The notes beneath the pieces are model-generated. The model made no database searches, was not told the origin of the DNA, and saw only the letters and a program-made list of their open reading frames with translations. From NCBI GenBank assembly GCA_964016885.1, contig OZ024743.1:54064001-54128000 (forward strand): DNA of 64,000 bases, in the 5' to 3' direction. This document shows positions 1 through 64,000 of this stretch, piece after piece. The stretch is from Eledone cirrhosa (taxonomy: Eukaryota). How positions within the stretch are numbered: position 1 is the first letter of the stretch; each line of letters opens with the position of its first letter. Made by a program: the position numbers and the translations under genes.

Positions 1-619
1 TACCAACCGATCGTAATGTCAACTACTATATGTTGAGTGACTGAGCGTGTAACTAAGTGTTCAACAAACAGCGAGTGACGAGGTAAGTAGTCACTGAAAC
101 ATCTAGATATCCCACATTTTTAGACCAACCAATCTTGATGTCAGTAAGTACCGTATATCTGTCTTTTGTTCAAGAACGGCTGGTGGGGTGATTATTGGGT
201 GAAACAACTAGATATTTACACCAGTTTATTTGTGGTAAAATACGCCATATAGTTTCTGTGTTGTAGAGCTCAGTTCCATTTCACACCGCTTATTTTAAAA
301 TTCACATAGACTTAAGTCATAATAAGTCATAATAAGTCATAGCATTGCCTACGTGTTCAGTTGTTGAGCACTCTTCTCAGTTATCAGATATTTTTCTTCG
401 ATGAACTAAGATTGCACTGGCTAGGTTTATGTACAGAAATATATATATATATATATATATAGTTTCGTTGACAAGTATATTAATGTGCACAGACACGCAG
501 ATATATTGCCCTTGTTATGTCAGTGTGGTTTGAGCTCAATGTAGGATAACTAGTATACTACAGAGCCGTTATAGGTTTAGGAATAACCAAAGAGTGCTTA
601 GAAATATATTGTTTTATTT

Positions 620-664
620 GCTAACAGTGTTTCATCCGTACCCTAAGGCAGGAAACATCAGAGC
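620..664 (-). ncRNA. Degenerate minimal type I hammerhead-ribozyme-like motif in a module next to (TA)n
   Basis: Minus strand reads gct-CTGATGT-ttcc..ggat-GAAAC-act-GTT-agc-aaataaa. Stem I is gct/agc, stem II is tcc/gga, and core A9 is replaced by T. Confidence 0.4.
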
Positions 665-769
665 TTATAAGCAAAAATATATCAAAGGTTGCAGGCTCCA
701 TCGAGCTCAGTCACCAGAACAAGGATAAGGGACAAGTAGGGGGGTCCCAAGGCCAGCGCTATATAGAAA

Positions 770-817
770 AACACACAATACATGACGCATATAATGACGC
801 GTCATGTATTGTGTGTT
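770..817. repeat. Hairpin with perfect 19-bp arms
   Basis: aacacacaatacatgacgc (770-788) pairs with gcgtcatgtattgtgtgtt (799-817) around a 10-nt loop. Confidence 0.9.
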
Positions 818-1394
818 AAAAAAAAACTTAGGAAAACAAAATTATTCATGATCCCCAGCGGGTGTATTTCTTAAATTTAAACTGCTGAAGTGTACTTAAC
901 TGTAGCGCCACGTATACTTATCCCTCAACGCCTCCGGTTTCGGCGAAAGGAGTCGTTGGCGAGTGAGTCAGATATCAGATCGTTGGACAACAAACGAAAA
1001 CACACAGGAAGGTTTAAATTCGGGAGAAGGGGGGGGGGGGGGAGTAAGTGAGAGGTGGAGTAATATTTCCCTATCTCTATATAGATAGCTTGACAGACGA
1101 ACAGGCAGTACCTATGTGCTAGAAAGAGCAGTAAACTTTCCCCCAACTCGCCCCTCCAATCCGTCTTCGGACAATAGGTCAATAGTGAGCATATTGGAGG
1201 CCAAATGTGTTGAAAACACACGAAAGCCTTAATTATAAGCAATTTCATTCAGTTTTATTTGCGGTCAACGTACAAACAAACTTCCTTTCTACAAGTATTA
1301 TAGATTATATAATGTTTACATTAAAAAAAAAAGAATGAAAGTAAGAGGAGAATGTGGAAGATACTACACCTCAGTCTGAGCTCTATTTCTGACC

Positions 1395-2310
1395 TTCCTC
1401 TTGCAGACAAAATGGCGAAATCATTGCCGCGGTGAACAGCGAGTGATACCCGCTATATTAGCCACTCCAACCCACGTAGCTTCTCTCTCAAGTGAAATTC
1501 ACTCCTCCCGATATTAGTTTCGAAAACGGCAGTTATAGGGTTGAAGAAGCCAGAGACTTTCACGGAAAAATGACGATATGTCAAGTCACGATATTTGGTA
1601 ATTTCCATCTGGTGAGTGTTACAGGCAGCAGTGCTCGAGTTTGGAGCTGAAGTAACAAAGCTGGAAGCGGAGAACATGTCTCAGCACGTATTAGAGATTT
1701 ATTCATCTCGAACAAGAAAAGGGTTATATCGTCTGGATGCCTGCCCTCACCACGGTCTGCGCTGGCAGGTTCAAATTATGATGGGAAGCCGGACACCTCA
1801 AAGCTCCTTCTGATAACAACGTTTAAGGTGTGTTTCCAAAGGAACCGACTTGTGCTGTGGCGCCAAGAGAGAAGATGTAGTCTGAATTCGTCGACCGTTG
1901 CTCCACAGCAACATTTGTATGGCTCACACACATGGAGGCCAAAGCGCAGGCACACTCATCATCAAGAAGGGCACCGTTTATGAGGAGCACAGCAAATTGA
2001 GCCATGCACCGCTGTATGGCGGGAAGACAGAACAAAAGCACATGAGACGATGTTGGCCCAAGAAAAACTCGATTCACCAAGAGACTGATCTTGTGTCATG
2101 TTTACTAGGGCACAATGAGGCCATCTTCAAACCAAACTGCCAAAGCAGACTTGATTTTTCGGCCCACATTGCAGAGAACGTCGCTGATGAGGGTTCAGCT
2201 GTATATGGGGACAAGTAGACCAGCAGTACACGGGCAAATGTTGCATGGAGGCCTAGGCCACAGCACCTGAAGGGAAATTCCGCCTGTTGCCAGCTAGAGG
2301 TAACGATAGG
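1395..2310 (-). mobile_element. CRE-clade non-LTR retrotransposon, degenerate 3' fragment (post-RT region, zinc knuckle, REL endonuclease)
   Basis: Minus-strand translation across frameshifts gives WQQAEFPFRCCGLGL, PYSGAWLN, PYKCCCGATVDEFRLHLLSWRHSTSRFLWKHTLNVVIRRSF, GFPS*FEPASADRGEGRHPDDITL, ITKYRDL and WLI*RVSLAVHRGNDFAIL. These follow CRE motifs QAxLPxxxGGLG, CxCGxxVD..H.LSC, EP...DGxRPDG and QRxSxAxQRGNA in order. Confidence 0.8.
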
Positions 2311-2639
2311 AGTGTATGTTCAATGAAATGTTTGACCACAAGAACAGCAGTCTAACACCCGCATTTAATCCCTACATCGAGCTGGACAGGGAGCAGTTTC
2401 CTGCTGAGTTTCAACATAACTGCCATGCAAGCTATTGTGTACACAATGTAGACTATTCTTTTCCAGTTTGGATTCCTTCCTTGACTAACATTCTTTTTCA
2501 ATTCCCCACTTCCTTAAAATTCTTCCCTTGGTATTTGAAATTCTTCGCCTGAGAGCGAAATGCCTCCTGTTTGACAATCACGGACATATACTGAGAGAAA
2601 GGGAAAGTGATAAGACAGAGCTAAAGAAATTGTGGAATG

Positions 2640-3016
2640 TTAGACAGATAGATAGAGAGGTATAGAATGTTAGCTGTTAACCATAGTGTTAGTTATATAA
2701 CGATAGATAGATGGGTATAGAGTGTTAATGAGTTAGAGAAATATAGTGTGTTAGACAATTAGTGATAGAGAAGTATAGTGTTAGACAGTTTGATAGAGAT
2801 ACAAAAGTATAGGGGCAGACATACAGACATATATATGTCTTTATTTGCCACAGGGGCGCACAAGAAAAGGGGTTGACATATAGATTGATAGATAGACAGA
2901 TAGCTAGATCACTAGATAGACCACTAGATAGCCCGATATATAAACCACTAGATAAACCACAAGATAGAGAGATAGATAGGTCACTAAATAAACCATTAGA
3001 TAGAGAGATAGATATG
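2640..3016. repeat. Degenerate (GATA)n / ccactagatag simple repeat flanking the Tx1-like fragment
   Basis: Repeated tagatagatag and ccactagatag units, with the same motif resuming at 3920-4000. Confidence 0.7.
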
Positions 3017-3912
3017 TTTCTTTATTAGCCACAGAGGCACAAAAGAAGGGGACAAATACAAAGGGGGAAGTTTACATACAATAAAAACGTGTAAAATATT
3101 ATCACAAATGCAATTTAAAATTAGTCGATTTTCCCCAATAGGGGGAGAGAGAGTTCATATGGGTATTACCCCGCGAAAAAATGTGCAACCCTCATCTCCA
3201 GGAGTACGAAGAGTTTGTACTCCTTCCTCTCCTCCTCTTTTTCCTCAGCCTACAGGCTGATATAGAGAGAAGGCCCATTCACTCGGGCCATTCTCGCCAC
3301 TTTCACCCACCTTTCATAAAACTTGCTGGGGTACAGCACCTCTCTTTCCATCCTGATTCTTCTTCCAAAGTGGTATTTGAAAAAAAGAATCAGTTGTTGG
3401 CCGGAGAGAAAGGTGTCTGACCCCCAGCCCTTTCAACCTTGTCCACCATACAATCTCTTTCGCCATAGCTATCACACAAAGGAAATCCGCCTCTCCTTCG
3501 TTTTTGAAGGAGGGTCGCGGTTTGATCATGACAATGGACTCGGTGGTCAACCGGATTGGTCCCACCCGCGACAATAGTCATTCTACATAGCCCCACAGGT
3601 CGGCGACGCCCGAGCAGTGTATGAATGCGTGCGCGACGGTTTCTTCGTCTCGCACGCACCTCGGACAGATCTTTTTTGCAGGATCTCTGCCCGGGCGCCC
3701 ATGTCTGTAGAGCTTGTCTCGAACTGGTAGAGCTCCTCGGTAGCACTGCCAGGCCAGGGACTTTTGGAAGTTGTCCATCGGTCCCGGGCGGAAGGTCCTA
3801 CCGAACAGACTGGCCAGTTCGTCTTCCTCTACATCTAGCGTTTTCACCGAGCGCGTCGTCGCACTTGCTGCGGATCACCCTCTATAGAATGACGAAGTGG
3901 AGTCTCCACTGA
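3017..3912 (-). mobile_element. L1/Tx1-type LINE, 5'-truncated 3' fragment (ORF2 C-terminal zf-RVT region plus 3' UTR)
   Basis: ORF 3578-3847(-) has LAWQCYRGALPVRDKL and CPRC..DEETVAHAFIHC..LW. It continues in ORF 3314-3574(-) with IAMAKEIVWWTR. AATAAA lies on the minus strand at 3021-3026. Confidence 0.8.
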
Positions 3913-4245
3913 TCGAAGATCACTAGACAGACCACTAGACAGACCAACAGATAGAGATAGGTAGAGCTACAGATATACGAATAGATAGGTATAGATAGCG
4001 TGAAGAGAAAGGTATAGAGTAAGAAATACCGAAATAGAATGAAAAGTTAATACACGGCTGATAAAAACTGTACATTTCATTCTAACGCCATTTTAAAAAA
4101 AAGAAAGTTCATTGAATTTCGAAGCTGGCTCTCGCTTGACTACACAACAACATTAACAAAGAAGAAACTGTTGGATCAACTGATGCACACAACTCTTTAT
4201 AATCCTGTTAAGATGTTCTCGTGACGTCTCTGTCCCTCTCTGTAG

Positions 4246-7200
4246 ATGGGTGTTGGAATTGATAGTGTTGGCGATGTTATTGATAGTAGTGGTGGTGGTG
4301 GTGGTGGTGGTGGTGGTGGTGTTGATAGTGTTGGCGGTGTTATGGATAGTGGTGGTGGTGGTGTTATTGATAGTGTTCGCGGTGTTATTGATAGTGGTGG
4401 TGGTGTTATTGATAGTGGTACTGATAGTGTTGGCGGTGTTATGGATAATGTAGATGGTGTTAGTGGTGGTAGTGTAGATGGTGTCGGTGTGGGTGGTGGT
4501 AGTGTAGTTGCTGGTGGTGATGGTAGTGTAGATGGTGGTAGTGTTGGTGGTGGTAGTGTAGATGGTGGTGGTGTTGGTGGTGGTAGTGTAGATGGTGGTG
4601 GTAGTGTAGATGGTGGTAGTGTTGGTGATGGTAGTGTAGATGGTGGTGGTGTTGGTGGTGGTAGTGTAGATGGTGGCGGTGTTGGTGGTGGTAGTGTAGA
4701 TGGTGGTAGTGTTGGTGGTTGTGTTGTGTTGTTGGTGGTTGTGACGATGTTGGTAATGGTTGTGTTGTGTTGTTGGTGGTTGTGACGATGTTGGTAATGG
4801 TTGTGTTGGTGGTGGTTGTGACGATGTTGGTAATGGTTGTGTTGGTGGTGGTTGTGACGATGTTGGTAATGGTTGCGTTGTGTTGTTGGTGGTTGTGATG
4901 ATCTTGGTAATGGTTGTGTTGTGTTGTTGGTGGTTGTGACGATGTTGCTAATGGTTGTGTTGATCGTGGTGGTGACGATGTTGTAATGGTTGTTTGTGGT
5001 GGTTGTGAAATTGTTTGTAATGGTTGTGTTGTGTTGAGCTAATGGTTGTGTTGGTGGTGGTTTTGACGATGTTGGTAATGGTGGTGTTGGTTGTGGTGGT
5101 GGTGGTGACGATGTTGTAATGGTTGTTTGTGGTGGTTGTGAAATTGTTTGTAATGGTTGTGTTGTGTTGAGGTAATGGTTGTGTTGGTGGTGGTTGTGAC
5201 GATGTTGGTAATGGTGGTGTTGGTTGTGGTGGTGGTGGTGACGATGTTGTAATGGTTGTGTTGTATTGGTCGTGGTGGTGACGATGTTGGTAATGGCTGT
5301 GTTGGTGGTGGTGGTGGTGACGATGTTGTAATGGTTGTGTTGTGTTGTTGGTTGTTGCGACTATGTGGGTAATGGTTGTGTTGGTGGTGGTGGTGACGAT
5401 GTTGGTAATGGTTGTGTTGTGTTGTTGGTTGTTGCGACTATGTGGGTAATGGTTGTGTTGGTGGTGGTGGTGACGATGTTGTAATGGTTGTGTTGTGTTG
5501 TTGGTTGTTGCGACTATGTGGGTAATGGTTGTGTTGGTGGTGGTGGTGACGATGTTGGTAATGGTTGTGTTGTGTTGCTGGTTGTTGTGACGATGTTGGT
5601 AATGGTTGTGTTGGTGGTGGTGGTGACAATGTTGGTAATGGTTGTGTTGTTGGCTGTTGTGACTATGTTGGTAATGGTTGTGTTGGTGGTGGTTGTGACG
5701 ATGTTAGTAATGGTTGTGTTGTGTTGCTGGTTGTTGTGACGATGTTGGTAATGGTTGTGTTGGTGGTGGATGTGACGATGTTAGTAATGGTTGTGTTGTG
5801 TTGGTGGTGGTTGTGACGATGTTGGTAATGGTTGTGTTGGTGGTGGTTGTGACGATGTTAGTAATGGTTGTGTTGTGTTGGTGGTGGTTGTGAAATTGTT
5901 TGTAATGGTTGTGTTGTGTTGAGGTAATGGTTGTGTTGGTGGTGGTTGTGACAATGTTGGTAATGGTTGTATTGTGTTGTTGGTGGTTGTGACGATGTTG
6001 GTAATAGTTGTGTTGGTGGTGGTGACGATGTTGGTAATGGTGGTGTTGGTGGTGGTGTGGTGGTGACGATGTTATAATGGTTGTGTGTGTTGGTCGTGGT
6101 GGTGACGATGTTGGTAATGGTTGTGTTGTTGGTTGTGGTTGTGACGATGTTGGTAATGGTGGTGGTGTTGGTTGTGGTGGTGGTGGTGACAATGTTGTAA
6201 TGGTTGTGTTGTGTTGTTGGTTGTTGTGATGATATTGGTAATGGTTGTGTTGGTGGTGGGTGGTGACTATGTTGGTAATGGTTATGTTGGTGGTGGTTGT
6301 GACGATTTTGGTAATGGTGGTGTTGGTGGTTGTGACGATGTTGGTAATGGTTGTGTTGTGTTGGTGGTGGTGTTGGTGGTGGTTGTGACGATGTTGGTAA
6401 TGGTGGTGTTGGTGGTGGTGGTGACGATGTTGCTAATGGTTGTGTTATGTTGCTGGTGGTGTTGGTGGTGGTTGTGACGATGTTGGTAATGGTGGTGTTG
6501 GTGGTTGTGACGATGTTGGTAATGGTGGTGTTGGTGGTTGTGACGATGTTGGTAATGGTGGTGTTGGTGGTTGTGACGATATTGGTAATGGTGGGTGGTG
6601 GTGGTGACGATGTTGGTAATGGTGGTGTTGGTGGTTGTGTCGATGTTGGTAATGGTGGTGTTAGTGGTTGTGACGATATTGGTAATGGTGGTGTTGGTGG
6701 TTGTGACGATGTTGTTAATGGTTGTGTTGTTGGTGGTGGTTGTGACGAGGTTGGTAATGGTTGTGTTGTTGGTGGTTGTGACGAGGTTGGTAATGGTTGT
6801 GTTGGTGATTGTGACGATGTTGGTAATGGTGGTGTTGGTGGTGGTGGTTGTGACGAGGTTGGTAATGGTTGTGTTGTTGGTGGTTGTGACGAGGTTGGTA
6901 ATGGTTGTGTTGGTGATTGTGACGATGTTGGTAATGGTGGTGTTGGTGGTGACGATGTTGGTAATGGTGGTGTTGGTGATTGTGACGATGTTGGTAATGG
7001 TGGTGTTGGTGGTTGTCACGATGTTGGTATTGGTAGTGTTGGTTGTGACGATGTTGGTAATGGTGGTGTTGGTGGTTGTCACGATGTTGGTAATGGTGGT
7101 GTTGGTGGTGGTGGTTGTGACGAGGTTGGTAATGGTTGTGTTGTTGGTGGTTGTGACGAGGTTGGTAATGGTTGTGTTGGTGATTGTGACGATGTTGGTA

Positions 7201-7745
7201 ATGGTGGTGTTGGTGGTGGTGGTTGTGACGAGGTTGGTAATGGTTGTGTTGTTGGTGGTTGTGACGAGGTTGGTAATGGTTGTGTTGGTGATTGTGACGA
7301 TGTTGGTAATGGTGGTGTTGGTGGTGACGATGTTGGTAATGGTGGTGTTGGTGATTGTGACGATGTTGGTAATGGTGGTGTTGGTGGTTGTCACGATGTT
7401 GGTATTGGTAGTGTTGGTTGTGACGATGTTGGTAATGGTGGTGTTGGTGGTTGTCACGATGTTGGTAATGGTTGTGTTGGTGGTGGTGGTTGTGACGAGG
7501 TTGGTAATGGTTGTGTTGTTGGTGGTTGTGACGAGGTTGGTAATGGTTGTGTTGTTGGCGGTTGTGATGATTTGGGTGATATTGACGATGATAAGGGCGA
7601 TGGGCATCGTGGTATTGAATGTGGTATTGATTGAAAAGTTGACGGTGACGGTGATGTTGTGTGTGATAGTCACGTGGGTGATAACGGTGGTGTTTTGACC
7701 AGTGTTGAGAGTGTTTGGTGGTGTTGAGAACTGTATTGATAGTAT
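4246..7745. repeat. GGT/GTT-rich minisatellite (about 30-36 bp unit GGTGGTTGTGACGATGTTGGTAATGGTTGTGTT) with a 375-bp higher-order duplication
   Basis: Tandem units are visible directly. The diagnostic variant ggtattggtagtgttgg occurs at 7026 and 7401. Confidence 0.95.
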
Positions 7746-7848
7746 TAGTGGTGGGGGTTCACAGTGCCGGCTGTTGACTTTGATCTTGAGGATGTCGTGC
7801 AGCGTATTGAACCCAGAATCACTTTATTACGAAACGAACTATGATATA

Positions 7849-7877
<29 letters not shown>

Positions 7878-7879
<2 letters not shown>

Positions 7880-8672
7880 GTTTCGGTTATTTGTCGGAGA
7901 TTCCTTCATAGAAGCCTCATTCTTATAGCCTGGTCTATTCAATTTTTTATATAGTTAATTATGCTAATTGGGGAGAGGAAATGGTATATATTTTATCTTG
8001 TGATTCTATAGACATGTTTTATGATATATAGCTCTGATTATTTAATTTATTAAATTTTCAATGAGCCACAAAGTGACCCGTTGCAAAACACGTATATGTA
8101 TATGTATGTATATATATATGTAAACTTTTAATGTAATAATCTCCTATTAGGTTGAGATACAAATTTGGCTGTATTGTGCTGTGCTTTCTAGCAAAAAGCC
8201 ACCAGTCGTAAGCAACTACCACACCCCTTCCAACCTGACCGCGACTACGTCACGATTCTTAGCCATTTTGAATGAATTCTTGGCGCGATCACTTTGGAAA
8301 ATTTAGTGTCTAGATCAGAGCAAATCTCCTGATGAATCCGGTGCTCGAGTTATATAATTATTACATAATTATTGGAAATCGTCAAAATGCGGATGAAACC
8401 ATGGTAGAGGTATTTAAATGTATTCTATTTTCTCCTACTTTATTTTACACCTAATTCTGTTTAGTTGACTGTATCTGGGCGATTACGCTGTCGAAATATT
8501 CGATAAATATTCGTTGCGGCCGACGCGAAGGGCTAGTTTCGGTTATTTGTTGGAGAATTCTTCATAGAAGCCTCATTCTTATAGCCTGGTCTATTCAATT
8601 TTTTATATAGTTTATGCTAATTGGGAGAGGAAATGGTATATATTTTATCTTGTGATTCTATAGACATGTTTT

Positions 8673-8678
<6 letters not shown>
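7878..8678. repeat. Pair of about 145-bp direct repeats (7878-8030 and 8535-8678) bounded by (TA)n
   Basis: tagtttcggttatttgt...gacatgttttatgatatata is present twice with few differences. Confidence 0.9.
8135..8537 (+). mobile_element. Putative non-autonomous Helitron-like element between the direct repeats
   Basis: The 3' end has a GC-rich imperfect hairpin (ttcgttgcggccgacgcgaa) followed by CTAG|T. The 5' end taatctcctattaggttgagatacaaatttggctg resembles 43497-43560. Confidence 0.45.
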
Positions 8679-10197
<1,519 letters not shown>

Positions 10198-11454
10198 GTA
10201 AAACGTATAAAAAGAAAAAAAAAAACTCTCAGCCCCTATATACAACGTCCATAAATTTCCCGTTAAACAGTTCGGTCGGTTTTGAAAATATATATATAAA
10301 TAAACAAAATGATAAAAATAAATGTCGCCCATGTCAAGTAAACAACGAGAGAAAAGGGAGGTTATCACGAAGGTCGAACGTTTAATACTAAAATATACTT
10401 GAAAAAATATATACATATATATATACATGTAAAAACCAATAAATTGTATGAAAGTAATGATTTTTATTTTATTTCAATTTATCGACATGTTGAAATTACT
10501 GACTTACAAGAATTAACCAATAATTAAAGCAATTCAATAAAAAAAAGTCTTTAAAAATATATATAGAAGTACAAACAATGGGAAAAAAAGCTTATAATAA
10601 ATATGATGTTGAAAATTTTCTACAAGATCTATTTAATGATCCAAGCAGCGTTTTACAACAACGGACTGACTTTTATTGCTTAATAGCTACAATAAAACCT
10701 GTCGGCTGGCAATTGTGTAAAATTGATGATGACGATGGTGACTATGATGACGACGACGACGAGTATGCTGGCGACGATGATGATGACAAGGCTTGGAGTA
10801 AATTTAATGATATATGCAGCTCTTAGACGAAAGGATATCTATCAGCTTGTGATATTAACAAGATGCAGTTGAACTACTCTCTTTTTCCACCTCCACCACC
10901 ATCACAACATTCATACACTGACATACTACGGCGCACGCGCACACTAAACTGTATGTGTGAAGCTTTTTAAAAAGGAAGCCATTTTTATTAGACTGTGTTA
11001 GCGAAAGGAACATGAATGTATTTATATTTATAAGAAATTGAATACTAATCGAATTGATTAGCTGTCAACTATAGTAAACAGAGTATTTAGGGACACATAT
11101 TTGTCAGTTGTAATATATATAATTCCTGTCACATCTCCTTCTGCTATGACACCTGCAAGATTTAGTGTCGTAAATCTTACAATTACGACAAGAAGATAGA
11201 TGTTGTGTCATGAACGTTGCAAAGAGAACAGTAATAACGTTTAATGTCACATATCTGTCAACTTTGACATCATCTAGACAACATTTCCACATATAACACA
11301 GCAACTATATAACACTTCAACCTGTATAACGTGCTTCCAGCTTTGTGGTTGATCTCTCCAACAAATAGACACTAGTCAAGTAAAAAGTAGGGAGCAAAAA
11401 CAGTGTAGCTAACCCAAATAGTGTATGTGTATGTACATTTGTGTATATGTATAG

Positions 11455-11815
11455 CTGCGTGGCTCATTAGAGGTCACGGTGTTCTCACAGTCGTGAAGTC
11501 GCGAGTTCGATTCCTGGTGGTGTATTGTTTTCTGGAGCAAGACTGTTTTAGCGGACAAACAGTGCTTCAACAGTGTTTGTGTATATGGGTGGAGACATGT
11601 TTCCCAGATATTGGTGTTCGCCTCATTATCGTAAAGTCCTTGCGCAAGAAGGATCAGCATTATCACAAATTTTGCCAAGCTGAATTTTCCCCAAAACTAC
11701 TTTAAAGATGCACGTTTCTGTAGAATACTCAGCCACTTGCACGTTAATTTAACGTATAAACTGTTCAGTTGTTTAAACTAGAATATCTATCGTCGGAAAC
11801 GACGGAAGCCCAATA
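11455..11815 (+). mobile_element. tRNA-derived SINE (family A), degenerate
   Basis: A-box-like cgtggctcattagagg, B box gagttcgattcc, then ggagcaagac and 3' gaatactcagccacttgcacgttaattt. The last is shared with 14975-15300(-), 44862-45110, 48700-49022(-) and 63100-63390. Confidence 0.7.
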
Positions 11816-12164
11816 ACAATTTGTGTGTGTGTGTGTGAGCGCGAGTGGATGTGTATGAAAGTTGAATGGATATACGAGTATACCAACATATACACTCATG
11901 CGCTGCACTAACACGCGCACATGCGCACACACACCACATACGAATATATGCCTATGAATCTGTACAGATGTTTTTGTGACATTGTACGTATGTAAGAGAG
12001 GAAGTGTATACATGTGTGTGCATGTGTGTATACGTGTGCTAGAAAGAGAATATGGTGAAACGTCTCCATAAGAGCTGAAGCCATTAATTCCATCAATAAC
12101 AGTTAACAGAATTTGACAATTGACACCACACCTCGGATAACCCTCTTTAGCTATGGCATCTCCT

Positions 12165-12335
12165 CAACAATAATGGTAATGGTTTTAAATTTAGGTACAA
12201 GACTAGCAATTTTGAGAGGGGAATTTCGGTTAAATCGAACCCAGTACTTGACTGATACATTATTTTAACGACTCTGAAAGGGTGAAAGGCAATGTTGACC
12301 TCGGCGTGATCTAAATAGTCGGAACAAATGCCATA
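12165..12335 (-). mobile_element. SINE (family B) fragment
   Basis: Reverse complement of the gcctttcatcc...aaaat..gtaccag central domain and the ccttgtacctaaattt tail. Confidence 0.6.
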
Positions 12336-13133
12336 AAGTATTTTTCCTGATTCCCAACCAATGATTTCTTTTATAGGCCATAAAACCCCCAAACATTCGG
12401 AATAGTACAGGAACAAAATACAGAACATTTTTTTTTTAAAAACCAAGGAAACATTGCTCTCATTGATATTTCTATTGCTGACATTATCTGACTGTTGTAA
12501 CTCCTGCTAGAAAGAAGCACGGGAAATAAAGTAGTTTGCTCAAGAAACAAAGCGCCATAATTCTATGATAATGCGTCCGGGGACCTAACCATTAGGTCAC
12601 GTGCTTTAGCTGATGAAGGCTTGGACAGAGAGAAGCTTTGTCCTGAAAACTTTTAATCGTGTCTCGCAATAGACAGAGGTAAACTAGTCACCTGCCGTTA
12701 CTAAAGGGAAAAGGCGGTTTGCTAATCATAATAGACACTGCTGATAGCTGGGTTTATAATATACGTGAGAGCAGCCGTCAGGCGCTCCTTTCACATTGCT
12801 ATCTCTGTAACTTGCTCTATGCAAAGCGTAACGAGGGTGACTCTAACTTTTGTCATACATGAAATACGTCATATTGAAAACCACGTGTAATATAGCATGT
12901 TGAAAGATTTCAGTCACCGACTAATTCAATTTAATCTGGTGTTTTTTATAACCCCCCCCCCCCCCCCCCATAAAACCGTCACGAGAGAAAACACCAATAA
13001 GATCAGATATTCGACATTTTTGGATTGGAACGGGTCTTGTCTTCAAACCAACTGGTAAAAGCAACGGGCATATTCTGGTCTTCTTTAACTTCATCGACGA
13101 ATCATATACTACTCAGCTAACAACATTGTGGTA

Positions 13134-13223
13134 TATATATTCTATAACTGCAACGATACAGAGAAGATAAGCATGGTCCATGCACAAGGATGACGCGCAA
13201 ATTCGTGGAGCGTTCCATATTTT
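13134..13223 (+). pseudogene. U6: U6 snRNA pseudogene lacking the 5' stem-loop
   Basis: aacgatACAGAGAagataAGCatggtccatgcacaaggatgacgcgcaaattcgtggagcgttccatatttt is colinear with U6 (ACAGAGA box, AGC triad, ISL, 3' end) and carries several substitutions. Confidence 0.9.
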
Positions 13224-13225
13224 CT

Positions 13226-13286
13226 AAAGGGCGGTGCTTCAGCATGGCCTCAGCCGGATGACTGGAACAGGTAAAAGAATAAAAGA
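13226..13286 (+). mobile_element. Retroposon 3' tail fused directly behind the U6 copy
   Basis: ggcggtgcttcagcatggcctcagccggatgactggaacaggtaaaagaataaaaga resembles, from memory, a common octopus SINE/LINE 3' terminus ending in an aaaga repeat. Confidence 0.55.
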
Positions 13287-13379
13287 TATATATATATATA
13301 TAGCGAGGGAAAAGTGGTAAGGAACCAGGTGGACCATAACGCACCAAAGTACTCAATACTTAGGGTAGTAGAGTGGGTA

Positions 13380-13495
13380 ATAGGAGTAAGTAAGACCCCG
13401 ACGGCTGAGCTCAAGCCGTTTCGACGGCTAATTCAGTACAGAATTAGCCGTCGAAACGGCTTGAGCTCAGCCGTCGGGGTCTTACTTACTCCTAT
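13380..13495. repeat. Palindrome with perfect 55-bp arms in a (TA)n-flanked module (13302-13495)
   Basis: 13380-13434 is the exact reverse complement of 13441-13495, with loop agtaca. Confidence 0.95.
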
Positions 13496-13503
13496 ATATA
13501 TAT

Positions 13504-13590
13504 ATATATTGGTAAAAGGAAAAGAAAATGCTGACAAATTGTTCCCAGTGAACAATTTCTCAGTATTTTCTTTTCCTTTTACCAATATAT
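13504..13590. repeat. Hairpin with 41-bp arms and 2 mismatches
   Basis: atatattggtaaaaggaaaagaaaatgctgacaaattgttc pairs with gaacaatttctcagtattttcttttccttttaccaatatat. Confidence 0.92.
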
Positions 13591-13626
13591 CATAACTCGT
13601 GTGTTACACCTCTATTCTTTAAAAAA

Positions 13627-13736
<110 letters not shown>

Positions 13737-13757
13737 AGTTGAGATTGGAAATAGCAC

Positions 13758-13795
13758 TGAAACAGCACTGAAAATATATTTTCAGTGCTGTTTCA
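13758..13795. repeat. Perfect 38-bp palindrome
   Basis: tgaaacagcactgaaaata|tattttcagtgctgtttca, with outer gagatt/aatctc also pairing. Confidence 0.92.
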
Positions 13796-13984
13796 ATCTC
13801 ACCTTTTCTATATAATGAACTATGTGTTCTTACATTCAATACAGATTATCTCCTGTTAAAGTTGATATATTCTATTGTACGTGTATATCATTAGATATAT
13901 ATGTATGTACATATGTCATTCACTATTTTGTAATGATTAAATACTCAGATTTATTCTTTGAGCTTATTCTTAGGGGATAAGGCG

Positions 13985-14261
13985 CATGTTCGAGATTATC
14001 TCAAACATGACATATATAATTTTAAATGTAATATATTTATGCTCCTACTTGGTTGAGCTTTCACTACGTTGAGAGATTCTAGTTATCCTTAAACCCTTTC
14101 ATGTCACTGAGACAGTGACAGAATGCAGTGATTTTTAGATAACACTATGTGCTTCTTTCGCTGTTCTCACTTCTGTATTTTAAGGTGTGTAAGTTCAGAT
14201 GGATCGATTCTCCCTTACATGTTCGAGATTATCTCAAACATGACATATTTAATTTTAAATG

Positions 14262-14269
<8 letters not shown>
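13985..14269. repeat. About 50-bp direct repeats (13985-14036 and 14218-14269) in a module ending at (TA)n
   Basis: catgttcgagattatctcaaacatgacatat.taattttaaatgtaatatat occurs twice. Confidence 0.85.
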
Positions 14270-14340
<71 letters not shown>

Positions 14341-14715
14341 TCTTTCACCTGTGTCTTCCCACGATGGGACCTGTACACTTTTTTCTCCTATTCCTTTCCT
14401 ATTTTCCCCCTCTTCCTCTCTTCTCATCTTTTTCCTCCCTGTTCTTCCTCCTTTCCCTCTCTTTCTTTTTCTCTCTCCTTTTTTCACTCCCTTTTCTCTC
14501 CCTTTCTCTCTCATTTTGCACCTGGACTTTTGATTAATAAAAGGCCCCGGGCGCACCCGAACTACACCGATGTCCTGTAATTCAGCGCCGAAACATCGGT
14601 CCGGGAAAGATTTACAGCTGACGATGGAAACTCCTTTCTTCCTTTCTCCTCCTGTTCCGTCCTAACCACCATCCTAAACCTTGTTTTTAGTAACCACACA
14701 GCTCCTTTCGTTTCA

Positions 14716-14756
<41 letters not shown>

Positions 14757-14974
14757 GCATGTGTGTGTGGAGAGAGATAGAAGAATATAGGGAATGCGTT
14801 TCCTTTGATAATGAATATCAACTTTATGTGTGAGGGGGATGTAACCTAGGGCAAAGTTCTAGATTTTCAAACGTCGAGATAAGTGTTTATTATATTTTTA
14901 TAAATGCGATGTAATTTATAATCTTATGCCTTCGTCTAATGAGCGTGTTGCTTTACCGCCCAAAATAAAATACG

Positions 14975-15300
14975 TAATACTGGCACTCCGTCGATTACGA
15001 CGACGAGTGTTCCAGTTCATCCGATCAACGGAACACCCTGATCCTGAAATTAACTTGCAAGTGGTTGAGCATTCCACAGACACGCGTACACTTAATGTAG
15101 TTCTCGAAGTTTCAGCGTAACACAAAATGTGACAAGGGTGACGATTTGGATTACAGGTACAACACATTTTTGTCATCGGAATGGATTGGATCAACGGGAA
15201 ATAAAGTGTCTTGCTCAAGGATACAACGTGCTGACGTGAATCGAACTCCCGATCTTACGATTGTGAGCCGAATACCCTAATCACGAAGCAACGCGCCTTC
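14975..15300 (-). mobile_element. tRNA-derived SINE (family A), near full length
   Basis: Minus strand has an A/B-box head (gagttcgattc), tatccttgagcaagacact and the 3' tgtggaatgctcaaccacttgcaagttaatttc...gacggagtgccag. Confidence 0.8.
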
Positions 15301-15939
15301 ACACACAATACATAATATAACTGCAATAACTACAGATACAAGAAAGATTGACGAGAGAAGTTCTATTAAGAAGAGAAGTGATAACTCTAGATGATAAATT
15401 GGGCGTTATAAAAAGACACGAACGTGATTACAGCTAAGAAAATTTTGGGCGAGATTTGAAATAAATAAATGAATGAAGAAATGAAGCATCACAGCAAACA
15501 ATTATAAGAAACACAGTTGAATATAAGGAAAAAAAAGGGTAAAGTTGCATCAATATCAAAATGAACTTCAGCTACACAAACAACAAGAAATATGTGTCAT
15601 GATTGAAATTGAGCATCTCTTCTATTTGTGGATGAAAGATTGCAATCAAAACTAAATTCCCTTAAGCAGCACGACTATTCAAATGAAAGCTTTAAGCGTC
15701 TTCTCTGAATTAAAAGAAAATTCTAGAAAAGGAAATGCGATTCCAGCAGGAACTTAAGAAACGTTTACGACTACTAGTAGTTGATTGTAAAAAACATGGC
15801 TGAATGGTTAAGAAGTTTCCTTCGCATTCATTAGATATCGGGTTCAATCCTATTGCAAGACTTGACAAGAAGCTGAATACTTTATAATTAAACCTACCCT
15901 GATTTTTGGTTTCTCTGTCTTCGAACCGCAAACACTTCT

Positions 15940-17020
<1,081 letters not shown>

Positions 17021-18658
17021 ATAGAAAGGATAAAAAGGACGATTGATTATTCCTTCATTGCATTTATTGATAGGTGACGCGCGTTTCGCCACTGATCAGC
17101 TCAGGGTTCGATCTATATCGATCCTACCCGACTCAATAATCCGCAGCTCGACGGACCTTCTTAAAATGCTATAAGAAAATGAAATACATGCTATGTGATA
17201 AAGTCAGATATTCAAGAGTTTGACAAAATGAGTTGTTTTGATTGGTGGGAAGGGTCAAGGCGATGTACTGGCCTGTAGTGTGTATGGGGTAGGTGTGATG
17301 GTGAGATGTTGGGTGGTGGTGGTTGATTGGCCTTGGCGTGTAGAGTATGTGTGGGTGTGGATGTCATGATATGGTGGTGGTTATGTTTGCTTAGTGGGAT
17401 GGGCTTTGGTATGAGGTTAGTGGGTTGTCAGTGGACGGGTTGGCGTGTGTGTGGGGGTGTGGTATTGGTGCCGTTGTCTATGGTAGTGGCGTTTGTGGTG
17501 GTGTGGCGGATGTATTGGTGGCGTCAAGTCATTACCTAGATACATAGCTAGTCGCTCATCGTCTGGCAGATGCTTTGTATATACTTATACGCACACACAT
17601 ATAGGTATATATGTGCACACATATTGTTGTATAAACACACCCACCACACAACACATACGCACATCCTTGCCCCCACATATCGACACACGCTCACACACGG
17701 CCATATGTATATGTACACACATGTGTATGTGCGTGCGCGCGTGCGGCCACGAATATGGAGAGTGGGGGAGTATCGTTGGGGGTGGCGAACGACGGAGATG
17801 GGAGGAAGGTGAGAGGCAATGTAGAAGGTATTTTACATACATACATACATACACATACATATTCCCATACATACATATGGGTATGGGCATACTCACTCAC
17901 ACACACGTATACCCACGCACATATATACACATACATATACACACACACATACATATATATACGCATATATATATATATATACATATACATAGATATACAC
18001 ACACACACACACACATGTACAGACAACACACAGATATACACGCACATATACATATACATGCACGCACATATACATATACATGCACGCACATGAGCTCACC
18101 TACACATATAGTCAGATTCACCCATATACCTATATGTAGACGTGCACATATACACACATACATACACATACATATAGACACACACACATACACATACGCA
18201 TACACATACACACATATATATATATATATACAGATACGTACCCACACATACACACATGTATACACCTGCGCTTATATACACACACACACATACAATAACT
18301 ATGCGTACACGCACACTCATACGTCCGTATGTGTAAGAATACTTACAGACCGACACACACGCTATTGTTGGTGGTGGAGTGGGGGTGTGCGTTGTTCGTG
18401 TGGGTGTGCATTTTCGCAAGGTCCGTCGAGCTGCGGTTTATTGAGTCGGGTAGGATCGATATAGATCGAACCTTGAGCTGATCAGTGGCGAAACGCGCGT
18501 CACCTATCAATAAATGCAATGAAGGAATAATCAATCGTCCTTTTTACCCTTTCTATATATTACACTCTGTATAGCTCTACACATCATCACAGAAGTGAAC
18601 CTAAACATCGAGTGCTCACCCGAGTGAACCTGCAGTAACTCCTAGTTACACCCCCTGG
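17021..18658 (+). mobile_element. Non-coding element in (TA)n with about 140-bp inverted repeats (17021-17159 / 18418-18558), probably a non-autonomous Penelope-like element with an inverted pseudo-LTR
   Basis: The arms are near-identical reverse complements and contain GAAAC-GCGC-GTC followed by AATAAA. The right copy extends about 100 bp further. The interior is GT- and CA-rich with no coding capacity. Confidence 0.65.
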
Positions 18659-18667
18659 ATATATATG

Positions 18668-18735
<68 letters not shown>

Positions 18736-18806
18736 GATAAATCTACCAAGAGTTTACGGTAGTGTCCAATCCGTATGAACTTTGTTTTTCCATTGTGATA
18801 TTTCTG

Positions 18807-18942
18807 CTGAAGACGGCATATATGTGTGTTTGGTATGTATATTTAATCTTGATAGTTTGTATAATTTTGTATAATTTTGTACATAGATCTGTTGAATATG
18901 CATGCCAATTCTAACACATATATATCCTAGAAACGATCGTTA
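18807..18942 (+). ncRNA. Hammerhead-ribozyme-like motif with a very long stem II
   Basis: CTGAAGA (18807) is followed by stem II ggcatatatgtgtgtttggtatgtatatttaa / ttgaatatgcatgccaa..aacacatatatatcc and then GAAAC-GATC-GTT. Stem I is weak. Confidence 0.6.
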
Positions 18943-19011
18943 AATAATGAACTTTTTTTGTTTAATATAAGGAACTGTTTCATTGTTTTATTCATTATTT
19001 GTTTAATATTT

Positions 19012-19042
<31 letters not shown>

Positions 19043-19079
19043 ATATATATATATGTATGTATATATATATATATATATG

Positions 19080-19124
<45 letters not shown>

Positions 19125-19185
19125 ATATATATATATATATGTATGTATATATATATATATGTATGTATATATATATATATATATG

Positions 19186-19325
<140 letters not shown>

Positions 19326-19526
19326 TATTTATTCAGGTTTGAGGTTCACCACTGTATAGAGCTGGTCTATTCCGTATGGTTAATCGTAATGCAATAATAT
19401 AGAGAGTACTCAACGTAAAGCAGTTCAACCGTCTTTGTTTTTGTAGTTGGTGGTGCTATTACGGAGTTAAATATTATAATGAAATGACAGGAGGCTGGAT
19501 TTGTGTAAATCCTTGAAAGGTATATT

Positions 19527-19584
19527 ATACTATGATCATTTCAATGACCGGGTTCCGTATGAATCCGGTGATATCATCAGGTAT
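19527..19584 (-). ncRNA. Minimal type I hammerhead ribozyme
   Basis: Minus strand reads atac-CTGATGA-tatc[accggattc atacg gaacccggt]catt-GAAA-T-GATC-A-TA-gtat. Stem I is atac/gtat, loop III is the palindrome GATC, and the cleavage triplet is AUA. Confidence 0.75.
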
Positions 19585-19962
19585 TCGAAATATAATACGT
19601 GAATGTAATAGATAAAATCCATGGGGCTGAAAATCGAGGACTCGAGGGCGACCGCTATTCTGTTCCTTCAACCTCAGCCGGTCGCCCTGATAATCCAATA
19701 ATATCCACTTTCCGTGACTTACCATCTGATTAATTGGTGAAATATATTTCTTTAATGAAATATATACAGGGAAGATTAATCATTAAAAGGTATATATTTT
19801 TGAAGTTCTAGTTAACTTTATTTATGTTACCTACTAGCCATGCGTGGTTACACGCTTGTAAAAATTATCTCCTGTGATTTTTCATGTTTATATTTATTTA
19901 TATATATGTTGATCAATTCCTAGTTATTATTATATATGTATATATATATATATATGTATATG

Positions 19963-20081
<119 letters not shown>

Positions 20082-20134
20082 ATATGTATATATATATGTA
20101 TATATATATATATATGTATGTATATATGTATATA

Positions 20135-20173
<39 letters not shown>

Positions 20174-20184
20174 ATATGTATATA

Positions 20185-20247
<63 letters not shown>

Positions 20248-20374
20248 GTATATATGTATATATGTATGTGTGCGTGTATGTGTGTGTGTGTGTCTTTAAG
20301 AGGTGAAAGCATAGTCCATCAAATCGCACATTCAATTGCTGGCTTCAGGGCCTGGGAATAACATATGAGTTACG

Positions 20375-20545
20375 GATAAGCAGAATTGGTAGAGCGAAGG
20401 ATAAAATATCATACCGTTCTTTGTTTTGGTTCTTTACATTCTGAGTTCAAATCCCATTGAGATCAGTTTTGCTTTTTATCCTTCAGAGGTCGATAAAATA
20501 AAGCACATGTTAAGCATTGGAGTCGATTGAATCAATATTGCTTTT
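20375..20545 (+). mobile_element. tRNA-derived SINE (family B)
   Basis: gcagaattggtagagcg, ctgagttcaaatccc and tttgctttttatccttcagaggtcgataaaataaag. Confidence 0.75.
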
Positions 20546-21015
20546 CCCTCAGGTTTTCTGAGTAAATTTGACCAGTTATCAAATATCCTTAACTTGACCT
20601 TTCACACATCTTATTTCACCCTTAACTTGACCTTGTCCTTTCGTATATCTCAATTGTTATATATTTCGGAAGAACCTGGGATCTCTTTACTATATCTTCA
20701 CTCTTATATCACTGATTTGTTCCCTATTTATTTCCTTATATATATTTTGAGTATTCCCTTTTATTTGTTGTCTGCTTTACTTTATTTTTTATTATTTTCC
20801 TTTCCATGGGACCTGCTTTCTCGTCTGATTCGATTCATCAAAATAAAATCCAGTTGTTTCTGGAAGAGGACAGCAGAGATGTGCATTTTTACGGCTGATG
20901 ATTTGGTGATACATAATTACCATTGATTATCTTGCACACCGATATCTGTATTTCTTCGCCGAAACAATCGTAAAATAATGGATGAATTAATACCTGACTT
21001 TGCTTTTCTTATTCT

Positions 21016-21104
<89 letters not shown>

Positions 21105-21284
21105 CACTATTATTATTTATCTTTTACCCTTTACTCGTTCATTTCCTTATTGTCAATATGTTTTTTATTTTTTATTTCTCATTTTATTATTGTTGTTACT
21201 TTTTAAACATTTTAAACCTTTTTTTACTGTTATCCTTTTTTGTTTTGTTTTATCCTTCACCATTTCTGTGGTCTTTAAATGTAA

Positions 21285-21642
21285 ATCTACTGTTATACAT
21301 TCAACTACTCCCTCCTCAGCCCCTAAAAACCTACTAATAAGTGTATATAAAAAGGCGCCTCTAGTGTGCCTAGTGTAAATAGATTAAATAGAATCGAAGT
21401 CTGTGTCGCAGCATATGTACAAACATTATTGGCATATTACAATTGTTTCGATATCGATCAGCTCAGGTTAAAATCAAAATGACGGGGCCCGATTCTTTTT
21501 CGACAACTGGTCAGATATGCGAGTTTATATGTGCAAAGACATATTCAAACTGTTGACAGAGATCCCGGGATCTTTTTTATATACACTTATTAGTAGGTTT
21601 TTAGGGGCTGAGGAGGGAGTAGTTGAATGAATAACAGTAGAT
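21285..21642. mobile_element. Fold-back module with about 69-bp inverted arms (21285-21353 / 21574-21642) around a spacer carrying an HHR-variant motif
   Basis: The arms are near-perfect reverse complements. The spacer minus strand reads cctgagctgatc-gatatc-GAAAC-AATT-GTA at 21438-21467. Confidence 0.7.
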
Positions 21643-21703
21643 ACAGATATATATATATATACACACACACACACATATATATATATCTATTTCTATTAAT
21701 AAT

Positions 21704-22532
21704 AATATTCCTAAACTATTCTTTAGGGCCTTAGATAAATGCTTCCCTCCCTCACATATCGAGAGTAAAATCTTTAACAAACATACAATAAAAATTTCTT
21801 ATTCCACCTCTTCCAACATCTCTAACATTATCTCTAAACACAACAATAAAATATTAAATAATAAATCACATCCTTCCAACACTGAGCGTCATAATAATAG
21901 CAGTAGTACTCCCGACGTCATTGTTAACTCTAGGCTAGATTTTGTAAACTTAAATACGACGTCAAACGTAACTTCGTTTAATGTTCATAATACCAATCTA
22001 AATCAGGAAACTATTATTCCTATCGTAAATAACTTCTCCAGTCCAATTCCTTCTATAAATAACACTAGGTCACTTGTTAATAACTCTGTTAATTTCTCTA
22101 ATCGTAATTTTAATTGCCCTGTTAGAACTAAATGTCCTCTTAATAACCATTGTCTTGATAAAAACTTAGTCTATGAATGTAAGGTTATAACTGATACCAA
22201 TTCCTTTACCTATTTCGGTTCCACTTCTACTTCCTTCAAAGCTAGATTTTATAATCACAATTCGTCTTTTAAATACCAACTTAAAAGAACTAACACGGTA
22301 CTATCGGAGCTCATATGGTCCTTGAAAGAGGAAAAATATGAACATCTCTTGGAGGAAGGTTTGTTCTGCCTTTCTTTACTTGAATTCTTCCCTATCCAGA
22401 ACATGTAATCTCTGCCTAGCCGAGAAATTTACCATTATATCTAATTTCAATTCTATAATAAATAGATGCACGGATTTATTTTCTCTCTGCTTGCATAAAT
22501 TCCACAGAACATTCCATAAAGTATACAGCTAA
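21704..22532 (+). pseudogene. Penelope-like (Naiad-like) linker plus GIY-YIG endonuclease, one frameshift near 22335
   Basis: The stop-free frame from 21704 reads NIPKLFFRALDKCFPPSH..KIFNKHTIKISYS..NISNIISKHNNKIL...NCPVRTKCPLNNHCLDKNLVYECKV..TYFGSTSTSFKARFYNHNSSF..TVLSELIWSLK. ORF 22338-22532 then continues with ISWRKV..CNLCLAEKFTI..NRCTDLFSLCLHK. Confidence 0.85.
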
Positions 22533-23686
22533 TATCTCAATACCTTACTAGTTTAAAATCCTTTTTCTCAAAGGCTTATATATCTTTTACAAATATACCC
22601 ATCTTTCTACCTTATTTCAATATTATATATTATATAATACAATTTACTCATTCTATATCATTCCTCTTTATCATTTTCCTTTCTTCCTTTATTCTTTTTA
22701 ATTTATAACCTCTAATCTGTACCTTTTCTTCCCAACTACTTATCAATTCTTATTATTACTCACCACAACATTATCCATTCTTCCATCTTTCCTCATATCA
22801 TTGGCCATAAAAATTCTTTTTAATACATTATAGTATTACCATTAGAAGTCCTTCGTAAACATATAATTTTTTGACATTAGATATTTTCTTCCTTAAATTT
22901 TTCTTATCTCCTCCATCCTTTCATGCTCGTTTTAAACTTCTACTTAATTTGACTTTTACATATTACAATACATAAAAACAAACTTCAACCCTAACTAATT
23001 TCTTTTAATATATTATATTATTACCATTAGAAAATATTTCGTAAACATATATACTTTTTGATGTTAGATATTTTCTTCCTTAAACATTCTTTTCTTCTTT
23101 CCTTCCGCCCTCATTTTAAACAAACTATTAACGTACACATATTACATTACATAAAAACAAACTTAAACCCTAACTAATTCCTCTAAATTCATAACTCATT
23201 TATTCTTCTCCTTCTTTTCACATTATATCCTTAATAACATTAATATTTTTATTTTAATAATACATATTAATAAATTCTTTTCCTCGCACATATTATTAAA
23301 CCCTTCAATATACAAACCTTAATTTAATACTATTCTTAATTCCTTTTTCTTCATGCATAAACCTCATTAACTTTTAATTTCAAAATCTTTTAAATTATGT
23401 ATTATCTTCCAACGGCTTTTTAATTTCTCTCTGTGAGATAATATTTTTTTTTCTCAGTTGTAAAGGCTATCTCTCTCTCTCTATCACCCATCTCTCCTCC
23501 TCTCTCATCCTTCCTTCTTATACTCCTCCCCCACCAACCTTTACTCTCATTTCTTCCTCTTCCTTACCTTTTCCAACCCCCTTCACTTTTTCCCAATCTC
23601 ATACATCAATCTTAATTTATTTTTCATATGTTGATTTAAAACATCACTATTCACAAGTGTTTTTTAAGCTTCATATCATGTCTCCC

Positions 23687-23757
23687 TATTTTATCTGATG
23701 AGAACGCAGATATCATCCCATGACGATATTTGTTTTTGAAATGCGCATAATAAAATA
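23687..23757 (+). ncRNA. Minimal type I hammerhead ribozyme at the 3' end of the Penelope-like element
   Basis: tattttat-CTGATGA-gaacgcagatatc..gatatttgttttt-GAAA-T-GCGC-A-TA-ataaaata. Stem I is 8 bp, loop III is the palindrome GCGC, and cleavage is predicted after 23749. Confidence 0.8.
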
Positions 23758-23786
23758 TTTGTAACTCTTTTAACCATCTTTTGATC

Positions 23787-23899
<113 letters not shown>

Positions 23900-23991
23900 C
23901 CCGAGTTGAGATGGGTGTAACCACAGTAAATAAGGTACTCAATACATGTGTAGATTAACGACAAAGATTTATATAGAAATCGTTTCTACAG

Positions 23992-24025
23992 GACTAGAAC
24001 TGTTTCATTTGTATGAAATCATCAG
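23992..24025 (-). ncRNA. Partial hammerhead-like motif in a short module next to (GATA)n/(TA)n
   Basis: Minus strand reads CTGATGA-tttcatacaaat-GAAAC-agttcta-GTC. No stem I is evident. The adjacent sequence is shared with 48139-48211. Confidence 0.4.
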
Positions 24026-24234
24026 GAATGCATTGCTGATTATATATATATATATTTAAATATATATATATGTAAACAAACAAGGTGTGGTAAGATAACA
24101 GGTGGACCATAACGCACCAGACTACTCAATACTTAGGGCAGTTGAGTGGGTAAACGCAGTTCGGATTTAGCTGTCGAAATGGCCGTGCAATGAATGAAGG
24201 ATTCATATACTGTTTATGGAAGCAATATAATAAT

Positions 24235-24329
24235 TGTTATTAATGATGACTGTTTATTTCGAACTTTCGTTGACATTATTGATAAACCAATAACATCAGT
24301 GAATCGAAGTATAGTCACCATTAATAACA
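24235..24329. repeat. Imperfect hairpin of about 95 nt
   Basis: tgttattaatgatgactgt..ttcga pairs with tcgaagtatagtcaccattaataaca, and the inner ttcgttgacattattg pairs with caataacatcagtgaa. Confidence 0.75.
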
Positions 24330-24580
24330 CATACACACACACTGATACACACATGTAGACACATGTACAGAGACATCTATCTTTCTCTCTCTATATCACA
24401 TTCACACCTACACACATACGCACACAAATACTGATGCACACATATTCTCTCTCTCTCTCTCTCTCTTTCTCACAAACACCTACACCCGCACACACCCACA
24501 CCTACACCCGCACACACCCACACCTACACCCACACACCCCCACACACACAGTGACATGCACGTTATCTTTCTCTCTCTCT

Positions 24581-24632
<52 letters not shown>

Positions 24633-24845
24633 TCTCTCTGTCTCAGACACATGTACTCTCACACATACATACACACACGTACACACATTTGGCTTGTCTC
24701 TGTACAAGCTTACGTATTTGAATTACGTTCACACATCATGTAAATAATGAAAACCTAGCCTTGGGGTATGACGTAAAGGTACAATATCTGTAACAGAACA
24801 CGATTGGTCGCATTGATTCAATGTTAGAATATCTTATAACCTCTG

Positions 24846-25011
<166 letters not shown>

Positions 25012-25039
25012 CACCACTATGTATGCTTTAATTTCTGTA

Positions 25040-25080
<41 letters not shown>

Positions 25081-25897
25081 TACATATATGTATGTATGTA
25101 TGAGTGTGTATGTATATATATATATATAACTATTTGTATGTGTATATATATATATATATATATATACATATGTATTTGTATTTGTATGTGTGTGTATATA
25201 TATATATATATATATACATGCAATTGTGTTTTAGGCAATGTTAGTAAAATATGGCAGCCCATCACCTTCTCATGTCTTAGTATTTGTGAAATGAGTTCAT
25301 ATTATCACACTGAGAATTTACTTACAGTAGTTTTTGTCTCAAAGAATACGTACTGCCTGATTAGAGAAAAAGGACTACAGAACATATCTCCATGTCTAGT
25401 GATATTATCTTCTTTCTATTGCTTAACAATAAAATAGACCGTTTCTCCAAAGCCTTTCTTTATTTATTATTCACCTTATCTCTCATTTTCTATTTGTCTC
25501 CAGAAGAAAGACAATTATGCTTCTTTGCCCTGTGCAAATATACATTGTACACAAGTGCAATGATTATTCAATTAAAGTCTGAAATGTTTGCACACGCTGT
25601 GGAAATATCGGTGAACGAAATACATCATTCTAAGATTTTCTTATAGTTTTACCAATTGATGTATCTCTGTGTCAAGTGACCTGGGGAATTAATTACATGT
25701 ACATGTAGAGAGAAGGATGAGTGTGTCAATAGACTTGTATTCTATTTACATCTATCTATCTGTCTAATTAACCATTTGATTTTCTAACTACATGCGTTGT
25801 ACCAAATTACAATACACTACTCCCAGTCTACTTTCCTATATATTGAACTCTCTCTCTCTCTATCTCTCTCTCTCTCTATATATATAAATATATATAC

Positions 25898-25949
<52 letters not shown>

Positions 25950-26040
25950 GTATATATATGTATATATATGTGTATATATATGTATATATATATGTATGTA
26001 TATGTATATATATATGTATATATGTATGTATATATGTATG

Positions 26041-26073
<33 letters not shown>

Positions 26074-26086
26074 GTATATATATATG

Positions 26087-26119
<33 letters not shown>

Positions 26120-26251
26120 GTATATATATGTATATATATATGTATATATAAATATGTATATATATATGTATATATAAATATGTATATATATATATATATA
26201 CGTATATATATATATATATACGTATATATATATATAATAATATAAATATAT

Positions 26252-26329
<78 letters not shown>

Positions 26330-26340
26330 ATATATATTTA

Positions 26341-26380
<40 letters not shown>

Positions 26381-27429
26381 TACAGCCAGGCTACCGCACT
26401 TCTAAATGTCTCTGTTACTATCTACTATCTATCTAATAATCCATCCATCGTTCCCTCTGTCTGTCAAGTCTCTCGATCGATCTTCTTACGTATTTTCCAC
26501 TCGAATCGCCTCCCGCACTATTCCTTCCCGTATCCTGATCTTCCCCGTCTACCATCCTCTACACTTCTATGTAGTGTGCATCCTTTTGAACTCTTCTGCT
26601 TCCGACGACTAGTGTTCCAGTTGTATGAACAACGGAACATTCGTTGGACTATACTACATATTTACAGACAACTGAGAGAACGGTTTCTACGTAACAATAC
26701 TTCACACACACACACACACATACACACTCTTATACAAGACAAAAACAACAAACACGTAACGGACGTTTCAGCGACCCATAGAAGCCCGGTTTCGCCATTT
26801 TTGTGGTACCGTTTTCTTCGTTTTATATGTTGGCTGTTTAAATGGACATTATATGGAGTAGATGTGAAAGAAAGTTCACCTGCGTTACGACTTCAGGTCA
26901 CGCGTGACAGCTTCAGTTAAAAGAGGGTTGCTAAGCTTCTAGAGTTCTATGCATTGCATTCTAACTTCTTCAACAAGAAATAAAAGATGTAGCGCTATTG
27001 TTTTTAAACAGATTATATCTTTGGGAAATGGTTTGAATGACTGGTCGATCGTTCTGGATATGCATGGCAGTAAAGCAATACTTTAAGGCCAGTGTCCGTT
27101 ATATGCAAAGTGCCAAAAGGCTAGGTTCCTTCAGGCATGTTCAAAAACACCTGTTCAATAATATTAGTAAGTAGCTAGAAGGGTATATTAGATACCCGCT
27201 TGGATTATTATATGAAAGAAAATTGAATAAAACGGCTCGCAGACCTACTCAAAAAATGTTCATTCTACGGCAGATACCACCTTATTTCCTATAAAGTTTC
27301 GACGTGGACAAACCGCAACGACCATCCAGATGGTACCTAGGCAGATTTTATTAGGTCAGCAGACAATTCTACTGACATGGCTTTAAAAATGAGGCTTGTT
27401 TGCACAATTGCAAACGAATCGAATATCAG

Positions 27430-27620
27430 GGTGGTGAATTGGCAGAATTGGTAGAAAGGTCGGACGCCATGCTTTCCAGCGTAGTTACGTCCATTTACGA
27501 TCTGAGTTCAAATCCCGCCGAGGTTAACTTTGCCTTTCATCCTTACGGGGTCGATAAAATAAAGTACCAGTAATGTATTTGGTAATTGCTGGCCTTGTAC
27601 CAAAAGTAGAAACAATTATT
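27430..27620 (+). mobile_element. tRNA-derived SINE (family B)
   Basis: tggcagaattggtagaagg, ctgagttcaaatcccgccgagg, gcctttcatccttacggggtcgataaaataaagtaccag and ggccttgtaccaaaagtagaaacaattatt. Confidence 0.85.
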
Positions 27621-27666
27621 AATATTCGAAAAACTCAGATTCCATATATAGATTGCATATATATAT

Positions 27667-27793
<127 letters not shown>

Positions 27794-27828
27794 AGAGAGA
27801 ATATATATATACAAATATGTCTATCTAT

Positions 27829-28407
27829 CTAAGGCGGGTAAAATTCCCGAGATCCATGGACGAGTTCTCTCCAGCGGTCTCTGTCCCTCATTATCGCTGC
27901 CATGTCCTGCATCTCCAACAGACCAGTGTCTGTCCTTAGGGCATCAACATACGTTAACCTTGGTCTTCCTCTTCTAGTATGTCCATGTAGGGGCTCCCAA
28001 AGGAGTACTGAGTGCAATGTCAACTCTGGATGTCGGTGAGCATGTCCAGCTAACCTCAGTCTCCTCTGTGTCACTTTTGAGCTGACTTTTGGGATGCTCC
28101 CATACAGCTCTGAGTTTTTCATCCTCAGTGAATACTGATTAATGTTCAGAGCCATCCTCAGCATTCTCGTGTAGCACCCATCCACCATCTGAGTGAGTTT
28201 CTTGGTCAGTGTCCAAGTCTCAGATCCGTACAGCAGCACAGACTCCACTACAGCAATGAAGAGGCGGATTTTCAGGTCTCTACGAAGGTCCGACTTCCAC
28301 ACCGATCTCAAGCTGTGGCATGCCGCCCAGGCCTTGCTCTTCCTCGCAACCACATCATCTTCCGTATTCCCAATCTTTGCTCCCAAATACAGGAAGCCCT
28401 CAACCAA
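27829..28407 (-). pseudogene. RTE ORF part 3: RT thumb and C-terminus
   Basis: FLYLG, VLLYGSETWTL, RRLRLAGHAHRH and RRGRPRLTYVD motifs. Confidence 0.9.
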
Positions 28408-28460
28408 TTCCAGCGGCTTCCCGCCTACATTAGTGATCCTCTCTGGCCTCTCAACATTCT

Positions 28461-29492
28461 TTACCAGATTTTTGTTTTAGTCTCATTCATTCTCACCCCC
28501 ACACTCATCGACACAGTCTCAACCTCCCGCATCAAATCCTCTGCCTCCTTCACTGTATTTGTCACCAAAACTATGTCGTCGGCAAATTCAGCATCCGATA
28601 CCTTTTTCGCCCCAACTCTCCTGCTCTGAGCCGGTGCTACAGTAAAGCCAGAGTCCTGGTGTTTCTCCAGTGCAAGGCGCATACAATAGTCCACTACGAT
28701 GATAAAAAGGTAGGGAGCAAATGTATCTCCCTGGACCACTCCAGCCAGTATCTCAAAGAACTCTGTCATCCCATCAGGTGTAATGACTTGGGCTTTGGTG
28801 TTGGTGTAGAGCAGTGATATCAGGTCCACTATCTTCTTGGGGATTCCATAAGCCTGTAAGATCTTCATCAGGCAGCAACGGTCCACAGAATCAAAGGCAT
28901 TCCTAAAGTCAATGAAAACCATGACCGCAGGAAGGCACTTTGCTCTAGCTCCCTCTAATATCCTACTCAGCATCGGGAGGTGACTGGTGGTTGATCTACC
29001 CTCTCTGAAGCCGTTCTGGTTGTTCCTGAGCTTCTTCTCCATCTCAGGCTGGATCCTGTTAAGAATCATCCTGTTGAGGGTCTTTGCCACAAGTGACGTC
29101 AGTGAGATCCCCCGGTAGTTGTTGGTGTTAGAGAGATCTCCCTTCTTTGGCACTGGGACGATGTTACTGATCCTCCACTGATTCGGGGCAACTCCTTTCT
29201 CCAGTGCCCCGTTACAGAACCCCAGGATGATATCATCAAGATCACACCTCTTCATCACCTCTGATGCTACTCCATCTTCTCCACGAGCCTTGCCCTCCTT
29301 GATCCTCTTCTTGGCTCTCTGAAGCTCCTCTCTGGTGAAGGGCTCTGTCTCAACATCCAGTTCCTCAAACAGCCGCCTGATCTCCTCAGTGCTCTGGGCT
29401 GTGGAGGGTGGCTCTCCTAGTAGGGTCCTAAAATGGTCTAGCCATTTCCTCTTCCTATCTTCGGGCCCGTTCCCTGGATCTGACTCGAACAC
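28461..29492 (-). pseudogene. RTE ORF part 2: reverse transcriptase
   Basis: VPKKGD..NYRGISL, QNGFREGRST, FIDFRNAFDSV, GVVQGDTFAPYLF and EFADD motifs. Confidence 0.93.
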
Positions 29493-30817
29493 CTTCTCTT
29501 CCCCCCTGTGATCTCGTTGATGATCATCCAGCTCTCCTTACATCTAGATCTGTCAACCGCTCTCTCCACACTTCTGATCTTCTCTATCAGTGCCTCCTCT
29601 CTGACCTCAGTGTAAGCGGTACAGAACTCTTCCCTCATCACCTCCACAGTCTCCATCCTCTCCTCCGTAGGATCAGCATAGAATTGGTCCCTGGCAGCTT
29701 TCAGGTGTTCTCTGGCTGCACACACTTTTGGGTTTGCAGAGCTGACGTGCTTCCCTTTGTTATTTTTCCTCGGCACCAGGGTTTCACTCGCTTCCGCCAC
29801 TGCATTGGTGAAGTGCCCGTACCTCCTTGTCACACTCTCCTCAATCCATCCAATCTCTCTCTCCTCTGACTCTCCACACAGAGCACTAAACCTGTTTCTC
29901 ACTTCCACTGTGAACCTCTCCTGTAGCTTATCATCTTCCTTGAAAGCTCCCCAGTCATAGATTGTTCTCCGGGGCTGAGCCTTGCTCTTTCTTAAGCTCA
30001 CGCGGACCTCACTCATAACAAGCCGGTGGTCACTACCCAGTGTACTGAAATAGCTGTATGGTTCCGTGTTCAGAACACTATTCCGCCACTTTTTCCTCAC
30101 CAGAATGAAATCAAACTGGGACTTGGACAGGTGCATATCTGAGATATAGGTCCACATCTTCCCCAGATTCTTCCTAAATCTTAGGTTGATCGCCATCAAG
30201 TTCGCCTCCAGCAGGGTGTCTCTCAGTAGTCTTCCATTTCCGTTGGTGTTGTTATGGAAGTACCAGCAAGGATCTTCACTGCCCTCCTTACTCAGATGTG
30301 CATTGAAGTCCTCCAAAACAAGCAGGATATTGTGTGCCTGAGGGGTGTTGACAGCTCTACACACCTCCTCATGGAACTCTTCCGCATTCACATCACTGTC
30401 CCCCTCGGTTGGACTATAGGCTGAGATGACTGTCAGTCTTGGGTTTCCATTGAAGGTCACCATCAACACTCGCGGGGAGATAGGCATTATTTCCCTCACC
30501 AACAGATTGGTCTTTGCACTGAACACAAAACCCACTCCTCCTACTGCAGCATTTGTTGTGTTCTTCACTGCCGATGTAGTGATGAGCTGGCTCTTCCTCC
30601 CGATCATCACACTCCTCACGGGCTCATCGTGTAGAATCCTGTGTTCTTGGATCACAAGTATCTGTATACCACTCTCCTCGAACAGATGTCCCAACTCCTC
30701 TCTCTTCTCCAGCGTCCGAATAGTCCTCACATTCAAAGTGCCCATTTTGATGGCTCTTCTGCGGGACAAAACTGCATTGTTTATATTTGTCTCAGAGACA
30801 GCTGATCCATCATCCAC
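29438..30817 (-). pseudogene. RTE ORF part 1: apurinic-like endonuclease
   Basis: GTLNVRT, IQEHR, SAYSPT, EDFNAH, FDFILV and SDHRLV motifs. Confidence 0.92.
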
Positions 30818-31500
30818 TGGCCCTCTCTGTGGCTCTCAGCCAGCAGAGTCATAACGACCAGGCTGCTCCTTGACGGTGTAATTAGGGGCTCTAACCCTAG
30901 TGCTGTTAGATCGACTCTCCATATTTCTTTTCAATGGCTGACAATACCTTACCGGCGCCACTCGAATAGGGTAGTTATTTAACCCATAAATGGAGCCCTA
31001 ACAGGTACTACCACCCCGGGCCAGGGCAGACCTGGGAGTCATGACAACTAAGGGGTAACTCCACATTCCCCACATCTCCTGAACTCCCGAACTGGAGCCT
31101 TGCCACTGGATGTAGTTTAATGTCATACCCAGGACACATATGTATATACATATATATATATATATATGTGCGTGTGTATGCATGTATATATCTATAAATA
31201 TATGTATATATCTATAAATATATGTATATGCATGTATATATGTATATACATATGTATATGCAAGTATATATGCATATATATATATATGTATATGTGTGTG
31301 CATGTATATATATATATTTATATATGTATATGTATCTATATGTGTAAATATGTATGTATATGTGTATATATGTATATATATATGTTTGTATACGTATATG
31401 TATACATATGTGTATATATGTATATGTATATATGTATATGTATAAATATGTGTATATATGTCTATATGTGTGTATATGTATGTATATATGCGTGTATACA

Positions 31501-31571
<71 letters not shown>

Positions 31572-32252
31572 TCTCCATATAGTCACAGCTTCTGTGTTAA
31601 AAGTCATGCCCATTGGTATAAATAAACAAAGTGTCCGCGAAGTAAATTGTAAACCAACAGGCAACAGATGGCAAGTGAAATATTGGAAGCAATATAACAG
31701 AACGCGAGAACATTCTGGTATATTTTCTTACTTAAAAATAAATAGTTTCAATTTAAAAGACGTTCTATAAATGTGACGTCGTGTTTGGTATGTGGATTTG
31801 GGTGTGAATTCGTGTGATTAGGGTGTAGGAGTTGGTTTAAGTGGGTGTATGTTTGTGGTTAGAAGGCTGAAGAAAGTTATTTCATGTCATCAGAAAGCTA
31901 TAGATGTGACGTTGCCTTTTGCCTGTATGTTTGGTGGGGTATATTTGTGTCTCTATGCGTTTTGGGGGAGTGCGATTTAGTGTATGACGTCACCTCTATC
32001 ATAAAGTCGTAAGTTCTATTCCAGGATCGAATAACGCGTAATGTCCTTGGGCAAGATATTTTATTTCTCGTTGCTCCAGTCTTTTCAAAAGGGGACGCTT
32101 AAGTTTACTCTTAAGTTTAATATGTGATTATACATATTTCTCCCTCAAGGGATTATATACGGGTTTTATTCTATTGAAATAAAGTACTGCCGTACTTTGC
32201 TTAGCAGCAAAATATAATTTGAAAAATATATATGCCTATGCATGCATACATG

Positions 32253-32503
32253 CAGGGATGGATTTAGACTTTGGCGGGTCCGAGGTACTTCAGGTCTGGG
32301 TGGGCCTTCATACACAAAAAATTAGAATACACAGCAAACACCCCAATTTTACATATCAAAGTTTGTTTGGCGCAAGTAATGGAAATTAAAAAGTTATACA
32401 TACAGGTATTAAATTCAAAAGTTCTAACCATACTAAAACTAAAAAAACCTAGCTGACGCCACAAATAAGTTGCTACGGCCGTCGCTGGTGTAACCACCCA
32501 CTG
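32253..32503. mobile_element. Possible decayed MITE with CAG..CTG termini
   Basis: Begins cagggatggattta and ends taaccacccactg, giving imperfect TIRs. Confidence 0.3.
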
Positions 32504-32886
32504 CACAGTACATCAACTGTTTTAGAATGTACACATATGGCAGGGCCTCTTTTAGCGAAACTATGACATGAACTAGGATATCATAGGAAATATTCGAGAC
32601 AATTTGTACTCCATAATTGTTGACGGGGTGGGGAAATGTTGCTGATACTGGACACAATCGATCAGACACTTGGTGAGATTATAGGAATTCGTTAGATAAA
32701 TACTGACTAATACGTCAGCATATACAGAACAGCCGTTAAAAAATAACTACAACTAAAAGTGTCCAACATATCGGAAATTATATACATCTCTGTGTGAGTA
32801 AACAAATACATCGATATAAAATACATACATACGTTTACTCATATATTTCCCCACACATTCATATATACACATTTACATATATACAA

Positions 32887-32925
<39 letters not shown>

Positions 32926-33202
32926 TACATACACACATATACACACATATATACACACATATATACACACATATATTGACACATATACACACTTATATTG
33001 ATTGACACATATATACACATGCATACACACATATATACACACATATATACACATATATATATACACACATATATTGACACACACATACACGTACATACAC
33101 ACATATATACACACATATACTGACACATATATACACACATATATTGATACATATATACACACATATAATGACACATATATACACACATATATATATATAT
33201 AT

Positions 33203-33807
33203 GGTGGCTGCCAACTCGTTTTCGAGTACGGCCACTACTTTATATCCATGTAGGAGAACCCCTACCGATGCGCTCAACGAGTGTGACTTTTTGGTCCAGC
33301 CAGCGACTTAAAAACTTTGGTACAAACAGTACACTTGTGACAATTACTGACACATAGTGCAGGGCCCATGGTACCATGTGACAACAAGTGCAGAGAGATC
33401 TCCAGATATAAAGCAATACCTGTGCCGTGAAGCTTTTATAGTGAGCAAAGGCACTGCACAAAGCCAGTCCCACTCTCTTAACCAAGATGATATTTACCAA
33501 AAAGTAGAACAAGTCAACATCATTGGATACCATCAGGGTTGCAGGTGTTATATCAGAGTTTTCCTTCTCCTAGAATTCTGCCTTGACAAAGGCTTAGGGG
33601 TCATCTCTCCCGGTGATTTTGGATGGCCATTGACTCTTAAGAGCTCCTATGCCCTTTGACAGGTTTTGTTTTTACTCCTGCAGGATGTCCAAAGTCACCC
33701 TCCTCACCAAGAAACCTTGGTGGGGTTGCCAGTTTAGTCGCCAACGACCCGACCATGAGACAGGTTATACTGGGATACATGTTACCAGTAGCACCAACTG
33801 GTGACCT

Positions 33808-33810
<3 letters not shown>
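33203..33810 (-). mobile_element. Interspersed repeat, probably the 5' UTR-type fragment of an RTE-like LINE, inserted in a TA/CA tract
   Basis: Minus-strand ctaggagaaggaaaactctga is a motif I recall from RTE 5' regions. Similar acacatatattgacacat minisatellite lies on both sides. Confidence 0.4.
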
Positions 33811-33873
<63 letters not shown>

Positions 33874-34190
33874 TTGACACATATATATACATACATACAC
33901 GTATATACACACACATATATACACATATATACACACATATAGACACATATATACACACATATACACACATACATACACATATCCAAATACTCAGATACAT
34001 ACACAGACACATACACTCACACACTCACACACACATACACACACAAATACACACATATACACCTACACTCACACACACATACACACACATACACACACAT
34101 ACACACACATACACACACAAATACACACATATACACTTACACACACACACATACACCTACACGCATACATACATACACATACATGCATAC

Positions 34191-34240
<50 letters not shown>

Positions 34241-34282
34241 GCATACAAACATACATGCGTACACACATACATAAAAAAATCA

Positions 34283-35300
34283 TGCATGGATATGCTGCCA
34301 GGAAGCTCTGTAGTGAGAGTAATATAGATAAGTGATCTATCTTGGGCCAACATCTGCTACATTGGCTCCCACTTTGAAGGATACGCTTTTGCAATCCAAG
34401 AACAGGAAATCAACAGGAAATACTTGATTCGCAAAAGAGATAGGGATGCAAGCAAAACACCAAGATGTGACAAGTGCAGACTCTGCAGAATTGACATAGA
34501 AGATGTCACCCATGTCATAAGCAGCTGTCCAAATATGTCATTGCAGTGCTATCAACGTATGAGGCATGATGTAGTGGTCAAAATACTGTACAATGCAATA
34601 CGTAGAAAAGATAGTCCCGGTAATAAACATATTAAAAGCTACAGCAATGTGAAAGACATACATATATATAATATGAAAGAGTACTGGTGGAATGTTTTAG
34701 TCAAACCCCAATAAAATGCAAGCATAACAGACCAGATATAATGATATGGGACAGGGAAAAGAAGGCATGCACAGAAGTGGAACTTAGCTGGCCAGCAGAT
34801 AGATGCCAATATAATATTATAGAATATATATGCATAACCAAGGAGAAATCTACAGATACTCCACCCTGAGTATATCTTCAGATTTATACCTGTGATTATT
34901 GGTGCACTGAGATACGCTAGTAACTGCCTTAGTACAAATCTTGAGAAGCTGGGCTTCACAGAAATAGAAAGAACACGACTAGTTAGGAAATTACAAGTAC
35001 AATCCATTAAGGGAACAGTAAAAATATATAAAACATTCCAAAAGTTCTGCATCTAATAACTGCATGTACACATGTACAGATACAAAGCATATACACATGC
35101 ACACATATAACTCAAAACATCCACATCCACACATACAATAACATCCATACCTGCACACACATGCATGCATACAGACATCCATACATATCTACCTAGTTGA
35201 TGGTGTGTAAATTCCAAAGAGAGTCTTGCATCTATGTTAGAAACCGACTCTCTCTCTCTCTATTAGTAAAAAATTGTGAAATTATAAAACCAGAAGAAGA
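34283..35300 (+). mobile_element. R4/Dong-type non-LTR retrotransposon 3' fragment (CCHC zinc knuckle plus REL endonuclease)
   Basis: HFEGYAFAIQEQEI, CRLC..IEDVTHVISSC..YQRMRHDVV, EYWWN, KHNRPDIMIWD, FIPVIIGAL and IKGTVKIYKTF across frameshifts. It is embedded in CA-rich repeats. Confidence 0.85.
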
Positions 35301-35783
35301 TACATACAAAACATAGACACGCACACATATACACCTACACACATACACGCACACATACATACACACATACATACACCAACATACACCAATATATTTTATA
35401 CACGCAAGGTATGAATAGAAAGTTATAAAGTTATTAAGTGTGACAAAAAATACTCATCTTTAAAGGAGTGCAATAAACACAACACACTCTTAAATACAAG
35501 GAGTTCCATGATACTTCAACAGTATCTAAGAATATCTATAGAATAATATAGAACATTATAGAATATTCTGAAGAAATATATGGCATCCCTGTTGCTTAAC
35601 GCTATCCAACTAAAGAATAAGGGAAAAAATACTAATTTGAATGCATTACTCCACCACATACAATCAATTTCTTCATTATAGCGAAGGGTGACTGCATGAA
35701 GCCAATATATTTCTTCATTGACACTTATCGTTACCGTTTCCAAATTTGTACGGAAAACACCACATCCCCTCCGTATGTGTGTT

Positions 35784-35847
<64 letters not shown>

Positions 35848-35860
35848 CATATATATATGA

Positions 35861-35893
<33 letters not shown>

Positions 35894-36056
35894 AGTATGT
35901 GTGTATGCATGTATGTGTGTGTATGGATGCGTGCTTGTATGTGCATGCTTGTGTGTATATACGTGCAGAAGTATGTATGCATGTTATGCATGTATACGGC
36001 TGAATGCTTGTGTGCCCATGTCTGCGTGTCTACGCGTGCAGATGTATGTGTGTATT

Positions 36057-36206
<150 letters not shown>

Positions 36207-36747
36207 TGTTTAGAGGTAGATAAATAGATGTGCACATACACGTTGTTATACGCACATATGTATATAATTATACATTGACATATACACACACATACCCCCA
36301 CAGTTTCCTGGTCTCTTTCATTTCTTTCTCACATACAAACACGACATTAAATCTTTACCCTTCCTCTTATCTCTGTATATTTCTCTTGAACCTAATTTCA
36401 TGTCCGTGTGTATATAAATATCTCTCTCTCTCTCTCTGCATATATATATATATAGAAACATATATATGTGTGTGTGTATCTGTGTATGCATGTATTCTAT
36501 CTATCCATCTATCTCTCTATATTATATATATATACATACATATATATATATATGCATATATGTGTGCGCGCACGCGTATTTATTCCTTCATGCCTGACAT
36601 CTAAAGAAATCTCCGATTTCCATATGAAGAAAAAAATCTTATAACTTTGATATAATTTTTGTTATTATTGTTATTGTTTAATATTAGATATCACCAACAT
36701 CATTGCCACTGCTGCTGCTGCTACTACTACTACTACTACTACTACCA

Positions 36748-36794
<47 letters not shown>

Positions 36795-37071
36795 GTTGCT
36801 GCTGCCACCACCATCATCATCACTATTCATATGCTTATTATAAATCATCATAACCATCATCATTAGTATTATAGTCATTATGGCTACTACTGTAAATACT
36901 ATTATTATTATTATCATTATTATTATTATCGTTTGCATTTAATTAAAAAAATGTAGGGGTTTAGAGAAAGAAAAAAATCAGTATTTTTTATCCATTTTTT
37001 ATTTCTTTATTCAATTATATATTTTTCTTGCAAATAGCAGACGACACGCCAGATCCCTGGCAATAATATGA

Positions 37072-37136
<65 letters not shown>

Positions 37137-37262
37137 TATGTATGTATATATATATGTATATATATATGTATGTATGTATATATATATATATGTATATATG
37201 TATGTATATGTATGTATATATGTATATATATATATGTATATATATATGTATGTATATATATG

Positions 37263-37295
<33 letters not shown>

Positions 37296-37343
37296 GTATA
37301 TATATATGTATGTATATATATATATATGTATGTATATTATGTA

Positions 37344-37490
<147 letters not shown>

Positions 37491-37810
37491 GGAAGTAACA
37501 TGATAGGAAGTAAGTGTGTAATGTTTTGGGTTTCTTTTCTTTTTTTTATGTTTATAGAATAGATAATATTAAGCTTTGATGGTCCTCTGGCTTGGCTCTG
37601 GCAAGTGTGAATAACTCGATGGCAACTATTCACAGATTGCTAACACTTTTCTGTTATAAATATTATTATTATTACTACTAATGTTATTATTATTGTTGCT
37701 TTTGTTCTTGTTGTTTTCATGTCATGCTGCCATCAGTGCCACAGCAAGGAACCAGTTCGTGACATTGATGGCACAGGAGAAATATTTCTGTATGCTTGTC
37801 TACATGCATG

Positions 37811-37887
<77 letters not shown>

Positions 37888-37891
<4 letters not shown>

Positions 37892-37975
37892 CAATATGTT
37901 GAAAAGGTAACACACTAGAGAGAAATAGTATGCCATCACTTTCTCTCTACTGTTACCTTTTCAACATATTGTATT
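37888..37975. repeat. Hairpin module abutting (TA)n (25-bp perfect outer arms plus an inner stem)
   Basis: aatacaatatgttgaaaaggtaaca pairs with tgttaccttttcaacatattgtatt, and the inner tagagagaaa pairs with tttctctcta. Confidence 0.9.
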
Positions 37976-38059
37976 TTAAAGAGCTCAGGATTCCTTTTCC
38001 TTTGAGCACATTATTGACAGGGAATAACGAGAGTCTATGGCTCTGTTAATTAATCGTGT

Positions 38060-38103
<44 letters not shown>

Positions 38104-38489
38104 ACGAACATATTGGGTTTTATTCTTGTTCATATGTTATAAATGAAAGTGATGGTGATGATGATGATGGTAGTGTTGGTGGTAATGAGATCCGTTGTAT
38201 CACTGTATTCTAGCCTAGTGTTATGTAATATTGCAGTGATGTATATTGTGGTGTTGTTTAGTACAGTACAATCTAGTGTTGTATAGTGTGGTGCAATGTA
38301 GAGTTGTAAAGATGTACAGTGCAATAAAATATCGTGTAATAGAATACAGTGTAATACGATGTTGTATAGCCTGGTGTAATGTAATATAGTGTACATACAA
38401 TGTTATATAGTGTAGTGGGCTTTGATAGTATAGTAAAGTTTAAGTCTAGGTATAAAATCTTTCTCAAGCTAGAAGCATTGACTGAACAA

Positions 38490-38845
38490 CAGAAACATTC
38501 ATCGTCGAATCAGACGGAGATTCATTCATTATTAATGCATATGTTGGTAGTTGATTCAGTGTCTAAGTTTAGTCTAAAGTCTGTCTCAAGCCAGAGGGCT
38601 CATCAGGCCGGTGCTTATCCCGGTTTCGTGATGTGAAGCAACTGAGTACGAGACTCCTCTCTGGACAGAACGCCAGTCCATCGCCCGTTTAAACCCCCAG
38701 CTATTGCTGGTACTCATTTTCAGCTGAGTATACTGGTGCAACGTGCAATGAAATATGTTGCTCAAGAACACCACACACAATCCAGCCCAGGAATCGAACC
38801 CACGACATTATGTCTAACACTCTTACCTCTAGGCCACGCACATCT
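38490..38845 (-). mobile_element. SINE (family C) plus flanking sequence, duplicated at 63355-63685
   Basis: Minus-strand B box gggttcgattcc, tcttgagcaa and aatgagtaccagc. The spacer ttcattcattatta..atgttggtagttgattcag is shared with the second copy. Confidence 0.75.
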
Positions 38846-40439
38846 AAAAAAAATAATAAGGCGGCACTTCTCCCCTCTCAGTCAGTTATTAAAAAACAGA
38901 GAACGATCCTCAATGGTAAAACTATTCAAGTCAAGGTACCATACTAGATTAGTTCACCTGTTTCATGCTCAGCGAGAAAGGCTATGCCATATCCTCGTCG
39001 TGTTGTTGTGCCACTCAATAGAATTGGATACCGTTGTGACACATATTTAAAAACATGGCCGTAAAGTACAATATAGTATTATATAGTAAATTACGACTAT
39101 TGCAATGATTCTCACTCTTTCAATTAGTGTTTGAAAAATCCTTTATTGCAATATTTCTTATCTCAAATATTTGAACGCAGGCATATTTAAGTGGTTATTC
39201 GAAATCATAAAATGCGAGATTTTGTCCTACTCTGTGGCATCGTGTGGGAATGTTTTTATCATAACTTCAGCTTTGTAAGTAAAATTGAGTACACTGAAAC
39301 TATGTGGAAGCCCATCAGATGGATTATACTTGTAATTCAAAGGTGCAGCTTTATTACATTGTATCTTACACTGATTTTTGCCAGAGAATTATATTAAGGG
39401 CACGTGTTTCTGTGGAATACACATCTAATTATACGTTAACATAGCTAGTCGGACTTTCTGTTCATCAGAGCGGGACAGACGGAGGCAGTGACAGTAGGAA
39501 TTTGGTTTCTTTGTGTTCGGATCTGGTGTATATGTATATGTTTATTTACAGCATCACAAGTTACCTAATATAACTATAATAAGGTCTTCATTAGTAAACT
39601 GAATATTTGTTGTCGAAATTGACTGAAGGCATTTCATATCAAATATAATTTTCTATTTTATTTTATTTTATTTTATTTTATTTTTTGTGGTGATTACGTT
39701 AGTATGACAGACAGAGCCGGCGCTCCCATTCTGCCAACTACTCTCGTGTCTCGAATAATCTTCCCCTATTCGCTTATTAATTTTTCAGATATATTTCCTA
39801 CAAAAATTACCGATTTTCCAAATCCCGGGTAAAGACCTCAGAGATACGCATTACTCAATCTTAAAATACTATATTTTTTATCGAACTGAAAGGATAAAAA
39901 TGAAAACTCACCCCGGCGTGGTTTGAACTCAGAACACAGAAATCAATAACAGATAAAACAAAACATTTTGTCCTCTGCTTCAAAGACGTCAATCCCCCCC
40001 TCTCTCCCCCCCCTCTCTCCCCCCTCACTCTCTCACTCTCTCTCTCTCTCACGCAAACATATTTCATATGAGACACACTTTCTTTTGCACCATCGGTGTC
40101 TTTCTTTCTCTGTCTGCATGCCTCTCTATCTCTCCTCTTTTAAAACATGTTTTTCTTATATTCACGTCACTACAAGTCTTTCTCTCTCTATTCGCTTACA
40201 CTCTTCCTCACATTTCTCTCAGAGAAGCTCTCTCTCTCTCTCTCAAACTTACACATCTCGCACGTGAGCACAACTTCTTTGTCAGTCTCACCTTTCCTCA
40301 AACCATTTTACACATTATAGCATCATAAATACATACTCATTTATACATACATACATAATACATACATACATACATACATAATACATGCATAATACATACA
40401 TACATAATACATGCATGCATACATACATACATACATACA

Positions 40440-40473
<34 letters not shown>

Positions 40474-40940
40474 CAGCCACACTCGTACGCAAATTTGAAT
40501 ACACATAAATCATACTCAAGCGCACATACATACGTACGTATACATGTTTACAGAAGCATACGCACACAGACACATGCACACGTATGTGTGGTAACTAGGA
40601 AAACTCACAAAATCATATAAACGAATAGAAATGAACACATGCATACATATATGAATGCATACATACACATATTCATACACACAAGTTCAGGTGTGTAAAG
40701 AAGCATATATACACAAAACCTATACACATCTACACACACTGATGTGGTTTGTTAAATATATGTGTGGAGACACAAAATTAAATCCAAACGGAATAAGTAT
40801 TCGCATACACGCACACACGTACATACATACATACATACATACATACATACATACATACATACATACATACATACATACATACATACATACATACGTAGAT
40901 GTGTAATACCTTGCATACAAATATACACTTAGACATAAGC

Positions 40941-40982
<42 letters not shown>

Positions 40983-41483
40983 AATATACACATATATATA
41001 TATATGTACATATACATACATATATATATATTTAAATATATATGTATATATGCACAAACATATACATATATACAAATATACATATATATATACAAACATA
41101 TACACATATATTTATTCACACATATATACACATTTATATACATATATATATATACTTATATATATAATACAATATATATATACACACATAATATATCTAT
41201 ATAAGTATATGTATATGTATATATATATATATACATAGAGAGAGAGAGAGATCAATATATATGTATGTATGTATATATATATATATATTATATATATAAA
41301 TATATATGTATGTATGTATATGTATGTATGTATATATATATATATATATTATATATATAAATATATATGTATCTATGTATCTATATATATATATATATGT
41401 ATATGTATGTATATATATATATATGTATGTATGTATATATATATATAAATGTATATGTATATATATATATGTATATATAAATA

Positions 41484-41558
<75 letters not shown>

Positions 41559-41865
41559 CACATCTATATCAAGTTATATATATTTCTCATCTATATCAAG
41601 TTTCCGAATCACTCCGAGAGGAATTTGATTAGGGAAGTCTTTGACTGCTGGTGAACAGCTTACAGGAGGAAACTTAATTAATACAAATGGCGTGCGAGTA
41701 TGTCGTAAACGAAGTGACTGCACAATTTCATGGTGCATCTCATTGCAGTCTTGTATGGGGGGTGGGGGTGGGGTAGAAGATTGTTGTGCAGCCAGCCATT
41801 CATTCCCACCAAATTCGTTGCCACACAGCCACCGTCACACACTCACACACATACGTATATATATC

Positions 41866-41909
<44 letters not shown>

Positions 41910-41911
<2 letters not shown>

Positions 41912-42434
41912 GTATAACTGAACAAAAAAGAAAAACGAACACAGACATATACATGTATGTGTTCAAATCGTAATGGACCAGAAATGCTTTTGATATATTC
42001 GGCTCCGTTAATTCGTATCGTAGAGTTAATTCAAATGTCGTGTAGACCCGGCTGCTATTTTTAGTGACGTGAGTCTGCGCGACACGCTAAGTTCGGAAAC
42101 CGTGTGCGTTACATATACACATTCTATCCAGTTCTTTATTTTATTTAGAAGTGATCAGGATTCTAATTCTTCACCCGCTGATGAGCTAGGAATTTGATAT
42201 ACCGCTTCACAAATAATATTGCGAAACGGTTCTATCAAAAACCGTCCGGGTGATGGGTAGTTACCACAATACTGATTTGTATTTATTTTTCTTGATTTAT
42301 TCTTAAATTGAGTCAAGCAAACCCTATTGGCTATAGTTAGGATTTTTTTCATCTTAGAATTTCTGGTCCATTACGATTTGAACACATACATGTATATGTC
42401 TGTGTTCGTTTTTCTTTTTTGTTCAGTTATACTA
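41910..42434 (+). mobile_element. Fold-back module with perfect 76-bp inverted arms (41910-41985 / 42359-42434) enclosing a canonical HHR, set between (TA)n tracts
   Basis: The arms are exact reverse complements by eye. The right side extends to about 42515. Confidence 0.8.
42171..42253 (+). ncRNA. Canonical type I hammerhead ribozyme
   Basis: tcacccg-CTGATGA-gc..atttg..caaat..gc-GAAA-cggtt ctatcaaa aaccg-TC-cgggtga. Stem I is 7 bp, stem III is 6 bp, and GUC cleavage is predicted after 42246. Confidence 0.88.
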
Positions 42435-42518
42435 TACGGCTCGGAAAAAACCTTTTTCCTAGACCTAATTTTACTGTAATGAGACTAATTTGAGTTTCTA
42501 ATTCAGTACATGCTTTTG

Positions 42519-42566
<48 letters not shown>

Positions 42567-42574
<8 letters not shown>

Positions 42575-42993
42575 TTAGAAAATATAAGCTTTCACCGTAT
42601 TTTAGACTAAAGAAATTTCTAGCCTGATAGTGGGGTTTATAACCCTTGGAGAAATGGAAAAAGATGAGTGTTGCCGTACATGGGAGTCGAACCCACATCT
42701 TTGGTTATCCAGACCACTGTGCTACCATTACACCAATACACATCCCATCTCCATCCTGCTTGTTTATCATTCTCTTGCTAAGTTCATAGCTTCTAATTCG
42801 AATGGAAGGAGATGGGATGTGTATTGGTGTAATGGTAGCACAGTGGTCTGGATAACCAAAGATGTGGGTTCTACTCCCATGTACGGCAACACTCATCTTT
42901 TTCCATCTCTCCCAGGGTTATAAACCTCATTATCAGGCTAGAAATTTCTTTAGTCTAAAATACGGTGAAAGCTTATATTTTCTAATTTCTAAT
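42567..42993. repeat. Palindrome with 186-bp arms (42567-42752 / 42808-42993), each arm containing a tRNA-like unit
   Basis: The arms are reverse complements with a few substitutions and a 55-nt spacer. The structure abuts (TA)n. Confidence 0.95.
42817..42902 (+). pseudogene. tRNA-derived (Gln-like D arm) Pol III unit followed by a T5 terminator, with a mirror copy at about 42658-42743(-)
   Basis: A box tggtgtaatggtagc, B box ggttc(t/g)actcc (intact GGTTCGACTCC in the left arm) and TTTTT at 42898-42902. Confidence 0.6.
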
Positions 42994-43257
42994 TTCAAAC
43001 TCGCGCACCATTTCAAAAACATACTTACATGTTTACATTTATAATTTGCTTGTATATATATATATATGTATATATATATATGTTTTCCTACGTGCAAAAA
43101 ATGCATATAGGGACACATATATTATCCAACCGTATGCCAATGTGGTTCTATGGCAGGTTAATAAATTAACGAGCCAGAACATATATAATCAAGGTTTAGC
43201 AAATAGAGAAAAAGTTTTAAAATAAATTTTAAAAAGTTTACTGTACTTACTATATTT

Positions 43258-43340
43258 ACCCTTACCGCGCGGTTTCAATTCTCAAAATAAATGGATAATC
43301 CACGCGGAACACATTGAGAAGGAGAATTTCGTCAGAGGGT
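43258..43340 (-). ncRNA. Type I hammerhead ribozyme (mirror copy in arm B)
   Basis: Minus strand reads accct-CTGACGA-aa..ttctcaa..ttgagaatt-GAAAC-CGCGCG-GTA-agggt. Confidence 0.82.
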
Positions 43341-43710
43341 TCTTCTCACTCGCAGAATATAAAATTCCCGAGTTCAAATCACGAACTGGCGCCATACAGA
43401 ACTGTTCCCGGATGAGAGTGTATGATGCGTACGGTTGGATAATTCATGTGTCCCTATATGCATTTTTTGCACGTAGGAAAACATATTTTATTATTATTAA
43501 TCTCCCCTAAGTTCGAGATAAAATTTTGGTCGTTTTTACTGCTGCTATTTCTAGTGGCAGGACATTGACCTTTCTACACTTGCCTTCTATCTTTACACAC
43601 AGCACTAGACAAGATTGTTTCTTCATCATAGGCTCTCATCCTGGAACAGTTCTGTATGGCGCCAGTTCGTGATTTGAACTCGGGAATTTTATATTCTCCG
43701 AGTGAGAAGA

Positions 43711-43794
43711 ACCCTCTGACGAAAGTCTCCTTCTCAATGGTGTTCCGCATGGATTATCCATTTATTTTGAGAATTGAAACCGCGCGGTAAGGGT
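43711..43794 (+). ncRNA. Type I hammerhead ribozyme with a palindromic stem III (arm B')
   Basis: accct-CTGACGA-aagtctccttctcaa..ttgagaatt-GAAAC-CGCGCG-GTA-agggt. Stem I is accct/agggt, and GUA cleavage is predicted after 43789. Confidence 0.85.
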
Positions 43795-43865
43795 AAATAT
43801 AGTAAGTACAGTAAACTTTTTAAAATTTATTTTAAAACCTTTTCTCTATTTGCTAAACCTTGATT

Positions 43866-44668
<803 letters not shown>

Positions 44669-44780
44669 AAGTTTTATTTAAATTGTTGGGTTACAACGAG
44701 TAAATATTTATAACTGATATAAAAGCACTCAACAAGTATTTGGAGTATATTTACGATATATCGTATATATATATGTGTGT

Positions 44781-44861
<81 letters not shown>

Positions 44862-44865
<4 letters not shown>

Positions 44866-45110
44866 GTCTTGATTTTGATTCACGGCAGTACCTTGTGTCC
44901 GAGAGCAAGACATTTTATTTCAGGCTGCTCTAGTTCATTCAGCTGGGAAAAAAATTTCCTTGTAATACACACACACACACATTGTCACGTTTAATCTCCC
45001 TGAGAACTAAGTTAAGGATACACGCATCTGTTTAATGCTCAGGCACTTACAAATTAATCTCAGGAGCAGGCTGTTCCGTTTAATAACCACTGAAACACTC
45101 GTTGTCAGGA
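44862..45110 (+). mobile_element. SINE (family A), 5'-degenerate
   Basis: gtgtccgagagcaagaca, gagaactaagttaagg and gagcaggctgttccgtt. Confidence 0.65.
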
Positions 45111-45884
45111 TCAATGGATGTCCCAAAACACTAACAATATACATGTTGATATCTCTTTTGTTCCACATCCAAGTCCGTTATGCTTTATTTTTATCGTCTT
45201 GTTAGGAGGGAGCCTCGTTGTCTTGGTGATGCATTCAGGATCTATTTCTTCCTCTACAATTATGAATTTAGTTTCTGCGAGCAGCAAGATTTTCTGCCAA
45301 TTCGCATTCCTATTCATATTTCCTTTAGGTCAGACTTCAAAGATATTTTTATACAAAATCGCCCATTCCTCTCCAGATCTGAACACAGTCGATTTATGAG
45401 AGAGAGAGGGGAGATGGGGGAAGGGAAGTAGGGATGATGCTGTGTGCGGATGATATATTGAGGAAGAATGAGCATCATTACTGAATTGGTCCTTTATTTA
45501 TCGACCTAGAAGATATGCAAATAAAAGTTGATCTCAACGGGATGAGAACAGAGAGAGAGAGAGCCGGTACGAATACTACAAATCATTCTATCACTAGTTC
45601 TAATAACGCTACTGAATCGCTGGTTATTTCGAGTCATGTATTTCCAATAAACATCTAAGACAATTGTGGGGAAAGACGTGTAATTTTCATTACGTGACCC
45701 GTTATATCCAACGAGGAGACTCTAGCTCATCAGCAACCAAAAAAAGAACTAACTTTCAACCGGAAGTAGCCGACGCTTCAATCTCAAGGCCATCTGCTCG
45801 AGTAGATACAAGCTTATATGCCTATGAAACTCTGAGTAATGGTCGTATGGTCATAAAATTGCCCTTCTCCCTATATATATGTGC

Positions 45885-45940
<56 letters not shown>

Positions 45941-45964
45941 CTAAATATATATAGTGTGTGTCTG

Positions 45965-46027
<63 letters not shown>

Positions 46028-46729
46028 AATATATTAAATAATTATGTATATAATATATATGTATCTACGATATACGCCTGTATGAGTGTATTAATGTGTC
46101 TACTTCGAACGCAAATACACACTTGATTCATGTGTGGTATTTGGAATATTATCAAAGTTAATCAAATGTTTTCATTGAACAGATATATCGACTTTATATA
46201 GCATTACAGCTATATAGATAGAGTTTCAATACGAAATTTATTGCTCCATCAAAGCTTTTAAGTACAAACATAGCAATACATTAATGGCTGCACTTTAGTC
46301 AAAGATAAGCTGGAAATATGGCGGTAGGTTTAGTATGTTGTTAGGAAAGTCGTCCATCATATCGCTGTGTCTCTGTATAGCCGCCATTATTTGTAGTTTT
46401 ACTGTATGATTTTGATGACTGTTCATATTTAACTTAGAAATAGTAAAATATTTTATTAGCTAGACTTTAATATACCGACATTACATTTAAAGCTCACAGT
46501 TATGTCATTTTCTTTCCACGACAAAGATTCAGATAACTGAATCGATATAGTAGCCGCTAGCAAAAGGAAGAGGCGGCGGCATATATGCAGCCTCGAGTGT
46601 CTCCTCTCTGTGTCACATAGAAATACACTTACCTCTATTTGAGTGTATCTACCTAACTCTAAATAAGTCCATGATGAAATACTGAAGTTTTCAGTGCTTC
46701 ACTGTATCACACGGACATATACCTAACTC

Positions 46730-46925
46730 TGTGAACCGATCTTCGGTCAAGATGGATCATGAGATTGCGCGTAGAAAGTTCCTCTCCAAACAGCTAACCC
46801 GGCTAATGCGTTTTGTAAAAGACCAACAGTTGTCCGTGCTTACCAGTGTGCTTTCACCACGTCATTTCGTCCAAGAGAAGGACGAAGGTCGGTACAGATT
46901 GGTACAAGTGTCGTTGCAATTCATA
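46730..46925 (-). mobile_element. Interspersed repeat fragment related (inverted) to 61490-61660
   Basis: ggtacagattggtacaagtgtcgttgcaattca matches the reverse complement of tgagttgcgacgtcactggtgccaagctgtatc. Confidence 0.5.
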
Positions 46926-47089
46926 CACCCACTATGTATACAGTATATATTCAGAACATACCCCCACCCCCGCCCCTTATATATATATGTGCGTGTGTTT
47001 ACACACACACACATACACACACACATATATATGTATGTATATTTATATATATATATATATATATATAATTCGTTTTTGAATTTCTTTTG

Positions 47090-47622
47090 CGAGATTTCTT
47101 ATCTGAAAACGTGTGTTGAAACAGATATTGTTATACTTTGGGAGTGTCATACTGCCAATAAAAAACATACGCAGCTGTTGGTTTTCACTTTAATTTATTA
47201 TAAATTTCCGGTTGGCTGATTGGTTCGATAACCGGAAAGGTTGTTTACATATTGTCAAAGCTCTTTCTTCACACATTCTGTGACCTCCTCAGTGACTAGG
47301 TTTTTATTTTGTGTGTCTATCCTTTGTTCTCTCCTACACCAGGATGATGTAGAACCGAATCCAGCTAAGCGGTTCCGCTGCCGACCCGTACAGTTGCGTG
47401 TCGGCACCGGGGAATGCGAACGCTCATGGTGTAGGACAGAACAAAAGAGAGACACACAAAATCAAAACCTAGTCACTGAGGTGGTCACAGAATGTGTGAG
47501 GAAAGAGCTTTGACAACCTTCCGGTTATCGAACCAGCCAGCCAACCGGAAATTTATAATACATTGAAGTGAAAACCAACAGGAGCGTGTGATTTTATTGA
47601 CAACATGACCCCCCCAAAGTAT

Positions 47623-47670
<48 letters not shown>

Positions 47671-48058
47671 TTTCTGAATTTGTTTAGCAAGATTCTTTAT
47701 CTGAAAACGTGTGTTGAAACCGATATTGTTATACTTTGGGAGGGTCATGTTGCCAATAAGAAACACACGCACCAGTTGTTTTCAATCCAATTTATTAAAA
47801 ATTAAATTTATAAATTTCCGGTTGGTTGGTTCCACAACCGGAGGGTTGTTCATATATTGTCAAAGTTCTTTCGTCACATATTCTGTGACCTCTTCAGTGA
47901 CTGGGGATTCTTCTCTTTGTTTTGTGTCTCTCCTTTGTACTGTCTTACGCCATCTTGTTTTTGTGTGTTGACAACACACAAATTTAATTTATAATAAATT
48001 GGAGTGAAAACAACTGGTGCGTGTGTTTCTTATTGGCAACATGACCCTCGCAAAGTAT

Positions 48059-48066
<8 letters not shown>
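47090..48066 (+). mobile_element. Two tandem fold-back modules of one family (47090-47630 and 47668-48066) separated by (TA)n, each starting with a degenerate HHR
   Basis: IR arms are 47125-47341/47427-47630 and about 47723-47812/47980-48066. tatCTGAAAAcgtgtgttGAAAC.gatattGTTata occurs at 47100 and 47698. Confidence 0.8.
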
Positions 48067-48133
<67 letters not shown>

Positions 48134-48138
48134 GCTTT

Positions 48139-48211
48139 TACATGACTAGAACTGTTTCATTCGGGAAGCTTCTTGGTGATTTCTCCCGAATAAAACAGTT
48201 CTAGTCCTGTA
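48139..48211. repeat. Hairpin with 28-bp arms between TA tracts, same family as 23985-24010
   Basis: tacatgactagaactgtttcattcggga pairs with tcccgaataaaacagttctagtcctgta, with 2 mismatches. Confidence 0.88.
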
Positions 48212-48293
48212 GAATATATATATATATAAATGAAAGTATAGAAATTATTGTCAGCGTGAAGCCAACAGTATTTCATAATATATATATATATAT

Positions 48294-48342
<49 letters not shown>

Positions 48343-48409
48343 GGTAGGTATGTATGTATGTATGTATGTATGTATGTATATATAGATATATATATAATGT
48401 GTGTGTGTA

Positions 48410-48482
<73 letters not shown>

Positions 48483-48699
48483 TTGCGCCCGTGTCTATGT
48501 TTGTGTTTCGTAACCAAACGGCAAGACAAAACATATCGATAAAATATGTAGTACACTTTAAAAAAAAATTACTAGGGCCGATATGATCAATTACATCCCT
48601 TAAAGGGCCGAAACCAACAAAAGGAAGAAAGCTAGTAATATGTTTAGGAAGGATCGATGCTATGTTTCTATTAGTTTAAATGATTTACATTTTTGTTGG

Positions 48700-49022
48700 T
48701 CCGCCGTCGGTTCCGGTCACGAGTGTTCTAGTCGTTCGAACAACAGAGCTGGCTGATCCTGAAATGAACCTACAAGTGGTTGGGCATTCCACAGACACGT
48801 GTACCGTTAAAGTAGTTCTCAGTGAAATTCATCATGATACCATGTGTGACAAAATTGATACTTAGAATTACAGGAACAACTCATTATTATACCTGTCACG
48901 TGGACTGGAATGACGAGAAATATAATGTCTTGCTCAAGGACACAACGCACCGTCGGTTATCGAACTCCCGACCTTACGATCATATGCCAAACATCCCTAA
49001 CCTCTAAGGCAGGCAGGCGCCT
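48700..49022 (-). mobile_element. tRNA-derived SINE (family A)
   Basis: Colinear with 14975-15300. Confidence 0.8.
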
Positions 49023-49179
49023 TTTACATTAGATGCTATATTGTTCAGTCTAATGCAACATATTGACGTTATATTCAATGATTTACTGTTGGTTTAGCCA
49101 AGTCAATCATTTATCAATCAGTGCCGCAGTGTTTGCTTAATTTAAAGGAAAATTTATGTTAGTTTCTCTTCCAAATAGC

Positions 49180-49761
49180 AACAAATAGCAACATAATAAA
49201 AAGAAAATAATAACAATAATAATAACAATAATAACAATAACAACAACAATAATAACAGTAATAATAAGGAGAAGAATGTTAAGAGCCAACAGGGGATGCA
49301 CCAACAACAGAAAACAACAGCGAAGCATACAACAGTAATGGTAGCAGGAGCAGCAACAACACCAAAACGAGAACAGTGACAGCAGCAGCAACAATAGAAA
49401 CAAAACAATCGTCAACAACAATAGCAACAACAAAACTGGCAAAACAACCAACAATAATGTAAGCAACAACAACAACAAAACCCACAACAAAACCAGAACA
49501 GCAGTAATAAAGATAGTAGCAAAAAAAAACCAACAACATCAACAACAACAAAAAGAACAAACAACAATAACAACAACAATATCAATGATAGTAACACAAA
49601 ATGACGACAACAACAACAACAACAATAACAATAGTAGTAGCAATGAAAATACAACAGCAACAACAACAAAATGACAACAACACAAAGAACAGCAACAATA
49701 ATAACAATAGAAGCAGCAACGAAACCACAACTACAGCAACAACAATGGTAGCAGCAGCAGT

Positions 49762-49792
<31 letters not shown>

Positions 49793-50005
49793 TTAACAGC
49801 AACAAAAACCCAAACAATGCCAAGAAAAAAATAACAACAACAACAAAATGCAGCAGATAGAATGGGTTTGTTAACTTATAGTGTTATGCAAGTTGATTTT
49901 TCAAGAACAAACCAGGGAAAACGATATCAAAAATTATATTAACAAGAACAACAAAAATAACAAACAATGCCAAGAACATCAGCAGCAACAACAACAATAA
50001 TAACA
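49180..50005. repeat. Degenerate (AAC/AAT/AGC)n low-complexity tract
   Basis: Direct inspection. Confidence 0.9.
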
Positions 50006-50918
50006 AAGTGTTGGATAAAAGAACTGGAGTTCAGTTTCACGCCTCGTAGGTCCCTCTTGAATAGTTCATCATTATATTTTTACGGTAAAACTCCCTTTTG
50101 GGACTGGAAATGCGCTGACATTCTTATCTTCATCACTGATCTTAGCATTGCTTCCGATCATCATCATCATCATCATCATCAACATCATCACTTTTAGCGA
50201 CTCCTTTTTACCGAACTAAACTAATTAACGAATCTTTATGTGATTTATTAACGTTTTGATAGAAACTTATCGATTATAAAGTGGGACATAGAATATAAAT
50301 GATCGAAGAAAAGAACGAACGAAAGAAATTAAAATGAAATAAACTAAGAAACGAAGAAAGTAATGAAATAAGAAAGAAAAAAGTGAGAAATGTAAAAACT
50401 ATATAGATACATAACATTCGTATGTATCTAGGATGAGATTCAGCAAGTGTGATGTCACAGCCAAATAACGAACAGTTTAGGGTGTGGAGAAAGAGAGAGA
50501 GAGAGAGAGGGTAGGAAGAATGAGAAGAGATGGAAGTCACTTGCTTGCGAGGAGATAATTCTGATATGATTTATAGTCTTTCAAATCTGCTTCACAGCGC
50601 CACAACGGTGTGAATATTTAGAATATATTAACAAAGTGTGCCCTGGGGGTCTTGACTAGCAATCTTGAAAATTCTATTTCAGCGAGATCAAAAGAGACTT
50701 CTATAAATTTTGATTAACATTATATTCAATTACCCAAAATAAACGAAGTAACTTTCTTAGGAAGATGCCATTTTCCTAAGCTGAAAATCTAAATTTAGTA
50801 TTTTCATTGATATCTTTTATATGTATACATATTTGTGTATGTATATATATATATACATACACACACATATACAAATATTATATATGTGTATATGTGTATA
50901 TAATACAGTATGTGTGTT

Positions 50919-50971
<53 letters not shown>

Positions 50972-51179
50972 ATGTATATGTATATGTGTATATATATATA
51001 TTTATACGCACAAATATTACATATCTGTGATTATATACATATATTACATATATTACATATATATGCGAACATATCTATATATATATATATGTGTTCGCAT
51101 ATATATGTAATATATGTATATAAACACAGATATGTAATATTTGTGCGTATAAATATATATATATATATACACATATCTA

Positions 51180-51261
<82 letters not shown>

Positions 51262-51462
51262 TGTGTGTGGAGAGAGAGAAAGAGAGAGTCACACATATTA
51301 TATATGTGCATCTGTGGGTGTGTATCTGTAAATATGTAAAAATTGTTTATTTTTATATATTTGTTGTCATTAGTTGCAAAACTACACAAAAAAAGATCAT
51401 TGCATTAGGTGATATACTTTACGTGAGATATTTTAGTTGAATATTTCTCATTTTTGTGCGTG

Positions 51463-51565
<103 letters not shown>

Positions 51566-51729
51566 TTATATGTATGTCTCTCTGTATATGTATGTTGTGT
51601 GCATAAATTCCCTTGGGCAATCTATCAATTTAGCGTGCCAATCAATCTGTAATCTAGCCAGCTGATAATAAAAAATGTATCGATTAGATATCAACAACTG
51701 CAATATTAACAATTGCCATTCTTAATTTC

Positions 51730-53522
51730 TAATTTAGGCACAAGGCCATTAGTATTGATGGAGATAATATTCCATGAAATCGACCACAGTATTTGACTGG
51801 TATTATATTAGATGAAAAGAGCGGTAGATTGGCAGTATCGGTAGAAGGTCGGACACCATGCTTTGATGCATAGAGTTAGGGCCCTTGCCATTCTGAGTTC
51901 AAATCCCGCCGAGGTTAACTTTGCCTTTCATCCTTACGGGGTCGATAAAATAAAATACCAGTAACGTACTGGATAATTGTTGGCCTTGTGCCAAACGTAG
52001 AAACAATTATATTAGATGAAACCTTTTGGCACGAATTCGGGTCGTCATCCTGTGTGGGCTGATATAATGCTTAAATAATATTAATAATGAAAATATCGAT
52101 AGTGATAATGGTATCAATAATAATTGTTTCTACTATAGCCACACGGCCAACAATTTTGGGGAAGGGTAAAGTCGATTAAATCGACCGCAGTGCATTACTG
52201 GTGCTTTATTTTAGACCCTGTAAGGATGAAAGGCAAAAGTAGCCTCGGCGGGATTTGAACTCAGAACATAAAGGGCCATAACTCTTTGCTGAAAAGCATG
52301 GTGTCCGACTCTCTACTGATACTGCCAATCCACGGCCCTATATGGTATAAATAATAATGGTTTCTTATATGGGGACAAGGCCAGCAATTTTGGGGGAGGG
52401 TTTATCTTATCGACCCTGTACGGATGAAAGGCAAAGCTAACCTCGATGGGATTTGAACTCAGAACGTAAAGGGCTGTGGGTATATGCAGGAAAGTAATCA
52501 CTGAATGCCCTATACGTAAACAATGCACTTGGAACACAAAAGCAACAACAAACAAGCATCGAGAGGACAAGACCATCGGATTCGAAACTCGTAAAAATTA
52601 TATTTCTAACAATTGAATCAATCATGAACTAAATGTATATATTAAAGCTACGACATCCCGTATAATCCCTACCTCAGACATTATCCATATTTCCCAACCC
52701 TAATCCGCTCAAATGAGTATGGGGGAGAGGGACCTTTTCAAGCTGTAGTCGTCAAATTACACAGTTTCTGTATAAGAATAGACATTAAATGCCCATTATA
52801 TTTTGAAGAAGTAGAATTCTAATGTGTGCGCAGTCACTGAGATTTAACCTTTTCACTCACTCTGCATCTCATCATTTATGGAGTACTACCATGATTTACT
52901 CATTATTTGGCAGTATCGGTAGAGGGTCTGACGCCATGCTTTGCAGCAAAGAGTTACGGCCCTTTATGGTCTGAGTTCAAATCCCGCCGAGGTTAATTGC
53001 CTTTCATCCTTACGGGGTCGATAAAATAAAGTACCAGTAATACACTACGATTATTACTGGCTTAGTGCCAACATGAGAAACAATTATTTCCTAATTTAGA
53101 CGTTCAGTTGAATGAATAACTGAATGATCATTGATCAAAGCATCTCAGCCTCTCATACCTTTAGACCAACTTGTCCCTTAATCCATCGTCGAATCATTAA
53201 GGTGTCAAGTTTTAAAAATATATTGGTAATTATATTTGAAAATATCAGCCCATCAATGCCAACTACATTAATAATAATTGCTAACTGTAAAGTTCCTAGT
53301 GTTTCGTAATATAACCAAATTTTATTGGCTATATTAATTGTTTCTACTTTTGGCACAAGGCCAGCAATTATCCAGTGTATTATTGGTGGTTTATTTTATC
53401 GACCCCGTAAGGATGAAAGGCAAAATTAACCTCGGCGAGATTTGAACTCAGACCATAAAGGGCTATAACTCATTGCTGCAAAGCATAGCATCTGACCCTT
53501 AACCGATACTGCCAATCTACCA
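51730..53522. mobile_element. Cluster of six family-B SINE copies in mixed orientation
   Basis: 51730-51801(-), 51818-52005(+) with the 16-bp TSD attatattagatgaaa, 52125-52335(-), 52360-52480(-), 52908-53087(+) and 53335-53522(-). Confidence 0.88.
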
Positions 53523-54424
53523 ATATTTGATAACTATAAAGTTCCCAATATTACTGAAGTTAACCAAATGTTATTAGTGTTTAATTTTCAATGCATAATT
53601 CTTTCCTTAACTTTTCAGTGCAGGGCCCATTATGTGTGTTTTCTATGTATAAATTATGTTATGTACAAATTCTAATAAATAGATTCCGATCAACTTACAG
53701 TGGATGGTGCGATGATGAAATATATTATCTAAAAAGGAAAGAAGCCGTAGCAAGAAGAAAAAAAAAACACCAAAAGAAAACACCAAAACTTGTGAAACTC
53801 TGCTTTCAGATCAATGAAAAGACATCATCTGAGAGTTAAGTCTAGACGACAGGCTGTGTCCACGTTGAGAGTATACAAACTGTCATATACGCAGCTGGTT
53901 GCCAGTACTGAATCGACTCAATAACCCAAGATTTCTCCAGAAATAAATGAAATACAACATAAGGCGTCTTTTGTATATTTGACATTAATAAGGAGTCAGT
54001 CAGTGTAGATAGATAGATATGAATAAAGAACATTCGAGATTAGTTCACGCTTGGTGGTATTAAGGGGGTGGCGGTGGTATCATGAGGTAAAATCCTAGGT
54101 GGGGTGAGATGTAGAAAAGATACTATCAAATATCAATTGAATCCGAAGAGAAGAGGGGTCGACACACAACTAATACAAGAGAAAAACATTAACACATTCA
54201 CTTGTAACCAGCTTGAAGTAAAGAGCGACAAACGTAAGAATAACAAACATAGTGAGAAAACAAGCAGAGTATATTGACGGAGAGAGAGAGAATTAGATAG
54301 ATAGAGAGAAATACAGTGTAGTGTCAGTGAGATAACGGGGGCGGCTAAAAAGGGAAAGATAAGGGGAAAAGGCTGAGAGGAGATCAAAGTAATAAACCTG
54401 ATATAAAAGGATAAGTGTTTACTT

Positions 54425-55110
54425 TTGTGTGGTGGTTAGTATTAGAGCTCTAGCAGTCATAAGTTTCTGGGTTCGATCCCAATACGTGGCATTTTGGGCA
54501 AGGGTCAATTACTATAGCTGTCCTACTTTGTGAGTGAGATTGGGTTGATGGAAACTGTATGGAAACCAGTTGAAATGGCTATTCTTGTCACCCACTGTCT
54601 GCGTGTGTCTGTGGAATACTCCCCAACACTCGGGTCCCAAGTAAAAGGGGGGGGGGGAATAAGCGGGGAAGTTGGAATAAGCGTGAGGGTGGAATAAACG
54701 AGAGTTTTGGAAAATCAGTAATTTTTCTAGGATGTCCCCGTTGATTAAAAAAAAAACAACAGAATTAGTTGTTTAGTTTACATATTGAGACCCCAACCCA
54801 TCCTATTTATTTTATAACGTATTGGATTTCTAGTAATGTACTTTTTTTGTCATGTGTAATGCTTTTTAATGTATAAAGAAAATTAATTGTTGCAGGAATA
54901 CTACCAATTAAAATAAAATTTCGCCGGAAATAGATTAGCAAAATTGAACAAGCGGGTTGTGGAGTGGAATAAGAGCGCGGGGGGGATTGGAAAAAAATCT
55001 GAAAAATTAATAAGCAGTGGGTTATGTGAATATTCGAGAACCGCGAGTACTTACACGTTAATTTCAATAGCATCCTGTTAACTTCTATTGAACTACTGGA
55101 ACATTTCTCT
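54425..55110 (+). mobile_element. tRNA-derived SINE interrupted by a MITE-like insertion (54628-55049)
   Basis: SINE head gtggttag..gggttcgatccc. The tail gtggaatactc resumes as acttacacgttaatttc after an insert with imperfect TIRs (actcgggtcccaagta / tattcgagaaccgcgagt) and internal ggaataagcg repeats. Confidence 0.6.
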
Positions 55111-55759
55111 TCGAAACTCAGGTCTGTCCCATTGCAGCAATAAGACTTGCACAAGCCGAATGCTTGAAAGCCCGTTCCAATCCCAAGCATATTTCGGTAA
55201 TAAAAAGATGAGAGTAATGAATGTGGCAAGTTCCTATATTCATGCATGCATAGTCTCGTAACTTCTGGGACAGTCAAAGGTGCACTGTATTGACATGCGG
55301 CGTTTCTATGGCATTTTAAAACCTGGCTCAGCCCTTCCGTCTTCAGGTTTATATACTGACCTTTAAAACACAGGTTTTAACAATCAGAAGACAATCTTGT
55401 TCGGGTTGTTAAGCTACCTAAATGTTAGTGACGCATACATTTATAGACATTCATAACACAGTTTCATAAGTTTTAAATCATCGATTTTTTTTCCTAATTA
55501 ATCTAGTTTAAAGCGTAAAATCCAAACTTGTTGTTGTTCAATTGTTAACTATTTCGATTACGTCTCCGATTTCGTTCCATAGTTAAGCGTAATACTGGAA
55601 CGAATGTCGGGACAAGCAGAATACATTGATGGTTGTTTAAGAAGTTTACCTCTCAACCACGCCGTTCGTGTCCAGTCGTACAACGTGACACCTTGGGCAA
55701 GTATCTTCTAATATAGGCCCGAGTTGACACTGTTTATTAGTGAGCAATCAGCTCGTTAT

Positions 55760-57150
55760 CATGGGTAAAGAGGAACATGTTTAAAAGCAAAGTTATTTTC
55801 GAAGGTAACAGGAAATTTTATAGAATTAGGAAATACATTACTGCTCCACTAAAAAATAAACATAAATTAATTACTGCAGTTAACGTACAAACAGGATGTA
55901 TCCACTCCTAACACATAAAAGGAGAGATCAGGCTTGCACACATCTACAGCACAGTTAAGACACACAGATATAACAAATCTCTGTGGTCAATAGTCTCCCA
56001 AATCAACACAAACTCACCTAGAAGTGCATGAATGAAGTCATACATACCAGATCATTATAGAATAAGATTATCAGAATAATTCCTGGAAATTCTACACGAA
56101 GCATATGAATGTGGCAACATCACCTTTGATGTCGAAAACATTTTCATTAATAACCCCAGTGATTTAAATAATAAATATGATCTCGGACAACGTATATACA
56201 CCCCCAACATTAAAATCCCGGGTATGGAAATATTACTGTAGACATGTACAACCGAGGTCTCATTTCGCTGTACTCAGGGTAACCTCTACATAAAGAAGGG
56301 CTGTATCGCTAAGGGATTCCCATTCAGGCATATATTCACGTCATTCTTCATCTCCATAGTAGAAACCTAACCATATCATCTACATTCCCTATGTCGACGA
56401 TATATTTGGTGTGACTGACAATTGTGAACAGGCCTGTCGTCTTAAAGATGATTTCGAGAATAATTCCATCTATACATTTACACAATCCACCACAGCAGCA
56501 ACACAAATACTGTCTAGGACACGAACCCCATTCTTGGACATAAACACGGGAATTGGTAATAACAATTATAACACTTCTACTTACTCTAAACATATAAGTA
56601 GAGGCTTATACGTGAACACTGATAGCGAATGTCCTACAGATCAAAAATATCTCTAGTTAAAACCCTCACTAGACGAGCGTTTAAATTCGTATGTACCAAA
56701 GACGTTTTAAGGAAATTTCACGTGTAAAACAAACATTAGTAAACAACCCTTTGATACGACAGAAGCACCACGATACACCACACACTAGTCATATACTACA
56801 ACAACCCAAATGCACCCCTATAAAACCAAACATAATATGCATTGATCACAAACACAGAGATAGAATATACTACAAACATACTAAAAGAAAATACCCTCTT
56901 CATTAACATGCACCCACAAACTAGTAAGCCACACAAAACGTATTGAAAATGACATCATGTGTGATTTATAAATTTCAATGTAAACATTTTAATGAAAACT
57001 GTTACATTTTCAATGTAAACATGATAAAAAAACCGTTACATTTTCCCGTTGGTTAACTATACACTTATAAAAAAGAACCATCGCAACACATTTCCATACA
57101 GTACATACAAAAAAAATCAGAAAAATGAAATAGGACAACAATTCGGAATC
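55760..57150 (+). pseudogene. Heavily decayed Penelope-like element (RT plus start of GIY-YIG)
   Basis: Across frameshifts: HIYSTVKTHR, TFDVENIFIN, GCIAKGFPF, PYVDDIFGV, PFLDI, TSTYSK..GLYVNTDSECP and VIYKFQC. An HHR remnant ctgaagatgaaaccgcg lies downstream at 57711. Confidence 0.78.
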
Positions 57151-57364
57151 CAATTCCACACAAAACAAAGCGAACAACTATATAGGCTCTACTAATGCAT
57201 ACATGGTCCCATAACTCTCGGGGAAGTCTATGGGTACCATATACGACGTTTCTAGGGCAGTTTTATACTTGGCGGGACCTAATCCTTTCCATGTCTGAAT
57301 ACAGCAGATTTCTCCCAGAGAAGGATAGAAAGTGAGAGAATGGAAGTGAGAAAGAGATATATAT

Positions 57365-57525
57365 GCAGAATCGACACCAGTGCTTGATTTGTACTGTTTT
57401 TATCGATATGGAATCCATGAATGGCGAAGTTGACCCCGGTGGGATTTGAACTGAAAGAGCCGAAACGAATACCACAAAGCATTCTATCCAACGTTCAAAC
57501 GTCTCTGACATTTCGCCGCCTTCAA
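57365..57525 (-). mobile_element. SINE (family B), degenerate
   Basis: gggatttgaact, ggcgaagttgacc and ttcgccgcc. Confidence 0.6.
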
Positions 57526-57889
57526 GCGATACTAATATAAGAATATATATCCAAAATTACTTCACAGATACAGCATACAATTATAATAGCTGCCATGCTT
57601 CAACAGTTAAGAAATTCTAAATCAGGCGTTCACGATCTCCTAGCACTTCCATACTTTACGACCACTGCTAAACACATGACGAATACGCCACTGTTATGAT
57701 CACGTTAATTCTGAAGATGAAACCGCGAAGCCTCACAACATTCATTTATACATGGAGTTAGGTTTTCTAATGTCTTCTACTGTTCCAAACTAAGCATAGA
57801 GAACTAATAAGGAAATACGAGAAATCCTTATTAAAACTTATCAACTTTTGGTATAGTCGTCTTTTCACTATAATATGTTTGAGAAAAAG

Positions 57890-57946
<57 letters not shown>

Positions 57947-59019
57947 CTGGGAACAGCAAATAAATAGAAATTTACCTAATTTTACTTCAATGTCCAGACT
58001 GCAGTTTTGCCGATTGGTTTGCAACTAAGGCATTGTTATAGCTGTTAGGAAAACGGCTTTTCAAGAGACCACTCAGACTAAGAAAAAATTCCTCGAACCG
58101 ATCGTTTCCCGTGACATTTCCGAAAGGGAGAGTATCACGTGGTTTATGAACATCCCAAAAGGTAGTAACTTACATGTGTGTGTGTTTGTTTCTGTCTCGT
58201 AATTTTGTGGTTCAGAAAAACGACATATATATACTAAACTTCATGGATGTTTTACCCGATCTCTTGAGCTATTATTTATAATGATGAAATATTATTATAG
58301 CTATCTGCATTGTGGCGACTATATTTTTAAAATGAATAATATAATCTCACTACACATTTTCTTATGAATAATGTGCGGCCTTGTGCCTTTAAGTCAGAAA
58401 TCATTATTTATCGCATTTATCAAACAAGAAGAAGACATATCTTGAACTGGAATGAATTCAATGCTTCTGTACCGTACGTTAATATTCGCCAAGGCGTTTA
58501 TTGTTATTACATTGATATCTGTTAAATACACAACGACACTTTAGCGATTTCATTGCTAGAAACACCCCCTTCCTCATCTCATCTCATTTTTACTATTTGC
58601 CTTTAACTTTCAATACGGAAGGAGGGAAATACGGAGAGAGTTTGTGCAAGAAAAACCATGAGATCAATACCTAGCATCAATAAATTTTCCTGAATTGTTA
58701 ACTGATGCTTGTCGAAAAATAGCGAATGTCCAGCAAAGTTTTATTGTGCACATGCGCAGCGAGTGGTGAATAAGATACATTATCCAGCACATATATCTAT
58801 TTTTTCGGTCATACGTTCAATAACCCCTCATCATTCTTTCAAATCTTTAGGCATGACTGATTACGGAAGCAACGTTGCACACATATTCCTCTCGTTATAG
58901 TTTTATTTATTGCTTATACAACATAGACGCGCCAAAATGGCGCTGGTTTCGATAAACTTCACTTACTCTGCTAATCGTATTTATCAGATAGGTCTTGCCT
59001 TTCCCTCTTTGTCCGTCAC

Positions 59020-59320
59020 CTTTCTTCTTCTCCCCATCCTCCTCCCACTTCTTTTTCTTCTTACACTTTGTCTTTTCTTGTTTCTTTTTCCTTTCCTTAT
59101 TCCTTTACTTTCTTTTTCTTTTCTTCTTTTTCTTCTTTCTTTCTACTCTTGGCTTCTCTCCTTCACTTCTTTCTTTCTTCTCTCCTTTCCTTCTTTCTTT
59201 CTACTCTACCTTTCTTCTTCTTCTTCTTCTTCTTCTTCTTCTTCTTCTTCTTCTTCTTCTTCTTCTTCTTTCCTCCATATTTCTTTTCTTCTCTTCATTC
59301 TTCTACTTATCCTTTTTCTT
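59020..59320. repeat. Polypyrimidine / (TTC)n tract
   Basis: Direct inspection. Confidence 0.9.
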
Positions 59321-59561
59321 CGTCATCTTAACACATTTTCCCTCACCACAATTATCAGCACCACCGCCATTTTCTTCTACATCTAGAGCCTTATATCATA
59401 AATATAATTATAATACTATAACTCAAGTTTTATCGTTTCAAGCAAACCCTAGATTAAGTTTACCATTCCACAGGAGTCGAAGACAACAAGATTATTTCTT
59501 TTAATTCTCGTTTGTTCCACACTTCCCGTTCATTTCTCTAATATTCGTCTTGTTATTCTTG

Positions 59562-59670
<109 letters not shown>

Positions 59671-59905
59671 TATATATATATATATTATATATAATATATA
59701 TATATATATATACATACACACATATATATATATATATATTATATATAATATATATATATATATATACATACACACATATATATATATATATACATATATA
59801 TATGTACATATGTATATATATATGTATACATATATATATACATTTATATATATATACATATATATGTATATGTATATATATAAATGTATATATATGTATA
59901 TAAAT

Positions 59906-59941
<36 letters not shown>

Positions 59942-59956
59942 GTGTGTGTATAAATG

Positions 59957-59987
<31 letters not shown>

Positions 59988-60018
59988 ATATATATGTGTG
60001 TGTATATGTATGTATATA

Positions 60019-60073
<55 letters not shown>

Positions 60074-60479
60074 GCATATATATATATATATATATAATAT
60101 ACAATTTTTCTTTATTTAGCTCCTGTTACTATTGCTGTTGTTGTTGTCTTTGTTGTTTTTGTTATTGGTGTTAACATTGTAGTTGTCGTCTCTGTTGTTG
60201 ATGTTGGTGGTGGTGGTGTTTGCGTTGTGGTCTTGTTATTGTTGCTGATGTTCTTGTTAGTGTTGCTGTTGTCCGAAATGTATCGAAGCATCTGAAGTAG
60301 AAGCTAAGAACAGACAGAATATTTGGCAATAATTAAAAATAATTTGTTGTGAGAATCTCTTAGAGAAAGATCATAAGTTGTTCCATAGAATGGATGGTTT
60401 CTGAGAACAAGAGTTCTCAAGTGGAGCAGTTTTTGATGTACATATATACGTGGGACTGCGTCTATATGTGTGTGTGTGA

Positions 60480-60930
60480 ATATATGTCTCAGTAAATACT
60501 AGTGTGTATGTGTGTTTGTGTATGTGCAGATACGAGTATATATATGTGTGTGTATGTGTGTGTTTGTGTCTGCAAATACGAGTGTATATGTGTGGTGTGT
60601 TTATGTGTGTTTGTGTTTGTGTGTTTGTGTATGTGTATATATGTGAATGTGTCTGTCAAAATACTAGTGTATATATGTGTTTGTGTCTGTGCAAATACGA
60701 GCGTATACGTGTGTTTGTGTCTGCAAATATGAGTGTATATGTGTGTTTGTGTCTGCAAATACGAGTGAACGTGTGTGTTTGTGCAACTACGTGTGTATGT
60801 ATGTGCTTGTGTCTGTGTAAATATGTGTATATATATGTGTGATTGTGTCTGTGCAAATACGAGCGTATATATGAGTTTATGTCTGTGCAAATACGAGTGT
60901 ATATGTGTGTTTCTGTCTCTGTGTATGTGT
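60480..60930. repeat. Minisatellite of about 32-36 bp (gtgtctgtgcaaatacgagtgtatatgtgtgttt)
   Basis: Repeated gcaaatacgag / aaatactagtg cores separated by TG spacers. Confidence 0.8.
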
Positions 60931-61274
60931 TTGATAAATGCTGTACTTGCTTTGATAAATGGTGTTTTATTTGTAAGTGCTACTGTGTTCTTGCTACATG
61001 AGTCTGTGTCTTCCACATAATTCTTTTTCATTTCATCTTTTAATTCGTTTTACTTTTTCTTTGTTGTTTTTATCGAATAAATACATTATTGATAGAAGTA
61101 TATATTTTATATAATGTAGTTTTCTCCTTTTAGTTACAACTTTACTTTCTTAATAAAACAAAAAATATAAGTGATATGTCTTAAATAAAATTGCACATAG
61201 TAGAATCTAAGGTTTGAAGAAAATATATTGCAAAATCTCGCATGCAAATTTCATTATCACACATATATGTAGTG

Positions 61275-61660
61275 TTGTGATGGCGCCTGGTTTAGCGACT
61301 AGTGTGCTAATCTGACGATAGTAAAATCGTTAACTTGATTCTCAGACCGGTTGGTGCACTGTGTCCTTGAGCAAGACACTTTATTTTTACGTTTCTCTAG
61401 TTCACTCAACTGGGAAAATGAGTTGCAACTTCACTTGTATCCCCTCAAACATCATCATATATATAGTGTATATATATATATATATATATATGAGTTGCGA
61501 CGTCACTGGTGCCAAGCTGTATCGGCTTTTACCTTTCCCTTGAATATAATAAGTAGCATAAAGAAAGGGGACTGGCATGCATGAACGACTGCTGATCTTC
61601 CATAAAATACACTTGTCAGGCTTTTGTCTCAGAGAAGTAGGTTCTTGGCCAGTCACAAGC
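61275..61660 (+). mobile_element. tRNA-derived SINE interrupted by (TA)n
   Basis: ggcgcctggtttagcg and gtgtccttgagcaagacact, then tgagttgcgacgtcactggtgccaagctgtatcgg. Confidence 0.6.
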
Positions 61661-62021
61661 GAAAGGAACTCTTTCCTATGTAATATTTTGGCTAGAATTA
61701 TTGATAAATTATTACATTATAATTGTTGAATTCGAAATTCAACATTTGATAATGTTCTTTCAAAAGACATTTCGACAACAGAGCAGCCTGTGAATAAGGA
61801 AATAATAGTGATGTTGTTAAGGAATATTGTGGCGAACAACAGAAATCATAAATGAAAAAGAAATACATGTGAAAATAAAAGGACATCGATGCAACTGAAC
61901 TTACTACCCATTGTTATCTGGTAATGTGTTTGTATGCATACGTAATCGGTCCGTATATTTCGGGTAAAATACCCTTTTACAAAAATATTAAAGATAGAGA
62001 AAATGATTGTATCTCCCTCGT

Positions 62022-62148
<127 letters not shown>

Positions 62149-62469
62149 CACAGATGCACATATGTGTGGGAGAATGAGAGAGAAAGGAAGTGAATGCGTG
62201 TGCGTGCTCACCTTTAGCAGAGAATAAGCTATTGTTGTTAAATGAGCGTAGATTTATAGATATATAGATATGTATAAGCATTAAAGCAAGAAAATGGTTG
62301 GATAAACACTCAGATAGATAGAGAGAAAGGCATACAAATAGATAAAGGGAGAGGTATGCAGGTAGATAGCTGGATAGATAGGTAAGTAGGTACATACATT
62401 ATGCATGCATACATACATACATACATACATACATACATACATACATACATACATACATACATACATACA

Positions 62470-62501
<32 letters not shown>

Positions 62502-63099
62502 GAAACATGTTCGGACGCGTGTGTGTATGCTACATTGTATATTTATTTATATTTGTGTGTATGTAAAAATTACATATATGTGAGATGTGTATGAGTGTAT
62601 AGTGTGTGTAAACGTGACTAGCTAGCTTTCCTCCAATGACAAATGAGTTCCATTGACACATGACACTGTAGACATAATTATCGCCTGCCACTCACTTTGC
62701 CTTAATAGTTCAGTTTACATCATTTCTACCGACGACAACACATTCAACCGTTAAATGGTTTGCCCCTTTATTCGCCGCTGACTGATGATAGGGGCCGCCA
62801 ATAAAGTGTGGTCCCATTATGTTACGGTGCTCAGAACTCACACACGCACAGACAGACACACACTTACACTTACACACACACTCATACGCATTCACACAAA
62901 CTTCACATACATACACATATATCTACATACTTCCTATCTCCTTTATGTATCATGTGTATGCTCTTGTCTGTGTATGCATGTGTTTCTATGACGAGAACAT
63001 CCACTATACCCCCCTCCCTACACACACACACGTGTGTATGAAAGTATCAATGCAGTGGGGGCACTATTGCACTAGTTTACACATCAATTCTTGTGGACA

Positions 63100-63685
63100 C
63101 AACATGGCCAAATGGTTAAGAAGTTCGCTTCGCTATCATTAGGTCCCATGTTTGAACCCACTGTCGTATCTTGGTCATTACCATAGCGTCAGGTTGACCC
63201 ATGCATTGTGAGGGAAATTGGGTAGACGTCCGTCGGTTAAACTGTACCTGCAATTCAAAGGGCCAAGCTTGTCACACATTATGTGGCGAGTTGATGGAAT
63301 GCTCAGTTATTACATGTTAATTTCATGAGTAAGATATTATATTGACCAAACAATAGAAACACTCATCGTCGAAACCGACGGAGGTTCATTCATTATTAAA
63401 GCTTATGTTGGTAGTTGATTCAGCGACTAAGTTTAGTCTAAAGTCTGTCTCAAGCCAGAAGGTTCGTCAGGCCGGTGCTTATCCTAGTTTCGTGCCGTGA
63501 AGCGACTGAGAGTACAAGACTCCACTCTGGACAGGACACCAGTCCATCCAAGGGTTAATCCCCCAGCTAATGCTAGTATTTATGTTCAGTTGTGTATAAT
63601 GGAGAGAAACTAAAATGAAGTGTTTTGTTCAAGAACACAACACATAGCCCAGTCCAACACCCTTACCACTAGGCTATGCGCCTCG
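63100..63685. mobile_element. Tail-to-tail SINE pair: family A-like (+, 63100-63390) and family C (-, 63430-63685)
   Basis: tggccaaatggttaag head. The family C copy is colinear with 38560-38845. Confidence 0.7.
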
Positions 63686-64000
63686 AAACATTAATAATAT
63701 GCAAGTGGAGCCCCCAATCCCCCGATAGTACGGTATAATGTCGGTTTATAATGTCATTAATTGCGGATTACTCTGTACTATTAAGAGTGTGCACAGTCTC
63801 TGAGTATGATGGCCAAATATACTAGAAACTTAAGTCAAGTTATTCACGCTTTTCAGTCTAAGGTATTTGTTCCCAGCCTGGGATCCATCAGCTTAGTTCA
63901 TAATTTTCTCTGAGAATAAGAATTTTTTTATTTTTTGATTGATATTCTCTGGGGTGAGGAGGTAACGGTAACGGGGAAATTCACTCAAGTATATATGATT

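Follow-up and report, generated by a model that had tools for sequence, protein, structure and literature searches.

The closest described systems are the animal non-LTR retrozymes and the Penelope-like elements. Animal non-LTR retrozymes, as described in PMC7229834 and 10.64898/2026.07.22.740005, are non-coding units with one type I hammerhead and <50% GC; they form head-to-tail repeats, are predicted to fold as well-paired circles and coexist with autonomous Penelope-like elements. The units reported there for invertebrates measure 170-400 nt. The Penelope-like layout combines partial tandems with a 5'-truncated copy in inverse orientation and, optionally, a tail (PMC8557442, PMC3846280). 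In the accounts of Neptune, Poseidon and Naiad (PMC8557442, PMC3846280, PMC11167929), it is accompanied by two start sites, (TA)n or AT-rich targets, microhomology junctions and an uncleaved RNA template, and the tail of endonuclease-bearing elements is 30-40 nt. For Poseidon in vitro, PMC11167929 reports that both target strands are cut and extended and that synthesis begins at two internal sites, which delimit the tail. Unprocessed RNA served as the template, and the hammerhead, which was dispensable for insertion, cleaved only with the help of protein. Self-priming on an antisense template is proposed in PMC3846280 as another origin of head-to-head structures.

The locus at 41910-42518 of the window (the whole stretch of 64,000 nucleotides of Eledone cirrhosa contig OZ024743.1 that was analysed) was compared with both systems. 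All the retrozyme features named above are shared by its family, which has a non-coding unit of a few hundred bases, one type I hammerhead and no LTR layout. Unlike the described retrozymes, the unit is 526 nt long, no two full units occur in 148 loci, stem III is long and the stem II region spans 38 nt. The insertion features of Neptune, Poseidon and Naiad are shared as well, the uncleaved RNA template possibly so; the family differs from endonuclease-bearing Penelope-like elements in having no ORF and a tail of 82 nt, and its real stem III sets it apart from the minimal dimer-type hammerhead described for Penelope repeats (PMC4209133). With one hammerhead, this copy lacks the two by which 10.64898/2026.07.22.740005 recognizes an active copy. 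We concluded that the locus is an aged single-hammerhead copy of an abundant non-coding repeat and is best grouped with the animal non-LTR retrozymes. In our preferred reading, which we consider probable, this aged copy of the 526-nt family was copied into (TA)n, likely by a Penelope-type reverse transcriptase, in a Penelope-like layout, and its own ribozyme is predicted to be misfolded. The features of the locus are as follows.

41869-41907, no strand: left flank, (TA)n target microsatellite, read from the sequence
41908-41988, minus strand: left arm, an inverted, 5'-truncated second copy starting at site B; equals the unit from 42436 back to 42356
41984-41992, plus strand: junction of the head-to-head copies, with what remains of a preceding tandem unit; sequence identical to 42510-42518
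41993-42518, plus strand: complete 526-nt non-coding unit (retrozyme-like monomer)
41993-42007, plus strand: start site A, internal copy; CGGCTCCG comes after TA-rich sequence
42151-42170, plus strand: 5' leader, forming a 17-20-bp helix with the loop II strand in the family; the helix is weakened in this copy
42171-42253, plus strand: whole type I hammerhead motif, from pattern inspection and covariation
42171-42177 with 42247-42253, plus strand: stem I, 7 bp
42178-42184, plus strand: hammerhead core CTGATGA
42185-42186 with 42221-42222, plus strand: base of stem II, two G-C pairs
42187-42210, plus strand: loop II strand, the partner of the leader, bearing the private base G42204; here predicted to pair with GAA and stem III instead
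42223-42226, plus strand: hammerhead GAAA
42226-42231 with 42240-42245, plus strand: stem III, 6 bp
After C42246, plus strand: predicted cut (C17 of GTC)
42256-42265, plus strand: small covarying hairpin GGT-AGTT-ACC directly 3' of stem I (U-A 35, C-G 7)
42431-42444, plus strand: start site B (3' end 42436), where CGGCTCGG comes after TA-rich sequence; 95 of 237 outer ends in the family
42437-42518, plus strand: 82-nt 'tail' between sites B and A; site A lies at 42518-42524 and accounts for 96 of 237 outer ends
42519-42567, no strand: right flank, (TA)n target microsatellite, read from the sequence

A first-pass annotation of this DNA had described a hammerhead inside a perfect 76-bp inverted-repeat module. 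The inverted arms are exact over 76/76 positions (41910-41985 and 42359-42434) when the comparison is stopped at the first mismatch; with family-defined ends (41908-41988 and 42356-42436), 79 of 81 positions are identical and the word 'perfect' no longer applies. The module is not enclosed by its arms, as the right arm is internal to a unit which extends 82 nt further, to 42518. What had been read as enclosing arms is a second truncated cDNA and its internal counterpart, not a pair of terminal repeats. The right part of the locus runs from site A through one unit and about 9 nt of a preceding unit, and the left part runs from site B for about 80 nt. The remnant of a tandem unit at the junction is supported by the direct repeat 41984-41998/42510-42524, and tandem partial units are also carried by other loci of the family; the stretch 41984-41988, where the remnant overlaps the left arm, represents microhomology. 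No ORF of at least 120 aa overlaps the 526-nt unit, nor was an autonomous Penelope-like ORF (RT + GIY-YIG) found in it. That the locus is an insertion was correctly recognized: it is a mobile insertion with a type I hammerhead inside. Among contigs from three sequencing runs of one sample, none spans the insertion.

When the genome (3.0 Gb in 1,796 contigs, rich in (TA)n) was searched with 41990-42520, 2,148 first-look candidates were obtained; the best 40 were scored, and the best other copies were 86-94% identical. A conserved 24-mer gave 655 exact genome matches (control, 0) and is retained in 17 of 44 independently chosen pieces, which gives about 1,700 pieces. The size of the family is estimated from sequence matches at roughly 1,500 insertions. 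The closed unit is the same in subfamilies with as little as about 68% identity. A sister family (L234-L263, about 68% identical, 1,258 further candidates) has a CTGAAGA core, and its stem I, leader helix and 3' hairpin all carry compensatory changes.

The insertion layout was analyzed in 148 non-redundant loci from the 161 given. Outer ends (n=237) fell at site A in 96 cases, at site B in 95 and elsewhere in 46. The two sites are fixed 3' ends 82 nt apart, both TA-rich and followed by CGGCTC, and (TA)n adjoins 157 of the 191 family ends at A or B. Two-armed loci with both 3' ends pointing outward make up 89/148, and junction overlaps are mostly 0-5 nt (27 well-aligned cases). The family as a whole thus shows the Penelope-like layout of partial tandems, head-to-head inverted copies and an optional tail. 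Arms longer than one unit were counted in 43 of 191 cases and arms crossing the cut site twice in 8, numbers which, like the arm lengths, are inflated by the choice of the first 30 loci as best full-length matches. The longest arms in the 148 loci measure 931-940 nt and none reaches two full units, so that rolling-circle copying is not demonstrated by this layout.

These observations are consistent with the following course of events. A Penelope-type enzyme would nick both strands of the (TA)n target, and cDNA would be primed at either of the two internal TA-rich sites, A or B, each with CGGCTC next to it. At this locus, one cDNA would have started from A, covered one unit and crossed the unit junction by about 9 nt, while the other, started from B, would have been about 80 nt long; short microhomology would then have joined the two 5'-truncated cDNAs and produced the inverted arms. 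Self-priming on an antisense template, as proposed in PMC3846280, is a possible other origin of the head-to-head arms. The role of the hammerhead in source elements was likely the cleavage of multimeric transcripts to monomers, and the helix between leader and loop II, which would be the first to form in transcription, may have damped it. The copy at the locus could not release a monomer by self-excision because it carries one hammerhead only.

The RNA template was assessed from the 5' ends of the copies. A motif 3' of the cut site was used to list 100 copies, which were counted by eye: 77 pass the cut, 5 end within a few bases of it and 18 end before it. A pile-up of 5' ends at the cut site was also sought by alignment, and only 3 of 95 arm 5' ends fell in 42240-42253. 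A further 24 of the 95 lie just 3' of the cut site, at 42253-42292; these could reflect stalling at the ribozyme and are partly perhaps alignment edge effects. Since the cDNAs continue past the cut site, the cleaved linear monomer is not the usual template; a re-ligated circle or an uncleaved multimer would take this role. The circular monomer is predicted to be well paired (z of -4.6 for the consensus and -4.3 for this copy, 40 shuffles each).

The hammerhead itself was then compared with its earlier description. The core bases (CTGATGA, GAAA and GTC), the 7-bp stem I and the 6-bp stem III named in the first-pass annotation were all confirmed, and the motif has CUGANGA, GAAA, UH and stems I-III in type I order. 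It is not a chance occurrence, because a core pattern common to several families has 1,900 genome matches compared to 1 for the reversed control, and a family-specific pattern has 15 compared to 0. The term 'canonical' was not appropriate: the 38-nt stem II region consists of 2 firm pairs and a 34-nt insert, and an Rfam search of 41900-42530 with E up to 10 returned no hammerhead, the only match being RT-14 at E = 8. There was also no hammerhead among the best 150 of 245 Rfam matches in the window. The long inserts in this hammerhead are the likely reason for the miss. In the case of 'monomeric', with no dimer needed, the description holds for the design of the family, since stem III has 4-6 bp, covaries and is not palindromic.

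Covariation was evaluated in an alignment of 44 copies, drawn from 52 references, whose rows were chosen by the core pattern; the core and the stem II G-C pairs are invariant there because of this selection. Stem I contains positions with A-U 31 / G-C 11 and U-A 32 / A-U 9, and stem III positions with A-U 32 / G-C 7, G-C 33 / A-U 7 and C-G 24 / U-A 15. Paired cells reached 86.7%, compared to 28-46% for slid partners, each cell standing for a sequence rather than an event. Two-sided change was found in 9 pairs, a number not above that in shuffles (342/500). RNAalifold gave no useful consensus for this alignment (-1.2 kcal/mol, 8 pairs, 0 from stems I-III), probably because decayed copies and competing helices cancel. 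In unselected family pieces reaching the ribozyme, the core was intact in 36 of 57. As stems I and III covary across subfamilies, the ribozyme fold was selected in the family.

The sequences of the leader (42151-42170) and of the loop II strand (42187-42210) are complementary. A leader-loop II duplex of 17-20 bp, with -11.7 to -20.9 kcal/mol, is present in 13/13 subfamily consensuses, and 0-4 of 300 shuffles were as good. The consensuses represent groups of 3-28 copies, with 19 unclustered copies and 9 of the 30 sister-family loci left out. Cognate leader and loop II pairs had a mean of -17.4 compared to -14.3 for non-cognate pairs (0/100,000 permutations, in a test inflated by relatedness), and the cognate partner ranked first in only 3 of 13 rows. 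Two-sided changes in the helix are A-U 22 / U-A 16, G-C 15 / U-A 12 (16 unpaired) and A-U 32 / G-C 5. The end of this helix is separated from the 3' strand of stem II by only 5-10 bases. By geometric reasoning, stem II and the full-length helix would therefore be mutually exclusive.

Hammerheads with a stem I-stem II pseudoknot are the closest described parallel for this helix. In the hammerheads of PMC3088659, the strand 5' of stem I forms Watson-Crick pairs with the strand 3' of the first stem II strand, and the pairing adjoins a short stem II, as in this family. The pseudoknots tested there are activating and 5-6 bp long, whereas the helix of the family has 17-20 bp and leaves only 5-10 loop bases. 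By this analogy, its inner part could be a stem I-stem II pseudoknot of the activating type. The PK hammerhead (PDB 8YDC, PMC11300833) likewise joins a hammerhead core to a pseudoknot, which in our case is a candidate. In the structure described there, the pseudoknot replaces helix II in a pistol-like manner, whereas the family has ordinary type I order and keeps a helix II of 2-5 bp; this family is not the PK hammerhead.

From the predicted pairings, the leader-loop II helix is a candidate off-latch or pseudoknot. A tentative interpretation, about which we are rather doubtful, is that of a selected latch: the 17-20-bp helix would form first during transcription and hold the ribozyme off until its outer half is opened, perhaps by the Penelope-type protein; the inner 6-11 bp would then be left as an activating pseudoknot. 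If true, this would provide a structural reason why RNAs of Penelope systems are copied uncleaved yet retain a ribozyme; an off-latch would also make it testable with short RNAs why these elements retain it. With its many diverged subfamilies, the family provides naturally covarying examples of an unusual hammerhead whose leader forms a long helix with loop II. A literature search, mainly outside the subscription journals, returned no account of the family or of the leader helix. We regard the helix as new here and the family itself as a known kind of element. In several subfamilies, loop III was also seen by eye to be complementary to a UUGGU/UUGAU word of the loop II strand (42193-42199 with 42233-42239 in the window), with an apparent G-C to A-U switch in the subfamily of this copy; this pairing is a possible second off-fold.

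The first-pass annotation had considered this copy the best candidate in the window for an active ribozyme and had suggested a young or homogenized insertion with an active monomeric hammerhead. The intact core, as opposed to 36/57 in unselected pieces, and a predicted probability of stem I near 1 favor activity. So does the leader helix, which is the weakest in this copy (-10.0 kcal/mol, 18/300 shuffles as good); the latch would therefore be largely lost here. The remainder of the predicted fold points in the other direction. In the minimum free energy (MFE) structure, 42193-42212 pairs with 42219-42239 and buries G12, A13, A14 and the 5' strand of stem III, which is the dominant alternative fold sequestering the core that the annotation itself had named as a refutation. 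The hammerhead fold lies 11.1 kcal/mol higher in three contexts, in a nearest-neighbour model that leaves aside pseudoknots, Mg2+ and tertiary contacts, and no accessible catalytic fold was found for this copy in silico. In the same three contexts, the predicted probabilities of stem III and stem II are 0.0. Of the 34 other copies scored on the minimal construct, a single one has a gap above 11.1 kcal/mol. The subfamily consensus has a gap of 4.1 kcal/mol and the other consensuses have 0-7.6 without and 1.4-9.7 with the leader, so that gaps of 4-10 kcal/mol in several subfamily consensuses qualify the reading of the misfold. Part of the gap (about 3 kcal/mol) comes from G42204, a base present in 1 of 158 other pieces, and with the family base at this position the gap is cut to 8.0. 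The misfold is computed to be complete at 42240, before stem III can close. The ribozyme of this copy is thus predicted to misfold.

The age of the copy bears on the same question. Compared with the consensus of its subfamily, it has 22 differences in 514 positions (4.3%) and a 5-nt duplication, and its nearest sampled sibling is 5.3% away. A 35-mer with its private variants has no other exact match in the genome and one at 2 mismatches. These values give no support to a young insertion. The identity of the arms over 76/76 positions is the main point in favor of youth or homogenization: zero differences in 2 x 76 bp have P = 0.001-0.006 if all 22 differences arose after insertion. With the family-defined ends (79/81), the 2 differences have a Poisson probability, calculated by hand, of about 0.03 (4.3% per arm) to 0.2 (5.1% between arms, the family value). 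Homogenization was not observed for the family as a whole, as inverted pairs within a locus differ by 5.9%, compared to 5.6% to the nearest other locus. Pairs with zero differences are in similar excess among inverted (5/92, 1.5 expected) and direct arms (2/47, 0.55 expected), and family-wide homogenization of inverted arms was ruled out on these grounds. At this locus, the near-identity is a low tail for an old copy and possibly results from chance or local conversion. We consider it unlikely that the insertion is young or homogenized and carries an active hammerhead. Because of the 4.3% divergence, the lack of a close sibling among those found, the single hammerhead and the gap of 11.1 compared to 4.1 kcal/mol, this aged copy is a poor candidate for an active ribozyme.

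Two other readings concern the identity of the unit. One is that it is the solo end repeat (pLTR) of an undetected autonomous Penelope-like element and not a self-contained retrozyme. Its layout is the same as that of autonomous elements, whose hammerheads sit in pLTRs according to PMC4209133, the preprint 10.64898/2026.07.22.740005 derives retrozymes from pLTRs, and a rare coding parent could have been missed since only the best 40 candidates of the genome searches were scored. In the listed loci, however, the unit start is preceded by flanking sequence, by an inverted piece or by the 3' end of the unit itself, and CGGCTC at site A leads into the unit rather than into an ORF. The closed unit is retained in subfamilies down to the about 68% identity given above, and two Neptune-like families found in this genome share no sequence with the unit and have a palindromic or different stem III. 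We consider a solo pLTR improbable, more so than an active young copy. The other reading is that of a MITE (DNA transposon-like) with 76-bp terminal inverted repeats and a hammerhead by accident. It draws on the inverted repeats near both ends and the TA-rich target, but the length of the inverted piece ranges from <50 to >450 bp across loci and 59 of 148 lack the piece altogether, the right arm is internal rather than terminal, and many loci contain partial tandems. As the arms are variable and do not form fixed terminal inverted repeats, a MITE or DNA transposon was rejected, and we give this reading hardly any weight.

Under the preferred reading, an aged retrozyme-like copy with Penelope-like insertion marks, the donor enzyme has to come from elsewhere. 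No autonomous element homologous to the unit was found in the comparison with the two Neptune-like families, so the donor is deduced from the layout; it is likely a Penelope-type reverse transcriptase. An abundant autonomous element is present in this genome (45,889 first-look candidates), with an 808-aa frame between two hammerhead-bearing repeats; we take it to be Neptune-like from its cysteine-linker motif. Its protein homologues carry PF26215, the only named animal homologue being from Argonauta hians (38%). It has two preferred ends about 30 and about 120 nt past stem III (24 and 10 of 38 ends), about 90 nt apart. A 5'-truncated member of this family lies in the window at 21641-23790, with a frameshifted endonuclease fragment, a long 3' region and a dimer-type hammerhead at 23695. 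At another locus (L266:300-3500, also L114), an arm of the 526-nt family is fused head-to-head to a 5'-truncated Neptune-like ORF. The contact sits inside an inverted copy of the Neptune-like element's own 3' region and can be read in two ways, as a template switch between the two RNAs or as a later insertion with deletion. A template switch in one event would name the donor enzyme.

The locus is an ordinary one, being one aged copy among many, and the importance of the family is modest. The family adds one more retrozyme-like unit with Penelope-like insertion marks, a link which is proposed in PMC7229834 and 10.64898/2026.07.22.740005. A younger hammerhead family (L080-L104, L147 and L148, e.g. 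G000:C1:115573500-115579500) is spaced at 481-485 bp and includes tandem trimers; many of its stem II regions are identical and its stem III is palindromic. It is a better place than this locus to look for active copies.

Several other elements were observed in the window. Directly downstream, at 42568-42992, there is a near-palindromic two-armed element (90% over 431 bp) with very high summed contig depth, whose arms contain tRNA-Ser(GGA)-like sequences at 42672-42744 (minus strand) and 42816-42888 (plus strand). It looks like a tRNA-derived repeat inserted head-to-head, like the hammerhead unit. It is followed at 43060-43870 by a two-armed insertion of another hammerhead family, with a CTGACGA core, a stem II region of 52-53 nt and a palindromic stem III; its hammerheads are at 43335 (minus strand) and 43716 (plus strand), and its arms are 95-97% alike. 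A broken LINE, which by its motifs is presumably of RTE type, occupies 28461-30835 (minus strand) with endonuclease-like and RVT_1 frames (Pfam E 1e-31). A U6 snRNA copy with several substitutions (13120-13224, plus strand, 80.7 bits) and a U3-like match above gathering (38857-39062, minus strand, 40.7 bits) are probably pseudogenes. A long low-complexity tandem array at 4150-7820 has a GC skew of about 0.79 and long stop-free frames.
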